DNA of 64,000 bases. It comes from Cyanobacteria bacterium P01_A01_bin.123. GTDB lineage: Bacteria; Cyanobacteriota; Cyanobacteriia; Phormidesmidales; Phormidesmidaceae. The first letter of the stretch is position 1. The number at the start of each line of letters is the position of its first letter. Positions 1 to 64,000 of the stretch are shown one piece after another. The stretch is from NCBI GenBank assembly GCA_039815185.1, contig JBCBZT010000012.1:64001-128000 (forward strand), given 5' to 3'. The position numbers were made by a program, and so were the translations under genes. Under the pieces are notes generated by a model, which was not told the origin of the DNA, made no database searches, and saw only the letters and a list, made by a program, of their open reading frames with translations.

Positions 1-20
1 AAGCGCCTAAAAACTTACAG

Positions 21-158
21 GTAAGGGCGAGGGGCTTCTCGCCCCGGTAGACACACTGCAATTCCTACCCCCGTTGCAACACCGACACGTTTCATGAAAG
101 CGGAATGGCTGAGACCCGATTATGTTCATGTGCAGGGCGAGGGGCCTCTCGCCCCTAC
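21..158. repeat. Two REP-like palindromes upstream of the RAYT gene (21-45, 132-158)
   Basis: Hairpins resembling GTAGGGGCGAGGGGCCTCTCGCCCCTAC; a third copy lies at 560-587 inside the transposase gene. Confidence 0.8.
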
Positions 159-268
159 AGGTGTATTGCCCCCCCATTGCGTCTACAAATGGGGCATTGT
201 GTCACGAATGACATCACAATTATTGGGAACTCTTGGGTAAATGCGCGATTGCCCAACTAGATTCCCAC

Positions 269-871
269 GTGAAGTATAGTCCCGACAAACATAATCGCCG
301 TTCTATACGGCTAGAAGGCTATGACTATGCCTCTCCCGGAGCCTATTTCATTACCCTTTGCACCCATCAACGTCAATGTTTGCTGGGGCAAATTGTTGAT
401 AGCCAGATGCGGTTAAACGACTTTGGCAGAATTGTTGCTCAGGAATGGCAAAAATCTGCCGCAATTCGGCAGGAAATTGATTTTGATGCCTGGGTCGTAA
501 TGCCGAATCATGTACACGGGATCGTGTTGATTACATCGACGGATTCCCCAATGGGTGGTGTAGGGGCGAGGGGCCTCTCGCCCCTACGGACACATCAAAA
601 TTCCTATCCCCATCGCACCGACAAACGGGGCATTATGCCTTTAATGAAAACGCGATCGCTGTCTTCGTTCATGGCTGGATTCAAAACCATTACGACTAAG
701 CGCATCAACATCTACCGAGATGCATCCGGTACCCCCGTTTGGCAGCGCAATTATTACGACCATATCATTCGTAATGAAACCGCCTTACACAACATTCGGC
801 ACTACATTCAAACGAATCCCCAACGTTGGCAAACTGATCAGTTGCATCCCGATAATCCATCTAAATGGTGA
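269..871 (+). mobile_element. REP-associated tyrosine transposase (RAYT, Y1 HUH / IS200-like)
   Basis: RRSIRL..YDY..G.YFITLCT N-terminus, HUH motif VVMPNHVHGI, C-terminal WQRNYYDHIIR; GTG at 269 preferred over TTG at 233. Confidence 0.9.
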
Positions 872-909
872 AAGCGCGATCGCAAAACGGTCAGTTTGCT
901 CAACGTTAG

Positions 910-1875
910 TCATCCAATCTGGAACTGTTGCCATCCCTGCGACTCATAGCCAAACGTAATTGCCTGGGGATGGAAAATCTCTGCCAAAATTTCCAGCGAA
1001 TCCACCAACCGTGGCCCTGGGCGATTGAAATACTGATTGCCGTCAACCAAATAAACCCGTCGGGTTTTAACCGCTTTGAGGTCATCCCAGTCAGGATGCT
1101 GAATCAACACCGCCATTTCAGTCCGCGTCTTTTCCATGTCATAGCCACAGGGCATGGCGACGATCACATCTGGATTTGCTGCCGTCAACTCTTCCCAAGT
1201 CATCCAGGGGGAATGTTTGCCGACGGTGCCAAAGCAGTTTTGTCCGCCTGCAAGCTGCACTAGCTCAGGCACCCAATTACCTGCGGCCATTAACGGGGCA
1301 ATCCATTCAATACAGGCAACGGTGGGACGGTGTGCCAGCTCCTGGGTCACTGAAACACAGTGTTCAACGCGGCTTTGTAGGGCTGCGATCGCAGTTTCTG
1401 CCACTGCTAGCCCGGCGTCTCCGTCGATCGCCTGGGCAACAGTGCGAATATCGTGCCAAAGATCATTCAGCACTGCGGGTTGAAGCGACAAGACTTTGGG
1501 TGTTTGGGGCACCAGCGTAGCCACCGCCCGCGCAACCTCATCTAAGCTAACGGCACACACCTCACACTGGGCCTGGGTTAACACATGGGTCGGGTTCAGG
1601 GATTTTAGGCGCGCCAGATCGACTGTATAGACACTCAGGGCCGACTGCAACAAGTCGGTGACCCGTTGATGCACCTCCAAACTGCTGCCTTCAGGATTGA
1701 ACTTGGGTGCAGTGCAAATCGGTAACCCTTCAACTCCGGGAGGATAGTCACATTCATGGGAGCGCCCCACTAAGCGATCGCGCCACCCCAAACAATCCAC
1801 AATTTCTGTTGCACTGGGAATTAAAGAAATGATTCGGCAAGCAGAGGCTGTCATAACAGAGCAATCAGTGGGCAA
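910..1875 (-). CDS. Cobalamin/Fe-siderophore ABC-type substrate-binding protein (BtuF-like)
   Basis: RIISLIPSATEIV..LG...LVGRSHECDYP and FNRPGPRLVDSLEILAEI motifs. Confidence 0.85.
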   Translation of the reverse strand: MPTDCSVMTASACRIISLIPSATEIVDCLGWRDRLVGRSHECDYPPGVEGLPICTAPKFNPEGSSLEVHQRVTDLLQSALSVYTVDLARLKSLNPTHVLTQAQCEVCAVSLDEVARAVATLVPQTPKVLSLQPAVLNDLWHDIRTVAQAIDGDAGLAVAETAIAALQSRVEHCVSVTQELAHRPTVACIEWIAPLMAAGNWVPELVQLAGGQNCFGTVGKHSPWMTWEELTAANPDVIVAMPCGYDMEKTRTEMAVLIQHPDWDDLKAVKTRRVYLVDGNQYFNRPGPRLVDSLEILAEIFHPQAITFGYESQGWQQFQIG

Positions 1876-2015
1876 AGGTGTGTGATCTAGTGAAATAGGC
1901 AGAGATTTACCCTAAACTTAACCGAATTAAGCAAAGCTATTGCATTGATCCCCAATGGCACTAGAATGTAGAGCCTGATATCGCAAGCGTAATTCGTTTT
2001 TGGTGCAATACCGTT

Positions 2016-2999
2016 ATGGCCTATATCGTTGCAACTACCAACATGAAGGGGGGCGTTGGCAAAACGACGCTGACGGTTAACCTTGCCGCATGTCTTGCCA
2101 AGAATCACCAAAAGCGAGTGCTGGTCGTGGACCTCGACACTCAAATCAGCGCTACCTTGAGTCTGATGTCACCCCCAGACTTTGCCAAACGGCGCAAAGA
2201 GAAACGAACCCTGCGTCACTTGTTTAACCAGGTTCTCTATCCTGATAAGTATGCCCTGCGGCCAAAGTCTGAAGTCATTCGACCCAGTATCCCTGATGCG
2301 CCGTCAACAGCCCCTGCAATTGTGACTTATCTGGGCAATGTCAAAGGGTTAGACTTGTTGCCCGGCGACATCGAACTCTATGACGAATTCTTAGTCTCCC
2401 AATTAATTCACGAAAAGACCAATGCCCTCGGCAGTGCTGGAGATTTTGAGCAGACTTGGAATCAGCTGGAGCACAAGCTGGTACGCTCGATCTTAGCCCC
2501 GATTATGGATGACTATGATTTCATCATTCTTGATTGTGCACCGGGATACAACCTGCTGACTCGCAGTGGCCTGTTGGCAAGCGACTATTACCTTTTGCCC
2601 GCGCGGCCAGAGCCCCTCTCTGTGATTGGCATTCAACTATTGCAGCGCCGGATTGAACAATTGCGCCTCAACCACAAAAATGACCCTGGCGACAGCATGG
2701 AGTTGTTGGGCATTATCTTCACCATGGCAGGCAACCTTTTGACCGGTCGCTATTACCGCAAGGTGGTAGATCGGGTCCGCGAAGAATACAGTGGGGAAAA
2801 GCTATTTAAGACTAAGGTACCGATGGATGTGCGTGTGGCTAAAGCGGTAGATAGCTATCTGCCGGTCACCTTGACCGATCCAGAGGCAACGGCTTCAAAA
2901 GCGATCGCTCAACTCACCCGAGAATTTCTGCATAAGGTACAGATAGCCTTGGGCAGCAAATCTCAAAAGTCAAAACTGAGCCTAGCAGAACTTGAGTGA
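2016..2999 (+). CDS. ParA/Soj family ATPase (orphan)
   Basis: Deviant Walker A NMKGGVGKTT, VDLDTQ, FIILDCAP; no adjacent parB. Confidence 0.9.
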   Translation: MAYIVATTNMKGGVGKTTLTVNLAACLAKNHQKRVLVVDLDTQISATLSLMSPPDFAKRRKEKRTLRHLFNQVLYPDKYALRPKSEVIRPSIPDAPSTAPAIVTYLGNVKGLDLLPGDIELYDEFLVSQLIHEKTNALGSAGDFEQTWNQLEHKLVRSILAPIMDDYDFIILDCAPGYNLLTRSGLLASDYYLLPARPEPLSVIGIQLLQRRIEQLRLNHKNDPGDSMELLGIIFTMAGNLLTGRYYRKVVDRVREEYSGEKLFKTKVPMDVRVAKAVDSYLPVTLTDPEATASKAIAQLTREFLHKVQIALGSKSQKSKLSLAELE

Positions 3000-3068
3000 G
3001 CACATTTCACGTTTTTCAGGCAGAATAGCCATAAGGGAAACTACGTACGCATTTGTGCGAGGGAAATT

Positions 3069-3263
3069 ATGGGTCTTTATCGTAATCATGACACGCTAGA
3101 AGAGGGGCCACGGATTCAGTGGTTCTCCTGGATTAAAATGGTGATTGCCTTATTAGTCGTCGGGTATTTCGTCGCTCAAATTCGCGGCAGAATGGCAAAT
3201 GATCCCAATCTGCGATTGGATGAAGGTGAGGAAGTCAGCCAAGTTCTCCCAACTGAATTGTAG
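3069..3263 (+). CDS. Small hypothetical membrane protein
   Basis: 64 aa, one hydrophobic helix, GAGGG RBS-like sequence upstream. Confidence 0.55.
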   Translation: MGLYRNHDTLEEGPRIQWFSWIKMVIALLVVGYFVAQIRGRMANDPNLRLDEGEEVSQVLPTEL

Positions 3264-3300
3264 AAATATACGGGTATAGTGGGCTCCAACCCTTTATGAG

Positions 3301-3654
3301 TTAGTTGATTGTGGTGATGGTGACAACGTTGCCTTCAGAATCGACTTTGCAAGACCCATAGTCCGTTTCGCTAACCTGCCAAAGCAGCAAGAAAGTGCCG
3401 TCCTCCATCAACGTGGAAGAGGTTATATTAATTTGCTTGCCGAGTTCTTTTTCTAACGCCGTTTGACATCCTGTTATAGCCGTTTCAAAGCTGGGTTCAA
3501 CCGGGTCAGCTTCAGCAGTTGGGGGCGAGGACGCCAACGTATCCCTAGCAGCAGGTCGAGCTGTTTGGCCTGACGTTTCCGGCTGTTGGCAAGCATTGAC
3601 GCCCACTAGGGAAAGGGCAACTAAGCCCAAGAATACACATAAAACACGCGGCAT
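3301..3654 (-). CDS. Hypothetical lipoprotein
   Basis: Signal peptide ending in the lipobox-like VNAC. Confidence 0.65.
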   Translation of the reverse strand: MPRVLCVFLGLVALSLVGVNACQQPETSGQTARPAARDTLASSPPTAEADPVEPSFETAITGCQTALEKELGKQINITSSTLMEDGTFLLLWQVSETDYGSCKVDSEGNVVTITTIN

Positions 3655-3773
3655 GGCGGTTACGGCTACGGGATAGATTAGAGCTTGAATGACTCAAACG
3701 GTTTATATAGTGTTCCGAAGCGGGCTAACTGGATCTGGAAAGAAGTATCGCCCACAAGCCATTGTGTAGGGGT

Positions 3774-4010
3774 TTAGTGTTTGGCGTGATTGCTATATTG
3801 CCCGTGGACGCTGACGCCATAGGGAACCAGATAAGTGAGTAGGGCAGAAATCCAGCGATCGCGGTTCATATTACCCGCCATTAAGGCACTCCCGTGGTTA
3901 ATCAGTAGCAGCATGGAACCGACTACCAGAGATACTTTGACCCCGGTGCTGACAAAAGCCGGATTGCCTAATGCGGCGAGATAACCTTGAACAAACTGAA
4001 TCTGTTTCAT
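3774..4010 (-). CDS. nrtS: Nitrate/nitrite transporter NrtS
   Basis: 78 aa; SLVVGS.L.LINHG and LLTYLVPY.VS.HGQ pattern. Confidence 0.8.
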   Translation of the reverse strand: MKQIQFVQGYLAALGNPAFVSTGVKVSLVVGSMLLLINHGSALMAGNMNRDRWISALLTYLVPYGVSVHGQYSNHAKH

Positions 4011-4720
4011 ACTGTTGCCAGGTTTAAGTCCACAATGTCGCAGCCTGGTTGTAGGTGAAAGGTCTGCAACCCAACTTGCTGGGCCCCTTCGATGTGCTGG
4101 CGCGTATCTTCGATGAACAAGGTGCGGCTAGGGTTGAGATTGTGATTTGCAATCACCGTCTGAAAAATGCTGGGCTTGGGTTTGCGATCGCCCATCAGAT
4201 GCGAATAGTAGACTTGTTCAAATAGATCAGCTAAATCGGAGATTCGATCGCCGTGAGCCGCTGCAAAAATGGCGTCAAACTTGGCTTTGTGGATCCTATT
4301 GGTATTGGACAGTAAAAAGATCCGTTTGTGCTGCCTTAGGACTTGCAGCAGGTCAATGCGCGATCGCGGAATGTCAAGCAACATTGCATTCCAGGCATCA
4401 TCAATGGCCTCGTCGGTAGCCGTATTGATATTGAGTAATTGACGCAGCCCGTGGCGAAAGGCATCGGCACTGATTTGCCCTGTTTCAAACTGATCAAATA
4501 GGGGGGCTTGGCGGTGTTGGGTGTAAAGCAATCGCACGTCAAACCCGCACAGACGGCTAAAGGCGTCTAGCGTATTTTCATAGCGAATATTGATGATCAC
4601 GCCGCCGAGATCAAAAATAACGTTGTCGAAGGTTTTGGGGTCGGGGGGTTTGGGGTTTGGAGTTTGGGGTTTGGGCAAAGGAGGTTCGGTAGCAATAGAT
4701 TGGGATTTGAGGGTACCCAT
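4007..4720 (-). CDS. HAD-superfamily phosphatase
   Basis: IFDLGGV, LLSNTN, RKPKP.IF, LFIED motifs; N-terminus encoded by CCAAACC heptamer repeats. Confidence 0.85.
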   Translation of the reverse strand: MGTLKSQSIATEPPLPKPQTPNPKPPDPKTFDNVIFDLGGVIINIRYENTLDAFSRLCGFDVRLLYTQHRQAPLFDQFETGQISADAFRHGLRQLLNINTATDEAIDDAWNAMLLDIPRSRIDLLQVLRQHKRIFLLSNTNRIHKAKFDAIFAAAHGDRISDLADLFEQVYYSHLMGDRKPKPSIFQTVIANHNLNPSRTLFIEDTRQHIEGAQQVGLQTFHLQPGCDIVDLNLATV

Positions 4721-4794
4721 AGTGATACCAGACAGTTATTAACAGGAACGATTAGAATAGGCGCAATCTCTCCACCAGCTAGGATTGTGCAGTT

Positions 4795-6975
4795 GTGCTC
4801 TCTCCCTTAGATCCTTCCTTTGATTATTCCCAGGGGATGTCCCCCAATGCAAGCCAAAATATAAGCCCAGATACTGGGCTACAAGTAAAAGCCAACCGCG
4901 TCCCTGGTCCCGATCAGTTTTTAGTGTGCGGGTTAGGGAGTCTAGGGCAGCACTGCGTTGCCAACCTAAAAACCTTTGGTGTTCAAGTTAGCGCCATTGA
5001 GCTGGCGAAGCCCGACTATTGGGAAGTGTCCGACCTGCCGGAACTCCTAGAAACCCTATTGATTGGCGACTGTTGCCGGGGCGATGTCTTGCTGAAAGCT
5101 GGGGTTGAGCGTTGCCGCGCCATCTTGCTGGTAACTGATAATCAGCGGGTCAATCTAGAAGCGGCGTTAACTGCACGGGTGCTCAATCCCCATATTCGCT
5201 TGGTGGTGCGTTCTGACAAGCAAAATCTTAACCGAGTGTTGGGGTCACAACTGGATAATTTTGTTGCCTTTGAACCCTCCCAGCTGAGTGCCTCTGCCTT
5301 TGCCTTGGCTGCTGCCGGAGAAAACTTGGTGGGGTATTTTCAGCTAGGCGGCTATCGATTTAAGGTCATCAGACGTCGCATCGGTCAGGAGCACCGATGG
5401 TGCAATCGCCGCCAGCTCAACGAAATTGACAATCGCACGCGCCGCCTACTACGCCACTTTGCAGCCCATCCTGACGGACTAAGCCCGACACAGATTAGCG
5501 AGTCGATCGACCCCTCCAGCGCCTCGGCCCAGTTTTATACTTGGTTGCCCAACACCACGGTGCGGGCAGGGGATACGGTGATTACCTTAGAGGTAGAGCC
5601 AGCGCGAATGCCACTGAGCAACCCGGTGGGGAATAAAGGGCTGCGATCGCACTCAATGAGCCCACTCAAAACCCTACAAAATTGGCAAGAATGGCCTAAA
5701 GCGATCGCCGATTTTTGGCGTGTGAGCTATGGTCAGCAAATTCGCCGGGTTGCGATTTTGTGCAGCCTGACCATCTTTGCCTTGGTTCTAATCGGCACTG
5801 GGCTGTTTTGGCTATATTCTCCCGATATTTCCTTACCCGATGCCTTTTATGTCACGGTAACCCTCTTGCTGGGGGGCTTTGGTGATGTTTTCAGCGAAGT
5901 TACCCCCTCGCTGACTTACCCCTGGTGGTTGCGATTATTTAGCCTCAGCTTGACCCTGGCCGGTACTGCCTTTATCGGCGTTATTTACGCTCTGCTAACC
6001 GAGAAACTGCTGGCTCTAAAGTTCCAGTTTTTGGCGCGTCGTCCCCCCGTTCCCCAGCGGCAGCATGTGGTCGTCATTGGCCTGGGGAATGTCGGTCGGC
6101 GGGTGATGGGCATTTTGCAAGAGCTCCAACAGCAGGCTGTTGCGATTACCCACCACGACGTTGAAGCCGAAATCTTGCCCCAAATGCCAATTATCGTCGG
6201 TGAAACAACCACTGCCCTTGAGCAGGCGAACCTCAGTCAGGCTAGAAGCGTCATTGCCGTGGGCGAAGACGAAATTCAAAATCTAGAAGTTGGGTTGATG
6301 GCTTACCGAGCTAACTCCAACTGTCGCTTGATCATTCGCACTTATGACCAGCGCTTTAGTGATAAGGTGGCCCAACTGTTTCCTTATGCACGGGTATTAT
6401 GTGCCTCAGCTCTGTCAGCAGAAGCTTTTGCTGGGGCTGCTTTTGGTGAAAGTGTGGTGAGCTTGTTCCCGCTGTATAACCAGACGATTTTGGTGACCCA
6501 ATACACCATCGAAACCGGGGACACACTCGATCGGTTACTGCTGTCCGAAGTGGCCTATGGGTATGGGGTCGTGCCTATTCTCTATCAACATCCGGGGGAT
6601 TCCGATGCACTGATGCCCTCTGATGATCTGCGACTACAAGACGGCGATCGCCTGTTAGTTCTCGCCACGATTCGCGGTCTGCGGCGGATTGAACAGGGTA
6701 AACGGGTTGTTCAGCAATGGCAGGTTGCCATCGACAAAGCGCTCACCCAGGACGCCCAGTTTGATGGCGCATCCGAGATTGCCTGCGTATCAGGATGCGA
6801 TATTAGCGAAGCCCGTAGCTTTATGAAAAGTCTGCCAGGTACCTTTCCCCACAAGCTCTATCGCCACCAAGCCTTGCGATTGGTACGACAGTTGCTCCGG
6901 CGGCAGGTGCAAGCGCGCGTTATTCCCCTAGAAGATATCACCGTGTTTCAACCCCGCAAATTTCCTGGCTTGTAG
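4795..6975 (+). CDS. Potassium-channel-like protein with two TrkA-N (RCK) domains
   Basis: Two GLGxxG Rossmann motifs flanking a 2TM/pore segment (LLGGFGD). Confidence 0.85.
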   Translation: MLSPLDPSFDYSQGMSPNASQNISPDTGLQVKANRVPGPDQFLVCGLGSLGQHCVANLKTFGVQVSAIELAKPDYWEVSDLPELLETLLIGDCCRGDVLLKAGVERCRAILLVTDNQRVNLEAALTARVLNPHIRLVVRSDKQNLNRVLGSQLDNFVAFEPSQLSASAFALAAAGENLVGYFQLGGYRFKVIRRRIGQEHRWCNRRQLNEIDNRTRRLLRHFAAHPDGLSPTQISESIDPSSASAQFYTWLPNTTVRAGDTVITLEVEPARMPLSNPVGNKGLRSHSMSPLKTLQNWQEWPKAIADFWRVSYGQQIRRVAILCSLTIFALVLIGTGLFWLYSPDISLPDAFYVTVTLLLGGFGDVFSEVTPSLTYPWWLRLFSLSLTLAGTAFIGVIYALLTEKLLALKFQFLARRPPVPQRQHVVVIGLGNVGRRVMGILQELQQQAVAITHHDVEAEILPQMPIIVGETTTALEQANLSQARSVIAVGEDEIQNLEVGLMAYRANSNCRLIIRTYDQRFSDKVAQLFPYARVLCASALSAEAFAGAAFGESVVSLFPLYNQTILVTQYTIETGDTLDRLLLSEVAYGYGVVPILYQHPGDSDALMPSDDLRLQDGDRLLVLATIRGLRRIEQGKRVVQQWQVAIDKALTQDAQFDGASEIACVSGCDISEARSFMKSLPGTFPHKLYRHQALRLVRQLLRRQVQARVIPLEDITVFQPRKFPGL

Positions 6976-7688
6976 CTGCTAACTACTCGTCCAGCACAGC
7001 GAATTTGACTGTGATAGGTTTGGCTGATTGGGTCACTCAGATCCCAAATGGAATCGATCCCAATCCCATTGCGGCCTTGGTCTTTGCCTGAACTATGGAT
7101 ATAGCGGCCTGCCCCGAAATAAAGGGCAACGTGGGTCGTTTTCTCTGGGGTACCGAAGAAGATTAAATCGCCGGGTTGCAGGGCGATCAAGTCCATCCGC
7201 TGGGTAAAGGCTTCTTGTTGGTAGGCGTCGCGGGGCAACCGGATGCCTGCGCTGGCAAAGGCTGCTTGTACTAACCCAGAACAGTCAAAGTTGGGGGCTA
7301 CGGTGCCTCCCCACAAATATTCATTGGGTTGGGTCATGGCCCGTTGGGCATAGGCGATCGCTTGGGGTAAGCATTGTTGAATCGCTTCTGCTGTCAATAC
7401 TGGGGCTGCATAGGGTTGGGTTGCTGGGGCAAGGTGAGGCAAATCTGCGATCGCCAGCCAACCCCCATAGTCATCGTCACAAAGCTGTACCTGAACTGCG
7501 GATGAGTCAGCTGTCGGTAAGGCCAGAAAACGTAGATGGCGACCTTGGGCGGCTTGCGTAACGAGGCTGGTGCAGGCTTCAGATTTATAGAAATTCAGCG
7601 ATCGCAGACAGACATGCTCCTCAGGGGAATGCGCCCTAGATAGTTGAGGAACGGTGAGGTTGCGCTGGATTCTATCAGGACTGACCAT
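6948..7688 (-). CDS. NlpC/P60 (C40) cell-wall peptidase with SH3-like N-terminus
   Basis: YLWGG...FDCSGLVQ, LPRDAYQQ, GDLIFF, HVALY. Confidence 0.9.
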   Translation of the reverse strand: MVSPDRIQRNLTVPQLSRAHSPEEHVCLRSLNFYKSEACTSLVTQAAQGRHLRFLALPTADSSAVQVQLCDDDYGGWLAIADLPHLAPATQPYAAPVLTAEAIQQCLPQAIAYAQRAMTQPNEYLWGGTVAPNFDCSGLVQAAFASAGIRLPRDAYQQEAFTQRMDLIALQPGDLIFFGTPEKTTHVALYFGAGRYIHSSGKDQGRNGIGIDSIWDLSDPISQTYHSQIRCAGRVVSSYKPGNLRG

Positions 7689-7706
7689 AGTATTTCCTTC
7701 TAATTC

Positions 7707-9065
7707 CTAAGCGCCGCTGAGCCGCTGATAGGCTGTAGCCAACCCCGCTTCATCCCCGACGTTGCCTGGAAATAGCACCACGGGCAGATTGGGAAACTGG
7801 GCATGGTTATCTGGCGTTCGCACGATTGAAACCCCCGGCAAAATTTGCCCCAGCAGTCGAGCGGTCCGCAAGGCTAACCCCTGACTGAGGGTATCGTTTG
7901 AGGTAATCCCCCCCTTGCTGATCAAAAAACCAATGTCGGTGGGCAATCCCTTTTCAATCTCCATCAGCAGGGCTGAAACGCGGATGCCAAACGCGAGGCG
8001 GGTTTGAATATCGTCAAAGGTAAGTTCTTTCCGGCTGGTGTAGACCACCGGGGTTTTACCTGCGGCGTGGACTTGATGCACCTGAGCTAAGGTTTCTTGC
8101 AATAACTTTTGATATGGGTCTGCGTCATCTGCTTTGCCGCCATTGGAGGACTGGGGCTGATCCCTAGTCTGCAACCGAGCCACGTCAACTTCAAGCCCAA
8201 CCACGCTGGGCAGTTGCAGCAGGGTGTTTAACTGCTGGGTAGTTTTTTTCACGTGGGAGCCGACAATAATAGCGCCGGGTTTGCTGTCGCGGGTGTATTG
8301 GGCCATGGCCTCGGCTGCCACGGGTTGTGGCGGTAGAGCTGCTAGAGCGGTCAAAATACTGGCAGCACTGCGAAACAAAAATTTCTTGCCTTGGGCAGCG
8401 GCGTTCAGCAAATCTTGGGCAAAGCGATTTAGATCCGCTTGGGTTTCGCCATCGACGGCGACGCAAACATTGTTTTGGAGCTGCATTAAGCGGTTCAAAC
8501 AGCCTGACCGTAAGTCTGCCAGCAAAAACCGTTCCACTTGGCTGGCTGCAATTCGGCCTTGCGTCTTCTCTTCGACATAATCGGGTAGGTAGCTGGTGCT
8601 GTAGCCAAACACTGAATCTTTGGCAAATTCGGTGTTATGAACCGGAACATCCTGGCCATCAACCTTGAGATAGTGCACGCTATCACGGGTCACCCGTCCC
8701 CCTTCAAAGAAGGCAGGGACTAAAAAGTGGGCATCAAATGGGCCAAGCTCTTCTGCGATCGCGTCTGTTTCAATCGGGTAATGTCCCCGTAGGGTTGAGT
8801 CTGAGCGACTAACCACTAAATAATCTTGGATGCCTTCTAGGGCGATCGCTTGCTTGAGGTTGTGACAGACTTCCCGCGTCGTGATATCGGCAACCTCAGC
8901 CGGTAAGGCACGGGTATTGGTCAAGATAAAAAAGATGGGCGATTCGTCTTTTAACCCCAGCTGCAGCGTTGCTACATCCCAAGCCATCAGTAGCAAACAG
9001 CCGTGTACGGTTTGCGACCCAGTGGGATCATCATCTAATACGATAATTTTGGGTTTAGAAGACAT
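7707..9065 (-). CDS. Four-carbon acid sugar kinase family protein (DUF1537)
   Basis: IIVLDDDPTGSQTV, SRSDSTLRGH, ISKGGITS, FPGNVG. Confidence 0.9.
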   Translation of the reverse strand: MSSKPKIIVLDDDPTGSQTVHGCLLLMAWDVATLQLGLKDESPIFFILTNTRALPAEVADITTREVCHNLKQAIALEGIQDYLVVSRSDSTLRGHYPIETDAIAEELGPFDAHFLVPAFFEGGRVTRDSVHYLKVDGQDVPVHNTEFAKDSVFGYSTSYLPDYVEEKTQGRIAASQVERFLLADLRSGCLNRLMQLQNNVCVAVDGETQADLNRFAQDLLNAAAQGKKFLFRSAASILTALAALPPQPVAAEAMAQYTRDSKPGAIIVGSHVKKTTQQLNTLLQLPSVVGLEVDVARLQTRDQPQSSNGGKADDADPYQKLLQETLAQVHQVHAAGKTPVVYTSRKELTFDDIQTRLAFGIRVSALLMEIEKGLPTDIGFLISKGGITSNDTLSQGLALRTARLLGQILPGVSIVRTPDNHAQFPNLPVVLFPGNVGDEAGLATAYQRLSGA

Positions 9066-9302
9066 TCAAGGCACAGCCAAAACCTTCGTATGCACATTAC
9101 CATTTTGCAGGCGCGTTCAGATTTATGGGGCTGCCAGTACCCTGCCCATCACGATTGAACCGCCCCAATATTGGGGCGGTTCAGGTTTTGATTTGGTTTT
9201 GATTTATAGATAATGACTGATCAAAGCAGAACGCCTTTGAGTGAGTGCTTCGAGATTATGACGTCCTTCTGGATAGGCACAACGACGATTCAAACAATCT
9301 GG

Positions 9303-9509
9303 TTACAGCAGCAACAACATCACCACCAGCAACAAGATCCCCATCACGCCGACACCAAACGGTCCTATCGGTTGGTAGCCATCTAATTCAAACCGAAAAC
9401 GACAGTTGAGGCAGGCGTAGGTGGTCGGGTCAATTTGAACCACGGATTTATGACTGCAATGGGGGCAGTCAATCGGCGCATGGGGCTGATGAGGGTCATA
9501 GGGATACGT
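9303..9509 (-). CDS. 68-aa zinc-ribbon microprotein with C-terminal TM helix; apparent ACG start (not in ORF track)
   Basis: Frame reads (T/M)YPYDPHQPHAPIDCPHCSHKSVVQIDPTTYACLNCRFRFELDGYQPIGPFGVGVMGILLLVVMLLLL*; AGGAG lies 7 nt before the ACG. Confidence 0.6.
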   Translation of the reverse strand, partial: TYPYDPHQPHAPIDCPHCSHKSVVQIDPTTYACLNCRFRFELDGYQPIGPFGVGVMGILLLVVMLLLL

Positions 9510-9992
9510 AACAAAACTCCTAAAGCATCAACAACCAGACGGTCACAACCCATATAAATGGGGGTAAATTGCATGTATGACATTTATACATACAATTTAT
9601 ATATAAAACAAAAAAACTACATACACAAGATCTCTAGCAAAAATCACCGAATGATTTGTCATTTCAAGACATTGTGAAGTTTTCTTCAGGCTATGTCGCC
9701 ATACAGATTGGGTATGATTGTATATATGGCTAAGCCCGTTAGGCATTTCTCTCGAATGTGCCTAATAGTTTGACTGGATTGGGGCTGAGGGGTAGCGCTG
9801 CGTGTCTTCGAGCGATCGTGCTCCATGCCGCTGTCAGCGATTGCATGTTCTAACGTCATAGATGTATAGACATGTATTTACAAGCTAGCCCCATTTGATA
9901 GGATGAAGGTTCGGAGGTTCTCAAGCTGTCTAATGCTATGCCGTTAGAACAGTTGGGGCCGTTTTGTGCGTGTGTGTTGAGTACCTTTTGTA

Positions 9993-10397
9993 ATGAGTAG
10001 TAAGAAGTTGTATAGCTTTCGGTTGCCCATCGATTTAGTCGATCAGCTGCGAGAACAGGCAGATCAACTAAATACCTCTGTCACCCAGATCGTAGTTCAG
10101 TTTATGGAGCAGGGGTTAAAGGGGGGCGTGGGCGATCGCCTCAAGTCCCTAGAAGAAGAAATCCGCGAAATGAAAGCGCGACAGCTGGCAGCGACCCAGA
10201 AGAATGGTGAAACTCCTCAGGCATACCAGGTTCGCCGGGCAGATCACCATCCCCCAGAGGGTTTTACAGAAGGCTTTTCAGAAGGGTTGCCAGGAGAGTT
10301 ATCTGAGTCAGAACCGTCTCCTGCTCAGTTAAAGCACGAGGTCAATAGCATCCGAGCCGAGTTAAATTCTTTGAAGGAAATCTTAAAAGCCCGTTAA
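9993..10397 (+). CDS. Ribbon-helix-helix (Arc/CopG-like) DNA-binding protein with coiled coils
   Basis: KKLYSFRLPIDLVDQLREQA...SVTQIVVQFMEQGL is a typical RHH pattern. Confidence 0.7.
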   Translation: MSSKKLYSFRLPIDLVDQLREQADQLNTSVTQIVVQFMEQGLKGGVGDRLKSLEEEIREMKARQLAATQKNGETPQAYQVRRADHHPPEGFTEGFSEGLPGELSESEPSPAQLKHEVNSIRAELNSLKEILKAR

Positions 10398-10462
10398 AGC
10401 GCTGGCGTACACAGTTAGAATCGGTCAACTTTCTAACTGTCCGCGTCTACGGGTTTTCTACC

Positions 10463-11038
10463 ATGTTGGCCGTCTCAAACGAGTCTAGCCACGGCTTCCA
10501 TGCTGTTCTTGTTACCGCTAATGTGTTTCAAAATTGCTTGCCCAAGCTTAAGCAAGACGTTGCTCTCAATATCGCGCTGCTGGATGGATTTCTAAGGCAT
10601 CCCATCCGCTGGTATGTTTCAGAAGTTGATTACCAGATGATTGCGCTGTACTGGCGTCTATTTGGCGACCCGTCCTGCGAATCGGCATACCTGGGGATGT
10701 TCAAGCAAGTTCGGTTCTGCATGGTCAATGCCGCGATTCAAGCCGAAGCTCGGCACCATCCGATGTCCAGCGTCTCAGACTCGATTCGGTTGGCCTGTGC
10801 CATTGACCGTCAGGTTGATGCCTTAGTGACTTGGGAACCCGATCACTTCACCCGTAATCCCGAAGACCACGACCAGGTTTCTGAGCATGGTTTCTTTGAC
10901 TATCACCTTTCCTCAGAAGTCTTCTCAGAAGATGCTGATCTTGAGCCAGTGGTAAAACTAGATGACAGCGAAGCCACAGCCGAGAAACCCTGCATCCGGA
11001 TTTTTTCTGTGAGGGCCTTTTCCCAAAGGCTGGTTTAA
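10463..11038 (+). CDS. Degenerate PIN-domain-like protein
   Basis: VLVTANV (cf. VLLDTNV), DSIRLACA, VDALVTWEPDHF (cf. DAIVTRN..DF). Confidence 0.55.
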   Translation: MLAVSNESSHGFHAVLVTANVFQNCLPKLKQDVALNIALLDGFLRHPIRWYVSEVDYQMIALYWRLFGDPSCESAYLGMFKQVRFCMVNAAIQAEARHHPMSSVSDSIRLACAIDRQVDALVTWEPDHFTRNPEDHDQVSEHGFFDYHLSSEVFSEDADLEPVVKLDDSEATAEKPCIRIFSVRAFSQRLV

Positions 11039-11083
11039 AGCCACACGCGCATCTAAACCTTGAGCCACACCCAGCGAATAAAT

Positions 11084-11186
11084 ATAGCGCTGGCCAGCTT
11101 GCTTAATGCACCGAGTGCCGCTGAGATGCTCAGTAAACAAGTAATCTGGCTCGCAGTAGCGCACAAAGCTTTGTGGCTGCTGCCAT
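11084..11186 (+). repeat. ~103-bp structured dispersed element, copy A
   Basis: ATAGCGCTGGCCAG.TTGCTT...AAG.AATCTGGCTCGC.GTAGCGCACAAAGCTTTGTGGCT...; homologous to five other copies in the window. Confidence 0.9.
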
Positions 11187-11231
11187 CAGTCCGGGGAGCC
11201 GAATATCAGATCCGGTCTGAACGCGATTAGT

Positions 11232-11316
11232 ATAGCTGGCCAGCTTGCTTAAGACATCTAGTATCTATCGTTGGAATACTTGGCATACAAGCAATCTGGC
11301 TCACAGTAGCGCACAA
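11232..11316 (+). repeat. ~103-bp element, copy B (3'-truncated)
   Basis: Homologous up to GCGCACAA, then replaced by a different palindrome. Confidence 0.85.
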
Positions 11317-11451
11317 TGCTTAATTATGGCGATCACCATAATTAAGCATTGAGATAGGCAATTGTCGCATGTGAGAATTGTCTATTTCAATGCTTGAAGG
11401 TTGTCGAAAATGCAAGTGCTGCTTACGATGGACGGAGTATAGCTTAACAAT

Positions 11452-13056
11452 ATGAAAGTATTACTTGTCTATCCGCTGTTTCCAAAAAGCTTTTGGTCTT
11501 TTGATAAAACCCTAGAGCTGGTTAATTTTAAGGCACAGCTTCCTCCCTTGGGGATTATCACCGTCGCAGCTATACTGCCCCAGCATTGGGAGTTCAAACT
11601 GGTTGATCGCAATGTTCGCGAGATCACCGAAGATGAGTGGGCTTGGGCGGATGTGGTGTTGCTATCTGCCATGATTGTGCAAAAGCCCGATCTGATGGAT
11701 CAGATTGCCGAAGCCAAGCGCCGAAATAAGCTGGTTGCCGTGGGTGGGCCTTACGCCACAGCGTTGCCCAACGAAGTGGAAGGATCCGGGGCAGACTTCT
11801 TGATTTTGGACGAAGGGGAAATTACCCTACCGATGTTTGTTGAGGCGATCGAACGGGGCGATCGCGCAGGTAAGTTTCGATCCGGCGGTGAGAAACCCGA
11901 TGTCACGATTACCCCAATCCCGCGCTACGACCTGCTAGAACTTGACGCCTATGCCGAAATGTCGGTGCAGTTTTCGCGCGGATGTCCATTCCAGTGTGAG
12001 TTTTGCGACATCATCGTGCTTTACGGTCGTAAGCCCCGTACCAAAGAGCCAGAGCAGCTGCTAGCCGAACTCCAATGTCTTTACGATCTGGGTTGGCGAC
12101 GCAGCATCTTTATGGTGGACGACAATTTCATTGGCAACAAGCGCAACGTCAAGCGCTTGTTATCGGCTATGAAACCTTGGATTGCAGACCACAACTATCC
12201 CTTCTCGTTTGCGACTGAAGCCTCCGTCGATTTGGCTCAAGACCCTGAGCTGATGCAGATGATGGTGGACTGCAACTTTGGCACCGTCTTTTTGGGCATT
12301 GAGACCCCAGATAGTGATAGTCTCACCCTGACCCGCAAATACCAAAATAACCGTGATCCCCTAGCCGAAGCTGTAAAGTCCATCGCTCGCGCTGGGTTGC
12401 GGGTAATGGCCGGATTTATTATTGGCTTTGATGGTGAAAAAACAGGGGCTGGACAGCGAATCGTCAACTTTGTGGAAGAAACTACGATTCCCACAGCCAT
12501 GTTGAGTATGCTGCAAGCCCTACCTGACACGGCCCTTTGGCACCGATTGGTCAAAGAGGAGCGGTTGCTTTCTGGGGAGGTCGATGGCAACCAGGTAATG
12601 TTGATGAACTTTGTGCCGACTCGCCCCTTGGAAACCATTGCCAAGGAGTTCATTGAGGCGTTTTGGCAATTGTATGACCCGATCGCATTACTCAATCGCA
12701 ACTATCGCCATTTTTTGATTTTGGGTGAGGGGCAACGAGAACGCTACAAGGGCAGCGGGCGCAGTCAATCAGCGGGTACCCCAGATATCAACTGGGTGAC
12801 GATTCGCGCCCTATTAATTGTCTGTTGGCGACAAGGAGTCGTCCGCAAAACTCGTTTGCGCTTCTGGCTCAATTTGATTAGTTTGCTGTTGAAATATCCT
12901 GAGGTGGTGGGCAACTATCTGGGAGTTTGTGCTCAAGCCGAACACTTTGTCGATTTCCGCGAACTGGTGTCGTCGCAAATTGAAGCTCAACTAGATGCCT
13001 ATCTCGCTCAGAAGGCCAAGCTGGATCAAGAGAAGGTTAAGGTACTTGCAGCTTAG
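11452..13056 (+). CDS. B12-binding domain radical SAM protein (DUF4070-type)
   Basis: SRGCPFQCEFC (CxxxCxxC), PPLG, VGGPY, VDDNFIGN. Confidence 0.9.
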   Translation: MKVLLVYPLFPKSFWSFDKTLELVNFKAQLPPLGIITVAAILPQHWEFKLVDRNVREITEDEWAWADVVLLSAMIVQKPDLMDQIAEAKRRNKLVAVGGPYATALPNEVEGSGADFLILDEGEITLPMFVEAIERGDRAGKFRSGGEKPDVTITPIPRYDLLELDAYAEMSVQFSRGCPFQCEFCDIIVLYGRKPRTKEPEQLLAELQCLYDLGWRRSIFMVDDNFIGNKRNVKRLLSAMKPWIADHNYPFSFATEASVDLAQDPELMQMMVDCNFGTVFLGIETPDSDSLTLTRKYQNNRDPLAEAVKSIARAGLRVMAGFIIGFDGEKTGAGQRIVNFVEETTIPTAMLSMLQALPDTALWHRLVKEERLLSGEVDGNQVMLMNFVPTRPLETIAKEFIEAFWQLYDPIALLNRNYRHFLILGEGQRERYKGSGRSQSAGTPDINWVTIRALLIVCWRQGVVRKTRLRFWLNLISLLLKYPEVVGNYLGVCAQAEHFVDFRELVSSQIEAQLDAYLAQKAKLDQEKVKVLAA

Positions 13057-13134
13057 GCTACTCAGCGGGAACTGCTTGCTGAGGGGCTGTCATCAACTAA
13101 ATCGTTATGCTGACTGCCGATTCGATCCCTAAAT

Positions 13135-13237
13135 ATGGCGCTGGCCAGATTGCTTAATGCACTGACTATTGCTGGGATGCTTAGGATGCAAGCAATCTGG
13201 CTCGCCGCAGCGCACAAAGCTTTGTGGCTACGGCTAT
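13135..13237 (+). repeat. ~103-bp element, copy C
   Basis: Homologous to copy A; lies between convergent genes. Confidence 0.9.
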
Positions 13238-13239
13238 CC

Positions 13240-14103
13240 CTAAGCAAAGACCAGCTCGTTTACATCTATCAGCGCTGCTGGAAGCGTATTTGCATTACAC
13301 CAGGCATTAACTGTTTGAGTAAACAAATCGGGCATCTCGAAAAACCATCCGTGGCTTGCATCCGGTACTAGATATCCCTCACCTTGAGGCATTGCATTGG
13401 CAAGGACGGGGAGAGATTCGTGTACCAGATGAAAGTCGTGTTCTCCAGAGGTGATTAGCGTTGGATGATGGATATTGTTGATGTTAGCGGGCATCTTGTA
13501 GCGGCTTGCTTCAAGCAAGACATCTAGCATGGTGTTCCCGACGGCGTGCGTCAGCTCACTGTGATACCGCTTGAACGTACAGTCAGGAATTTTCATCGCT
13601 TGGACGTTGAGCTTAATGATGAAGTCTGTTGTGAGCCACGAATTCATTAGAGGGCCCATGAGTTGAGTCATCCATATCATCGGGTGTCGATTGGGTAGAG
13701 GAAAAGCAGTAATGCCACTCAAAATCACCCGCTCAGCTACCTGGGGATAGCGAGATAGCAGTTGGAGTGCGACGTAAGCCCCTAAAGATACGCCCACAAT
13801 ATGTGCTCGGCCATGGGTAGCCCGTTGCTGGATTACCTCAGCAATCAGATAGGCGGTCTCATCCAGCGATCGCCAAGGCGTTTGGCTGCTCTGGCCATGC
13901 CCTGGCAAGTCAGGCGCAAGACAATTGAAGTCTGTGAGGTGCACCATTTGGGTTTGCCACATCCTGCTGCTGGCACCTGCACTGTGGAGAAAAATAATTG
14001 TAGGCTTGGCGCGATCGCCAGCGTCTTCGACATGGAGGGAAAGCGTCATGGTTCTCGAAAAAGTGGTAGGGGCACTGGTCAGGATTGGATAGGAGGTACG
14101 CAT
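13240..14103 (-). CDS. Alpha/beta fold hydrolase
   Basis: APDLPGHG, nucleophile elbow GVSLG, C-terminal D/H residues. Confidence 0.85.
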   Translation of the reverse strand: MRTSYPILTSAPTTFSRTMTLSLHVEDAGDRAKPTIIFLHSAGASSRMWQTQMVHLTDFNCLAPDLPGHGQSSQTPWRSLDETAYLIAEVIQQRATHGRAHIVGVSLGAYVALQLLSRYPQVAERVILSGITAFPLPNRHPMIWMTQLMGPLMNSWLTTDFIIKLNVQAMKIPDCTFKRYHSELTHAVGNTMLDVLLEASRYKMPANINNIHHPTLITSGEHDFHLVHESLPVLANAMPQGEGYLVPDASHGWFFEMPDLFTQTVNAWCNANTLPAALIDVNELVFA

Positions 14104-14131
14104 CGCAACTTGCGATGCGTACCTCTTAGGC

Positions 14132-16513
14132 TTAATTCACTTTGGCAGCGAAGATTTCCTGACCGGCTTGGTAGAGGGTAAAGCCATTAACGGTTCCCTC
14201 TGTTGAGACATCAAACCTGATGGTGATGTTATCCATCTGAGCAAAGAATTCAGTCTCTGAGGTGGGATACAGGGTAAATGATTCCTGCCCTGTTGCCTGG
14301 GCGATCAACTGATCATCCTCAACCCTAATATCCACCTGCATTTGGGGCAATAGCTGGTAGGTACCGACATAGCGGTTATAAATCTCTGGATCAACCTCAA
14401 CGCTTTCAGGTGCTGCTGTGCTGACTGTTACCGTATCAATGTCCACCGTGAGCGCTTCTAGCTGCGCCTGCAATTCTGGAGACATCTCGGATTGATATCG
14501 CCCACCTAGGTGTTCAGCAAAAAAGCGTTCTAGGGCGGCAATCATCGCCAACCGATTTCCTTCTTTACGAAAACCGTGACCTTCATCGGGGGCGATCAAG
14601 TATTCGACTGGATAACCCAAATCTCGCATTGCAACCACAATTTGATCTGACTCAACTTGCTTGACGCGTGGATCGTTAGCCCCTTGAACCACCATTAAGG
14701 GAGCCTGAATTTGATCGGCAAAAAACAGGGGAGATTGAGCTTCTAATCGGGTGCGATCGCTAGGATCATCTGGATCACCTAGGCGCAGCGTAAAAGTTGC
14801 TCTGAGAGAAGCCCAGTAGGGCGGAATTGAATCGAGCAGCGTAATTAGGTTAGACGGGCCAACCACAGATGCTCCAGCCGCATAGAGATCAGGGGTGAAA
14901 GCTAATCCAGCTAACGTTGCATAACCCCCATAGGATCCCCCGAAGATGCCGACTCGCTCTGGATCGGCGATGCCCTGATCGATTAGATACTGCACGCCAT
15001 CAGTGATGTCATGCTGCATCGCGCCCGTGCCCCATTCGTGGTTGCCGGCGTTGAGAAAGGCTTTGCCGTAGCCCGTAGACCCCCGGAAATTAGGTTGGAT
15101 TACAGCGTAGCCTCGGTTTGCCAAGAACTGGGCAAAGGGGTTGTAGCCCCAAATATCCCGTGCCCAAGGTCCCCCGTGGGGCATGACAATGACGGGCAAA
15201 TTTTCTGGGGGCATGCCGGGGGGCAGCGTTAGATAGGCTGGAATTTCCAAGCCGTCGCGGGCGGTGTAGCGGATGGGCTGCATGGCCCCTAGCTCGTAAG
15301 CCCCTAGCTCGGGTCGAGAATCGTAAAGCTTCTCTACGGTTTGAGCGGTGCGATCGAATAAATACACTGAACCGGGATTGACGTCACTTTGAATCCCGAT
15401 TAAGGCCAGTTGATCATCACGGGTGACGGATTTGAGGGATATCTCATAGTTGGGAAATTGCTGGTTGAGAAACGCTAGATCGCTTGCCAGTTGCTCGGTT
15501 TTGGGATAAATGCGGACGCGATCGCCCACATAAGACGTCGCGATTAGCTCATCGGTAGCCTCAGAAAAAACGGCCCCACCAAAGTCTACCTGGTTGTCGG
15601 GATCCGTTTCTATAATCTGGCTTTGCCGGGTGTCCAGATTAAACAGCTCTAGCTGAATCAGGTTGACATCTCGATTGGTTGCGAGATACACCTGCTGGGG
15701 GTTTCGATGAAACCGGATGGGATAGCAGGTATCTTCAATCTCGCAGCTATACACTGGCGTTAACCTGCCATTTTCGACCGCTAGAATTTCGTTTCCCCCC
15801 GCTACGCTCTGGCGATAGGCAAGGCGCACATGACCCTCCAAATCAGTGACCCAAGAACCGATCCGCTGATCATTCTGAATAATCAGCGTCCGCTCACCCG
15901 TCGTCAGATCTAAGCGATAGACATCGTGGAATTGCGGGTCGCGATCGTTAAGACCAATGATGATCTGGTTTGGGGTTTGCTTAGGAACCGCGTAAATTTG
16001 CACCTGAACATTGTCTATAGGGGTCAGATTGCGGGTTCCACTGCCGTCTAGCGCCCCAGGTTCAGCAGCATAGATGTGAAAATTCTCGTCGCCCCCCTTA
16101 TCTTGAGCATAGAGAATGTAGCGACCATCGGCACTCCAAAAATAGACGATAATGGGGCTTTCTCCGTCGGCGGTGACGGGGCGGGCAGCGGCCATCGGTT
16201 CGTCTATGCCCTTCACCCAAACATTCATCACCCCGTCTAGCGGTTTTTGAAACGCCAAAAATTTGCCGTCTGGTGACAGTTGGGCTCCCGTAATCTCTGG
16301 ATCGGCAAAGAACAGCGCTCGATCGATTAGGGGGGGTTGGGTGCTAGAGGCTTCGTTGGCGATCGCGGCCGTTGTCGTTAACGGTTGGGGTGTATTGCTG
16401 AAGCCAACCCCCATCAAGCTCATAGACACGATGGCCAAACCTGCACTTAGTTGGAATCGCTTCATCACAAACAGTTTGCTCCAAGAATTTTTGATGTGAT
16501 GCAAATCTAACAA
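14132..16513 (-). CDS. S9 family (prolyl oligopeptidase/acylaminoacyl) peptidase with signal peptide and C-terminal DUF3471-like domain
   Basis: HGGPW, GGSYGG, GANDPRV, DEGHGF; probable start ~16465. Confidence 0.9.
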   Translation of the reverse strand: MLDLHHIKNSWSKLFVMKRFQLSAGLAIVSMSLMGVGFSNTPQPLTTTAAIANEASSTQPPLIDRALFFADPEITGAQLSPDGKFLAFQKPLDGVMNVWVKGIDEPMAAARPVTADGESPIIVYFWSADGRYILYAQDKGGDENFHIYAAEPGALDGSGTRNLTPIDNVQVQIYAVPKQTPNQIIIGLNDRDPQFHDVYRLDLTTGERTLIIQNDQRIGSWVTDLEGHVRLAYRQSVAGGNEILAVENGRLTPVYSCEIEDTCYPIRFHRNPQQVYLATNRDVNLIQLELFNLDTRQSQIIETDPDNQVDFGGAVFSEATDELIATSYVGDRVRIYPKTEQLASDLAFLNQQFPNYEISLKSVTRDDQLALIGIQSDVNPGSVYLFDRTAQTVEKLYDSRPELGAYELGAMQPIRYTARDGLEIPAYLTLPPGMPPENLPVIVMPHGGPWARDIWGYNPFAQFLANRGYAVIQPNFRGSTGYGKAFLNAGNHEWGTGAMQHDITDGVQYLIDQGIADPERVGIFGGSYGGYATLAGLAFTPDLYAAGASVVGPSNLITLLDSIPPYWASLRATFTLRLGDPDDPSDRTRLEAQSPLFFADQIQAPLMVVQGANDPRVKQVESDQIVVAMRDLGYPVEYLIAPDEGHGFRKEGNRLAMIAALERFFAEHLGGRYQSEMSPELQAQLEALTVDIDTVTVSTAAPESVEVDPEIYNRYVGTYQLLPQMQVDIRVEDDQLIAQATGQESFTLYPTSETEFFAQMDNITIRFDVSTEGTVNGFTLYQAGQEIFAAKVN

Positions 16514-16540
16514 GACTCGTGCAGCCCTTTCTATATCGGG

Positions 16541-16569
16541 AAGTCACGGGTATGGATGACTTTTGTCAT
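16541..16569. promoter_or_regulatory. Putative NarL/LuxR-type response regulator operator
   Basis: Palindrome ATGACTTTTGTCAT (16556-16569) plus an AAGTCAC half-site, between the divergent peptidase and two-component genes. Confidence 0.5.
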
Positions 16570-16583
16570 AGGGATTTGGCTGC

Positions 16584-17864
16584 ATGTGCCCTAGGATCAA
16601 GACACTACTGATTCATCAATCTGCGGTCAAAGCGATGACAGGTCGGGCAGTGCCTAAGGTTCCCACAACGATTAATTCGATTCCCAAAATACTGCTCTAC
16701 GTAGAGTGGGCATTTTTGGTGATGGTGACGCTGCGCGTCCTCTTTCCCATCCTTTATGAGCCCATTCCCTATGAGGTTAGTGGTGGTGACTATCTTAATT
16801 TTGGTGTGTTTGGCATCTTAGCGATTCTGAGCTTTTGCTTTCCCATCCACCGGCCGATGTGGCAGCGGCAAGTCTATATTTTTGTCGAGATTGCTTGTTT
16901 GTTACCCACTCGAATGTTTAGTGATTGGGGGCTAGACCCTTTTCTTTACGTATTTCTGGTAAAAAGTGGGTTCTTGCTGCGTCGTCGCGATGTCATTATC
17001 ACAGCTATCTTGGCTGGCATTGCCTGGCATTTTAGTTTGGCTTGGTGGTTGACTCATCACCTGTCAACGCCCGTCGAACAGATTCAAGAACAGGTACAAA
17101 TTCAGATTCAAGCGATTCAAGAAGTTCCTCAACTGCTGGTGATCGATGCTTTGTTTAATAACATCGTGATTTATGTTCCTTTTAGCCTGCTGATTATTTT
17201 GCTTTGTCTGACCTTGGTGTCTGAACGCAAAAGCCGTCAGCAAGCGGCAGGGTTAGCAGCGGAGGTCGAAGGGCTCGCAGCCGATTTAGAGCGTACTCGC
17301 ATCGCCCGAGATATCCACGATTCTTTGGGACATACGTTGACGACCCTAGACGTACAGCTAGAACTGGCTCAAACCCTGCATACGGCTAATCCCGATCGCG
17401 CCCTGCAGGCGCTAAATCGGGCTAAGGTGCTAGCGAGTCAGTCACTGCAAGAGGTGCGCCGTGCCGTTTCGACAATGCGACAGGGGAGATTTGACCTGAG
17501 CGCTGCACTAGATGCCTTAGTTGAACAGATGAATCAGTCTCAAGCGTTTCAGGTCGATTCCCAAATCAACTTGCCCCAACTACCCCTGCAGGTTAGTCAG
17601 CAGCTTTATTTGATCGTCAAAGAAGGGTTGACCAATATTCAAAAACATAGCCGGGCAACGACGGTGAATCTTTGGGCCCAAACGACCCCAGAAGGGATTT
17701 CTGTGGGGCTTACGGATAATGGCGTTGGGTTTGAGGCCCAGCTTACCAGCTCAGGCTTTGGTCTCCGGGGGATGCAAGAGCGGGTGCAGCTCTTAAAAGG
17801 CCAGATGAAAATTAACAGTGCGGTTGGCAAAGGCACGTTAATTCAAGTGACGATTCCACAATGA
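16584..17864 (+). CDS. Membrane sensor histidine kinase (HisKA_3, DesK/NarQ-type)
   Basis: ERTRIARDIHDSLGH, EGLTNIQKH, DNGVGF, GFGLRGMQER. Confidence 0.92.
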   Translation: MCPRIKTLLIHQSAVKAMTGRAVPKVPTTINSIPKILLYVEWAFLVMVTLRVLFPILYEPIPYEVSGGDYLNFGVFGILAILSFCFPIHRPMWQRQVYIFVEIACLLPTRMFSDWGLDPFLYVFLVKSGFLLRRRDVIITAILAGIAWHFSLAWWLTHHLSTPVEQIQEQVQIQIQAIQEVPQLLVIDALFNNIVIYVPFSLLIILLCLTLVSERKSRQQAAGLAAEVEGLAADLERTRIARDIHDSLGHTLTTLDVQLELAQTLHTANPDRALQALNRAKVLASQSLQEVRRAVSTMRQGRFDLSAALDALVEQMNQSQAFQVDSQINLPQLPLQVSQQLYLIVKEGLTNIQKHSRATTVNLWAQTTPEGISVGLTDNGVGFEAQLTSSGFGLRGMQERVQLLKGQMKINSAVGKGTLIQVTIPQ

Positions 17865-18499
17865 TTCAGATCTTACTGGTAGACGATCAACCCCTTTTTC
17901 GAGAGGGGCTTGCCTCCTTATTAGCCCTGGAGGAAGACTTTGAAATTGTGGGCGAGGCTAACCATGGGCAGGAGGCGATCGCGTTGGCAGAACAGCTCCA
18001 ACCCGATGTGATTTTGATGGACGTGCGGATGCCGGTTTGCAATGGTGTGGATGCCACTCGCGAAATCAATCGCCGCTTCCCGTGGATTCGGATTTTGGTG
18101 CTAACCACCTTTGATGAAGACGAGTATGTGTTTCAGTCTTTGGAGGTGGGGGCGCTGGGCTATTTGCTCAAAAGCACGTCGGCTAAACAGGTGGCGATCG
18201 CGATTCGCAGCGTTCAGCAAGGCTACAGCCACTTAGGGCCAACCATTGCACCCAAGGTGTTTTCCCAGGTCAAGCCGCCTAACAAAGCCCCTAAACCCGA
18301 AAGCCAAACCCAATTTAGCCAGCGAGAACTGGATATTTTGCAGCTCTTGGGTCGGGGGCACAGTAATCGCGAAATTGCCGAAACTCTTCACCTGACTGAG
18401 GGCACGGTGAAAAACCATATGACGAATATTTTTTGTCAGCTGGAGGTTCGCGATCGCACCCAAGCCGCCCTATGGGCCCACGAAAACTTGATCGAATAA
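17861..18499 (+). CDS. NarL/LuxR family response regulator
   Basis: LVDD, DVILMDVRMP, C-terminal HTH SNREIAETLHLTEGTVKNH. Confidence 0.93.
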   Translation: MIQILLVDDQPLFREGLASLLALEEDFEIVGEANHGQEAIALAEQLQPDVILMDVRMPVCNGVDATREINRRFPWIRILVLTTFDEDEYVFQSLEVGALGYLLKSTSAKQVAIAIRSVQQGYSHLGPTIAPKVFSQVKPPNKAPKPESQTQFSQRELDILQLLGRGHSNREIAETLHLTEGTVKNHMTNIFCQLEVRDRTQAALWAHENLIE

Positions 18500-19243
18500 A
18501 AACGCGACAAGCTGCTCAAATCGATCTCGATCGCGCCTTTGCTTATAGTTCCGCAACCGCTCAATCAACCCCAATTTATCCACTGTAAAAAGCTGCTGCA
18601 CTTGGTTTGCGATCGCGGTGCTGATCAATAATCCCTGGGTCAATGCCGTCACATTAGCCGGACGGCGATCGCGACTAGCCGTACTAAAGTCGAGGATCTG
18701 AGCCCGATTATCCTGCACAATTGCATGCTGGGTAATGCAGCGCAAATTGCCATGATCTAGCCCCAACTGATCTAACCGAAACCCATCCTCCAAAAGCTGG
18801 ATCAACACGCTTTGCAACAGCATGCGATCGCCCCTATCCACCACCCGCACCACCCAAGGCAGAAAAGGGTCGCCCCCCAAATAGTCCATCACCAAAAAGT
18901 TGGGGCTGTGGGCTAAACAGCGCGGGCCGATCTGGACTTCATTCGCGATCGCCAACAAATTCGCCTCACGGGTCAGGCTAGGCTGAGTTGCATTGGTTCG
19001 GCGCACCTTGAGCGCTGCCAGGCGTCCCCGCCAACGGGCCACCATCACCACCCCACAATAGCCCATGCCTAAGATGGCAAATCCGCCCAGCTGCTTTTCC
19101 CCCACCTGATAAATCTGGTCAACCCCCAAAGCCCTGAGTTCTGACAAGCGACGTCTCAACTCGGCTGAGTCAGGCTGGGGATAAGCTAACAAAAACTCAT
19201 AGGGCGATCCTAAAATGTCAGTCAGCGGCACTCCGTTGGACAT
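18470..19243 (-). CDS. Archaeal-type (COG2112/RIO-like) Ser/Thr kinase-fold protein
   Basis: LGMGYCGVV, ALKVRR, FLVMDY, LDHGNL, ILDFS; probable start 19243. Confidence 0.7.
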   Translation of the reverse strand: MSNGVPLTDILGSPYEFLLAYPQPDSAELRRRLSELRALGVDQIYQVGEKQLGGFAILGMGYCGVVMVARWRGRLAALKVRRTNATQPSLTREANLLAIANEVQIGPRCLAHSPNFLVMDYLGGDPFLPWVVRVVDRGDRMLLQSVLIQLLEDGFRLDQLGLDHGNLRCITQHAIVQDNRAQILDFSTASRDRRPANVTALTQGLLISTAIANQVQQLFTVDKLGLIERLRNYKQRRDRDRFEQLVAFLFDQVFVGP

Positions 19244-19322
19244 GTCAGTTAACAAAACCCCATTCCCCCAACCCTCCAGGAAGCTGCTACCGCGTCTACA
19301 CCCCATCACGCCATCACGCCCC

Positions 19323-19520
19323 ATGAGCGACATTCCCCGACAGTTTTCCGACGATGAGCTCCAGCGGTGGCAAGCTGGACTCGCAGAAGCCAACCGCAAC
19401 AATATTTTCTGTCACTGTCGCGACTGCGATCGCGAATGGGTTGCCTCTTCAGAAGTGCCCTGTCCCTGTGGCAGCCACCGAGTTGAGTATATTGCCTGTT
19501 GGCAATTTCCCGATGGATAA
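19323..19520 (+). CDS. Small Cys-rich hypothetical protein
   Basis: CHCRDC...CPCGS...ACWQFPDG*; ATG at 19323. Confidence 0.75.
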   Translation: MSDIPRQFSDDELQRWQAGLAEANRNNIFCHCRDCDREWVASSEVPCPCGSHRVEYIACWQFPDG

Positions 19521-19686
19521 GCGCCTGCTGGCAATTTCCCGATGGATAAGCGCCTGCTGGCAATTTCCCGATGGATAAGCGCCTGCTGGCAATTTCCCGA
19601 TGGATAAGCGCCTGCTGGCAATTTCCCGATGGTTAGTGCCTGCTGGCAATTTCCCGATGGATAAGCGTTTGCTGGCGATTTCCGCC
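19494..19686 (+). repeat. 29-bp tandem repeat, 6 copies plus 1 degenerate partial
   Basis: GCCTGCTGGCAATTTCCCGATGGATAAGC head-to-tail with no spacers; copy 1 is the 3' end of the 19323-19520 gene. Confidence 0.95.
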
Positions 19687-20342
19687 TAATTTGAACGAAT
19701 CAGTTGGCGATCGACAGCAGAGAATACCTTGTCGCAGGTTTCGGCATTCTTCAAACATTCGCACACCAGTTGGGCTACATCAGCCCGATGAATACTGCCC
19801 GACACGGTCGGATCTTCAGTCAACAACCCTTGCCCCGTGGTGGGTGCTGATAGCAAGCCACCGGGGCGAATAACGGTGTAAGTTAGGCCGCTGGCAATTA
19901 AATGGGCTTCTGCTTTTTCTTTTTCAGCCAGTACGGGGCCCAACACCGCCATTGCCTGGGCTGGCAGCGCCGGGGCACTCTCCCCTGCGCCAATGGACGA
20001 GATCAAAATAAACCGTCCTGCATGGGTCGCCACGGCTGCGTCAATAAGATGTTTGTTGCCTAGATAATCAGCGCGATCGCCGCCCCCATCCCTGGGTAAT
20101 CCCCCCACCGTTGAAATCACGGCATCAACTGGCGCACTCGCTGCAACCGCACGATGTACCGCGTCACTATCTAAGGCATCGCCGAAATGCACCTGAATTC
20201 CTAATGCCTCTAAATCAAATTGGGCATTTGGTTGACGCAATAGCGCATGGACACGATAGTGTTGAATACTTAATAGATTGGCGATCGCGCGACCCACACC
20301 CCGACTCGCCCCGGCCAGAAATACGGTTTTAGACTCAGCCAT
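19686..20342 (-). CDS. NAD(P)-binding SDR/NmrA-like oxidoreductase
   Basis: [33 protein letters not shown]. Confidence 0.88.
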
Positions 20343-20463
20343 CAAATATAAACCTGAAAAATTACTGCCGAAGTGTAGCATCCTTCATATTCGGGTTATC
20401 CGCCCCGTCGTGTTCTCGCACAAATCGGTAAAATCAAGACAGCGTTTTGATGAAGTAGACTCC

Positions 20464-21066
20464 ATGATTCCAACGGTTATCGAGCAGTCGGGTCGCGGTG
20501 AACGCGCCTTTGATATTTATTCACGCCTGTTGCGTGAGCGCATTGTCTTTTTAGGGGAGCAGGTTACAGCGGAGTCTGCCAACTTAATTGTGGCTCAGAT
20601 GCTATTTTTAGAAGCTGAAGATCCAGAGAAAGATATCTATCTGTATATCAACTCTCCGGGGGGGTCTGTGTCGGCTGGGCTAGGTGTTTTTGACACGATG
20701 AACCACATTCGCCCAGATGTTTGTACCATCTGTGTCGGACTCGCGGCTAGCATGGGGGCATTTTTGCTGAGTGCAGGGCAAAATGGCAAGCGCATGAGCT
20801 TGCCCAACTCGCGTATTATGATTCACCAGCCACTCGGCGGTGCCCAGGGACAAGCCACAGATATTGAGATTCAGGCGAAAGAAATTTTGTACTTGAAGCA
20901 GCAGCTTAACTTGGCCCTCGCCAAGCATACGGGGCAGCCATTGGAGCGGATTGAACGCGATACTGAGCGAGACTTCTTTATGTCTCCCGCTGAGGCCGTA
21001 GATTATGGTCTAATCGATCAGGTTATTGATCGGCACGCGGTGGGCAGCCGTCCTATGCCTGTGTAA
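20464..21066 (+). CDS. clpP: ATP-dependent Clp protease proteolytic subunit
   Basis: [42 protein letters not shown]. Confidence 0.97.
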
Positions 21067-21237
21067 TTGGGCCGATGGTTCTGCCTTGATAATCGGGAGC
21101 CGCGACGTTATCAAACTGTCGCGGCTTTTGAGTATCTTGCCTGCGCGAGCATCTTGCTCACACACTATTAAATCAAGCCAGATTGTTACGGCTGACAAAG
21201 CCACACGGCATAGGGCCATACTGCACAGGGAGCGCTA

Positions 21238-22761
21238 ATGAACGACATTCAACTGATTCGAGGACGCTGGATATTTACGGGAACGACGACCTTACCTGAG
21301 GGTGCGATCGCGATTCAAGGCGACTCCATCGTGTCCGTTGGGGATTGGGCCACGCTGCACAGACAATATCCCAATGCTGCGGTGTTGGGATCAGATCGGG
21401 TGGCAGTGATGCCGGGGTTGATCAACGCTCACCATCACAGTAACGGTGTGCCTCATGCGCTCCAGGGTATTGATGATGACTTTTTAGAACTGTGGTTGTT
21501 TGCGAACATTGCCTTGCGATCGCAGTCTCCCACGCTTAAAACCTTACTTAGCGCGGCTGCCCTTCTGAAAAGTGGGGTTACTAGTGTGCTCGATGTGGCC
21601 ACGATTTCAGATGCTGTGGAGGCAGCAACGGTTAATCTGAAAGCGCGAGTGCAGGCTTATGAACAAGCGGGTATTCGCGTAGCCCTGGCTCCTGGTGCGA
21701 CTTATAAAAGCTTTTTGGTGCATGGTGATGGCGAAGATGAGGCATTCCTCAACACCTTGCCAGCGGCATTGCAACAGCAAGTGCGTTCGCAGGTGGCGCT
21801 GCACCAATCCCTTGCCCCGACAACCTACCTGGAGTTGATTAGCGATTGGGCCCGCACCTACAAACATCATCCTCACATTGATATATGGTTTGGCCCCCCT
21901 GGCCCCCAGTGGGTCGAGGACAAGCTAATGGTAGAGATTGCGGCGGCAGCGTCACGGCTCAATACAGGGATTCAAACCCATGTCACCGAATCGTTTTGTG
22001 AAAAGCTAGTGGGGCCACGCTACTACGGCAAATCCACCATCGCCCACCTGAACGATTTGGGTGTGCTGAGTCCTCAATTTTCTATGGCCCACGGGGTCTG
22101 GCTGACACCAGAGGACATCGTTACCCTAGCGGAGACGGGGGCTTCTCTCAGCCACAATCCTAGTTCTAACCTGCGGTTGCGGGCAGGTGTTGCACCTGTC
22201 AACCAGCTTTTAGCCGCTGGGGTGACCATTGGCTTAGGGATGGACGGCACGACCTTGGGTGACGACGAAGACATGTTTACTGAAATGCAGTTGGCGGCAC
22301 GGCTGCACCGTACGCCTCAAATTGGGTCTCCGGCTCCTAGCTTTAGGGATATCTTTCAAATGGCGACTAGTGGCGGTGCAAAGTTGATGATGCAAGATCA
22401 GGTTCTGGGACGCCTTGCCCCTGGTTATAAAGCTGATGTGGTTTTAGTGAACTGCGATCGCATCACTTGGCCCTGGATTGCCCCCGAGGCCGACCCGCTG
22501 CAGGTTGTGATGATGCGGGCTAAAGCGGCTGATGTGGAGACAGTACTGGTGAATGGTCGAGTCGTGTTAGACAATGGACAGCCGACGGGCTTTGATCTGA
22601 AAGCGGTGGGTGAAGAGGTGGCAGCTCAACTAGATGCAGCCCCCGATCGCCAGGAATACCGAGCCTTAGCCAGTGATCTAAAACCGTATTTGGCTCGCTG
22701 GTACGAAACCTGGGAATCGCCAGTGCTAGTGCCCTACGATGCCTTTAACTCAGAAGTTTAA
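21238..22761 (+). CDS. Amidohydrolase family (SsnA/deaminase-like) protein
   Basis: PGLINAHHH, QTHVTE, AHGVW, HNPSSNLRL, GLGMDG. Confidence 0.88.
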   Translation: MNDIQLIRGRWIFTGTTTLPEGAIAIQGDSIVSVGDWATLHRQYPNAAVLGSDRVAVMPGLINAHHHSNGVPHALQGIDDDFLELWLFANIALRSQSPTLKTLLSAAALLKSGVTSVLDVATISDAVEAATVNLKARVQAYEQAGIRVALAPGATYKSFLVHGDGEDEAFLNTLPAALQQQVRSQVALHQSLAPTTYLELISDWARTYKHHPHIDIWFGPPGPQWVEDKLMVEIAAAASRLNTGIQTHVTESFCEKLVGPRYYGKSTIAHLNDLGVLSPQFSMAHGVWLTPEDIVTLAETGASLSHNPSSNLRLRAGVAPVNQLLAAGVTIGLGMDGTTLGDDEDMFTEMQLAARLHRTPQIGSPAPSFRDIFQMATSGGAKLMMQDQVLGRLAPGYKADVVLVNCDRITWPWIAPEADPLQVVMMRAKAADVETVLVNGRVVLDNGQPTGFDLKAVGEEVAAQLDAAPDRQEYRALASDLKPYLARWYETWESPVLVPYDAFNSEV

Positions 22762-22788
22762 TATCGCCAGTGGTTGTGGAGGCGTTGA

Positions 22789-23610
22789 ATGATGGTTGAC
22801 CCCAATGGTTTTCTAAGTTTGTCCCAAGGGCATTTGAATACGCTGAACCAGTGCGATCGCCGATTTCAGCATCTTTTTCTAGATGGCTTGGTGGTGCCTA
22901 CCTCGCCGGAACAGCAGGCTAGTCTCGATTGGGGGAATCGTTTTCACCTACTGATGCAGCAGCGCGAATTGGATTTGCCGATTGAGGTGATGATGGCCCA
23001 AGACGATGAACTTAAAGCTAGCCTCAATAAACTCTTAGAAACGGCTCCGGAGCTAGTGCCCACAACGGCTGCGTCTGGGGAGTTGCGCCAAAGTGAACAT
23101 CGCCGCACGCTGGCCTTTAATGGGTATTTGCTTACGGCGATTTATGACTTAATTTGTTTGAGCCCAAGCTGTGGCGAAATCTTTGATTGGAAAACGTATC
23201 CGACGCCACGTAAACGGGCTTATCTAGGGCAAGATTGGCAAACGCGACTTTATTTGTTTTTGCTGGCAGAAACCACCGATTTACCGCCAGAAAATCTATC
23301 CATGACCTATTGGTTTGTTCGCAGTCGCGATGCTCAAACCCATAAGCTCCTGCCCCAACCGGAACGCTTTAACTACGATAGTTTACGCCATGAACAAACT
23401 CGTCAGGATCTGTACCAGGTTACTGATCGGTTAACCCAACAGTTAGAGACGCTTAAAGAAACGGGAACTTTGCTTCCTAAGGTGGATGAGGCTAAAGGCT
23501 ATTGCGAGACTTGTCCGTTTGCGGTGCGATGTCAGCGTGCAGGTCATGTATCTGGGATGGCACGATTGAGCTTACCTGAACTTGCCAGCGTTGAAGAGGT
23601 ATCTCTTTAG
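22789..23610 (+). CDS. PD-(D/E)XK nuclease, RecB/Cas4-like
   Basis: LSQ..LN...C.RRF, GNRFH, YDL, DWKT, Q..LY, C-terminal CxxCP....C. Confidence 0.82.
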   Translation: MMVDPNGFLSLSQGHLNTLNQCDRRFQHLFLDGLVVPTSPEQQASLDWGNRFHLLMQQRELDLPIEVMMAQDDELKASLNKLLETAPELVPTTAASGELRQSEHRRTLAFNGYLLTAIYDLICLSPSCGEIFDWKTYPTPRKRAYLGQDWQTRLYLFLLAETTDLPPENLSMTYWFVRSRDAQTHKLLPQPERFNYDSLRHEQTRQDLYQVTDRLTQQLETLKETGTLLPKVDEAKGYCETCPFAVRCQRAGHVSGMARLSLPELASVEEVSL

Positions 23611-23716
23611 GATGATTCAGCAGTATTGAGTAAAAATAACTGAGTTGATCTAATGACAAAGACTCAGCTATCAGCCAATATATTCCCCCTATTTTCAGCG
23701 TTGAACCATTTTATTT

Positions 23717-24712
23717 TTATGAGAATTGTTCAACAAGTTTCTGAACATGGGGTTTCGACCTGCCATAGCTAACGATCGCGACTTCTAAATTCCAATCTTT
23801 GTAGCATTTCAGCGCCCGTTTCAAACCATCCATAATCCAATCGGTTTCATTTCCAAACACCCCACCACCGATCAGTGTCAAAAACATGCGATTGTTGCCA
23901 GTGTGGAGTGAATTCAAAATTGCGGTGCAAATTGTGGCTTCGTAAGACGCTTCTAACACTAGCCGAGCAAAGCTTTCCCACAGTTCAGAAGGATGATTGC
24001 AATAGTCAACCGGCAAAGCGGAGCAATAAGCCTGGGTGACGGTGTGTTTTGAGTTCCGAATTGTGACCTGGGTGTTCCACTGGATGCCGATTCTCAGGCG
24101 TTGACGCAATTGATCCAGCTCATCTGCTGAGGCTGCATCGAGTCGATTAGAAATCTCGATCAGTCCCTCACGCGAGGCCAACGCATAACCATTGGTCATT
24201 GTCCAAAGTCGTTGATCAGAATTGCCTAGGGCAACTCCAATGTCTGCAAGGCAATCAATTTGGTTGTGAACTGATTGGCCGACGTGATTATTGACGACGG
24301 CAAAGTAATTCCGATAAATCGTGCCTGCCCCAGCCGCGATCGCGCACGCTGGCCCTTGGGTTAAATCATGCTCATAGATGCCAACACCATCGTCAGGAGT
24401 TAAACTCGGACCTGCCATTTCCAGCAAATTAAATTGGGACGCAACTTGAAACAAACAACCCCCGTTCGATTCATCGGCATGTAAATCTGAAACGTCTGCA
24501 ACCACCTCGCGTACCGAAAGTTGCCCAACAGCATGCTGACTAGAGTCCACACGGTTCCGCAATTCTCCCAAGGAGGGCGTTTCCAATTGCCCACAAGTGA
24601 ATGTCCTACCGTTCACGAGGGATGTCAACGTGTCACCATCGACAGTCATATGCCCATGCACTTGGCTCGCTGATGTTTCACGAAAGCCAGTCAATCCTTC
24701 AAACCATGTCAT
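23717..24712 (-). CDS. Conserved hypothetical protein, possible macrodomain/PARG-like fold
   Basis: FQVASQFNLLEM, DLTQGPACA, LTLIGGGVFGN. Confidence 0.6.
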   Translation of the reverse strand: MTWFEGLTGFRETSASQVHGHMTVDGDTLTSLVNGRTFTCGQLETPSLGELRNRVDSSQHAVGQLSVREVVADVSDLHADESNGGCLFQVASQFNLLEMAGPSLTPDDGVGIYEHDLTQGPACAIAAGAGTIYRNYFAVVNNHVGQSVHNQIDCLADIGVALGNSDQRLWTMTNGYALASREGLIEISNRLDAASADELDQLRQRLRIGIQWNTQVTIRNSKHTVTQAYCSALPVDYCNHPSELWESFARLVLEASYEATICTAILNSLHTGNNRMFLTLIGGGVFGNETDWIMDGLKRALKCYKDWNLEVAIVSYGRSKPHVQKLVEQFS

Positions 24713-25382
24713 TGGATTTTTCCAACTGACGACCAAACCACAACGCTGCCCCGCCGTTACTCTCTGTTTTCAATCGTGCCACCGTCTGATTTAACAGCAC
24801 AAGCGGTAATCCTTTAAGTGCTTCAGATAAATCACAGGTATCATAAGCCCCTTGCTCATTCAGCCGAAAAGCAAACCCCCGACACCCCGTCACATCAATC
24901 ACCCAATATTCTGGAATTTCTAAAGCAGCATAAAGATGCTTTTTCTCATCTAGATCAGTTGGCAAGGTTGTATCTGCTACCTCCCCCACTAAATTCGGCA
25001 CACGCCATTGATCCAAATTAATCCGTCGTCGTTCACCCGATTGCCACTGCGGAAAATCAGCACCCACATACCAGACAATATCTGGTGCAGCCCCGCGCTG
25101 CGTTGGTTTTTCTAAAACACAGCCGCGGAGATTAGAAAACTCACGTTGCCCCTGCTTGGCAAACCAGGCTAAAAAGATCATCGAAATCAGTTGGCAAAAA
25201 TTAGAGTGATTGATTCCCTCATTACCCATATCAACCCAAATTAAACCCGCATTGTAAAAAGCCCGCACCTCGTCAAAAGTTGACTCTTCGCAGTAGCGAA
25301 CGAATAATTCCCAGGTCGCAGGGTGCCAAGTTTTGAGCGGGATGGTCAGCGTAGTTGGCTGATTGGTGGGAGTTGTAACCAT
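24699..25382 (-). CDS. Uma2 family endonuclease (DUF820)
   Basis: PDIVWY, PNLVGEVADTT, KKHLYAALEIPEYWVID. Confidence 0.88.
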   Translation of the reverse strand: MVTTPTNQPTTLTIPLKTWHPATWELFVRYCEESTFDEVRAFYNAGLIWVDMGNEGINHSNFCQLISMIFLAWFAKQGQREFSNLRGCVLEKPTQRGAAPDIVWYVGADFPQWQSGERRRINLDQWRVPNLVGEVADTTLPTDLDEKKHLYAALEIPEYWVIDVTGCRGFAFRLNEQGAYDTCDLSEALKGLPLVLLNQTVARLKTESNGGAALWFGRQLEKSNDMV

Positions 25383-25502
25383 TTAAGAATGCCGTAACCG
25401 TTAACTTCATTCTATGTTCTGGCCCTTGATGCTTCTAGGAAAAAGTAAAGACAACTCGCTATTCTATGGTTGTCCTAGCTTTGTCTGCACCTTGGCTCCG
25501 TG

Positions 25503-26279
25503 CTATTCCATCGCGGTTAGGGGGAATTTCGCCGGAATGCCGACCGCTCGCGGAAACTTGTCAAGTGTTCGATGAGTTTTATTCAAAACTACACAGTGGC
25601 GCTGCCCCGCAGTGATCGGCGTGCACCAAGGATAAATCTGCGCTAACTCACCCCCCAATTGCGACACGGCAAGGTTAAGTGCTGCTGTTTCAGTCGCTGA
25701 CCATTGGCCGCGATAAAGGACGGCTTGCCCTCCTGGTTTGAGTAGCGGTAGGGCATATTCGGCACAGGTGGCGGCAGGGCCAACCGCTCGAATCAAGGCG
25801 AGGTCATAGGCTTCTCGGTGAATGGGTTGATGACCAACTGCTTCGGCACGCTCAGTAACCACTGCAATGTGAGTTAACCCCAGCGTTTGTCCCAGGGTTT
25901 GTAAAAACCGCATTTTCTTTTGGGTTGAATCGAGCAACGTTACAGACCAGTTGGGACAGGCGATCGCGACCGGAATCCCTGGGAAACCGCCGCCAGTACC
26001 AATGTCGATGACCGCCAACCCGCTAGCCCTATTATTCAGGTCTAGGGGCAGGTTTACGGGTTGCCCCAACCACGGCGCAATACCGCTGAGGGAATCCCAC
26101 AGATGCTTTTCCCAAAAGTCTGTTGGATGGGTAATGCGGGTTAAGTTGAGGGTTTGATTGGCCGCCAGAATACCGTCATAAAGCTGCTGGAACAGACTCA
26201 ACTGCTGATCATTGGGTTGCCAACCCAGCGTCGTTTGCCATAGTGATCGGTTTCCCGGCAGTTGGGTCGAAGCTTCCAT
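25503..26279 (-). CDS. rsmG: 16S rRNA m7G527 methyltransferase
   Basis: NLTRIT, KHLWDSL, DIGTGGGFPG, RAE, FPRAVGIP. Confidence 0.93.
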   Translation of the reverse strand: MEASTQLPGNRSLWQTTLGWQPNDQQLSLFQQLYDGILAANQTLNLTRITHPTDFWEKHLWDSLSGIAPWLGQPVNLPLDLNNRASGLAVIDIGTGGGFPGIPVAIACPNWSVTLLDSTQKKMRFLQTLGQTLGLTHIAVVTERAEAVGHQPIHREAYDLALIRAVGPAATCAEYALPLLKPGGQAVLYRGQWSATETAALNLAVSQLGGELAQIYPWCTPITAGQRHCVVLNKTHRTLDKFPRAVGIPAKFPLTAME

Positions 26280-26284
26280 CCCGA

Positions 26285-26959
26285 CTAGCTAACCGTTGAA
26301 GGCGCGATCGCATTTTTCTTAAACTGCGCCGGATCCACTTCCTGAAGTTCGCCGTGGTTGATCGTCCAGCAGCGATCTGCAATATCGGCTAACTCTTCTG
26401 CGTCATGGGAGACGACTAACAAACTCCACTCTTGCTTAAGTTGAGCCAATAGGGCAATTAACTGTCGCCGCATCGACCAATCTAACCCAGCTGTAGGTTC
26501 ATCCAACATGAGCAAGTTGGGTTGGCGAATCAGTTGGACGGCCAAAGCGAGACGGCGTTGTTGCCCCCCACTGAGGGCATGGGGTGGGGCTTTTAAGCTC
26601 AAGTGAGCCAGCCCAACCGCATCTAAAGTTTGGTGAATGCGGTCTGCAGACAGTTCAGGATGGCCCAACCGCAATTCTTCTAAAATCGTGTGTCCACAGA
26701 AATGCCGCTCCGGAAACTGAAACACCAATCCCCCCAGCTGTCTCAACATTTCAGGGGTTAATTCTTGGCTGCGCCAACAGATCTTGCCCTGGGTCGGCAT
26801 GGCCAACCCTGCCAAAAGCTCCAGTAACGTACTTTTACCTGACCCGCTTGGCCCCACAATTAACCCCATTTGCTTAGGGGCAAGTTCGAGGTTGATTGAC
26901 TTTAAGATCGCCGTTTGACTGGCCGTGGGATGATAGTTCAGGTCTTGGATATACAGCAT
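26285..26959 (-). CDS. ABC transporter ATP-binding protein (EcfA/CbiO-like)
   Basis: GPSGSGKST, FQFPE, LSGGQQRR, LDEPTAGLD. Confidence 0.9.
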   Translation of the reverse strand: MLYIQDLNYHPTASQTAILKSINLELAPKQMGLIVGPSGSGKSTLLELLAGLAMPTQGKICWRSQELTPEMLRQLGGLVFQFPERHFCGHTILEELRLGHPELSADRIHQTLDAVGLAHLSLKAPPHALSGGQQRRLALAVQLIRQPNLLMLDEPTAGLDWSMRRQLIALLAQLKQEWSLLVVSHDAEELADIADRCWTINHGELQEVDPAQFKKNAIAPSTVS

Positions 26960-27045
26960 TCACTAGCCAGGTAATAAAATAGATAGGCGCTATCTACTAG
27001 GATAGGCCAGAGATTACAAACTTCGGTTGAGATATCAGGGGAAAC

Positions 27046-28302
27046 ATGATGGCTACACCAACCCCAGGCATAGAACTCATCAAAAAATTTGAAGGACTGC
27101 GGTTAGAGGCTTATGCTGATCCGTTGACCGGGGGGAAACCCTATACCATTGGCTGGGGCAATACCCAACGCAAAGATGGGAGCCCTTTTGCGTTGGGCGA
27201 ACGGATTAGCCAACAAGAAGCCCAAGATTTGCTGATTTGGCATGTCGAAGAAAGCTTTTTGCCCCCCCTGCAGCGGATTCCGGCCTGGGCTGGGATGAAT
27301 GAAGCTCAACAGGGAGCCATCTTGAGTTTTGCGTACAACCTAGGGGCTCACTTTTACGGTGCGTCCGGTTTTGAAACCATTAGCCGAGTCTTGCGTAACC
27401 AACAGTGGGATCAAATCGAAGCGGCTCTGGTGCTTTACCGCAATCCCAGGAGCAATGTGGAAGAAGGGTTGCTTCGTCGTCGTCTGACGGAAGCCGAACT
27501 GTTTCTTTCCGGCACGCCAGGTTTGGCACTCAGCGATTTGGGCAAAGCCTATCTGAGTGCAAGACGTACCGGCGGTGGGCGGCTCAGCAGTCAAGCCTCT
27601 AGCTATCTTGCCGGTCGCCCCATTCCCCGCTCGACTGGGAGTGATCAGCCCACGGCTGTCCCTGCTAACGTGGCCTCATCTGCCCCCCGCGTCCTGTTAA
27701 TCGCCCAACCGTATCTGCAAGGCGAGGATGTCCTAGCTGTGCAAAAAGCATTGGCAGCTAAAGGGGCTGGGGTTGTCGTTGATGGGGTATATGGGCCCGC
27801 GACGAAATTAGCTGTGGAGCGATTTCAGCAGGTAAATGACCTCACTGCCGACGGCATCGTTGGCCCACAGACCCTGGCTCGTTTGATGGAACGTGTCTTG
27901 TACCTAACCACGCCTCCCCAGCAAGGGCTGGATGTGAAAACTGTGCAGCAGGCTTTAGTTAAAGCAGGGGTCAATGTCATCGTTGACGGTGTCTTTGGTG
28001 CGGGTACTCAGCAAGCGGTGAAGCAATTTCAACTGTCCGCAGGGCTGAATGTGGATGGTGTTGTTGGCCCCAAAACGCTGAAAATTTTGCAAGCGCGGCC
28101 CCTTTACGTGACCCAACCGCTGTTGCAGGGGGACGACGTTGCCCAAGTGCAAACTGCCCTCCAACGGCATGGGGGTGCCGTGGCCGTTGACGGCGTCTAT
28201 GGTAACCAAACGGCTGAAGCTGTCGCTCAGTTTCAACGCAAATATGGTTTACAGGTTGATGGCATCGCGGGACGCCGGACTTTAGCGAAGTTGTTGCTTT
28301 AG
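27046..28302 (+). CDS. GH24 lysozyme fused to three peptidoglycan-binding domains
   Basis: IKKFEG.RLEAYAD....YTIGWG, SFAYNLG, GLLRRRLTEAELF; three DG.(Y/F)G..T..AV..FQ...L..DG..G..T repeats. Confidence 0.88.
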   Translation: MMATPTPGIELIKKFEGLRLEAYADPLTGGKPYTIGWGNTQRKDGSPFALGERISQQEAQDLLIWHVEESFLPPLQRIPAWAGMNEAQQGAILSFAYNLGAHFYGASGFETISRVLRNQQWDQIEAALVLYRNPRSNVEEGLLRRRLTEAELFLSGTPGLALSDLGKAYLSARRTGGGRLSSQASSYLAGRPIPRSTGSDQPTAVPANVASSAPRVLLIAQPYLQGEDVLAVQKALAAKGAGVVVDGVYGPATKLAVERFQQVNDLTADGIVGPQTLARLMERVLYLTTPPQQGLDVKTVQQALVKAGVNVIVDGVFGAGTQQAVKQFQLSAGLNVDGVVGPKTLKILQARPLYVTQPLLQGDDVAQVQTALQRHGGAVAVDGVYGNQTAEAVAQFQRKYGLQVDGIAGRRTLAKLLL

Positions 28303-28306
28303 GTTT

Positions 28307-29275
28307 ATGGTGAACCCGTCCGATGTTTCTCCAGAGATTCTGTCAGAGTCGATGGCGCTGGTGGTCAAAACGCCCCAAGCTGAACGGCTCGATCGGTGGT
28401 TGGCAAATCAGTTGTTGAACTACTCTCGCAGCCGCATTCAAAAACTGATCGAAGCGGGAGAGATCACGATCAACGGTCAGGTTTGCACCCAGAAAAAAAC
28501 AGTAGTGCAGCTGGGGGATGCGATCGTGATTACGGTACCTGCTCCTGAACCACTGGAACTGATAGCAGAAGCCATTCCCCTAGACATCCTTTACGAAGAC
28601 GACCAGCTTTTGATCATTAATAAACCAGCTGGGATGGTGGTGCACCCCGCCCCAGGTCACGATCGTGGCACGCTGGTTAACGCTATTTTGGCTCACTGTG
28701 GCGATCGCCTTGCGGGCATCGGCGGGGTACAGCGGCCTGGCATTGTCCATCGCTTGGATAAAGACACCACGGGCGCGATCGCAGTGGCTAAAACTGACCT
28801 AGCCCATCAACATTTGCAAGCCCAGATCAAGGCCAAAACGGCTCGCCGCGACTATCTTGGGGTTGTCTACGGGGCTCCAACGGTTGATCTCGGTACGGTC
28901 AATGCTCCCGTCGGTCGCCATCCTGTCGATCGTAAAAAGATGTCAATTGTCCCCGAAGCTAAGGGGGGACGCGTGGCTATCACCCATTGGCAAGTGAGAG
29001 AGCGTTTAGGAAACTACACGTTGATTCATTTTCAGTTAGAAACCGGGCGCACCCACCAAATTCGCGTCCACAGTACCCACTTAGGCCATCCGATTGTGGG
29101 AGATTTGGTCTATGGTTCTGGACGATCGGTGGGCGTTAATTTACCAGGGCAGGCACTCCACGCCTGGCGGTTAACGGTAGTGCATCCAGTATCGGAGCAG
29201 GTGATTGAAGCGATCGCGCCCTTACCGCAACCGATGGAAACCCTGTTGGCGGTGTTGCGCAACCGCGCGGGCTAG
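28307..29275 (+). CDS. rluD: RluA/RluD family 23S rRNA pseudouridine synthase
   Basis: S4 domain RLDRWL, NKPAGMVVHP, VHRLDKDTTG, TGRTHQIRVH. Confidence 0.9.
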   Translation: MVNPSDVSPEILSESMALVVKTPQAERLDRWLANQLLNYSRSRIQKLIEAGEITINGQVCTQKKTVVQLGDAIVITVPAPEPLELIAEAIPLDILYEDDQLLIINKPAGMVVHPAPGHDRGTLVNAILAHCGDRLAGIGGVQRPGIVHRLDKDTTGAIAVAKTDLAHQHLQAQIKAKTARRDYLGVVYGAPTVDLGTVNAPVGRHPVDRKKMSIVPEAKGGRVAITHWQVRERLGNYTLIHFQLETGRTHQIRVHSTHLGHPIVGDLVYGSGRSVGVNLPGQALHAWRLTVVHPVSEQVIEAIAPLPQPMETLLAVLRNRAG

Positions 29276-29303
29276 TCGTCTGCGGTCTAGGCCCCAAAAC
29301 AAA

Positions 29304-29329
29304 ACTGTCCTAGCCAATGCTAGGACAGC
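29304..29329. terminator. Hairpin between convergent rluD and cpcG
   Basis: CTGTCCTAGC-caat-GCTAGGACAG. Confidence 0.55.
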
Positions 29330-29467
29330 GCCATGAGTGAGCTTAAAATCACCAGTGGGCGATCGCCACAACTCATACAAACCTTAACCGTTAATGCCTG
29401 TAGCGCCAGTCAGAAATTCCTGAAAGTCCTTCCAATATTAAACTCTCAGGAATTGCCTGAAATGCTG

Positions 29468-30226
29468 CTAGAAGTTGACTTTACGATAAGGAACAGACGA
29501 GATGTTGATACTCGCTGTCGTTACCCGAGGCTGGACACCACCCCGATTCGAGATGCTGCGGGCCATGTCGAGATAAAGGGAGGGGTTGCCAGCGGTGGCC
29601 TTCTTCTCCTGAGGGACAAACCGCTTGACTTCGGTCTGCCAAACAATTTGAGGAAAGCCCAAGATAGACCTATAGTACTCGTCGTAACGAGGCAGTTTGA
29701 TATTGGTAGGAAGTTCGCCTTCTGAGCGACCGGGTAGAACCCGCCGCCGCCGATAGGGCACCACGTCATAACCAAAACTTTCTAAATACTCGTCACTATC
29801 GAGCAGCTCATCTACAAAGCCTTTTATCCCTTTGGTCGCGACTTTAATCGACCAGGCAATGGTTTCTTGCTTACTGTAGGCCTGACGGCCCAGGACGCGT
29901 TCAACACATTGCTCAACAAAGCGATAATTACTGTTTTTGGCGTAGAAGCTGTTGTAAAAGGTTTCGGAAAGCAGTAGACCACGAATAAAATCGCGGACGG
30001 TAATTTGCCCATTACGCAACTGAGACTCTAGAAAAGGTTCACGGTCTGCAGCAAAGGCATGGAAGAAAATTTGACGATACGCCGCCTCAATCAAATTGCG
30101 CATATCAGAACTGTCCAAGATGTTCTCAGTGGAGAAAATCCTGGGCTGATCATCACCGGATACTTCGTATCCTTTAACACGCTCGTTCTGGCTGGACGGG
30201 ACATAACTCAATAACGGAAGAGCCAC
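29468..30226 (-). CDS. cpcG: Phycobilisome rod-core linker polypeptide
   Basis: [43 protein letters not shown]; no hydrophobic C-terminal tail, so CpcG rather than CpcL. Confidence 0.93.
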
Positions 30227-30342
30227 TTCTGAATCTCCACAATCTGAACAATCTGAGGAAAGTTTACAAACGTTAACCCTAATAATAAGGGAGAGGTGAA
30301 CTCTAGCCTAGGCAGATGAGGAAATCATCATAGACCTTAACA

Positions 30343-30666
30343 TTAGTCTTGAGTCTCTACTGAAACCGCTTCGACGTCAATAGTGGGCCCCGTTTCATCT
30401 GAGACTGAGTCAGTTTCGGCGGTTGACGGTTTGACGGAGTTGGGGCCGCCGTTAGTGGTGCTTTCAATCAGCCATTGATAGACACTGGTGGCAAGCAGCA
30501 TAATTAATGCGACATCATCGATCTGCCCCAAGACTGGCAATAGGTCGGGCGATAAATCAAATGGGCTGACTAGATAAAGCACAGTGGCCAAAATCACCCA
30601 ACCTCGATAGCGGGGATTGAAAATTAGGGCACGATACCAGCGATAGAGAGCTTGGGCAGGATTCAT
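30343..30666 (-). CDS. YkvA/DUF1232 family membrane protein
   Basis: YLVSPFDLSPDLLPVLGQIDD. Confidence 0.85.
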   Translation of the reverse strand: MNPAQALYRWYRALIFNPRYRGWVILATVLYLVSPFDLSPDLLPVLGQIDDVALIMLLATSVYQWLIESTTNGGPNSVKPSTAETDSVSDETGPTIDVEAVSVETQD

Positions 30667-32321
30667 TAATTTGTTGTTTCTTGACTGTCTAACGGAACAC
30701 CCCACCAGGCGAGGGCGTAGTCTTGGGAGGGTGCGCTGTTGATTTGCTGGCGATACACCACCCGCAGCTTGTATTGCCCGGTTTCTGGAACTTGAAAGAA
30801 AATATGCTCGACGCTATCCACGTCGCTCTCTGAAGACCAGACGCTATTGCTGATGTCATCTTCATCGGCGGGTAGCAAGTACAGGTCTAGATTGTTTAAC
30901 CCCTGATCGCTAAAGGTTTCGCCCAGATCATAGAGATCGTTCTGATTGCTGTCGTCGAGCACCACCAGTCGATCCCACGCTAGGGTGGCGGCAATAAAGC
31001 TGCCGCCGACTAGGGGTTGGTCGATGCGGTAGTCCTGATAGGGGGTAGCGCTGGTAGCTTCGAGGGTGCTGTAGTTCCAACCGACGGCAGGCACCTGGGT
31101 ATCAGGCGTCCATTGGCCCGCGGCCAGTTGTTGGTAGGCCCGAAAGGCGTTTAAGTGTCCGGTACCGAGTTCAACGTGGAGGGGAATGCGGCGATCGCGA
31201 TAGGCATCGGAATCTAACCAATCGCGATTTCCTTCATCCAACAATGTACGGCTCATGCCAAGGCGTAGGCCGTCTCCTGTATCTTTAAGTTTGTCAGCAG
31301 CGTTAAGCATGACAGCCTTGGTGACCTCTGCCCGCCGGGAATCAAGGCTCCAGTTGGGCACGTCGGCGCGATATTGGCGATCGCCAAATTCTTGCAGCAG
31401 CGCCACCGTAGCCACCACGTGGGGTGCGGCAAAGCTACTGCCGCTACTGACCCGAGTCCTTCCGTCGGGATCAATCAATTCAATGTTGGCCCCAGGGGCG
31501 ACCAAATTAATCGAACGCCGGGGTCCTTCATTGCTCTCTGGCACAGGCGATCGCCCGGATTGCTCAGTCGGTTCACTGGTCAAGTTGGCATAATCAACCC
31601 GTGAAAACTCGCCGTCCACTTCCACCGAAAAGGCTACGTTAATGCCATTAAAGTTATCGGTCGGAATCGGAATACCGCCGCCCCCTTGATTACCGGCGAT
31701 CACATAGAGGATGTCGTGTACCCGATCTGACCAGTCAATACACTGGGTCAACAGCGCATTACCATCCAAAACAGGGTTAGGACGCGGATCGCGCGCCAGA
31801 GACTCGCCAAAACTAAAGTTAATCGCGCGCACATCCCCACCGTTTTGCAGGGCCACATGTTGGGATGCAAGGCATTCCTCAGGCTGACCGCTACGACCTT
31901 GCAGGGGGCCGACTGCTGCAGAGTAAAGCGTCGCATCAGGAGCCACCCCAGTCAGATCCTTAGCCTGACTGATCATCACGCTCGCGACGTTCCCTGCGTG
32001 GATGTCAACATACTGGTTGGGGGCAATTTGACCATCGATTAAAAAGACCCTACCCACCTCCACCAGCGCCGATGGGTTAGCCACTTTATCAAGGCCAAAC
32101 TGCCCTGGGCGACCAATCTCAACCTGACCAATGGCAATTTTTCGGCCGGTGATGTTGTAAGGCGCTTGGTGGAGCCGCAGGGCATCAATGCCGCCACTGC
32201 CGACAGACGTCGACAGCGCGATCGCCGGTAAACCCACCGCCGCACTCAAAGCCCCACCCAGTAATCCATATCGTTTTCGTAAAAAGCGCTTCAGTTGAAA
32301 AAAAGAAGAATTTGCCATCAA
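30666..32321 (-). CDS. S8 (subtilisin-like) serine peptidase
   Basis: IGQVEIGRPG, HAGNVA, AGN, SGSSFAAPHV; signal peptide. Confidence 0.85.
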   Translation of the reverse strand: MMANSSFFQLKRFLRKRYGLLGGALSAAVGLPAIALSTSVGSGGIDALRLHQAPYNITGRKIAIGQVEIGRPGQFGLDKVANPSALVEVGRVFLIDGQIAPNQYVDIHAGNVASVMISQAKDLTGVAPDATLYSAAVGPLQGRSGQPEECLASQHVALQNGGDVRAINFSFGESLARDPRPNPVLDGNALLTQCIDWSDRVHDILYVIAGNQGGGGIPIPTDNFNGINVAFSVEVDGEFSRVDYANLTSEPTEQSGRSPVPESNEGPRRSINLVAPGANIELIDPDGRTRVSSGSSFAAPHVVATVALLQEFGDRQYRADVPNWSLDSRRAEVTKAVMLNAADKLKDTGDGLRLGMSRTLLDEGNRDWLDSDAYRDRRIPLHVELGTGHLNAFRAYQQLAAGQWTPDTQVPAVGWNYSTLEATSATPYQDYRIDQPLVGGSFIAATLAWDRLVVLDDSNQNDLYDLGETFSDQGLNNLDLYLLPADEDDISNSVWSSESDVDSVEHIFFQVPETGQYKLRVVYRQQINSAPSQDYALAWWGVPLDSQETTN

Positions 32322-32515
32322 GGGTCAAGCCTTATCTAAGTCCAGAGGGGGTAGTTTCGCTCAGGAAAAACGTTAGCTTTTCAATTGGAATTGAGATTAC
32401 GCCAACATCGCCGAGCTCCATCCCGAGTCTAAAGAGTCTGATCTCAACCTGGCTAGGAGGAATCTAAAGACTTTGTTACGATAGATACGACAGTCTTGAT
32501 AGGAGGGAGCCACCC

Positions 32516-33217
32516 GTGAGCCAGTCCAAGAAATCCGTTGTTATTTCCCCATCAATTCTATCAGCCGACTTTAGTCGGTTGGGAGATGAGATTCGTGCTG
32601 CTGATGAAGCCGGTGCCGATTGGATTCATGTTGATGTGATGGATGGTCGCTTCGTGCCCAACATCACCATTGGCCCTCTGATTGTGCAAGCCATTCGTCC
32701 GATTACCCAAAAGCCTCTAGACGTTCATTTGATGATCGTCGAACCCGAAAAATACGTCGCCGATTTTGCCAAAGCCGGGGCTGACATCATCTCGGTTCAT
32801 GCTGAGCACAATGCGTCTCCCCACCTGCATCGCACGCTGGGGCAAATTCGGGAACTGGGCAAGCAAGCGGGTGTGGTGCTCAACCCGTCTACGCCGCTCT
32901 CTCTAATCGAACATGTTTTGCCGCTGTGTGACTTGGTGTTGATTATGAGTGTGAACCCTGGTTTTGGCGGTCAAAGCTTTATTCCTGAAATGGTGTCTAA
33001 GGTCCGGGCCCTCCGCCAAATGTGCGACGAGCGTGGTCTAGATCCCTGGATTGAGGTCGATGGCGGTCTTAAAGTCAACAACACCTGGCAGGTGTTAGAG
33101 GCGGGCGCAAACGCCATCGTGGCTGGGTCTGCGGTATTTAAGGCCGATGACTATGCGACGGCCATTGAAGGCATTCGCCACAGCAAGCGCCCTGCCCCTG
33201 AACTAGCTGCTGTCTAA
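32516..33217 (+). CDS. rpe: Ribulose-phosphate 3-epimerase
   Basis: [36 protein letters not shown]. Confidence 0.97.
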
Positions 33218-33306
33218 GGCATACGCTTTGCGGATAACTGAAGAATAGCTCGGAGGCGCGATCGCACTTAAATGCGATCGCGTTTTTATGTAGGATTGGC
33301 CAATTG

Positions 33307-33409
33307 ATAGCGCTGGCCGGATTGCTGAGTGCACCTAGTATTGCTGGGATGCTCAGCACACCAGCAATCTGGCTCGCCGTAGCGCACAAAGCTTTGTGGC
33401 TACGGCTGT
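33307..33409 (+). repeat. ~103-bp element, copy D
   Basis: Homologous to copy A, with compensatory substitutions. Confidence 0.9.
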
Positions 33410-33549
33410 ATAAGGGGGAAGGGGGGATCTGTCCAGTCTTTGGGTGTAGTTCAGTTTTAGAGAACTGGTATAAACCCTTTATGTGAAAAAACGTCACAGC
33501 TTTGCTGTGACGCCTTGCACTATGGGAAAACGAAGCTTGATGAGTCGCC

Positions 33550-34275
33550 TTAGTAGGGTTCAGCCCCCTCCTCATTAGCTTCTTGCTCTTCCAACGCCCT
33601 ACGCTCTGCCTCGTTCAGCATCTGCGTTGCTTCCCCTTGATTCAAATTAATCTCTTCTTCAGGCGTACCCACAAAGAACAAAGTAATGAAGATAGTCGCC
33701 ATCGCGGCCAAAAATACTCCGACAGCCGCAAGTAAGCCCAGCTTGGCAACGGGAATGCTCTTACGAACCGCAAAAATTGTAATTGCAAACACCGACGCTA
33801 AGAAAAGCTGGGATACGAAGCTCATTGTTGGGAATGCTGAGCACAAAGTAATCAGCAGTGTGTCAAATGCGATCGCTAGTAAAAAGATTTGGAGCCGCTG
33901 CCAGTAAATGCTCGAAGCCTTGTTTAAGGAATACTGGAAGGGAACCCAGAGGTTTTTGTCAAACGCCTTGAGCAAATCTTGCAGGGCAAATACAACCACA
34001 CTCGATATTGTCACGAACGCGGTGATCCACTGCAAATAGACCATCGCCCCTAGATTGCCTTGGCGAAACTGTACCACTGCTGCAATTGTGGCACTCATCC
34101 CAAACACAATGACAACCGAGAGGAGCACCCAAGCCGCATTGACGAACAAGTTAGCCATCACCCGAACTCTTTTGGGTGTGGCCTTCCAGCGACGACTTGC
34201 GGCAGAACTTGAACGCTGAACACCCAGCGAACTAGGTACCAACGCAGAAGAACTAGGTGCCTTTTGATAAATCAT
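33550..34275 (-). CDS. Hypothetical multi-pass membrane protein
   Basis: 241 aa, ~5 hydrophobic segments. Confidence 0.7.
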   Translation of the reverse strand: MIYQKAPSSSALVPSSLGVQRSSSAASRRWKATPKRVRVMANLFVNAAWVLLSVVIVFGMSATIAAVVQFRQGNLGAMVYLQWITAFVTISSVVVFALQDLLKAFDKNLWVPFQYSLNKASSIYWQRLQIFLLAIAFDTLLITLCSAFPTMSFVSQLFLASVFAITIFAVRKSIPVAKLGLLAAVGVFLAAMATIFITLFFVGTPEEEINLNQGEATQMLNEAERRALEEQEANEEGAEPY

Positions 34276-34788
34276 TTTTCCGCTTTCCGCCCGTAGAGTT
34301 TCAAGTAAGTCAGATGAAAAATTGCCAACAAGTAATGGTTCAACCAGACGTAAGTTTAAATTAAACTCTGTTCAACCAATAACCTCGGTAAATACACCAT
34401 AGTTAACTCATGATATTGCAATCAAGATATTGGAGATTGCGTAGTGTAAGCAAGGCGTTTAGGCAATCTTTATAGTCTCCATAAGAAGGATGTTGGTAAA
34501 ATCCGCAACACTTCATTTGAGGTTCATGATACCAGGGTATCTACCTAACGCATTACCAGGATACTTTGGCGATCGATCTTAAACAAACTTCTAGTAAGGA
34601 GTGTGCAGGATCGCTATAGTTCGCGCCGTCAGTCAGGTTTCGAGTCGGTACGTCAGCGGAGCACTGGGTCGAGTTGAGCATAATGCCAGAGAGATATAGC
34701 TGGGTGTGATGGAGGCAACTTCTACCAGGTGCCTTGGTTCGATAAGTTTGAAGTAGATATCTAGTCATAAAACGCAAGGGATTGATAT

Positions 34789-36771
34789 ATGGGTGCCAAG
34801 CCATCGACTGAGCAGCATAACGGAAAATTGGCCATTCATCGGTCGGGGGCTTCGGTAAGTTCAAAGGTAGACCTGCCAACCCCTCGCCCCTGGACCATTG
34901 AAGATAGCGAGGAGCTTTACCAAATTCAGGGTTGGGGTGAGCCCTACTTTTCAATCAATGCTGCCGGGCATATGACGGTGTCGCCTAAGGGCGATCGCGG
35001 CGGATCCCTTGATCTTTATGACTTAGTTGAAGCGCTAAAGTTGCGTAATCTGGGTCTACCTATCCTGATTCGGTTCTCGGACATCTTGGAAAATCGGATC
35101 GAGCGGCTGAATGCCTGCTTTGCCAAAGCGATCGCTCGCTATCGGTATAACGGCGAGTATCGTGGCGTATTTCCGGTGAAATGTAATCAGCAGCGCCATC
35201 TGATTGAAGCCTTGGTGCGCTTTGGCAAACCCCACCAGTTTGGTCTAGAAGCGGGGTCTAAACCAGAATTAATGATTGCCTTGGCCACCCTCAATACCCC
35301 AGGAGCGCTATTAATCTGCAACGGCTATAAAGACCAAGAATATGTTGAAACGGCTATGCTCAGCCAAAGATTGGGGCAAACCCCAATTATTGTGGTTGAG
35401 CAACTGAAGGAGCTGGAGTTGGTGATCGACGCCAGTCGGCGGCTCAATATTCGCCCCATGCTGGGGGTGAGGGCTAAACTGACGGCCAAGGGGATGGGGC
35501 GCTGGGGCAGCTCTGTGGGCGATCGCGCTAAATTTGGCCTCACCGTGCTCGAAATTCTGACTGCTGTGGAACGGTTGAAGGTCGCAGGTATGTTGGATTG
35601 TTTGCGACTACTGCATTTTCACATTGGCTCTCAAATTTCCTCGATTAGCGTGATTAAAGATGCCCTGCGAGAAGCGGCCCAAATTTACGTGGAACTGGTT
35701 AAATTGTCAGCCCCCATGGGTTATCTGGACGTGGGGGGCGGCTTGGGCGTCGATTATGACGGGTCTAAAACCAACTTCCATGCGTCTAAGAATTACAGCA
35801 TGCAAAACTACGCCAATGACGTCGTAGCTGAGATCAAAGAAGCCTGTGATGCTGCTGATATCACCGTACCGACCCTGGTCAGTGAAAGTGGCCGCGCGAT
35901 CGCCTCCCATCAGTCGATTTTAGTGTTTGACGTGTTGGGGAGCAGTGAAGTCCCCAAGGGCCTTCCAGAGCCAGCTCAACCCGATGAACACCTAATCATT
36001 CGCAATCTCTACGAGACCTACCGCTCGATCACCCTGAACAATTATCAAGAGGCTTACCACGACGCCATCCAGTTCAAAGATGAAGCGACCAGCTTATTTG
36101 GCTTTGGCTATCTTAGCCTGCGTGAACGAGCCAGAACGGAGCGTCTGTTTTGGGCCTGTTGCGAACGGATTATGACCCTAGTGCACGATGAAGACTATGT
36201 CCCTGACGATCTTGAGGATCTCGAGACGATCATGGCTTCGATCTACTACGTGAACATTTCCGTCTTTCAATCAGCTCCAGACAGTTGGGCCATCGATCAG
36301 CTGTTTCCAATTGTGCCAATTCATCGCCTGGATGAAGAACCAACCTGCCGCGCTACCCTGGCCGACCTGACTTGCGACAGCGACGGCAAAATCGATCAGT
36401 TTATCGATCTACGTGATGTGAAATCGGTGCTAGAACTGCATGCCCTTAAACCAGAACAACCCTATTATCTGGGCATGTTTCTCAACGGCGCCTACCAGGA
36501 AATTATGGGTAGCCTGCACAATCTGTTTGGCGATACCAACGCTGTCCACATTAATATGACGCCCAAGGGGTATCAGGTCGAACATGTGGTCAAAGGGGAC
36601 AGTATGACCGAGGTGCTGGGTTATGTGCAGTATGACGTGGAAGATTTGATCGAAAATCTACGCAAGTGCTCGGAACACGCGCTACAAGAAGGCAAAATTA
36701 CGCTGCAAGAAGCTCAAATGCTGCTGCAAAACTACGAGCGTAGCTTAACTGGGTATACGTATCTAGCGTGA
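34789..36771 (+). CDS. speA: Biosynthetic arginine decarboxylase
   Basis: YQIQGWGEPYF, FPVKCNQ, GLEAGSKPEL, HFHIGSQ, DLTCDSDG. Confidence 0.96.
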   Translation: MGAKPSTEQHNGKLAIHRSGASVSSKVDLPTPRPWTIEDSEELYQIQGWGEPYFSINAAGHMTVSPKGDRGGSLDLYDLVEALKLRNLGLPILIRFSDILENRIERLNACFAKAIARYRYNGEYRGVFPVKCNQQRHLIEALVRFGKPHQFGLEAGSKPELMIALATLNTPGALLICNGYKDQEYVETAMLSQRLGQTPIIVVEQLKELELVIDASRRLNIRPMLGVRAKLTAKGMGRWGSSVGDRAKFGLTVLEILTAVERLKVAGMLDCLRLLHFHIGSQISSISVIKDALREAAQIYVELVKLSAPMGYLDVGGGLGVDYDGSKTNFHASKNYSMQNYANDVVAEIKEACDAADITVPTLVSESGRAIASHQSILVFDVLGSSEVPKGLPEPAQPDEHLIIRNLYETYRSITLNNYQEAYHDAIQFKDEATSLFGFGYLSLRERARTERLFWACCERIMTLVHDEDYVPDDLEDLETIMASIYYVNISVFQSAPDSWAIDQLFPIVPIHRLDEEPTCRATLADLTCDSDGKIDQFIDLRDVKSVLELHALKPEQPYYLGMFLNGAYQEIMGSLHNLFGDTNAVHINMTPKGYQVEHVVKGDSMTEVLGYVQYDVEDLIENLRKCSEHALQEGKITLQEAQMLLQNYERSLTGYTYLA

Positions 36772-36802
36772 ATTGGGCAATAGAAGTCGATGTAATTGAG
36801 AT

Positions 36803-37264
36803 CTAGCGACTCGCAAAGGGTTTGAGCCAGCCTTGACTCAGCCCCCAATCGAGCAAAGCTGCGACAATGGCAAACAACAGCAGGCTCTCGCCAATGGCGG
36901 CGAGGAACGGCCAAAAATGTTGGTTAAGGGCAGAACCTACGTCCACTAACGCCAGCCCCCGCACCAAACCAAAGGCCAAGACCACGCCACTTTTGAGTTG
37001 GGGATTATTGTCTTGCCGCACGGCGTAGCGGTAGTTGAGGCCAAACAAAGCCCCGGATAGCGCTGCGATCGCACTGCTAATCCAAAACGTTTGGCCACCC
37101 AAACCCTGCGTTATCATCGCCAGCGCGGCTGGCCAGCCCACTGCGTCAATGCGGTGCCAAAGCAGCAATAGGATGCCAAACAACAACGCTGCTGTACCAG
37201 CGACGAGCCCGGCTTTGACTGACTCAAGTCGCTCTTGGGGCGTGAATGGATTCGAAGGCTGCAT
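36803..37264 (-). CDS. Conserved hypothetical membrane protein
   Basis: ERLESVKAG, LFGL.YRYAVRQD.NPQLKSGVVLAFGLVRGLA. Confidence 0.75.
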   Translation of the reverse strand: MQPSNPFTPQERLESVKAGLVAGTAALLFGILLLLWHRIDAVGWPAALAMITQGLGGQTFWISSAIAALSGALFGLNYRYAVRQDNNPQLKSGVVLAFGLVRGLALVDVGSALNQHFWPFLAAIGESLLLFAIVAALLDWGLSQGWLKPFASR

Positions 37265-37339
37265 GGGGTCACATTCCCGACAAACTTTACCGTATGATGA
37301 AGAATGTCATCATCAACACTTTTAATTTAGACATCTCCT

Positions 37340-37429
37340 ATGGATATCTTGACGCTGGGTTGGGTTTCTTTGCTAGTCGTTTTCACCTTTTCAATTTCGT
37401 TGGTCGTTTGGGCCCGTAATGGCCTGTAA
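37340..37429 (+). CDS. petN: Cytochrome b6f subunit VIII (not in ORF track)
   Basis: Translates to [29 protein letters not shown]. Confidence 0.96.
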
Positions 37430-37504
37430 ACCCACCCAAGTTTGCATTAAGTAGGGGCATGCATGCCATGCCCTGAGCATGATTTTAGTGGACGAAGGTT
37501 AAGT

Positions 37505-37684
37505 ATGGGTTTGGTCGCCGAAAGCCAAATTTACACCGTTCTTGCAGTGCTGGCCTTTGTGTTGATGGCAACTGTAACTGGCGGCGTGGTGTATTTGACC
37601 GCCGCAGAATGGCGCGATCGCCGCCGCCGTGGTCGTGACCAGCAGGGCGCTAGCAAAGGCACTCGCCGTAGTCGTAAATCGTGA
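37505..37684 (+). CDS. Small single-TM hypothetical protein
   Basis: TM helix followed by EWRDRRRR; stop overlaps the rsmB start. Confidence 0.65.
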   Translation: MGLVAESQIYTVLAVLAFVLMATVTGGVVYLTAAEWRDRRRRGRDQQGASKGTRRSRKS

Positions 37685-39030
37685 TCATCCAAGATGCCCG
37701 TCAGTTGGCCTTGGTTGTGTTGCAAACAGTGCGTCGGGGTGCCTTTGCTGATGTGGCCCTTGATCAAGGCTTTGCTAAGGCAGATTTGTCGAGTCGCGAT
37801 CGCGGTCTGGCCACCGAATTAGTTTATGGTAGCCTGCGTCGTCAGCGCACTTTGGATGCTCTGATTGATCAGCTAGGCAAAAAAAAGGCTGAACAGCAAC
37901 CCCCAGATTTGCGCCTGATTTTGCACCTAGGCTTTTATCAACTGCGCTATCTCGATCAAATTCCAGTCTCAGCAGCGGTCGATACCACGGTTAACCTAGC
38001 GAAACAGAATGGCCTGAGCCGTTTAGCCTCAGTGGTGAATGGCATTTTACGTCAGTATGCTCGACTCGCTGATCGAGGGCAAGATCAGGGCGATGTGTTG
38101 CAACTGCCTGCCGATCCGATCCAACAGTTGGGGATACTGCACAGCTTCCCCGACTGGATTGTGGAGTGTTTTCGCCAGACATTGCCTCTACCGGAAGTTG
38201 ATGCGCTTTGTGATTGGTTGAATCGCTCACCGACTCTCGATTTACGCATTAATTCCCACATTACTACCCGAGATGCGGTTGAAGCCACCTTCAAGTCTGC
38301 CCAAGTCGCCGTAGAACACTTGCCCCACCTACCCCACGCCCTGCGCCTCAGCGAACATGTGGGCGCACTTCACACGCTACCCGGTTATGCCGAGGGTTGG
38401 TGGAGTGTGCAAGACGGCAGCGCCCAACTCGTAGCCCAACTGGTTGATCCCCAACCGGGGGAAACTATTATCGATGCTTGTGCGGCCCCTGGGGGCAAGG
38501 CGACTCATCTGGCAGAACTGATGGGCGATCGCGGACGGGTGATCGCTTGCGATCGCGCTGCTTCTCGGTTGAAAAAAGTGGCGCAAAATAGCTACCGACT
38601 GAAGCTCAACAGCATTGAAGCCCATTGTGTCGATAGCACTGACCACCCGGCCTTTCAAAACCTGGGCGATCGCGTCTTAGTGGATGCTCCGTGCTCTGGC
38701 CTCGGCACCCTCCACCGCCACGCCGATGCCCGCTGGCGACAAACTCCTGAAAGTGTAGACGGGTTAACCCAGCTTCAGCAAACTATCTTGAACCACACCG
38801 CAACCTGGGTGAAACCTGGTGGGCTGCTCGTTTATGCAACCTGTACCCTCCACCCTGCCGAAAATGAAGGCGTGGTTCAAGCCTTTCTCAATCAGCACCC
38901 CGCCTGGGAAGTTGAAGCCCCTGAGGGAGATCTCAGCGCGATCGCCTCTCCCGGAGGTTGGATCAAGCGTTGGCCCCACCGCGACGACACCGATGGATTT
39001 TTCATTGCCCGTCTGCGTCATCATCGTTAG
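37681..39030 (+). CDS. rsmB: 16S rRNA m5C967 methyltransferase
   Basis: NusB-like N-terminus, DACAAPGGKA, DAPCSGLG, YATCT, DGFF. Confidence 0.93.
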   Translation: MIIQDARQLALVVLQTVRRGAFADVALDQGFAKADLSSRDRGLATELVYGSLRRQRTLDALIDQLGKKKAEQQPPDLRLILHLGFYQLRYLDQIPVSAAVDTTVNLAKQNGLSRLASVVNGILRQYARLADRGQDQGDVLQLPADPIQQLGILHSFPDWIVECFRQTLPLPEVDALCDWLNRSPTLDLRINSHITTRDAVEATFKSAQVAVEHLPHLPHALRLSEHVGALHTLPGYAEGWWSVQDGSAQLVAQLVDPQPGETIIDACAAPGGKATHLAELMGDRGRVIACDRAASRLKKVAQNSYRLKLNSIEAHCVDSTDHPAFQNLGDRVLVDAPCSGLGTLHRHADARWRQTPESVDGLTQLQQTILNHTATWVKPGGLLVYATCTLHPAENEGVVQAFLNQHPAWEVEAPEGDLSAIASPGGWIKRWPHRDDTDGFFIARLRHHR

Positions 39031-39075
39031 GGGCCATCATCGTTAAGCGTTGGATTAGGAGACACCAAAGTAGGA

Positions 39076-39327
39076 CTATTGGTTCTGCTCCGCTTGTTCC
39101 AACTTTTCCCGAGAATCACCCCAGTAGGCACTGTAGGTCCACTCTTCATTGCTGCCTTTGTCTTCGACCGACCAGCGATAGGTGGCAATCTTTGGGTTCA
39201 CGCCCACTTCAATCAGCTTGGCCCCCATGTAATATTCCATCTGATTACGCGTCCGCTGCTTAAAGAACTCTGATTGGGCCTTGGGCAACGTGCGGGACAT
39301 GTGAGCCTGGGTGTGTTTCGCCATCAA
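39076..39327 (-). CDS. Conserved hypothetical protein
   Basis: 83-aa ORF filling the intergenic space. Confidence 0.65.
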   Translation of the reverse strand: MMAKHTQAHMSRTLPKAQSEFFKQRTRNQMEYYMGAKLIEVGVNPKIATYRWSVEDKGSNEEWTYSAYWGDSREKLEQAEQNQ

Positions 39328-39428
39328 TTACAAACCTATCGTCATTCAAATTAAGTGCAATCATGCCATTTGGCATAGTCTCTTATTTTGAATGACAAGC
39401 GTAGTCGGAGCAAACGCTGACTCAGGCA

Positions 39429-39773
39429 TTAGCTGACGGCTGCCAGGACACCGGGCAAGCCGATTTCACTGCAAACCTCATAAAAGCGAGTCACGGGTGG
39501 GGTTTCAAACAGGTGAGAAATCTTGCTGAGGGCAGCTTGATGCACCTCATTGTGGGCTTGGGCATCCATGTCACCGACGTTTTCCCATAGGATGATGGCA
39601 ATCCCGCGATCGCTGTCGGGTTCTTGCAGCAAGTAAGCCCCCTTGAACCCTTGGGAATAGGTCGAGACAGCCTGCTCGTAGAGTTGACGCGCTTCTGTAA
39701 ACGTACCGGGCTTAAATTCGCCAATGGCGACATAGGCAGACTTGTGCTTCAAGAAATCTGAAAATTCACTCAT
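39429..39773 (-). CDS. Antibiotic-biosynthesis-monooxygenase-like (dimeric alpha/beta barrel) protein
   Basis: FKPG, GFKGAYLL, IILWE, FYEV pattern; GGAGG RBS. Confidence 0.7.
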   Translation of the reverse strand: MSEFSDFLKHKSAYVAIGEFKPGTFTEARQLYEQAVSTYSQGFKGAYLLQEPDSDRGIAIILWENVGDMDAQAHNEVHQAALSKISHLFETPPVTRFYEVCSEIGLPGVLAAVS

Positions 39774-40007
39774 AGGGGGCCTCCTGTTCTATGGGGTTAG
39801 GCCATTAGTTTCCCTCACTTGATCGCCAACCCGCAGAAATCTTGGTCAGGTTTTAGATTCTGTTGTCTAAATCGACAAAAGTATGGAGAATCATTGCGCT
39901 GTTATGTGTGGGTGTTAACAAACGCTGCATTATCCCATTGCTGACAGAGAACAAGATTTAGTTAGTACTAGCCGCCCTAGTCGTATTAACCCTGAGACCA
40001 CTCCATC

Positions 40008-41207
40008 TCACAGCAAATAAACGGGTTGAATTTCAGCATAAAATCTATTAAAAGTAGAGGTGCGATAGCTGGTGTAGACCTGTTGAACCGTTTCCATCGC
40101 CTCGGGTAGCAAATGCCCTGCCAATTCAACGTCTTTGCCTCGTCTTTGAATCATCAGTGCCGCGTTTTTCATACCAGGCACTTTTGTGGATCTCTCTTGT
40201 TCTCTCAGGGGTGACAAGCTGGATTTCTCAATGCCAAAAACTTGACGGCGATATCCAAAGAGTATCTCGTATGCAGTCAGATTGTTATCGTCAAAGCTTA
40301 GAACCACCTTGGCAAACAACAAATATAGGAATTTACTCCAAATAAAATAGACGACAGCTGTAAAAAATAAGACTTGGAACCCCCAAGCTGGCAGAATAAG
40401 GAAAAGATTGTCTGAGGCTATCGGATCGTTTAGATAGTCAGACAGCCCAAACACAACCATTACAACCAAGCCATATAGAGCGAACAGGAAAAACATTAAA
40501 GGCACACAGATTATTGCAAAGTTCTCTTGTAAATCTTGAGAGGAAATTTTATAAAATTCAATTCTTATTGAGTCTGACTGTTTTTGAACAACGAAAGCAC
40601 GTGAAGTAAAGAAGCCTATTAGTTTCTTGATGAGAGATTCTGATGATCTTGACTCGGGAAAGTCAGCCATCTCTTTAGGATATTGAACACTGGGTAATTG
40701 TTCTTGATAACAGTCATCTAAGAACGCTCCCTCTGACCCATAAGCAATTTTCAGGCTAACCATCATCTGGAAGATTAGTCCAAAGAAAGGAATAATGCAG
40801 AACATCACGACTGGGCTTTTACTGATCAGTAGATCTGGCAATATACGAATAAATTCTGAGAATATTTTAAGCGGATTAGTTGTGAGTGGATGAGTGATTT
40901 CTAGATCTTGGTTATAGATAAAACTATCAACTGCTGCTACTGTATAGGGGATAAAACACCACAGTCCAAAAATTAGCGTCCCTAAACTTTTGAATAGATT
41001 CAATGGTGTCAAACCTTGCCATTGCCACCGATACTTTTGGCGATGCTGAATCGCAAACTTTATGAGTATCCCAGCCCAAAGACCGGCCAGCACAATCCTC
41101 GAAATACCGTTGATGGGCAGCAGCATTTGCAAGCCCATGCCCATGAAAAAGGTGAAAAAAAGCTTGTGGTCGAATGAAGCAGCGTTCTTCCGGGATTGGC
41201 GTTGCAT
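40008..41207 (-). CDS. Hypothetical multi-pass membrane protein, AT-rich
   Basis: 399 aa, ~6 TM segments; visibly lower GC than its flanks. Confidence 0.7.
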   Translation of the reverse strand: MQRQSRKNAASFDHKLFFTFFMGMGLQMLLPINGISRIVLAGLWAGILIKFAIQHRQKYRWQWQGLTPLNLFKSLGTLIFGLWCFIPYTVAAVDSFIYNQDLEITHPLTTNPLKIFSEFIRILPDLLISKSPVVMFCIIPFFGLIFQMMVSLKIAYGSEGAFLDDCYQEQLPSVQYPKEMADFPESRSSESLIKKLIGFFTSRAFVVQKQSDSIRIEFYKISSQDLQENFAIICVPLMFFLFALYGLVVMVVFGLSDYLNDPIASDNLFLILPAWGFQVLFFTAVVYFIWSKFLYLLFAKVVLSFDDNNLTAYEILFGYRRQVFGIEKSSLSPLREQERSTKVPGMKNAALMIQRRGKDVELAGHLLPEAMETVQQVYTSYRTSTFNRFYAEIQPVYLL

Positions 41208-41388
41208 GGTAAATAAATTTGCAATCAGAAATCACAACTATTAGCGTTCCCATTCAGTAGTCCCTTCTCGAAACATCTGCATGGAGAACTCCTGACAGGT
41301 TGCTTCAATCCCATGGCAACTATGCTTTGACCAGAATTTTTTGTCCATTTCTGCGTATACTGACCAGGGAACAACACCAGAGGCAACA

Positions 41389-42030
41389 TTGGGCGTAGAA
41401 CTTCGCAGTTACGTATATATCGACAATCTTCAACCGCAACACGCGGCCTATATGGGAACCGTTGCCATCGGCTTTTTGCCCCTACCGGGGGATGCGTCCC
41501 TCTGGATTGAGATTTCACCCGGTATTGAAATTAACCGCGTCACCGATGTGGCCCTCAAGTCAGCCGTGGTGCGCCCCGGCGTGCTCATGGTTGAACGACT
41601 TTACGGCTTGCTCGAAATTCACTCCAGCAGTCAAGGCGAGGTCAAGGCATCGAGCCGAGCCATCCTAGATACCCTGGGGGTACGCCGCACAGACTGCCTA
41701 AAACCGAGGATTGTATCGAGTCAGGTGATTCGCAATCTAGACCCGCACCACGTACAGTTGATTAACCGCAACCGCCGGGGCAATATGATTGTGGCGGGGC
41801 AAACACTCTATGTGTTTGAAGTTGAGCCCGCGGCCTATGCTGCCCTCGCCGCTAATGAAGCGGAAAAGGCGGCGCTGATCAATATTTTGTCAATCAATGC
41901 CATAGGCAGCTTTGGACGTCTTTATTTGGGGGGTGCTGAGCGAGATATTCTCGCAGCTGAACAAGCCGTACTCGGCGCGATCGAAAGCCTACCCGGGCGA
42001 GCCCATGGCAATGGTAAACGCAACGAGTAA
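41389..42030 (+). CDS. ccmP: Carboxysome shell tandem-BMC protein CcmP
   Basis: [54 protein letters not shown] start at 41389. Confidence 0.9.
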
Positions 42031-42052
42031 GGGCAGCGGCCACTCACCCCTA

Positions 42053-43051
42053 TCAAGCATTCTTTTGGGCGGTTTGTTCGATATCTCGACGCTGGCGGAT
42101 TTGGGCCATGAAAAATTCCTCAAGAGACGGGCGGGCCAGTTGTACTGTGGCGATTTTGCCCCCCATTAAGCGCACACTGGAGAGAAAATCGTAGGGTTCG
42201 CCTTGGAGATAACCCTGCCAATAGCCGCCGCTAAATTCCAGATTACTCATCCATTTTTTCAACACATCCAGACTGCCACCGCGACCCCTGACATAGTATC
42301 GATTAGGATTGCCCAGTAGCTCTGTCATGGTCCCCGAAGCGATCAGTTCCCCTTGATCGAGTAACGCCACGCGATCGCAGATCACTTCCACATCTGACAA
42401 AATATGGCTGTTAAAGAAAATGGTTTTGCCCTGGCCTTTGAGCGACAAGATGATTTCGCGTACCTGGTAGCGACCAATCGGGTCAAGTCCAGACATCGGT
42501 TCGTCTAAAAATACCACCTCTGGGTTGTTAATCAACGCTTGGGCCATGCCGACCCGTTGCAGCATGCCCTTGGAATATTGCCGCATCTGCTTTTTGCGGG
42601 CAGCGTTGCGGGATAAGCCCACGAGATCGAGCAGCTCAGGGATCCGCTGGCGCTGAACCTTACGGGGGAGCTCAAACAGTCCGGCGGTGTACTGCAAAAA
42701 TTCCCAACCTGTGAGGAAGTCGTAAAAGTAAGGGTTTTCGGGTAAATAGCCAACCCGCTGCTTAACGCTGCGATCGCCTGCGGGTTTACCCAACAAACTC
42801 GCCTGTCCCGATACCGGCCGAATAATCCCCAGCAGAATCTTTAACAGTGTCGTTTTGCCTGCACCATTAGGGCCGAGCAAGCCAAAGGTTTCGCCTTGAT
42901 ATATCGACAACGAACACCCTTTAAGTGAAGACACCTTTTGAGTCAGCCAAAATCCGGTGCGGTAGGCTTTGCTCAGCTCCTGGGTTTGAACTACCAATGG
43001 GCGCTCAGCAATAGCTTCAGTCTCTTCAGGTAAAGTAGATTCCACGCTCAT
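42053..43051 (-). CDS. ABC-2 type transporter ATP-binding protein
   Basis: GPNGAGKTT, YSKGMLQR, LDEPMSGLDP. Confidence 0.9.
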   Translation of the reverse strand: MSVESTLPEETEAIAERPLVVQTQELSKAYRTGFWLTQKVSSLKGCSLSIYQGETFGLLGPNGAGKTTLLKILLGIIRPVSGQASLLGKPAGDRSVKQRVGYLPENPYFYDFLTGWEFLQYTAGLFELPRKVQRQRIPELLDLVGLSRNAARKKQMRQYSKGMLQRVGMAQALINNPEVVFLDEPMSGLDPIGRYQVREIILSLKGQGKTIFFNSHILSDVEVICDRVALLDQGELIASGTMTELLGNPNRYYVRGRGGSLDVLKKWMSNLEFSGGYWQGYLQGEPYDFLSSVRLMGGKIATVQLARPSLEEFFMAQIRQRRDIEQTAQKNA

Positions 43052-43144
43052 AATTTATGAAGTTTTGTATGACTTGGCGTATGGTGGATAACAGACCTAA
43101 GATACCCCGGCCTTTTGACCTAAAGCGATCAATCGATTAATCCT

Positions 43145-43339
43145 ATGGAGCGTTCTAAAATCGTTGCAATTATAACGGGTACTTTTACAGTCCTACTGGC
43201 GATCGCGTACCTCTGCCTCGTTCAAATTTTAGATTTTCGCGGCGAAATGGTGCCTGCCCCATTGGATTTGGGTCAGCTTAGCCAGTTCCTGACGAATCCA
43301 CTCTACAGCTTACCCACTAGTCCACTGCAGATTTTGTGA
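43145..43339 (+). CDS. Small conserved membrane protein
   Basis: MERSKIVAIITG...LDFRGEMVPAP. Confidence 0.7.
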   Translation: MERSKIVAIITGTFTVLLAIAYLCLVQILDFRGEMVPAPLDLGQLSQFLTNPLYSLPTSPLQIL

Positions 43340-43383
43340 GCTGCTGCTTTCCAGAGCAATGAAACCTAATTGCGATTAATCGA

Positions 43384-44718
43384 CTACTGGGCCAACACCT
43401 GATCGCGTTTTTGAAGCGCAAACTGACGGATTTCTTGAGCTTCTGCGTAGGCGGTAGTGTTGGGTTTTACCCTGTCGAGTTCATTGATGATGCTCTGCAC
43501 TTCTTGGGCAATTTCGGTCGCAGTCATTGACTCAATGCCAAGCAGACGTTCAGTTTTTTGCTTAGCAGTCTGGAGGGCTGTGATGGAGGCTTGCTCACTA
43601 ATCGCATTTTCTTGGGTAATACCTAGGTTATTTTGGTATTCGGCAATCTTTTGTTGGGCTTGGATATAACCTGGATCTTCGACTGGGATTTGTTCTAATC
43701 GTTGGATTGCCTGTTGCCATAGTCCCGCAATGCGGTTCCAGGTTTCGGCTGAGTGGGGAGGATTTTGAGATTGAGTCGCGGCTTGAGTTGCAAACGATAG
43801 CGCGGCATCCATGAGTGTGTTGGCACGCGTTCCCCCAGCAGCTACCCCAGCAACCTCTTGATAATCGCGTTCATAGGCTTGAAGCTTGGTTTGGGCGCTT
43901 TTGCCGGCGTAGGTCTCTGGGGCAATTTCTGCCAGCTTATCCATGCCGGCTTGCCAGTTCGCTAGGGCAGTGTCTTCGGCTTGTAGGGTTGTAGATGTGG
44001 CGTGAGCTTGTTTGGCAGCTTCTACTGCGGCGACGCCTTCCGCTAGTAGGGTCTGGGCGTTAGTTTCTTGAAAGACTTGGGCTTCCATACGGCCTACGGA
44101 TTTGCGGGCCACTTCAAATTCGTCGTAGGTAAAGCGCCAGGTGCAGCTAAATAAGGTGCAGTAGGTTTGGGGATAGTAGCCTAGGAACCAGACGGGTAGC
44201 CGATCGAGATGTTTTTGGGCGGATTCTACTTTTTCTGCCCCCAGTTCGATGTCTTGGGGGCTGGTAGCCTGGTTGATCAGCTGGTCGGCTTGTTCAACGA
44301 GGGAAACTGTCTGGCGATAGCTATTATCCATGCGTATAAAGCTGGGCAGCAAAATAATTGGCGCAACCCTTGATACGGGCCAGCGGATCATGGGGTAGGG
44401 CAAGTTCAATACCCAGACACCGCCCATCAATGCTGCCAGACCTATTACTGTGGTGCCTGCCCAGCCGAGTTTACGGGTTTGACTAGCCCGTTGATTTGCC
44501 TTGGCAGCTTGTTTAATGGCTTGGGGATTGAACTCTGGAAAAATGTCGATAACAGCCTCGCAGATTTCAGCTTCGCTGAGGGGTGGCCCTTCTTGCAATC
44601 GAAATTTTTCGAGGCGGCGCAACACAATGCTGCGGCGGGTTTGTTCGAGGGGAGATGAGGCGAGACGTTTAATCTCATTTGAGAGGATTTCAAAGGCGCG
44701 ATCGCTGAGACGAGCCAT
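43384..44718 (-). CDS. Hypothetical single-TM helical-repeat protein
   Basis: NLPYPMIRWPV motif and W..AI..L..IP...Y..AQ.K..EYQ repeats; probable start 44718. Confidence 0.75.
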   Translation of the reverse strand: MARLSDRAFEILSNEIKRLASSPLEQTRRSIVLRRLEKFRLQEGPPLSEAEICEAVIDIFPEFNPQAIKQAAKANQRASQTRKLGWAGTTVIGLAALMGGVWVLNLPYPMIRWPVSRVAPIILLPSFIRMDNSYRQTVSLVEQADQLINQATSPQDIELGAEKVESAQKHLDRLPVWFLGYYPQTYCTLFSCTWRFTYDEFEVARKSVGRMEAQVFQETNAQTLLAEGVAAVEAAKQAHATSTTLQAEDTALANWQAGMDKLAEIAPETYAGKSAQTKLQAYERDYQEVAGVAAGGTRANTLMDAALSFATQAATQSQNPPHSAETWNRIAGLWQQAIQRLEQIPVEDPGYIQAQQKIAEYQNNLGITQENAISEQASITALQTAKQKTERLLGIESMTATEIAQEVQSIINELDRVKPNTTAYAEAQEIRQFALQKRDQVLAQ

Positions 44719-44894
44719 AGTTGGGTTAGAGAATGCTCCAATGTTTGTAAAGAACAGGGGCACACCTGTCTTCTGGGTTGAGTATGCCCAAGGGGATCTT
44801 CAAAGTCCCACAGGCAATTTCCTAAAGCGACCCATTTTCTAAACTAAATCGCGCACTGCCATAATGGCAAACAGTGTCCTAAAAACAGTGGCAA

Positions 44895-46601
44895 ATGATG
44901 ACTCAGGCGGCGCTACGACAAACCCTGAAGCAGCTCGACGGCCAAAGCTACAAAGCTTACAAGTCAATCAAAGGCAAGTATGACTTTGACGAGTTCACCC
45001 TACAGATTGACTATGTACAGGGCGATCCCTTTGCGGCACCCAGCCAAGCACGCGTATTTGTACCCCAGTCAATCGCGCAGTTTCCCACTGAACTATTCAA
45101 AACACCCAGCCGCACTGTCGCCCTAGAAGATTACCTAACGCGCCAATTTGACCAAACAGCTAACCAATTCAAACAACATCGCGGGTCGGGCAAGAGTGGG
45201 TTGATTGCGATTACCCGACCCGGGCAGGCAATTTTGCCCCGCACCACAGCCTTTGTGGATGAAGACCGGATTGAGCTGCGATTCGTGGTGGGGTTGCCCG
45301 CGTTTGGCCGCCGGATTGCAGGCTATCAGGCGGTGGATTTGCTGTGTGACGATGTGCCGGAAATGGTGATGCGATCGCTGCTTTATGCCAACCTCAACCC
45401 CAAAACCATCCGTCGCCATGTGGAAACCGCCGAAGATGCAGACTGGCTAAGAGCAGAACTCAAAGCCCACAATCTAATAGCGTTTGTCGCAGACGGGGCG
45501 GTTTTACCCCGGCGCAGCGGCGTGGATGAACGACCTTTAACCACAGAAGCACTGTCATTTCAATCTCCTGAGAGCTTGCGGGTGAGCTTTGATCGACCCA
45601 ACCATGGCGAGATCTCAGGTATGGGTATTTCTGAGGGGATTACGTTAATTGTCGGCGGTGGCTATCACGGCAAGTCAACCCTACTGCGGGCCATTGAACA
45701 AGGCATTTACAACCATATTCCGGACGACGGACGGGAATGGGTGGTGAGCGATCCGGGGGCGGTGAAGGTGCGGGCTGAAGATGGTCGCAGCGTAGCCGGG
45801 GTGAATATTTCGCCGTTTATCAACCGCTTGCCCCAAGGACGTTCAACGGCAGACTTTTCGACCCCCAATGCCAGCGGTAGCACCTCCCAAGCGGCCAATA
45901 TTATCGAGGCAATTGCAGCTGGAGCCACCACCTTATTGGTGGATGAAGACACCGCAGCAACCAACTTTATGATTCGCGATCGCAGAATGCAGGCTCTCAT
46001 TGCCAAAGATAAAGAGCCGATTACGCCGTTCATCGATAAAATCCGCCAACTCTATACCGACTGCGGCATTTCTACCCTGTTGGTGATGGGGGGCAGCGGC
46101 GACTACTTTGACGTGGCTGACACGGTGATCGCCATGGAAACGTTTGCGCCCAGTAATATAACTGAAGCCGCCCAAGCGATCGCCCAACAGTACGCCACCG
46201 ATCGCAACCCAGAAGGGGGCCAAACCTTTGGCAAGATCACGCCTCGTATCATCGATCCGCGCAGCCTTGACCCCAGCAAAGGCAAACGAGATGTCAGTCT
46301 CAAAGTAAGAGATGTCGATCAAGTCCGCTTTGGCACCGAAGATATTGATCTGTCGTCGGTAGAGCAATTGATAGAACCGGGACAACTCAAAGCGATCGCA
46401 GCGGCGATGGTCTACGCCCAGCAGCACTATCTCGACGGTCGGCAATCTTTGAGTGAAGTATTGGATGGGGTGATGGCCGATATTAAGGCGGGTGGGTTAG
46501 ATATCGTCAGCGATCGCGTGCCAGGAGATTTAGTTGGTTTTCGACGGTTTGAATTGGCGGCAGCAATCAATCGATTAAGAACCCTGCGAATTTTGACTTG
46601 A
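44895..46601 (+). CDS. ABC-class ATPase domain protein (COG3044-like)
   Basis: DYVQGDPFAAPS, GGGYHGKST, RAEDGR, SGSTSQAA, LVDEDT. Confidence 0.88.
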   Translation: MMTQAALRQTLKQLDGQSYKAYKSIKGKYDFDEFTLQIDYVQGDPFAAPSQARVFVPQSIAQFPTELFKTPSRTVALEDYLTRQFDQTANQFKQHRGSGKSGLIAITRPGQAILPRTTAFVDEDRIELRFVVGLPAFGRRIAGYQAVDLLCDDVPEMVMRSLLYANLNPKTIRRHVETAEDADWLRAELKAHNLIAFVADGAVLPRRSGVDERPLTTEALSFQSPESLRVSFDRPNHGEISGMGISEGITLIVGGGYHGKSTLLRAIEQGIYNHIPDDGREWVVSDPGAVKVRAEDGRSVAGVNISPFINRLPQGRSTADFSTPNASGSTSQAANIIEAIAAGATTLLVDEDTAATNFMIRDRRMQALIAKDKEPITPFIDKIRQLYTDCGISTLLVMGGSGDYFDVADTVIAMETFAPSNITEAAQAIAQQYATDRNPEGGQTFGKITPRIIDPRSLDPSKGKRDVSLKVRDVDQVRFGTEDIDLSSVEQLIEPGQLKAIAAAMVYAQQHYLDGRQSLSEVLDGVMADIKAGGLDIVSDRVPGDLVGFRRFELAAAINRLRTLRILT

Positions 46602-46689
46602 CTAGCGTTAGCGGGGGTGTTGATCTAGCGATCGCAGATCGCCCCCTTTGGGAATTAGGGTATCCGTTTCCGGACGAGATTGGACAAAT

Positions 46690-46792
46690 ATAGCGCTGGC
46701 CAGATTGCTTAATGCACCGAGTACCGCTGGGATGCTCAGTACACAAGCAATCTGGCCCGCAGTAGTGCACAAAACTTTGTGACTACCGCTAT
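46690..46792 (+). repeat. ~103-bp element, copy E
   Basis: Homologous to copy A; flanked by AAATATAGCG...CGCTATATTT. Confidence 0.9.
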
Positions 46793-46940
46793 ATTTCACC
46801 AAATCAATAAAAACCATTGAAACTTTACACGCCTTAATCTGATACGCTAAGAACCATAAAGTTTTATAAATGCTTAATTTGAAGTTAGCACCGACGCTAG
46901 TCGTCAATCCCTAAACCAGTGTGGGGGTGCTTGCTGAGAG

Positions 46941-47393
46941 GTGGAACAAATGGTGGGGTTATCAGTTTTGTCGTTGATTCATAGGCAAGTTAGTCAGGCG
47001 CTACATAGGATCAATGCCTGGTTTGGGTGGATAGTTAAGGTCTTTGGGATTCGGTTTTGTTTGGGGTTTGCTTTAGCCTGTTTGGTATTGCTAGCTGGCT
47101 GGCTACCGCAGATTGAGAAGTTTACAGCAGTCCCCGACGAAGGTAGTCCGATTGTCCAGTTATCCTCCGTTGTTGCTCAAGGATCGGCCTCAACATCATT
47201 CCGCTCTGCCCAATCTTCAGGTCATAACACGCTAAGTTCAGCAGCTGACCATCACGAGTTAACTTATCTGGAGTTTGATCCGGCTGTTGCTCAGCGATTA
47301 AGCCACAGCGGTTTGACCCACAGGGTTCTAACAGGGAGTCATTTGACCCGTGCCCACTTATTTACCGATGGGCAACCCGCCTCAGCGGATTAA
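46941..47393 (+). CDS. Hypothetical protein with a TM segment
   Basis: ORF fills the gap; no recognised motif. Confidence 0.45.
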   Translation: MEQMVGLSVLSLIHRQVSQALHRINAWFGWIVKVFGIRFCLGFALACLVLLAGWLPQIEKFTAVPDEGSPIVQLSSVVAQGSASTSFRSAQSSGHNTLSSAADHHELTYLEFDPAVAQRLSHSGLTHRVLTGSHLTRAHLFTDGQPASAD

Positions 47394-47509
47394 AAGACGG
47401 ATTAAGCGTGAGCTGATTCAGCCTGTTGACCTGCTAAACCAGGATTTTCCAATAACCCGAAAATTAGGGGCACAATGGAGGGAAGCTTAACCCCTTCTCC
47501 ATACGTCCT

Positions 47510-48910
47510 ATGGCTTCAGTTATTGAAACTGGGAAAAATTTGTTAACTGAATTGGTGACACGGTATCGCGATCGTGTTGATTACTTAGCCATTCGCCTAG
47601 AAGAGTCAGAAGGCACTGATATTTTTCTGCGTGGCGGCAAGGTTGAGACCCTCAGCGAAGGCATTTCCATTGGCGGCCAGGTGCGGGCTTGTTTCAAGGG
47701 AGGTTGGGGATTTTCTAGCTTCAACCAACTCACCAGTTTAGAAGAGCGCCTGCAAGATGCGATCGCCGCGGCCCATCTCATTGGCGATGATGAAACCTTG
47801 CTGGCCAACATTGAAGCTATTCAAACAACCTGTAAGTTACCCTTAACGGGCACTGATCCACGTCAGATTGCCTTAGCACGTAAAAAAGCCCTATGCGATC
47901 GCTACGCAGACATTTTGCAGAGCCTGGATGACCGCATTGCCACCACCTCTGTGCGTTATGGGGACAGCACCCAGCGTATTTTGCTGGTCACTTCAGAAGA
48001 CACCTTAATTGAGCAATCGTGGGTAGATCTGGAAATGCGCTTTGCCGCTACTGCCCGCAATGGTGAAACCGTTCAAACCGGACGGGAAACCACTGGATCG
48101 CGCAAGGCCTATGAAGATTTGGAGAATTTAGATGTTCAGGTGCTTGGCGCGGCTCAGCGAGCCGTGAAGGCGCTAGATCTACCCCCGGTCAGTGGGAACA
48201 CCTACGATGTGGTCATTGATCCAATTTTGACCGGGCTGTTTGTCCACGAAGCTTTTGGCCACCTGTCAGAAGCCGACATGGCCTACGAAAATCCTGACTT
48301 ACTTGAAGCCATGACCCTCGGGCGACAATTTGGCCCTGACACGCTACAAATTTTTGACGGTGCTGCACCATCCGGTCATCGCGGCAGCTATCTTTACGAT
48401 GACGAGGGGACGCCAGCTACCACGACTCAACTGATTAAAGATGGCAAATTGGTGGGGCGACTCCATTCCCGTGAAACAGCAGGCAAGCTCGGTGAAACCC
48501 CGACTGGCAATGCTCGCTGCCTCAATTACCACTATCCGCCTCTGGTGCGGATGACTAACACCTGGATTGAACGTGGCAATACCCCAGTCAATCGTTTGTT
48601 AGATGACATTAAGGTCGGTGTCTATGCTTGCAACTGGCTGGGCGGCATGACTAACGGCGAAATGTTTACGTTTACCGCTGGGGAAGCTTGGATGATTCGT
48701 GACGGCGCGATCGCAGAACCTGTCCGTGATGTCACGCTCTCGGGTAATGTATTTCGAACGTTGGCTGACATTGAAGCTATTGGCGACGATTTTTATTGGG
48801 ATGAATCTGGCGGTTGTGGCAAAGGCGGACAAAGTGGCTTACCCGTTGGCTGTGGCGGCCCCAGCCTCCGCATTAGCAATGTAGTTGTGGGCGGAGAATC
48901 TGCGAATTAA
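47510..48910 (+). CDS. tldD: TldD/PmbA family metalloprotease
   Basis: HEAFGHLSEAD, YDDEG, TGNAR, RMTNT, CGKGGQ, GGP. Confidence 0.9.
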   Translation: MASVIETGKNLLTELVTRYRDRVDYLAIRLEESEGTDIFLRGGKVETLSEGISIGGQVRACFKGGWGFSSFNQLTSLEERLQDAIAAAHLIGDDETLLANIEAIQTTCKLPLTGTDPRQIALARKKALCDRYADILQSLDDRIATTSVRYGDSTQRILLVTSEDTLIEQSWVDLEMRFAATARNGETVQTGRETTGSRKAYEDLENLDVQVLGAAQRAVKALDLPPVSGNTYDVVIDPILTGLFVHEAFGHLSEADMAYENPDLLEAMTLGRQFGPDTLQIFDGAAPSGHRGSYLYDDEGTPATTTQLIKDGKLVGRLHSRETAGKLGETPTGNARCLNYHYPPLVRMTNTWIERGNTPVNRLLDDIKVGVYACNWLGGMTNGEMFTFTAGEAWMIRDGAIAEPVRDVTLSGNVFRTLADIEAIGDDFYWDESGGCGKGGQSGLPVGCGGPSLRISNVVVGGESAN

Positions 48911-48919
48911 TCCTTACTA

Positions 48920-48960
48920 GGCATCCTCGATTCAAGGCTCTGCCTCGAATCGAGGATGCC
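48920..48960. terminator. Long hairpin after tldD
   Basis: GGCATCCTCGATTC...GAATCGAGGATGCC. Confidence 0.6.
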
Positions 48961-49099
48961 CTCCTTACAAACCCGGCGGATATTGCAGATTGTGTCTGTT
49001 GACGACAATTCTTTGCAGGATTTAAGCGCATGCCTCGTTGCCCACACCAGAGGTGATACGGTGCCCTAAACGCCCATGACCTCTCAATATTATTAACCC

Positions 49100-49270
49100 A
49101 TGTATAACAATGAGCCGAAGAAAGACTGGTTTGGCGCAGTCATAACCGCAGGGCTCGGTGCCGGAATTGTCACTTCCCTAGCAGTGGGGCTGGGTCAAGA
49201 CCCAATTATTGCTGCTGCGATTACCTTGTTTGCGATCGGCGGTGCATTGTTAATTGACCAAGTTTTATAA
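49100..49270 (+). CDS. 56-aa two-TM microprotein (not in ORF track)
   Basis: MYNNEPKKDWFGAVITAGLGAGIVTSLAVGLGQDPIIAAAITLFAIGGALLIDQVL*. Confidence 0.7.
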   Translation: MYNNEPKKDWFGAVITAGLGAGIVTSLAVGLGQDPIIAAAITLFAIGGALLIDQVL

Positions 49271-49415
49271 ACCTGCATCCAGTGCGTCTTCACTAGCTGC
49301 CTTTCACCATCTAAAGACTGCGATAACACCTGATCCGTTCAACGGCTTGATCGCGGGGCTCGGGTTTCTCAAGTGACTGGGCCACAGCTATCCCCTGATC
49401 AAACGTACCCATTTT

Positions 49416-50135
49416 TTAGGCGGTTGCAGTCGGAATGTGGGTTGCCATGATCCGATCGACAGTGTCGTGATGTTGTCCTGGAACTTTAATGTTCATAACT
49501 CTAGGTAGTAGCGGCAAGCGCTTGAATCGAATAGTCAATAGATTTGGACGTAAAGGCTGCCAAGCATAAGACTGCATCCGCCGCCAGGGGATAACGGTTA
49601 GTAAGAGACAAATACCATTTTCTCGAATCTCAAGCCCATTTAGCCCCATCGAGAGAAAATAGACCGCAAACGACCAGCAGAAAAGGACTTTTATAATCAC
49701 TTCAATTGGAGTCGTTGCGCCAGGAAAGCGAATCAACTCTCCAAGCAGCATCCAAGTCATATAGGCCGCAAACCCCATCGCAAGCAAAGCCGTCCAAAAA
49801 ATTAGCTTGTTTTGCAATGTTTTACCCAACGCTAGCAGTAAGCTACCCGCAGTACGTTTACGAAACGGCCAACTCAACAACCAAATACCAACCCCAATTG
49901 CAAATAGTGAATAGTAGGCGTCCGCTAGGTTGAAGTGCTCCAAACGATCTAGGGTGCCAACAGTAAATGCGATCGCATAAAACACAAAAAACAGCGTTAG
50001 CGAGAAACCCGTATTGGTTCTTAAGGCAATCCAATCCATTCTGCCATCCGTAGACAAATAGCCCGTCCCCACTTTCACAGCGGCGATCGCGACAACAACG
50101 GCCAAGCCCACAGAAATCCAACCTATGGTAGTCAT
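49416..50135 (-). CDS. Hypothetical membrane protein with PH-like C-terminus
   Basis: ~5 TM segments followed by EIRENGI....IPWRRMQSYAW. Confidence 0.7.
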   Translation of the reverse strand: MTTIGWISVGLAVVVAIAAVKVGTGYLSTDGRMDWIALRTNTGFSLTLFFVFYAIAFTVGTLDRLEHFNLADAYYSLFAIGVGIWLLSWPFRKRTAGSLLLALGKTLQNKLIFWTALLAMGFAAYMTWMLLGELIRFPGATTPIEVIIKVLFCWSFAVYFLSMGLNGLEIRENGICLLLTVIPWRRMQSYAWQPLRPNLLTIRFKRLPLLPRVMNIKVPGQHHDTVDRIMATHIPTATA

Positions 50136-50480
50136 TTCGCGTCAAGAATTTTATTTGGAATTTCCAGTTATAGTGTGACTCAGACTTAAAGCTAGAAACA
50201 TCACCCAGTTGGGGGGTAGTTGCTTTCTAAGCATTTGCAAATCGTATTATTTACCATCTTTGAGCGCTAAAAATTACGGGCTATAAACACCATCGATTTT
50301 CAGACATAAACCTTCAGTTTGAAAGATGGAAAGGGGAAACTGAATTTGAATTGCCCCAGCATTCTGGCTCACAGCTCAGGTCAAAAGCATCACCCAACTG
50401 GTTATTAGTTATAACAAGTTGTAATTGGTCAGGATTTGGCAATGATCTAAGATCAGGTGAACATTCAACTGAGTTGAGGG

Positions 50481-51005
50481 CTAACCTCTAAGATCGGCTG
50501 TATCTCGCCAGCCATAAGCAACCTCAATGAATGATTGGTCGCCAACTTCAAGGGTTTGTTCGCGAACTGGTTTGCCACCCAGGGCCGCATAAAATTGACA
50601 GGCTGGATTGTCCACAAGAACCCAGGTCAACATTGAATTTATCCCCAATTGATGCAGCCTCTGGGCAACCGTTTGCGTGAGCCGATATCCTAATCTCTGT
50701 CTTTGATGCCCTTGTAAGAGATAAATGGCCATCAATTCGCCTGTATAAACGCGATCGCCTGAACGTTCCATCCCACCATTGGCAAAACCAACAACTCCAG
50801 CAGAGTCATGTTCTGCAACATAAGTGAAGTGCTTATCTTGTACCGCACGGCTGAAAAGCTGATGCCAACGCTGTGTCCTGTGCTCATAGGTCAAACGAGC
50901 TAGATACTCATCGGGCACAATGCCCCGATAAGTGGTTTGCCAACTGTCTACATGAACTCTGGCAATGGTAGGGATGTCTTGCAAAGTCGCTTCTCGAACG
51001 ATCAT
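50481..51005 (-). CDS. GNAT family N-acetyltransferase
   Basis: IARVHVDSWQTTYRGI, AIYLL..HQRQRLG, WVL.DNPAC.FY..LGG. Confidence 0.9.
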   Translation of the reverse strand: MIVREATLQDIPTIARVHVDSWQTTYRGIVPDEYLARLTYEHRTQRWHQLFSRAVQDKHFTYVAEHDSAGVVGFANGGMERSGDRVYTGELMAIYLLQGHQRQRLGYRLTQTVAQRLHQLGINSMLTWVLVDNPACQFYAALGGKPVREQTLEVGDQSFIEVAYGWRDTADLRG

Positions 51006-51300
51006 TGGCCGTGGGATTATATTTTATTGGCTCGCCTAGATAGCTGTATGCTCAAGCCCAAAAAGCTAGCACTAAAAATCAACATGACTAATCGTGGCAG
51101 AAATTTTGACAAACTGAAATAAGTTGTCCAATCAATAGCGCTCTTTTAAATCGGGTCACCCATCTGGCTATTTCTAATTCAGAGATAGCCTAGATTTACC
51201 TCTATCTTTGCCATTAAGACAACGTCAGGTTGTTGGCTTTGCAGTGACAAAAATTTTGCTAGCCTGTGAGTTGAGCATACTTTAACGTGAGGTTAGTCCC

Positions 51301-51642
51301 ATGATGCGACTCGTCCTAACAGTGCTGTTGTCAACAGCGTCAATTACGGGTTTGGCAGGATTAGTATTTGCCAACAGTGAACCTCCCGTCGATGAAGGTT
51401 CTGCTGCTGAGGGGAATCCTGTTGTCGCGCAACTCGTTTTGCGCGATCGCATTGTGACCATCACCTCATCTCCCACGGGTTATCTATATGCCGTTGCTGA
51501 CGAGTCGGGTGCAGTCCTCAGTGCTGGGTTAACCGAAGACCAGCTGAGTGAGCAATATCCTGGGCTTTTGGATACGCTCCGACCTGCCGTCGCTGACGAA
51601 AACTCAGAGCTAATGATGCTGGCTCCCGTTGAGCATTTCTAA
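51301..51642 (+). CDS. Hypothetical secreted protein
   Basis: Signal peptide; GAGG RBS. Confidence 0.65.
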   Translation: MMRLVLTVLLSTASITGLAGLVFANSEPPVDEGSAAEGNPVVAQLVLRDRIVTITSSPTGYLYAVADESGAVLSAGLTEDQLSEQYPGLLDTLRPAVADENSELMMLAPVEHF

Positions 51643-51845
51643 GATTGATATCATTAGGTTTTTAGAGGCTTTTTGTTCTTGCCCATTGAGTGATTGTCGA
51701 AGCGCTTTGCTATCAAGTGATAGATCGCCTCGAAGTCCCAGGCTATTCACGTTGTACCATGGGTGCAAGTGTCAGAACTAATGAGAATTAACCAGATGGG
51801 CACTCAGTTCTGACACTGATGAAGAGAACCGACATCTCCAGCAGA

Positions 51846-53495
51846 CTACGCTAAACAAGCTGCCAAATCTTCCTCAGGAGTGGTAATGGCCTGCAGCCGA
51901 TAGGTCTCGGACAAGAGCTTAAATACGTTTGGCGAGATGAATGCAGGCAGTGTCGGTCCCAAACGGATATCCTTAATGCCCAGGTGTAGTAGGGTTAGCA
52001 ATATAGCCACGGCTTTCTGTTCATACCAAGACAGAACCATGGAAAGGGGCAACTCATTGACATCCATTTCAAAGGCATTCGCTAGGGCGATCGCAATTTG
52101 AATGGCTGAGTAGGCATCGTTGCATTGCCCCACGTCCATCAGACGAGGCAACCCGGCAATTTCGCCTAAGTCGCGATCGAAGAAACGGAACTTGCCACAG
52201 GCCAAGGTCAGCACCACACAGTCATCAGGGACTTTTTCAACAAATTCGGTGTAGTAGGTGCGTCCAGGCTTGGCTCCGTCACAGCCACCTACTAAGAAGA
52301 TGTGGCGCAGCTTGCCCTGCTTAACGGCATCGATAACCGTATCGGCAACACTCAACACCGCGTTGCGGGCGAAGCCAACCGTCACCGATTTTGGCGGAGC
52401 GGCTTCAGTAAAGCCAGGAAGCGATAAAGCCTTCTCAATCACTGGTGTATAGTCAGGAATGCCGCCTTCCTCAGCAGGCAAATTGGTGAGATGGGGATAG
52501 CCGACAGGGCCAATGCTAAAGAGTTTGTTGTTGTAGTGCTCGTGGGGCGGCATCAGGCAATTGGTGGTTATTGCGATCGCGCCAGGAAACTTGGCAAAAT
52601 CCTTGGTTTGGTTCTGCCAGGCAGTGCCGTAGTGGCCGTATAGATGAGGATAAGACTGCTTGAGCTGCGGATAGCCATGGGCTGGGAGCAGTTCCCCGTG
52701 GGTGTACACCGTGATGTTGGTTCCCACTGTCTGTTTCAGAATCGCTTCTAACTGCCGAATGTCGTGGCCCGATACCAGAATGGCCTTGCCCGGCCTGGGG
52801 TTGAGCGGCACTTTAGTCGGAGTGGGGTGGCCGTAGGTAGTGGTATGTCCGGCATCCAAAAGCTCCATCGATCGCAGGTTCACTGCTCCGACTTCGAGCG
52901 CCAACTTGACCCAGTTATCCAGGCTGAGGCTTTGATTGTTGAGCGCATCTAGAGCGCGGTAGACGAAGCGATACACCTGCTCGTCTTCTTGGCCAATTTC
53001 ATAGGCATGGAAAGCGTAAGAAGCTGCCCCTTTAATGCCATACAGCACCGTCAGCTTGAGCGAAAAAATATCGACAGCATCTTTACCCACTTGGCTGATA
53101 AATTTCAGCGCGACTTCTTGTCCCTGTTCGACCAGGCTTTCGGCGACATCAGGCTCAAAGTCGGCAATCGCTGGCCAAGTGACGGATTCTTGCGTGGCTT
53201 GAAGCTGGGTCTTAAGCGCTTCACGGTGAGCCAGTGCGGTTCTGACATAGCACCTAAATCGGCTGGTATCGAAGTTCACGTTGGTCATCGTGGCAAAGAT
53301 GGCCTCACAGGTGAAGACATCCACCGCATGGGTGTCAATGCTCTGCTCTTTAGCCTGCAGTGCAACGGGAGCTAGGCTTCTGAGACAGTGAATCAATAAA
53401 TCCTGCACGGCATTCACCTCAGGACTTTTGCCACAGGCTCCAAATTGGTGGCAGCCATCGCCGCTGGCGGTCTGTTCACATTGTTCGCAAAACAT
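51846..53495 (-). CDS. hcp: Hybrid cluster protein (hydroxylamine/NO reductase)
   Basis: MFCEQCEQT...C...G.CGK, YTHGELLPAH, GGCDG, GQCNDAY, SWYEQKA. Confidence 0.96.
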   Translation of the reverse strand: MFCEQCEQTASGDGCHQFGACGKSPEVNAVQDLLIHCLRSLAPVALQAKEQSIDTHAVDVFTCEAIFATMTNVNFDTSRFRCYVRTALAHREALKTQLQATQESVTWPAIADFEPDVAESLVEQGQEVALKFISQVGKDAVDIFSLKLTVLYGIKGAASYAFHAYEIGQEDEQVYRFVYRALDALNNQSLSLDNWVKLALEVGAVNLRSMELLDAGHTTTYGHPTPTKVPLNPRPGKAILVSGHDIRQLEAILKQTVGTNITVYTHGELLPAHGYPQLKQSYPHLYGHYGTAWQNQTKDFAKFPGAIAITTNCLMPPHEHYNNKLFSIGPVGYPHLTNLPAEEGGIPDYTPVIEKALSLPGFTEAAPPKSVTVGFARNAVLSVADTVIDAVKQGKLRHIFLVGGCDGAKPGRTYYTEFVEKVPDDCVVLTLACGKFRFFDRDLGEIAGLPRLMDVGQCNDAYSAIQIAIALANAFEMDVNELPLSMVLSWYEQKAVAILLTLLHLGIKDIRLGPTLPAFISPNVFKLLSETYRLQAITTPEEDLAACLA

Positions 53496-53554
53496 GGGTC
53501 AGGTCTCCTCTGGCTTTCTGGTATTACTTTACGTAAGGGGGCGGAATGAATACC

Positions 53555-53568
53555 TTGACTTAAGTCAA
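53555..53568. promoter_or_regulatory. Fnr/Dnr/HcpR-type operator
   Basis: Perfect palindrome TTGAC-TTAA-GTCAA between divergent hcp and the Crp/Fnr gene. Confidence 0.75.
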
Positions 53569-53684
53569 AGACTTGACCCAGTTAGAATCAATTAGGGTAT
53601 CCACGCAGAAATTATGGAGTAACAATCCCCGCTACTTCTGATGTCATTCGTTTGCCATTGGCACAAGTTATCTGAGCACGGCCC

Positions 53685-54377
53685 ATGTTAGAACCTACCC
53701 ATCCCTTCTCAAAGCTGCTCGACTTTCTGGGTAACACCCAAATCTTTCAAGGACTGCCGCAAGAACAATTAGCTGCACTAGTCCAACTTGTTCATGTCCA
53801 GTCCTATGGCAAAGGAGAATTTGTTTTCCATCAGGGGGAAGAGGGCCGTGGCTTCTTTATCGTACAATCAGGTCGCATCAAGGTTTTTCAGCTTTCTGCC
53901 AGTGGACGCGAGCAAATTTTGCATGTTTTCGGGGCAGGAGATCACTTTGCCGAAGTTCCTGCCTTTGACGGTCAGTGTTTTCCGGCCTCCGCCGCTGCTT
54001 TGGAAAAGTCTGAAGTCCTGTTCTTCCCTCGTCAGCTCTTTCTAGAACTTCTAGAACGGAACCCGACTCTAGCAATCAACATGCTGAAAAGCTTTGCCCG
54101 TCATCTGCGACGTTTTCCTAACTTGGTAGACAACCTTTCCTTACGAGAAGTGCCAGGGCGCTTAGCTTCCTACCTACTGACGCTATGCGACCCGGCAGAC
54201 GACATCAGCCAAATAGAATTGACGCTCAACAAAGGGCAATTGGCAGCAATGTTGGGTACTATCCCTGAGACCCTTTCTCGGGTTTTTCATAAATTCAGCC
54301 GTGCTGGGATTATCACGCTAGAGGGTTCCAAAATCACAGTGCTGGATCGCGATCGCTTGCGCCAGATGGCTCAATAG
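53685..54377 (+). CDS. Crp/Fnr family regulator (HcpR/Dnr-like)
   Basis: cNMP domain (GRIKVF...GREQIL, FAEVP) and HTH (LAAMLGTIPETLSR); divergent from hcp. Confidence 0.9.
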   Translation: MLEPTHPFSKLLDFLGNTQIFQGLPQEQLAALVQLVHVQSYGKGEFVFHQGEEGRGFFIVQSGRIKVFQLSASGREQILHVFGAGDHFAEVPAFDGQCFPASAAALEKSEVLFFPRQLFLELLERNPTLAINMLKSFARHLRRFPNLVDNLSLREVPGRLASYLLTLCDPADDISQIELTLNKGQLAAMLGTIPETLSRVFHKFSRAGIITLEGSKITVLDRDRLRQMAQ

Positions 54378-54495
54378 ACATCGCACGTGCCATACATGCC
54401 CCTGTTCTAAAACGGGTTCTGAAAGGGGCATGTATAGCAGTCGCCAGTTCCGTTAGGGCAAGATCGTTTCAAACCAGGTCTTAGCTTTAGGTCGC

Positions 54496-55254
54496 TCAAC
54501 CCAACCCTTTAGTCTGCAAAATGGCGATCGCTCCACCCATGTATTCAAACACGGCGGCGTCTGCCGCCCCTTGACTAGCCTTGGCTGGCCCTTCCTGCTG
54601 ATACATTGTGTTCAGCGATCGCGCAATGCCAGCATCGCCTCCCGTAAACATCTGAATCAGTTCCTGCCAGCGTTGAGCAATGCGCTGGACTCCCTCACTG
54701 GCCGGATCAACAGCGTTTTCCATAGCAGTGCGAGCTTGGGCAATCAGCTGTGTCCACTCAGCCTCAACTTGGTGGATAGCATCTTCGCCCAATTGTTCTC
54801 GACGCTGCTTCAAGGTTTCCAATTGGTCAGGGGTGTAGTAATTTTCAATCATGGTGATTGCCTCAATAGTTTGTAGCAAGTTTTCAATCGTCACCGATGC
54901 ATCTGGCGTACTGGCGATCGCTTCTAAGCGATTAAGCAACTGATGCGATCGCTCAATCTGTTCTTTCAAACGATTGATATGGAGCTGAGTGACATGCTTT
55001 AGAGAAAATTCTGGCTGTTCCAAGCAGTCTCGAATTTCTTCTAGGGAAAAGCCAAGCTGTCGCAATGACATGATTTGCTGCAACCTGACAATATCTTCAG
55101 GGCCATACAAACGATGTTCCGTATCCGTCCGCTGAGACGGCGAAAGTAATCCAATTTCGTCGTAATAGTGCAGCGTCCGAATTGAAATTCCCGCTTGTTT
55201 GGCAAGCTTGCCAACCTTCATGCCATTAATTTTCTGATCAGATTGCATCGTCAT
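54496..55254 (-). CDS. MerR family regulator with TipAS-like C-terminal domain
   Basis: VGKLAKQAGISIRTLHYYDEIGLLSP, RQLGFSLEEI, DPAS..VQ..A.RW. Confidence 0.9.
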   Translation of the reverse strand: MTMQSDQKINGMKVGKLAKQAGISIRTLHYYDEIGLLSPSQRTDTEHRLYGPEDIVRLQQIMSLRQLGFSLEEIRDCLEQPEFSLKHVTQLHINRLKEQIERSHQLLNRLEAIASTPDASVTIENLLQTIEAITMIENYYTPDQLETLKQRREQLGEDAIHQVEAEWTQLIAQARTAMENAVDPASEGVQRIAQRWQELIQMFTGGDAGIARSLNTMYQQEGPAKASQGAADAAVFEYMGGAIAILQTKGLG

Positions 55255-55282
55255 CAGCCTCTCCAGATGGGGTGATAATTCG

Positions 55283-55313
55283 ATGCTAGAACCTGACGTT
55301 ACGTGAGGATCAA
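55283..55313 (-). promoter_or_regulatory. MerR-type promoter with 19-bp spacer and dyad operator
   Basis: Minus strand: -35 TTGATC, 19 bp, -10 TAGCAT, with the dyad CCTCACGT-A-ACGTCAGG. Confidence 0.8.
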
Positions 55314-55393
55314 GGGCTAAACCACAAATTCAGAAATGACTGATTGGACGATGTGCGATCGCACCACTATGCAGCTATGGTGCGACTACCTGC

Positions 55394-56950
55394 GTGCTAT
55401 CTCCAGAAACAGCGGTTGCTTTTATGACTATCCATCGCAGAACAAGCTTGTCAATCCGCCGGACATACCAGCAGCTTCACAAAAGCTGGGCTCAGCTAAG
55501 GCAGACCCTCTTTCCCACCAAGCCAGCCGCCTACATCAAGTGGCAACAGGAGTTTTTGCACAAACGACTAGGCTTTGGGCTCTGGATCGGATTGATTTGT
55601 TTCTTGATTTCTGCTGGCCATGGACTATACATCTACTTATTTGAGATTGACCAGATTCGGGCCGATTTAGACGACTTCTACGGAGAACCCGGCCTCACCA
55701 ATCAATTTAGAGAAATTAGCGTGATTGGGTTCTTTGTCATCGTCGGGCTGATATTAATTTGTCTATTCATTCAGAGAACTCAATGGGGGAAACGTCATCC
55801 GGCACTTGTTTTTCTGATATTTGCCAGTGCTGTGAATGGGTTTGCCACCCAGATCATCTCCACATTTTACGGTATCCCGATTGCGCCGACCTCAACGGTT
55901 TTCCTTGTCTTTGCAGTGCTTGCACCGCTGCGTTGGCGGTTGCATTTACTGGCACAAATGTTGCCGATCACTTATTACACAATTGTTTTACCGATCGTTG
56001 GGTTTACCGAAATTGGCAATCGATCTGTTTTTGACACCGTCTATAGTGTCGGCACATTTATCGAACTCGGTTTAGTTTGCTTAATCTGCAATGCAGGGGT
56101 TTTTGTCTATGAAAAGCTGCGTCTCTCCGAGTTTGAGTCGCGCCGAGAGCTGCAGATATTTTTACACGCGATTTCCCATGACCTGCGTAACCCAGTGATG
56201 GGAACTTCAGTGGTAATTAAGAGCCTATTGGACAAATCAGTAAATGGGCAGGTCAAGATCAGCACGCCAATGCTCGAGCGACTTTTGCAAGGTAGCGATC
56301 GCCAACTGGCCCTGATCAACGCTTTGATCGAAGCCTATCACGCCGATGCTCAAGGTATGACACTCCACCGTCAGCCGCTGCAACTCAATACCCTTGTGCA
56401 GACTGTTCTAGCCGACGTTGAGCTCAAGCTGATGCAAAACAAAGTTGAGATTCACAATGCTATTGGTTCAGATCTGCCGTTGATTAATGCTGATCAAACC
56501 CATATGTGGCGAGTGTTGAACAATCTAATTGACAATGCGCTCAAGCACAATCCACCAGGGATTCAACTGACCTTAGCGGCAGAGGTTGGTAAAGATGTGT
56601 GGCGCTCCGCTTGGCAACCTAACGGATTATGTGCGCAGCCCAAAAGGCTACCAAAACCATTGCGTCAAAAGCCTTCAAGACTAAAGTCAGTGCCAATGCT
56701 CTACTGCTGTGTCCAAGACAATGGTATCGGGATTCCCCCTGATCAATGCCAGCAGCTTTTCGAGCTTTATAGCCGAGGTAAGCGGGCGCGCTATATGCCA
56801 GGCATCGGTTTAGGACTTTACCTCTGCAAACAAATTATTACCGCCCACGGTGGAGAAATTGGCGTTGTCAGTCAGCCAGGTAAGGGGTCAACGTTTTGGT
56901 TTACGTTGCCATTAGCCACACCAAGAGCACCATCACCCCCAGAGAGCTAG
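55394..56950 (+). CDS. Membrane sensor histidine kinase (HisKA)
   Basis: ISHDLRNP, NLIDNALKH, DNGIGI, GIGLGL, HGG.I.V.S..GKGSTF. Confidence 0.9.
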   Translation: MLSPETAVAFMTIHRRTSLSIRRTYQQLHKSWAQLRQTLFPTKPAAYIKWQQEFLHKRLGFGLWIGLICFLISAGHGLYIYLFEIDQIRADLDDFYGEPGLTNQFREISVIGFFVIVGLILICLFIQRTQWGKRHPALVFLIFASAVNGFATQIISTFYGIPIAPTSTVFLVFAVLAPLRWRLHLLAQMLPITYYTIVLPIVGFTEIGNRSVFDTVYSVGTFIELGLVCLICNAGVFVYEKLRLSEFESRRELQIFLHAISHDLRNPVMGTSVVIKSLLDKSVNGQVKISTPMLERLLQGSDRQLALINALIEAYHADAQGMTLHRQPLQLNTLVQTVLADVELKLMQNKVEIHNAIGSDLPLINADQTHMWRVLNNLIDNALKHNPPGIQLTLAAEVGKDVWRSAWQPNGLCAQPKRLPKPLRQKPSRLKSVPMLYCCVQDNGIGIPPDQCQQLFELYSRGKRARYMPGIGLGLYLCKQIITAHGGEIGVVSQPGKGSTFWFTLPLATPRAPSPPES

Positions 56951-57285
56951 ATCCTCATAGCTTCAAAGACGGGTGCGGGTAGGGATTCACATCACTACCC
57001 AGATATCTGCTGTGTGAAAGCTGTATCAAACAACGATTGATGCCAAAGCTAGCAAACTCCAGTAGGCATGTCCTAAGTTCAAGTTCATATCAGCGATCGC
57101 TGACATGAATCCCCAATCTACCTGACCAACCGGACACTTCTGATTGTCCAGTTGGTCAGCCCATGACAACCAGGCAGATGATGTAGCCGCTCTACCCCTA
57201 GCGTCATTGTTTAAGGGCGCAAGAGTTGAAATGTTTTGATCCTGCGCTTTGAGTCTCTGATAGAAAACCTGTAGGAAATCTGCTT

Positions 57286-58281
57286 ATGCCTGGGAAACTA
57301 TTCAAAAAAATTGGCTTAACAGCCCTCTTTGTAGGGCTTTCCACTGCTTTTGCCACTGCCAACGCAGCTCCAGATCCAGTCTTTGATTCAGTGATTGACG
57401 ACATTCGCAGTGAGTTACCTGAAGGTTGGCAATTTCGTTTACCTTCAGAGATGCCACTAGACAGCGAAATCTATCCTTTTGTGAGTGAAGCGAGCGACAC
57501 CAAGCTGGTCGTCAGTCTGGGCATCACGCCCGACTGTACTTCAGCAGACTGTACGATCGGGGTGATTGGTGCCGTGGATGCAGGCGCAAGCAGTTGGCCT
57601 CCTGAAGGCGAAAGCGTGACACCCGTTGATCTGGGCCAAGATGAGCTAGGCCAAGACTTAGAGGGCTATTACCTGCTGCAAGGGGAAGGTACTGCCACGA
57701 ATCAACTCGTCATGTGGCAGCAAGATGGGCTCCTGTATGGCATTGTGACCGTTGCAGATGCGCTACCCCAAGAGCAGCTTGTGGCAGTGGCCAGTTCAAT
57801 GGCGAGTGAACCCCCCATTGACGGTGACGCATCGATGACAGAGCCGCCTATTGACGGTGAGCCCCCTGTTACAGAACCGCCCATTGATGGTGAGCCCCCC
57901 GTCACAGAACCGCCGATTACAGAACCGCCGGTTGACAGCGTACCCCCTGTGACCGAACCGCCGATCACCGAACCCCCTGTTGACGGCGTCCCCCCTGTGA
58001 CCGAGCCACCCATTGATGGTGAACCCCCTGTCACAGAACCACCTATCGATGGTGAGCCGCCTGTGACCGAGCCACCCATTGATGGTGAGCCGCCTGTCAC
58101 TGAGCCCCCGATTACAGAGCCGCCCATTGATAGTGGTGTACCCCCTGTCACTGAGCCACCCATTGATGGTGAACCCCCTGTGACCGAGCCGCCCATTGAT
58201 AGCGAGCCGCCCGTGACGGAACCCCCGATTGACAGTGAACCGCCTGTAACCGAGCCCCCGATTGAAGATGAAGCACCCTAA
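57286..58281 (+). CDS. Secreted protein with Pro/acidic EPPIDGEPPVT repeat tail
   Basis: Signal peptide, globular domain, repeats from ~57808 to 58263. Confidence 0.8.
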   Translation: MPGKLFKKIGLTALFVGLSTAFATANAAPDPVFDSVIDDIRSELPEGWQFRLPSEMPLDSEIYPFVSEASDTKLVVSLGITPDCTSADCTIGVIGAVDAGASSWPPEGESVTPVDLGQDELGQDLEGYYLLQGEGTATNQLVMWQQDGLLYGIVTVADALPQEQLVAVASSMASEPPIDGDASMTEPPIDGEPPVTEPPIDGEPPVTEPPITEPPVDSVPPVTEPPITEPPVDGVPPVTEPPIDGEPPVTEPPIDGEPPVTEPPIDGEPPVTEPPITEPPIDSGVPPVTEPPIDGEPPVTEPPIDSEPPVTEPPIDSEPPVTEPPIEDEAP

Positions 58282-58313
58282 CGGATCCTCCCGTTAGCCC
58301 TTAAGCGCTTTCC

Positions 58314-58417
58314 ATAACGCTGGCCAGATTGCTTAAGACACCGAGTATCGCTGGGATGCTGAGTATACAAGCAATCTGGCTCGCCGTAGCGCCCAAAGCT
58401 TGGGGCGCTACGGCTAT
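58314..58417 (+). repeat. ~103-bp element, copy F
   Basis: Homologous to copy A, with compensatory changes in hairpin 2. Confidence 0.9.
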
Positions 58418-58513
58418 ACCATCCCGTCGCCTTTAGGAATTGCTTGGTTGTTATGGCATTCTCAACGCCCAGTAACATCCAGTCACTAGCGCCTAGCATG
58501 ACAGTCTCAGCAC

Positions 58514-59160
58514 CTATTCACCCACGTGCTTTTCTTCTGGAAAATAGCTTTTTAGATAATTGAAGGCGAGTCTCTGCGTTTCCTGCACGAGTCGTTGACG
58601 GAAATCAGGTGCTTGCCCCGAAGAAATCCAGAGTAAATTGCCCATTGCCTTGACGAGAACAAACGCGATCGCCTCGCAGTCTTCTGCACTTAAGACATCA
58701 TTCAGTTTAGAAAAAATCCTTACGAATGCCTGAACCAATTGATTATCCGTCGCTTCATTTATTTCAGGCATGCTGGTTGTGATTTCTACAAAAGTAGCGC
58801 GGTAGCCAGGATTTTCGCGAAAAAAGCCGTTGATTCCCTGGGTTAAGCGATTCACATACTCCGATAGGGGAAGTTGCATCATCGCTTCCGTCTCAAAAAC
58901 CTGCAACTGCTGGTTGAGTAAATCCGTATATTGCTCCGCCAAAGCCTGCAAAATCGCTGTCTTATCGGGAAAAACTGGTACAGCGTACCGATCGGTACCT
59001 CCGCTTCCGCTGCGATCTGTTTCGTGGTTGCAGCAGTATATCCCTGCTCAACAAATATTGCTGCCGCCATCTCCAAAATTCGATTAACCCGTTCTAAACT
59101 GCGGGCCTGCTTGGGCTTGCGCCATTTTCGCACGATCGTCTCTGAAGATTGTTCGGTCAT
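58514..59160 (-). pseudogene. TetR family regulator, frameshifted near 58967
   Basis: HTH (ATTKQIAAEAEVPIGTLYQFFP) shifts frame; adding one C restores FFPDKTAILQAL. Confidence 0.8.
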
Positions 59161-59175
59161 TTCGTCAATTCCTTC

Positions 59176-59227
59176 TTGACATAACATGAGCTTAACTCAT
59201 ATATTCAAAAACGTGAGCTTAACTCAT
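59176..59227. promoter_or_regulatory. Twin TetR-type operators overlapping a sigma70-like promoter
   Basis: (A/G)TGAGCTTAACTCAT at 59186-59200 and 59213-59227; TTGACA at 59176, TATATT at 59200. Confidence 0.7.
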
Positions 59228-59251
59228 ATCTTAATTTGAAGGAATATCGGA

Positions 59252-59620
59252 ATGCCACATTCTGGGCAGCTTCGCATCAATCTATTTGGTCATCTGCGAT
59301 TAACGTTTGAGAACCAGCCGATTGCTAGTTTGCGGACGGATCGGTATCAATCGCTGTTGGCCTATTTTGTCCTTCAGGCGCGATCGCCTCAACCCCGCTC
59401 TCAGCTGGCTGGCTTATTTTGGCCAGATATTCCTGAGGCCAAGACTAAAGCCAGCCTTAGACAAGAGCTATACCGGCTCAAAAAGATGCTGCCCCAGGCA
59501 GATCAATTTTTACAGGTAACCGCAAAGACCGTGCAGTGGTTACCACAGCTTCCCCCAAACTCGTCTCCCAGTCAGAGTGACACGTGCTCAAACGGGGCTA
59601 GCTCAGGGATGGGTATTTGA
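59252..59620 (+). pseudogene. Truncated SARP/AfsR-like (wHTH-BTAD) regulator N-terminus
   Basis: LRINLFG, SLLAYFVL, RSQLAGLFWPD, SLRQELYRLKK; ends before the BTAD domain. Confidence 0.7.
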
Positions 59621-59981
59621 TGAGGGTACCTCTCTACCTGTGCAGCTGCGAGTTCTAAACTTCTATGCCAACGGTGACATCACCTACGTAGCAAAAATCA
59701 ATGGTGTCGGGCTAAGAGAGGGAGATTTTGTTTCAAAAGGACAGCTCCTGGCTACGATTGACGACCGCAGACAAACCTCTAGCATCGAAACCGCAGAAGC
59801 TGATATTCAGGTGGCTATTAATCAGCGGGAGCAATCAGAAGCTTCGCTTTTACAGGCTCAAGCCAATTTAGATAAGACTGAATCTGATCTGGCCTTAGCA
59901 CAAACAGAACTCCAGCGTTATCAATCTCTGTTTGAACGAGGGGTAGTGGCAGAGAGCTATCGCGATGCTGGCGATAGCTAA
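59553..59981 (+). pseudogene. Internal fragment of an efflux periplasmic adaptor (MFP)
   Basis: LREGDFVSKGQLLATID, coiled coil, ELQRYQSLFERG; lacks the N-terminal anchor and the C-terminus. Confidence 0.75.
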
Positions 59982-60231
59982 TGTTACTTACAACCCTTTT
60001 GCAGTTGCTCTGGTAACAGAATTGGCTCCCAAACCTTCTCTTGGCATTTATCTATCTCTAAATGCTCAATGCTGGACAATTGGTTACTGACTTGGCCCGC
60101 TAGTAGGGGGGTGATCACTCGCTCAAAATGAAAAAATTGCTCATGGGCTTTGGGCTACTGTGTCTCTCAGTACGCTGGTTGGAGTGCTTATGCTAAGGCG
60201 ACTCACCAGGTTGCAAAGGACAACTGACTGA
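59956..60231 (+). pseudogene. C-terminal fragment of an MFS transporter with two premature stops
   Basis: AIAMLAIANVTYNPFAVALVTELAPKPSLGIYLSLNAQCWTIGY*LGPLVGG*... Confidence 0.7.
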
Positions 60232-60293
60232 TTACAATTCGGTTGCATCTAATCAAGCAAATTCCAACCACATATGTGTCGCTTGCTGAAGCG

Positions 60294-60379
60294 AGCTAAC
60301 GGTGCAGTTGTGCGGCGGCCAATACTTTTGCATTGATGCCTGAATTGTAAATTCCGTCCGCTCCTGCGTAGGGTTAGAC
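60294..60379 (-). mobile_element. Integron attC site
   Basis: Minus strand GTCTAAC-CCTACGCAGGAGCGGACGG...GGCCGCCGCACAACTGCACC-GTTAGCT; R''/R' boxes with imperfect inner inverted repeats. Confidence 0.75.
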
Positions 60380-60646
60380 GACAGGATCAAGCAGTTGTCC
60401 CATGTCTATCTCGGGGCCTATGTTAGCCTGAAATCGATTGCTTCAAGGAATTTATGAGAATGGTGCGGTCTTCAAAATTTAGTGGTGAGGCATTATGAAG
60501 TTACATCAGAGATCGCACCTTACAGCTAAGTTAGACACTTTGTCCTTTACATACGTTTCAACATAAAATTAGGTTCGCAAAAACCTATAATCCATGAGTC
60601 TTGTGCCTCAATCTGGTTTGTAAAGTGACTGGTTCTCACTCCTTTT

Positions 60647-62386
60647 CTAACTGATTGGTGAATAAGCTGTATCCAGGAGATCTAGTATAGTCTCAGCACT
60701 TCCCTGCCCAATCACCTGAATTTGTGGACCGTGAAGTGACTCTTTAAATATATCAATCTCTTCTTTGCTAGGGCATTCATGGGCCCCACCTAATTTCTGG
60801 CAAGCATATGCTGCCCAAGCTTGACTATCTTTCACAGCTCTTTGAAGATCGAAAAAAGAGAAGATTGACTCATGCTTGTCAAATAGATGTGATGCAATGG
60901 CTGCACCAAAAGCGTCCCCCGCACCTGTAGGATCTACAATTTTTCCTGGTTTATAAGGAAGTATTAAAATAAGCCCATCTGCACCATCTTTATAGCTACA
61001 GACTGCCCCTAATTTATCCATAGTAATTACACTTGTAACTCCTTTTTTGTTTAGAGAAGTTACAATCTCCTTCAAAGCAAGATCCTTCTTATCTACCTGG
61101 AATAAGCGCTTGACTTCATCTAGATTGAGCTGAAAAATAGAAATTTTTGGTAAAAACTCTTGCCAGAAGTCAAATCCATATTCGATTTGACTTCTGCCAA
61201 AATTAGCAAGGATATCAGCATTAGGGAATCTACTTATCAGTAGCTTTGTACATTTCCCTGAGCCTTCACTATCAGCATAAATATGCCCAATAATAACAGT
61301 CTTTATCCTCCTTTCAACTTCTTCCCCAAGGTCATCTAGGCGATTCGTAAGGTGGCGGAAAAAGTCTCCCTGCTCCACATTTTCGGTAAGAATAGTACGT
61401 TTCTCCCCTCTCACCAGAATCGTAGAGTAATTTGTTATTGCTCCAGGAATAAAAAAATTTTCAGAACCAACAAAATCATCAATTATTTTTGGCAATTTAC
61501 TCGTCCGTCTTATAGTGTTGAGAAGCTCTTCTTGAATACACTCTCCAAGACGATCCCGACCAACGCCAGGTATTGGGATTACTGGGATGCCAAAGTTCAT
61601 CAGGCGTATACTATAGTTAATACAGCTTCCACCAAAAAGTTTAATAGGATTAACGGTATATTTCCGATCTTCTTTGAACTCTAACGGTAGCTGAATTATA
61701 TTTTCACCATTGCTTCCACCAACAACAAGAACATAATTTTCCTGCTCACAAACATTTACTAGCTGGTTTTGTTTTCGGATAGGTAGCAATCTAGTCCAGT
61801 AGTCATCTTGCTGATGAGACTCTGTCTGAAGGTTTCGTAGTTCAGGGAGCTTCTCCAAAACCGCATAGGAAGGAAGAGCACCACCGCCTAAATCGCTAAA
61901 TTTATCACGAGTAAAATTAAGAATTCCGCATACTTTACCTGTTCGCTGATTCAACAAGGCAGCCCCGCTCATCCCTTTGCTCACCTGTCCCTGAGCAAAC
62001 TTGATGAATGCTGGTTTATCTCCCGTTAACCCCTCACACGTAAACGTCACTGGGCAACCGTTGGGAAAATTATCAGGATAGCCAAATATATATAGTGGGT
62101 CGCGGGTTTGAACTTCTTCACCCAAATACACACAGGACGGATTGACATTGGTTGGAAGCGTTACCCTAAGTAGAGCCAGATCCCAAGGATCAGGTAAAAG
62201 CTGCTCTACAATAGCTTCTACGTCGCTCTCTTGGTTTTGCAACCGTATTTGAACAAATTTCTCGTTCTGTACGACATGAGCACAAGTAAGAATATATTCA
62301 CGGGCCACAAAGAAACCTGTACCCCTTCCACAGGGACTTATGAGCTTTACCGTGCATAGCTTCAGCAGTTCTTCTAGGCGACTCAT
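60647..62386 (-). CDS. Trypsin-like serine protease fused to a PfkB/ribokinase-family kinase
   Basis: GTGFFV, TCAHVV (His), DLALL (Asp), GMSGA (Ser); then GGS..N, GVGRDRLG, LNLDE, ITMDKLG, DPTGAGDAF. Confidence 0.85.
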   Translation of the reverse strand: MSRLEELLKLCTVKLISPCGRGTGFFVAREYILTCAHVVQNEKFVQIRLQNQESDVEAIVEQLLPDPWDLALLRVTLPTNVNPSCVYLGEEVQTRDPLYIFGYPDNFPNGCPVTFTCEGLTGDKPAFIKFAQGQVSKGMSGAALLNQRTGKVCGILNFTRDKFSDLGGGALPSYAVLEKLPELRNLQTESHQQDDYWTRLLPIRKQNQLVNVCEQENYVLVVGGSNGENIIQLPLEFKEDRKYTVNPIKLFGGSCINYSIRLMNFGIPVIPIPGVGRDRLGECIQEELLNTIRRTSKLPKIIDDFVGSENFFIPGAITNYSTILVRGEKRTILTENVEQGDFFRHLTNRLDDLGEEVERRIKTVIIGHIYADSEGSGKCTKLLISRFPNADILANFGRSQIEYGFDFWQEFLPKISIFQLNLDEVKRLFQVDKKDLALKEIVTSLNKKGVTSVITMDKLGAVCSYKDGADGLILILPYKPGKIVDPTGAGDAFGAAIASHLFDKHESIFSFFDLQRAVKDSQAWAAYACQKLGGAHECPSKEEIDIFKESLHGPQIQVIGQGSAETILDLLDTAYSPIS

Positions 62387-62389
62387 AAA

Positions 62390-62716
62390 TTATTCCCCTT
62401 GCTGTACTTCCCACTCTAAAGTGATTTCCAGATTAGCTTTGCTGGAACCTTTCACTATTACTGCAGTCAGTTGTCCAGACTCGATTGACAGTTCCATACC
62501 AAATTTTACGCTAGCTTTCTTAGGCTTTACCTTTTGAATCGGGGTGGCAATCATCTGTACCAAGCCCTCAATCGCATCTGCAACAGGCTGAAACTGCTTT
62601 TTATCAAAGCTCGCGCTGGCTTTCTCTAGTCCCGTTTGTGCTACCTCAAATTTGACAGTAGCCCCATTTGGCAGCTGAATTGGAATAGTATTACTGTAAG
62701 GATTAGTAAAGGTCAT
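62390..62716 (-). CDS. Trypco1 (trypsin-co-occurring domain 1, CU044_2847-like) protein
   Basis: KP.KASVKFGMELSIESGQLTAVIVKGSSKANLEITLEW; 3 bp upstream of the trypsin gene. Confidence 0.8.
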   Translation of the reverse strand: MTFTNPYSNTIPIQLPNGATVKFEVAQTGLEKASASFDKKQFQPVADAIEGLVQMIATPIQKVKPKKASVKFGMELSIESGQLTAVIVKGSSKANLEITLEWEVQQGE

Positions 62717-62879
62717 ATTTGTAGATACCTAAGAAGATTAGATTACTATCTTAAAATATCCAGCAGTATTGGCTCCGATTGCGTTCAATGTATACATTGA
62801 TTTCGGCTTGGTAATCTAAATAATAGCAGCGTGCATCAGAGATTTGAGTCCAGTGCCTCATCGAGGTAAGAATGGGCCT

Positions 62880-62998
62880 AGTTAACTATCAATTAGAGAG
62901 AACCATTCCATATAACTCCCTTAAATGGGTGTTTAAGTAGAAACTTTTCAGCCTAATTCCCTGATTTGGGCGTTTAGGTGGAAATACGTCAGCCTAAT
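62880..62998 (-). mobile_element. Putative attI region with two direct repeats
   Basis: Minus strand CTCTAAT-TGATA-GTTAACT has the same geometry as attI1 CCCTAAA-ACAAA-GTT; 32-bp imperfect direct repeats at 62926-62957 and 62967-62998. Confidence 0.5.
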
Positions 62999-63006
62999 AC
63001 TCTTAT

Positions 63007-63210
63007 ATGGCTGTGCACCTAGCCAGCATCAATAAACGAGTCGGTTGTCATACGTTTCGCCATAGCTTTGCGACCCACCTTCTAGAAAATGGCTATGACA
63101 TCCGCACGATTCAAGAACTGCTGGGCCACAAAGATGTCAAGACAACAATGATTTGTACCCACGTTTTGAATCGTGGTGGTCGTGGCGTCAGGAGTCCCTT
63201 GGATGGCTAA
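63007..63210 (+). pseudogene. intI: Integron integrase remnant (C-terminal ~65 aa only; catalytic Tyr->Cys)
   Basis: [57 protein letters not shown]. Confidence 0.88.
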
Positions 63211-63230
63211 GCGGGAGTGCGAAAAACCTA

Positions 63231-64000
63231 CTATTCATTCTCCTGCTTCCACTCTGTCAACACCCCATACAATCCCCAAATCGCCATCGGTCGTAAATAA
63301 TGACACGCCCGAAACGTGCCCACCGCTGTGATCGCCTCTGGTGTGCGAAACTGCAACCCATACTCATAAATCTGCCGCACCACCGCCTTACTAATAGTCA
63401 ACGCCTCCTTAACCATGCCCGTATGGGCCATAAACGCAGCCAGACCAAAGTTAATCCCCGTCCACACTTCTAGCTGATGAGTATCGTCAAAATGCTCCGG
63501 TACGCCGTCTGGCAAAATGCCATTGGCCGCACCCACCGCCATGCCCAAACTAGCAGTGCTAAAATTCCCCGTTTGCGTCCCTTCAAATCGCTGGTTTTGC
63601 ACCACCGAATGGGTCTGCACATATTGATTGAACTTGACAAAACAGGCGTCGTAAATCGTTTCTAGTGCCGATTGGATATACTCTGGTTCTACCAAATCCG
63701 GCAGGCCCATCAACTGCGCCATGAACTGGCCGCAAAGTTGATCCGCCATCACTACTTCAGAGCCGCTGTGGGTATCCAGACGGTAGTAGCGACCGTTCCA
63801 CAGTTTGTTTTGATAGACAACTTGCCCATGCTTCAACCAGCGGCGATATTGGGTCAGTAAAATCGGCAGATTGCCGGGGGCACGCTGATGTTGGGTGAGG
63901 ACATCTGCGATCGCGATCGCAGCTTCCAACGCCGCCAACCATAACCCACCACAATAGGCACTGACGCCCTTAAGCTGCCAGTCATCAAAGGTTTGATCCG
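63231..64000 (-). CDS. GH116 (GBA2-type glucosylceramidase/beta-glucosidase), 5' part outside the window
   Basis: Frame open to the window edge: DQTFDDWQLKGVSAYCGGLWLAAL, MADQLCGQ, EVWTG, GLQFRTPEA, YLRPMAIW. Confidence 0.9.
   Translation of the reverse strand, partial: DQTFDDWQLKGVSAYCGGLWLAALEAAIAIADVLTQHQRAPGNLPILLTQYRRWLKHGQVVYQNKLWNGRYYRLDTHSGSEVVMADQLCGQFMAQLMGLPDLVEPEYIQSALETIYDACFVKFNQYVQTHSVVQNQRFEGTQTGNFSTASLGMAVGAANGILPDGVPEHFDDTHQLEVWTGINFGLAAFMAHTGMVKEALTISKAVVRQIYEYGLQFRTPEAITAVGTFRACHYLRPMAIWGLYGVLTEWKQENE

Follow-up and report, generated by a model that had tools for sequence, protein, structure and literature searches.

A Trypco1 gene paired with a trypsin–PfkB fusion gene in a decayed cyanobacterial integron, a candidate two-gene conflict system

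The closest described systems to the locus studied here are the Pepco–protease modules. The main text of a recent preprint describes Pepco (Trypco1/Trypco2) as a pore-forming pro-toxin that forms beta-barrels and is activated by a partner protease, which cuts it C-terminally after a conserved Ile, with a mapped cleavage site of I97|R98 (bioRxiv 10.1101/2025.11.14.688446). In the same text, the Pepco proteases carry diverse fused sensors (Avs4/STAND, FGE, and peptidoglycan-binding), and a nuclease effector can replace the Pepco–protease pair. The Trypco domain names come from Kaur et al. 2020 (PMC7159879), whose main text linked Trypco1-type systems to multicellular bacteria. It is a recent finding that such protease-activated pores are bacterial immune effectors, and their activating inputs are known for few sensor types. 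The words "kinase" and "PfkB" do not occur in the main text of the preprint, nor do "PfkB" and "ribokinase" in the main text of Kaur et al. 2020.

The locus was found in a window of 64,000 nt, which is the whole stretch of DNA analysed, and consists of two genes on the minus strand. The Trypco1 (Pepco-type) gene (62390..62716, 108 aa) comes first and is followed in the same direction by the trypsin–PfkB gene (60647..62386, 579 aa). The ORF list places 3 bp between them, so the ORF coordinates bore out the two closely spaced genes, of 108 and 579 aa, of the original prediction. A Shine-Dalgarno-like AAGGGG was present 9 nt ahead of the second start codon. The 579-aa protein begins with a trypsin-like protease, continues with a disordered linker, and ends in a full ribokinase/PfkB fold. 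No hydrophobic N-terminal signal peptide was visible on direct reading of its sequence, in agreement with the earlier statement that there is none. STAND, MoxR-AAA+, and GTPase domains were absent from both genes according to the ORFs and Pfam.

The arrangement resembles the Pepco–protease modules in having a small Trypco1 gene directly upstream of an intact-triad protease gene, and in having a protease with a variable C-terminal module. It differs from them in that this module is ribokinase/PfkB-like rather than a STAND NTPase or repeat sensor, and in that the protein is short (579 aa). Compared with the ternary systems of Kaur, Burroughs, Iyer and Aravind 2020 (vWA-MoxR-VMAP, iSTAND, and GAP1-GTPase), the locus shares the Trypco1–trypsin pair and a cyanobacterial host with several such pairs; moreover, other proteins join the EAD7 adaptor of those systems to the same PfkB-like module. 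However, vWA, MoxR, STAND, and GTPase components are missing from the cassette, and a small-molecule kinase fold is the one part of it that binds nucleotides. The comparison supported the proposed conflict-type Trypco1–trypsin pair with a PfkB-family domain in the variable slot. The literature and the model libraries searched held no description of this architecture, which the original prediction had likewise not recognised as characterised.

The Trypco1 protein matched Pfam PF19493 over residues 13–103 (E 7.3e-18; 65.4 bits versus a cut-off of 24.6) and belonged to the NCBIfam CU044_2847 family (E 6.2e-19). Its C-terminal end reads ...KANLEITLEWEVQQGE. In an alignment of 30 Trypco1 proteins, Ile98 was kept in at least 90%, and after it came a short tail of 0–16 aa, variable and charged. 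The tail was 10 aa long in this protein, compared with about 20 aa in the S. subrutilus Pepco of the preprint. A conserved Ile near the C-terminus is described for both, and Ile98 may be the counterpart of Ile97 in the latter. Trypco1 here is probably the substrate of the protease rather than its gate, because the preprint shows Pepco being cut by the partner protease. The gating role first suggested for Trypco1 is contrary to that preprint, the sole experimental study that was found, in which Pepco is both substrate and pore-forming effector (bioRxiv 10.1101/2025.11.14.688446). The predicted complex of Trypco1 with the protease domain (residues 1–205) scored 0.00 in two runs made without controls, which counts neither for nor against an interaction.

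The N-terminal trypsin-like protease domain (61784..62386, minus strand) was delimited by its Pfam match, a triad alignment, and a structure model. Both the Trypsin_2 match (residues 22–155, E 4.4e-16) and an alignment of 26 protease domains, in which the triad His37/Asp69/Ser140 was invariant, confirmed the intact protease that had been predicted. The motifs TCAH, DLALL, and GMSG start at residues 34, 69, and 138, respectively. The domain was 55–68% identical to protease domains fused to NACHT, NB-ARC, TPR, CHASE2, TIR, and others. With PADLOC-DB v2.0.0, all six matches (LmuA, RT-Protease_XI, Avs1b, HamA, and PDC-M35A) fell within protease residues 4–158, and no model of that database matched Trypco1 or the kinase part. 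The protease is followed by an interdomain linker, PIRKQNQLVNVCE (residues 202–214; 61745..61783, minus strand), recognised by predicted disorder (pLDDT below 50 in the structure model) and by the alignment limits of relatives. It is the junction of two evolutionary halves: relatives on the protease side cover residues 1 to about 201, and those on the kinase side start from about residue 214.

The ribokinase/PfkB-like domain (residues 215–579 plus the stop codon; 60647..61744, minus strand) was assigned with Pfam, AlphaFold2, Foldseek, and motifs. The PfkB match of Pfam (E 1.3e-14) covered residues 406–536 and profile positions 175–297 of 302 only. Beyond this half, the entire region of residues ~215–579 adopted a ribokinase fold in the AlphaFold2 model (pLDDT 92.7). 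The complete fold, together with the DPTGAGDAF motif at residue 485, confirmed the prediction of a PfkB-family kinase in the last ~360 aa. The best Foldseek match was E. coli ribokinase (1rka, E 6.8e-18), and the target-normalised TM-scores were 0.71–0.85, with 0.85 for 7vva. The motifs found were GSNGE (N226, E228), GGSCIN (G252, G253, N257), an NxxE-type motif, and DPTGAGDAF (D485–F493, with D491 catalytic). The catalytic Asp, the anion-hole GAGD, the NxxE-type motif, and the sugar-contact positions were invariant in 25 module sequences. Compared with ribokinase (RbsK, 1RKD/1RKA) and PsuK (7VVA), the whole fold matched (Foldseek E 1e-16 to 7e-18), and the GG...N sugar-pocket motif, the NxxE-type motif, and the DxTGAGD catalytic motif were common to all. 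However, sequence identity was just 16–21%, and the module was about 60 residues longer, with a conserved, family-specific, helical C-terminal extension of about 45 aa. It also differs from them in being fused to immune-type domains. The module has Glu at the position aligned with Asp16 of ribokinase. Compared with the protein-cluster atlas, the kinase part matched generic PfkB clusters only.

Single-chain effector–sensor immune proteins swap their N-terminal effectors, as seen in TIR-SAVED, TIR-STING, and Avs proteins with protease, nuclease, or TIR heads. The PfkB-like module is likewise a constant C-terminal part with alternative TIR, NADase-like, nucleosidase, and protease heads, and its taxonomic distribution is likewise sporadic. 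On the other hand, the constant module is a kinase fold with catalytic residues instead of a cyclic-nucleotide receptor or a STAND ATPase, and no gene for a signal-producing partner is present in this cassette. Among 49 module homologues bearing an N-terminal extension, the partner was TIR in 17, PNP_UDP_1 in two, EAD7 in two, CHAT in one, and DUF4062 in one; the extension of the remaining 26 had no domain match. In a word-index search, the ~72-aa N-terminal domain of P0131 matched only P0131 itself and one 94%-identical protein. PLD and NACHT genes lay near the fused homologue at locus L001, and an Eco57I/MmeI-like methylase and a transposase lay near that at L103. When loci were searched with the pattern D[TPS]TGAGDAF, true clade members made up two of the best 80 (L001 and L002).

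Among the matches listed, the trypsin–PfkB architecture was found in only one other protein cluster (2/120 proteins) by a homologue search restricted to proteins outside the "longer" and "shorter" length classes; larger trypsin–PfkB forms may exist. The second protein was 83% identical, kept all motifs, and appeared paired with an 88%-identical Trypco1; each was on a 2665-nt contig. In a quick tree of the module, the two trypsin fusions nested within the PNP_UDP fusions (SH-aLRT 100 and 95), the CHAT fusion was sister to EAD7 (SH-aLRT 100), and well-supported branches forced at least six changes of the TIR state. The kinase module of the PNP form was 71% identical to that of the trypsin form. 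Since the N-terminal effectors are interchangeable and the trypsin form is nested in the PNP clade, the PfkB-like module looks like a constant, regulatory part. The PNP–PfkB relatives could be ordinary enzymes of nucleoside salvage, but the TIR, CHAT, and EAD7 fusions borne by the same clade are difficult to reconcile with this.

The reading that we prefer, tentatively and at a little short of an even chance, is that the locus encodes a cassette-borne conflict system of the abortive-infection type, made of a pore, an activating protease, and a ribokinase-like switch. Trypco1 would be a latent membrane-pore pro-toxin, and the N-terminal trypsin-like domain would activate it by a cut probably near Ile98; both the pore and the cleavage are carried over by analogy from the different Pepco of the preprint. 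The two would together form the killing module. We infer that the role of sensor or switch falls to the ribokinase-like domain at the C-terminus. It may bind ATP together with a small molecule of the ribose or sugar type, which it would probably phosphorylate, and the state of this ligand would license the protease, for example as the lid closes or the domain dimerises, as is typical of ribokinase folds. The trigger would be phage infection. The original prediction had offered as an alternative that the PfkB domain senses a metabolite and activates the protease; this fits the constant-regulatory pattern, and the sensing itself stays a supposition.

The placing of the kinase fold in the sensor position is supported by its occurrence on TIR, NADase-like, nucleosidase, and caspase-like heads as well. 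As the module is fused to these other killing domains in other bacteria, the kinase-type domain may act in bacterial immunity as a small-molecule switch of a kind not yet described. A wider proposal is possible but doubtful, namely that the module is a new class of small-molecule-gated immune switch. A kinase fold recruited from an aminosugar or riboside pathway would read, and perhaps phosphorylate, an infection-linked sugar or nucleoside, and would drive TIR, DUF4062/NIR, a PNP nucleosidase, a caspase-like CHAT, an EAD7 adaptor, or a Trypco1 pore with its protease, with integron cassettes as one vehicle. A metabolic kinase fold acting as sensor would bring in a new kind of input, a sugar or nucleoside. 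Several points weigh against the preferred reading. Besides the shorter tail after Ile98, the lack of a PADLOC-DB match for Trypco1 and the kinase part, and the standalone lineage described below, the invariant catalytic residues would be expected of an enzyme no less than of a pure sensor. In addition, the domains linked to EAD7 are read in the main text of Kaur et al. 2020 (PMC7159879) as recruited effectors, by which the PfkB-like domain would be an effector and not a sensor.

A rival reading, the main idea of the original prediction, is that the kinase is a co-effector, which we consider unlikely. The activated protease would cut the linker or otherwise free a ribokinase-like enzyme, which would deplete ATP or phosphorylate a ribose-bearing metabolite (a nucleoside, for example, or something released by NAD/ATP N-glycosidases); Trypco1 would then be a second effector or an adaptor. 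The invariance of the catalytic Asp, GAGD, NxxE-type motif, and sugar-contact positions in the 25 sequences is consistent with this. So are the EAD7 fusions, the EAD7 class being read as one that recruits effectors. Moreover, the TIR, DUF4062, and PNP_UDP partners (20/49 fusions) are cleavers of nucleotide N-glycosidic bonds, and a ribose kinase could act on their products; DUF4062 has been described in published abstracts as a TIR-like NADase. The disordered linker also contains Ile-Arg, like the I97|R98 site of the preprint. However, the surrounding LLPIR was common only to the two trypsin–PfkB proteins and was not conserved in the 24 other aligned protease fusions. Furthermore, TIR–PfkB or PNP–PfkB proteins would hold two effectors and no sensor, and the swap of PNP for trypsin (with Trypco1) on a 71%-identical kinase module fits equivalent killing units more easily. 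The original suggestion that self-cleavage frees a kinase effector, which the disordered linker and LLPIR would permit, is less parsimonious, because the module carries swappable N-terminal effectors and the trypsin form lies inside the PNP clade.

The more distant relatives of the module bear on a further alternative. Standalone relatives, 31–35% identical, lay behind glmS-like, pyrG, glmM-like, and sometimes nagB-like genes, and this aminosugar/pyrG setting was found at 26 of 35 metagenome loci and in two genomes. The standalone lineage is probably a metabolic sugar kinase, and its gene cluster points to aminosugar-type substrates. A conserved sugar-metabolism operon, which had been named beforehand as counter-evidence to a conflict system, was found for this one distant lineage and not for the closest relatives. 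The same cluster agrees with a physiological, non-anti-phage regulator in which the ribokinase-like domain would report an aminosugar, cell-wall, or nutrient metabolite, and Trypco1 and the protease would be the executors of regulated death or differentiation of cells in a filamentous cyanobacterium, either as kin-level programmed cell death sensu Kaur et al. 2020 or in response to stress. The five Trypco1 genes of this genome, the tie of such systems to multicellular bacteria in the main text of Kaur et al. 2020 (PMC7159879), and the peptidoglycan-binding sensors on Pepco proteases in the main text of the preprint (bioRxiv 10.1101/2025.11.14.688446) agree with it as well. We nevertheless regard this explanation as quite improbable. 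The module was present in just 2/401 cyanobacterial genomes and in 2/401 genomes of a second phylum, each count including the centre genome of the search itself. This rarity, together with the cassette position and the foreign-looking base composition, indicates an accessory, horizontally moved gene and not core physiology.

The inferred cassette (60378..62882, minus strand, ~2.5 kb) was bounded by attI-like and attC-like borders with loose ends, and comprised a 166-nt leader, the Trypco1 gene, the trypsin–PfkB gene, and a 270-nt tail. With a G+C of 0.413 in the cassette against 0.504 in the window, the segment was AT-rich, as originally predicted. The absence of HIP1 sites noted at the outset was confirmed as well: 94 HIP1 (GCGATCGC) sites were counted in the window and none in the cassette segment, which lies in the largest HIP1-free gap of the window, 59387 to 63907 (Poisson over all gaps ~0.12). 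By itself, this gap is only suggestive. In a promoter and terminator scan, neither a minus-strand promoter within the leader nor a terminator beyond the operon rose above background. In the run of a second study, contigs spanned the operon plus both cassette borders with few differences. One run-X1 contig joined 60376 to 62974, skipping 2597 nt, with only 24 letters on one side; this junction could be a cassette-less form and is too weak to use.

On the attI side, a 131-nt attI-like element with two 41-nt direct repeats (62883..63013, repeat family D1) begins at a loose end at 62883. Six further genomic copies were found, on C70, C24, C5, C26, C121, and C111. The similarity among copies begins on the cassette side at a (C)TAAC core, which starts as CTAAC in C70, C5, C26, and C111 and as TAAC in C24 and the window, and is absent in C121. 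The copies on C70 and C5 precede intI remnants, the window copy precedes an intI 3' end, and motifs similar to the element occur upstream of an intact intI on C36. The CTAAC boundary and the intI remnants adjoining three copies led us to reject a reading of the element as an IS200/IS605-type end or a MITE. The remnant in the window (63010..63207, plus strand) holds the last ~66 codons, a Phage_integrase C-terminus matching TIGR02249 positions 249–313 of 315 (E 2e-34). It was 86% identical to residues 256–321 of the intact IntI on C36, has Cys at the position of the catalytic Tyr (MICTHV versus MIYTHV in the intact copy), and is preceded by a frame holding stop codons.

On the other side, downstream of the 579-aa gene, an attC-like site (60294..60382) was recognised by homology to a site on C70 (64132–64212, 77% identical), and loose ends lay at this border at 60377 and 60385. 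The C70 attC folds as a canonical GCCTAAC...GTTAGGC hairpin, whereas the minimum-energy fold of the window copy was not canonical, its R'' box being partly degenerate with two mismatches. The R/L boxes of the window copy have homologues at two further genomic sites, and by homology its left half also occurs in the DNA 3' of an MFS gene on C95. When the three attC-like sites were made into an nhmmer profile, just those three scored strongly, and others weakly. No canonical attC was found in 57000–64000 with the pattern RYYYAAC...GTTRRRY (at least six of seven complementary, ends paired). The predicted cassette position holds in the form of an attI-like element by a dead intI remnant on one side and an attC-like site on the other.

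To the left of the cassette, the DNA is a patchwork of gene fragments. Since the integron is dead and its neighbouring DNA is such a patchwork, the cassette could be a relic. It is very unlikely that the pair is a non-functional chimera of PNP–PfkB and Trypco1–trypsin, recombined by accident and trapped in the decaying integron with no selected function: an intI cut down to 66 codons and bearing Cys in place of Tyr, the degenerate R'' box, the fragments to the left, and the extreme rarity of the architecture (2/120 among the matches listed) would agree with it, but both ORFs are open with every catalytic motif intact, the second instance (83% and 88% identity) retains both genes and all motifs, and the contigs of the second study carry the operon across both borders with few differences.

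Integron cassettes have been reported to encode anti-phage systems (bioRxiv 10.1101/2024.07.02.601686; 10.1101/2024.07.02.601719). The present locus is similar to these cassettes in being a compact candidate defence unit between attI and an attC-like site, by intI, and differs from them in the 66-codon integrase remnant and the degenerate attC. It has two genes in 2.5 kb, in a cyanobacterial host with several decayed platforms. As the locus shows, decayed integrons persist in cyanobacterial chromosomes with defence-like genes as their first cassettes, and the sister locus on C70 holds two TIR genes.

The pair consisted of two minus-strand genes spaced 3 bp apart by ORF calling, as the original prediction had stated: a 108-aa Trypco1 gene (62390..62716; Pfam E 7.3e-18) and a 579-aa trypsin-PfkB gene (60647..62386), the latter with a Shine-Dalgarno-like AAGGGG 9 nt ahead of its ATG. 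In the 579-aa protein, Pfam placed Trypsin_2 at residues 22-155 (E 4.4e-16) and PfkB at residues 406-536 (E 1.3e-14), with the PfkB match spanning just the last third of the profile. Both catalytic motifs claimed from the sequence were intact: His37, Asp69 and Ser140 were invariant across 26 aligned protease domains, and DPTGAGDAF began at residue 485. Residues 210-579, modelled with AlphaFold2 from an alignment of 25 sequences, reached a pLDDT of 92.7. Because this model matched whole ribokinases and pseudouridine kinase (1rka, E 6.8e-18; 7vva, TM-score normalised to target of 0.85), the C-terminal ~365 residues are, as modelled, one entire ribokinase-like domain. In the full-length model (pLDDT 88.9, pTM 0.67), residues 202-214 form a disordered linker between two confidently predicted domains. 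The GG..N pocket, the NxxE-type motif, DxTGAGD and a Glu at the position aligned with ribokinase Asp16 were kept in all 25 aligned copies of the C-terminal domain (hereafter the module); the functional roles of these pocket and catalytic residues are presumably those of the ribokinase literature. The observation itself, gene pair and domains, was thus confirmed.

Judged from its sequence, the 579-aa protein is a chimera. Residues 1 to ~201 showed 55-68% identity to protease domains from cyanobacterial proteins in which the C-terminal partner was a NACHT, NB-ARC, TPR, HEAT, WD40, CHASE2, TIR, FGE-sulfatase or signal-peptidase domain. Residues ~214-578 showed 72% identity to a PNP_UDP_1-PfkB protein and 35-50% to many others. 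Both halves together were covered by only one other protein cluster, P0002 (579 aa, 83% identity), so that 2 of the 120 proteins listed (197 hits) had this architecture; in a second search, only the query's own cluster covered both halves among the 150 listed of 2348 matches. P0002 lies on a contig of 2665 nt, and an 88%-identical Trypco1 was likewise found on a contig of 2665 nt, so the pairing is probably conserved.

On the kinase side, 49 homologues with extra N-terminal sequence were scanned with Pfam, ~18 without an extension being excluded. The fusions were TIR (17), PNP_UDP_1 (2), EAD7 (2), CHAT (1) and DUF4062 (1), and the other 26 of the 49 carried PfkB plus an unassigned extension only. 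Most of these extensions were a common, helical-looking region of ~75 aa with an IPY[IV]G motif, which may be an EAD-type adaptor. This domain, without a Pfam match, was seen in proteins P0131, P0142, P0167, P0171, P0198, P0228 and others; one search, reaching only near-identical sequences, returned no further carriers. For 67 modules, a quick maximum-likelihood tree with SH-aLRT support only was built. In it, the two trypsin fusions nested among the PNP fusions with support of 100 and 95, the CHAT fusion neighboured EAD7 (support 100), and the TIR, standalone and extension forms were scattered, TIR being forced to change state at least six times. Beyond the window pair, the lead is that the PfkB-like module repeatedly partners immune effectors.

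The module was rare, occurring in 2 of 401 cyanobacterial genomes (own genome counted) and, for the phylum to which locus L002 belongs, again in 2 of 401 (centre genome counted). The own genome held one module copy versus five Trypco1 genes. The sole other cyanobacterial module among 400 genomes (locus L090; G202:C95, 5548-7058) was a standalone protein of 363 aa. Its gene begins 3 bp behind a 138-aa ORF with a C-terminal transmembrane helix and no Pfam match, and the two sit between secA and a TPS-domain gene.

The window pair belongs to the Trypco1/Pepco-protease class. It falls outside the ternary/STAND systems of Kaur et al., since its ORFs and their Pfam domains include no core NTPase. 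PADLOC-DB v2 matched no system beyond the protease head. A PfkB/ribokinase domain in such a role was not mentioned in the main text of PMC7159879, in a TIR-systems survey, in the DUF4062/NIR preprints covered or in the accessible part of the Pepco preprint (bioRxiv 10.1101/2025.11.14.688446), although supplements of the bioRxiv papers may list such architectures. Full-text literature on PfkB/ribokinase with TIR, anti-phage effectors or defense islands yielded only unrelated pfkB-named genes or phage sugar kinases. As suspected in the original prediction, the trypsin-PfkB architecture is undescribed in the literature and PADLOC-DB v2 covered.

The only experimental work found on such pairs is that Pepco preprint. 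There, Pepco (Trypco1/2) forms beta-barrels and acts as a pore-forming pro-toxin; the partner protease, itself fused to diverse sensors, cuts the C-terminal tail of Pepco after a conserved Ile, which makes it toxic, and a nuclease effector can stand in for the Pepco-protease pair on the same sensor (bioRxiv 10.1101/2025.11.14.688446). In the window Trypco1, Ile98 in ...NLEITLEW... was nearly invariant, and the charged tail behind it is short and variable. Taken with the swapping of effectors on the module, the most economical, though tentative, reading is that Trypco1 and the protease would form the killing unit, and the ribokinase-like domain would be a constant input or switch reading ATP and a ribose- or sugar-type ligand. 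The predicted conflict system is therefore plausible, but the roles of its parts need this re-ordering. The earlier idea that the kinase itself is the effector seems considerably less likely; in its favour are the invariant catalytic residues, an Ile-Arg within the disordered linker and the reasoning of Kaur et al. (PMC7159879) on EAD7. A physiological, non-phage trigger is rather improbable, and a functionless relic more improbable still; these four readings together leave a small part of the probability unassigned.

Weighing against the preferred reading, standalone modules, 31-35% identical to that of the window, lay directly behind a glmS-like (GATase-SIS) gene, pyrG and a phosphoglucosamine-mutase-like gene, sometimes together with a NagB/6PGL-like gene, in 2 genomes and, among metagenome loci, in 26 of 35. 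With PyrG 83-96% identical between them, the loci are closely related, and this lineage had supplied two of the five seed sequences, so the cluster counts as one lineage and not as many independent observations. Still, it suggests true sugar or aminosugar kinase chemistry for the clade. In L002, L101 and L105-L135, from Syntrophus-type genomes and metagenomes, the conserved cluster around the standalone kinase comprised a 1250-aa GATase-SIS protein, PyrG, a PGM/PMM-family mutase and sometimes a NagB/6PGL-like protein; it may represent an aminosugar or nucleotide-sugar pathway that is so far undescribed.

The integron context of the pair was largely confirmed. The inferred ~2.5-kb cassette (60378..62882, minus strand) was AT-rich, as claimed (41.3% G+C versus 50.4% in the window), and lacked HIP1: the largest gap (4.5 kb) among the 94 sites in the window fell exactly there, which taken alone is merely suggestive (~0.12 once all gaps are allowed for). 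A 67-aa intI remnant (63007-63210) matched the last 65 positions of TIGR02249 (E 2e-34) and was 86% identical to residues 256-321 of the intact IntI on contig C36 (476 bits for that IntI); it has Cys in place of the catalytic Tyr and an upstream frame full of stop codons. Directly left of it, a 131-nt element with two 41-nt direct repeats (62883-63013) had six further copies in the own genome, with intI remnants on the same side on C70 and C5 and similar motifs upstream of the intact intI. The similarity among the seven copies begins, for six of them, at a (C)TAAC core that reads CTAAC in C70, C5, C26 and C111 and TAAC in C24 and the window but is absent from C121, and the flanks beyond diverged. 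From these sequence features, the element is read as an attI region. The site at 60294-60382, downstream of the operon, has a homologue on C70 with a textbook attC fold (GCCTAAC...GTTAGGC); that homologue holds the equivalent position in a sister locus with the order intI remnant, attI, 431-aa ORF, attC, two TIR genes. The window site is called only attC-like because its R'' box is degenerate, its fold is non-canonical and an MFS gene on C95 has the left half of the site in its 3' flank. The proposed position between an attI-like site and an attC was largely borne out, with an attC-like distal site and a remnant of intI. Metagenome contigs from other places ended their similarity at 62883 and at 60377/60385, as expected of recombination-site borders. 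A second study contributed a run with contigs on which the operon, differing at few positions, continues across both borders. One contig of run X1 joined 60376 to 62974, omitting 2597 nt that include the whole cassette; its shorter side has only 24 letters, and it may come from another locus or organism.

Elsewhere in the own genome, one intact integron integrase was found on a 3.4-kb contig (C36:1-1659), with at least six further attI-like elements (C70:62359-65870; C5:23450-23793; C24:4011-4142 and 15564-16023; C26:108997-109128; C111:15041-15159; C121:259-372). Several had intI remnants and then same-strand ORF runs, composed of TIR genes on C70 and, by eye, resembling toxin-antitoxin pairs and small enzymes on C24. 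The 431-aa ORF of C70 had no Pfam match, and a BrnT/BrnA pair lay on the integrase side of that locus. In the window, 57286-58281 (plus strand) encodes a 331-aa protein with a hydrophobic N-terminus, and ~14 proline-rich repeats (EPPVTEPPIDG), in a region of 59-61% G+C; its sole Pfam match was Extensin_1, below cut-off. A TetR-family gene (58514-59187, minus strand) seems split, with its HTH part and its TetR_C_15 part in two frames that overlap. Since the X3 and X4 runs have contigs with one additional G behind 58966, the split reflects either a frameshift at strain level or a mistake in the assembly. The stretch at 59252-60295, between the last HIP1 site and the attC-like site, is pieced together from gene fragments. 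One is a SARP-like N-terminal piece; another, from an HlyD/RND adaptor, is ~72% identical to two places on C49; a further one is the 3' end of an MFS transporter gene and is 92% identical to C95, which carries that gene whole, likewise with an attC-like hairpin after it.
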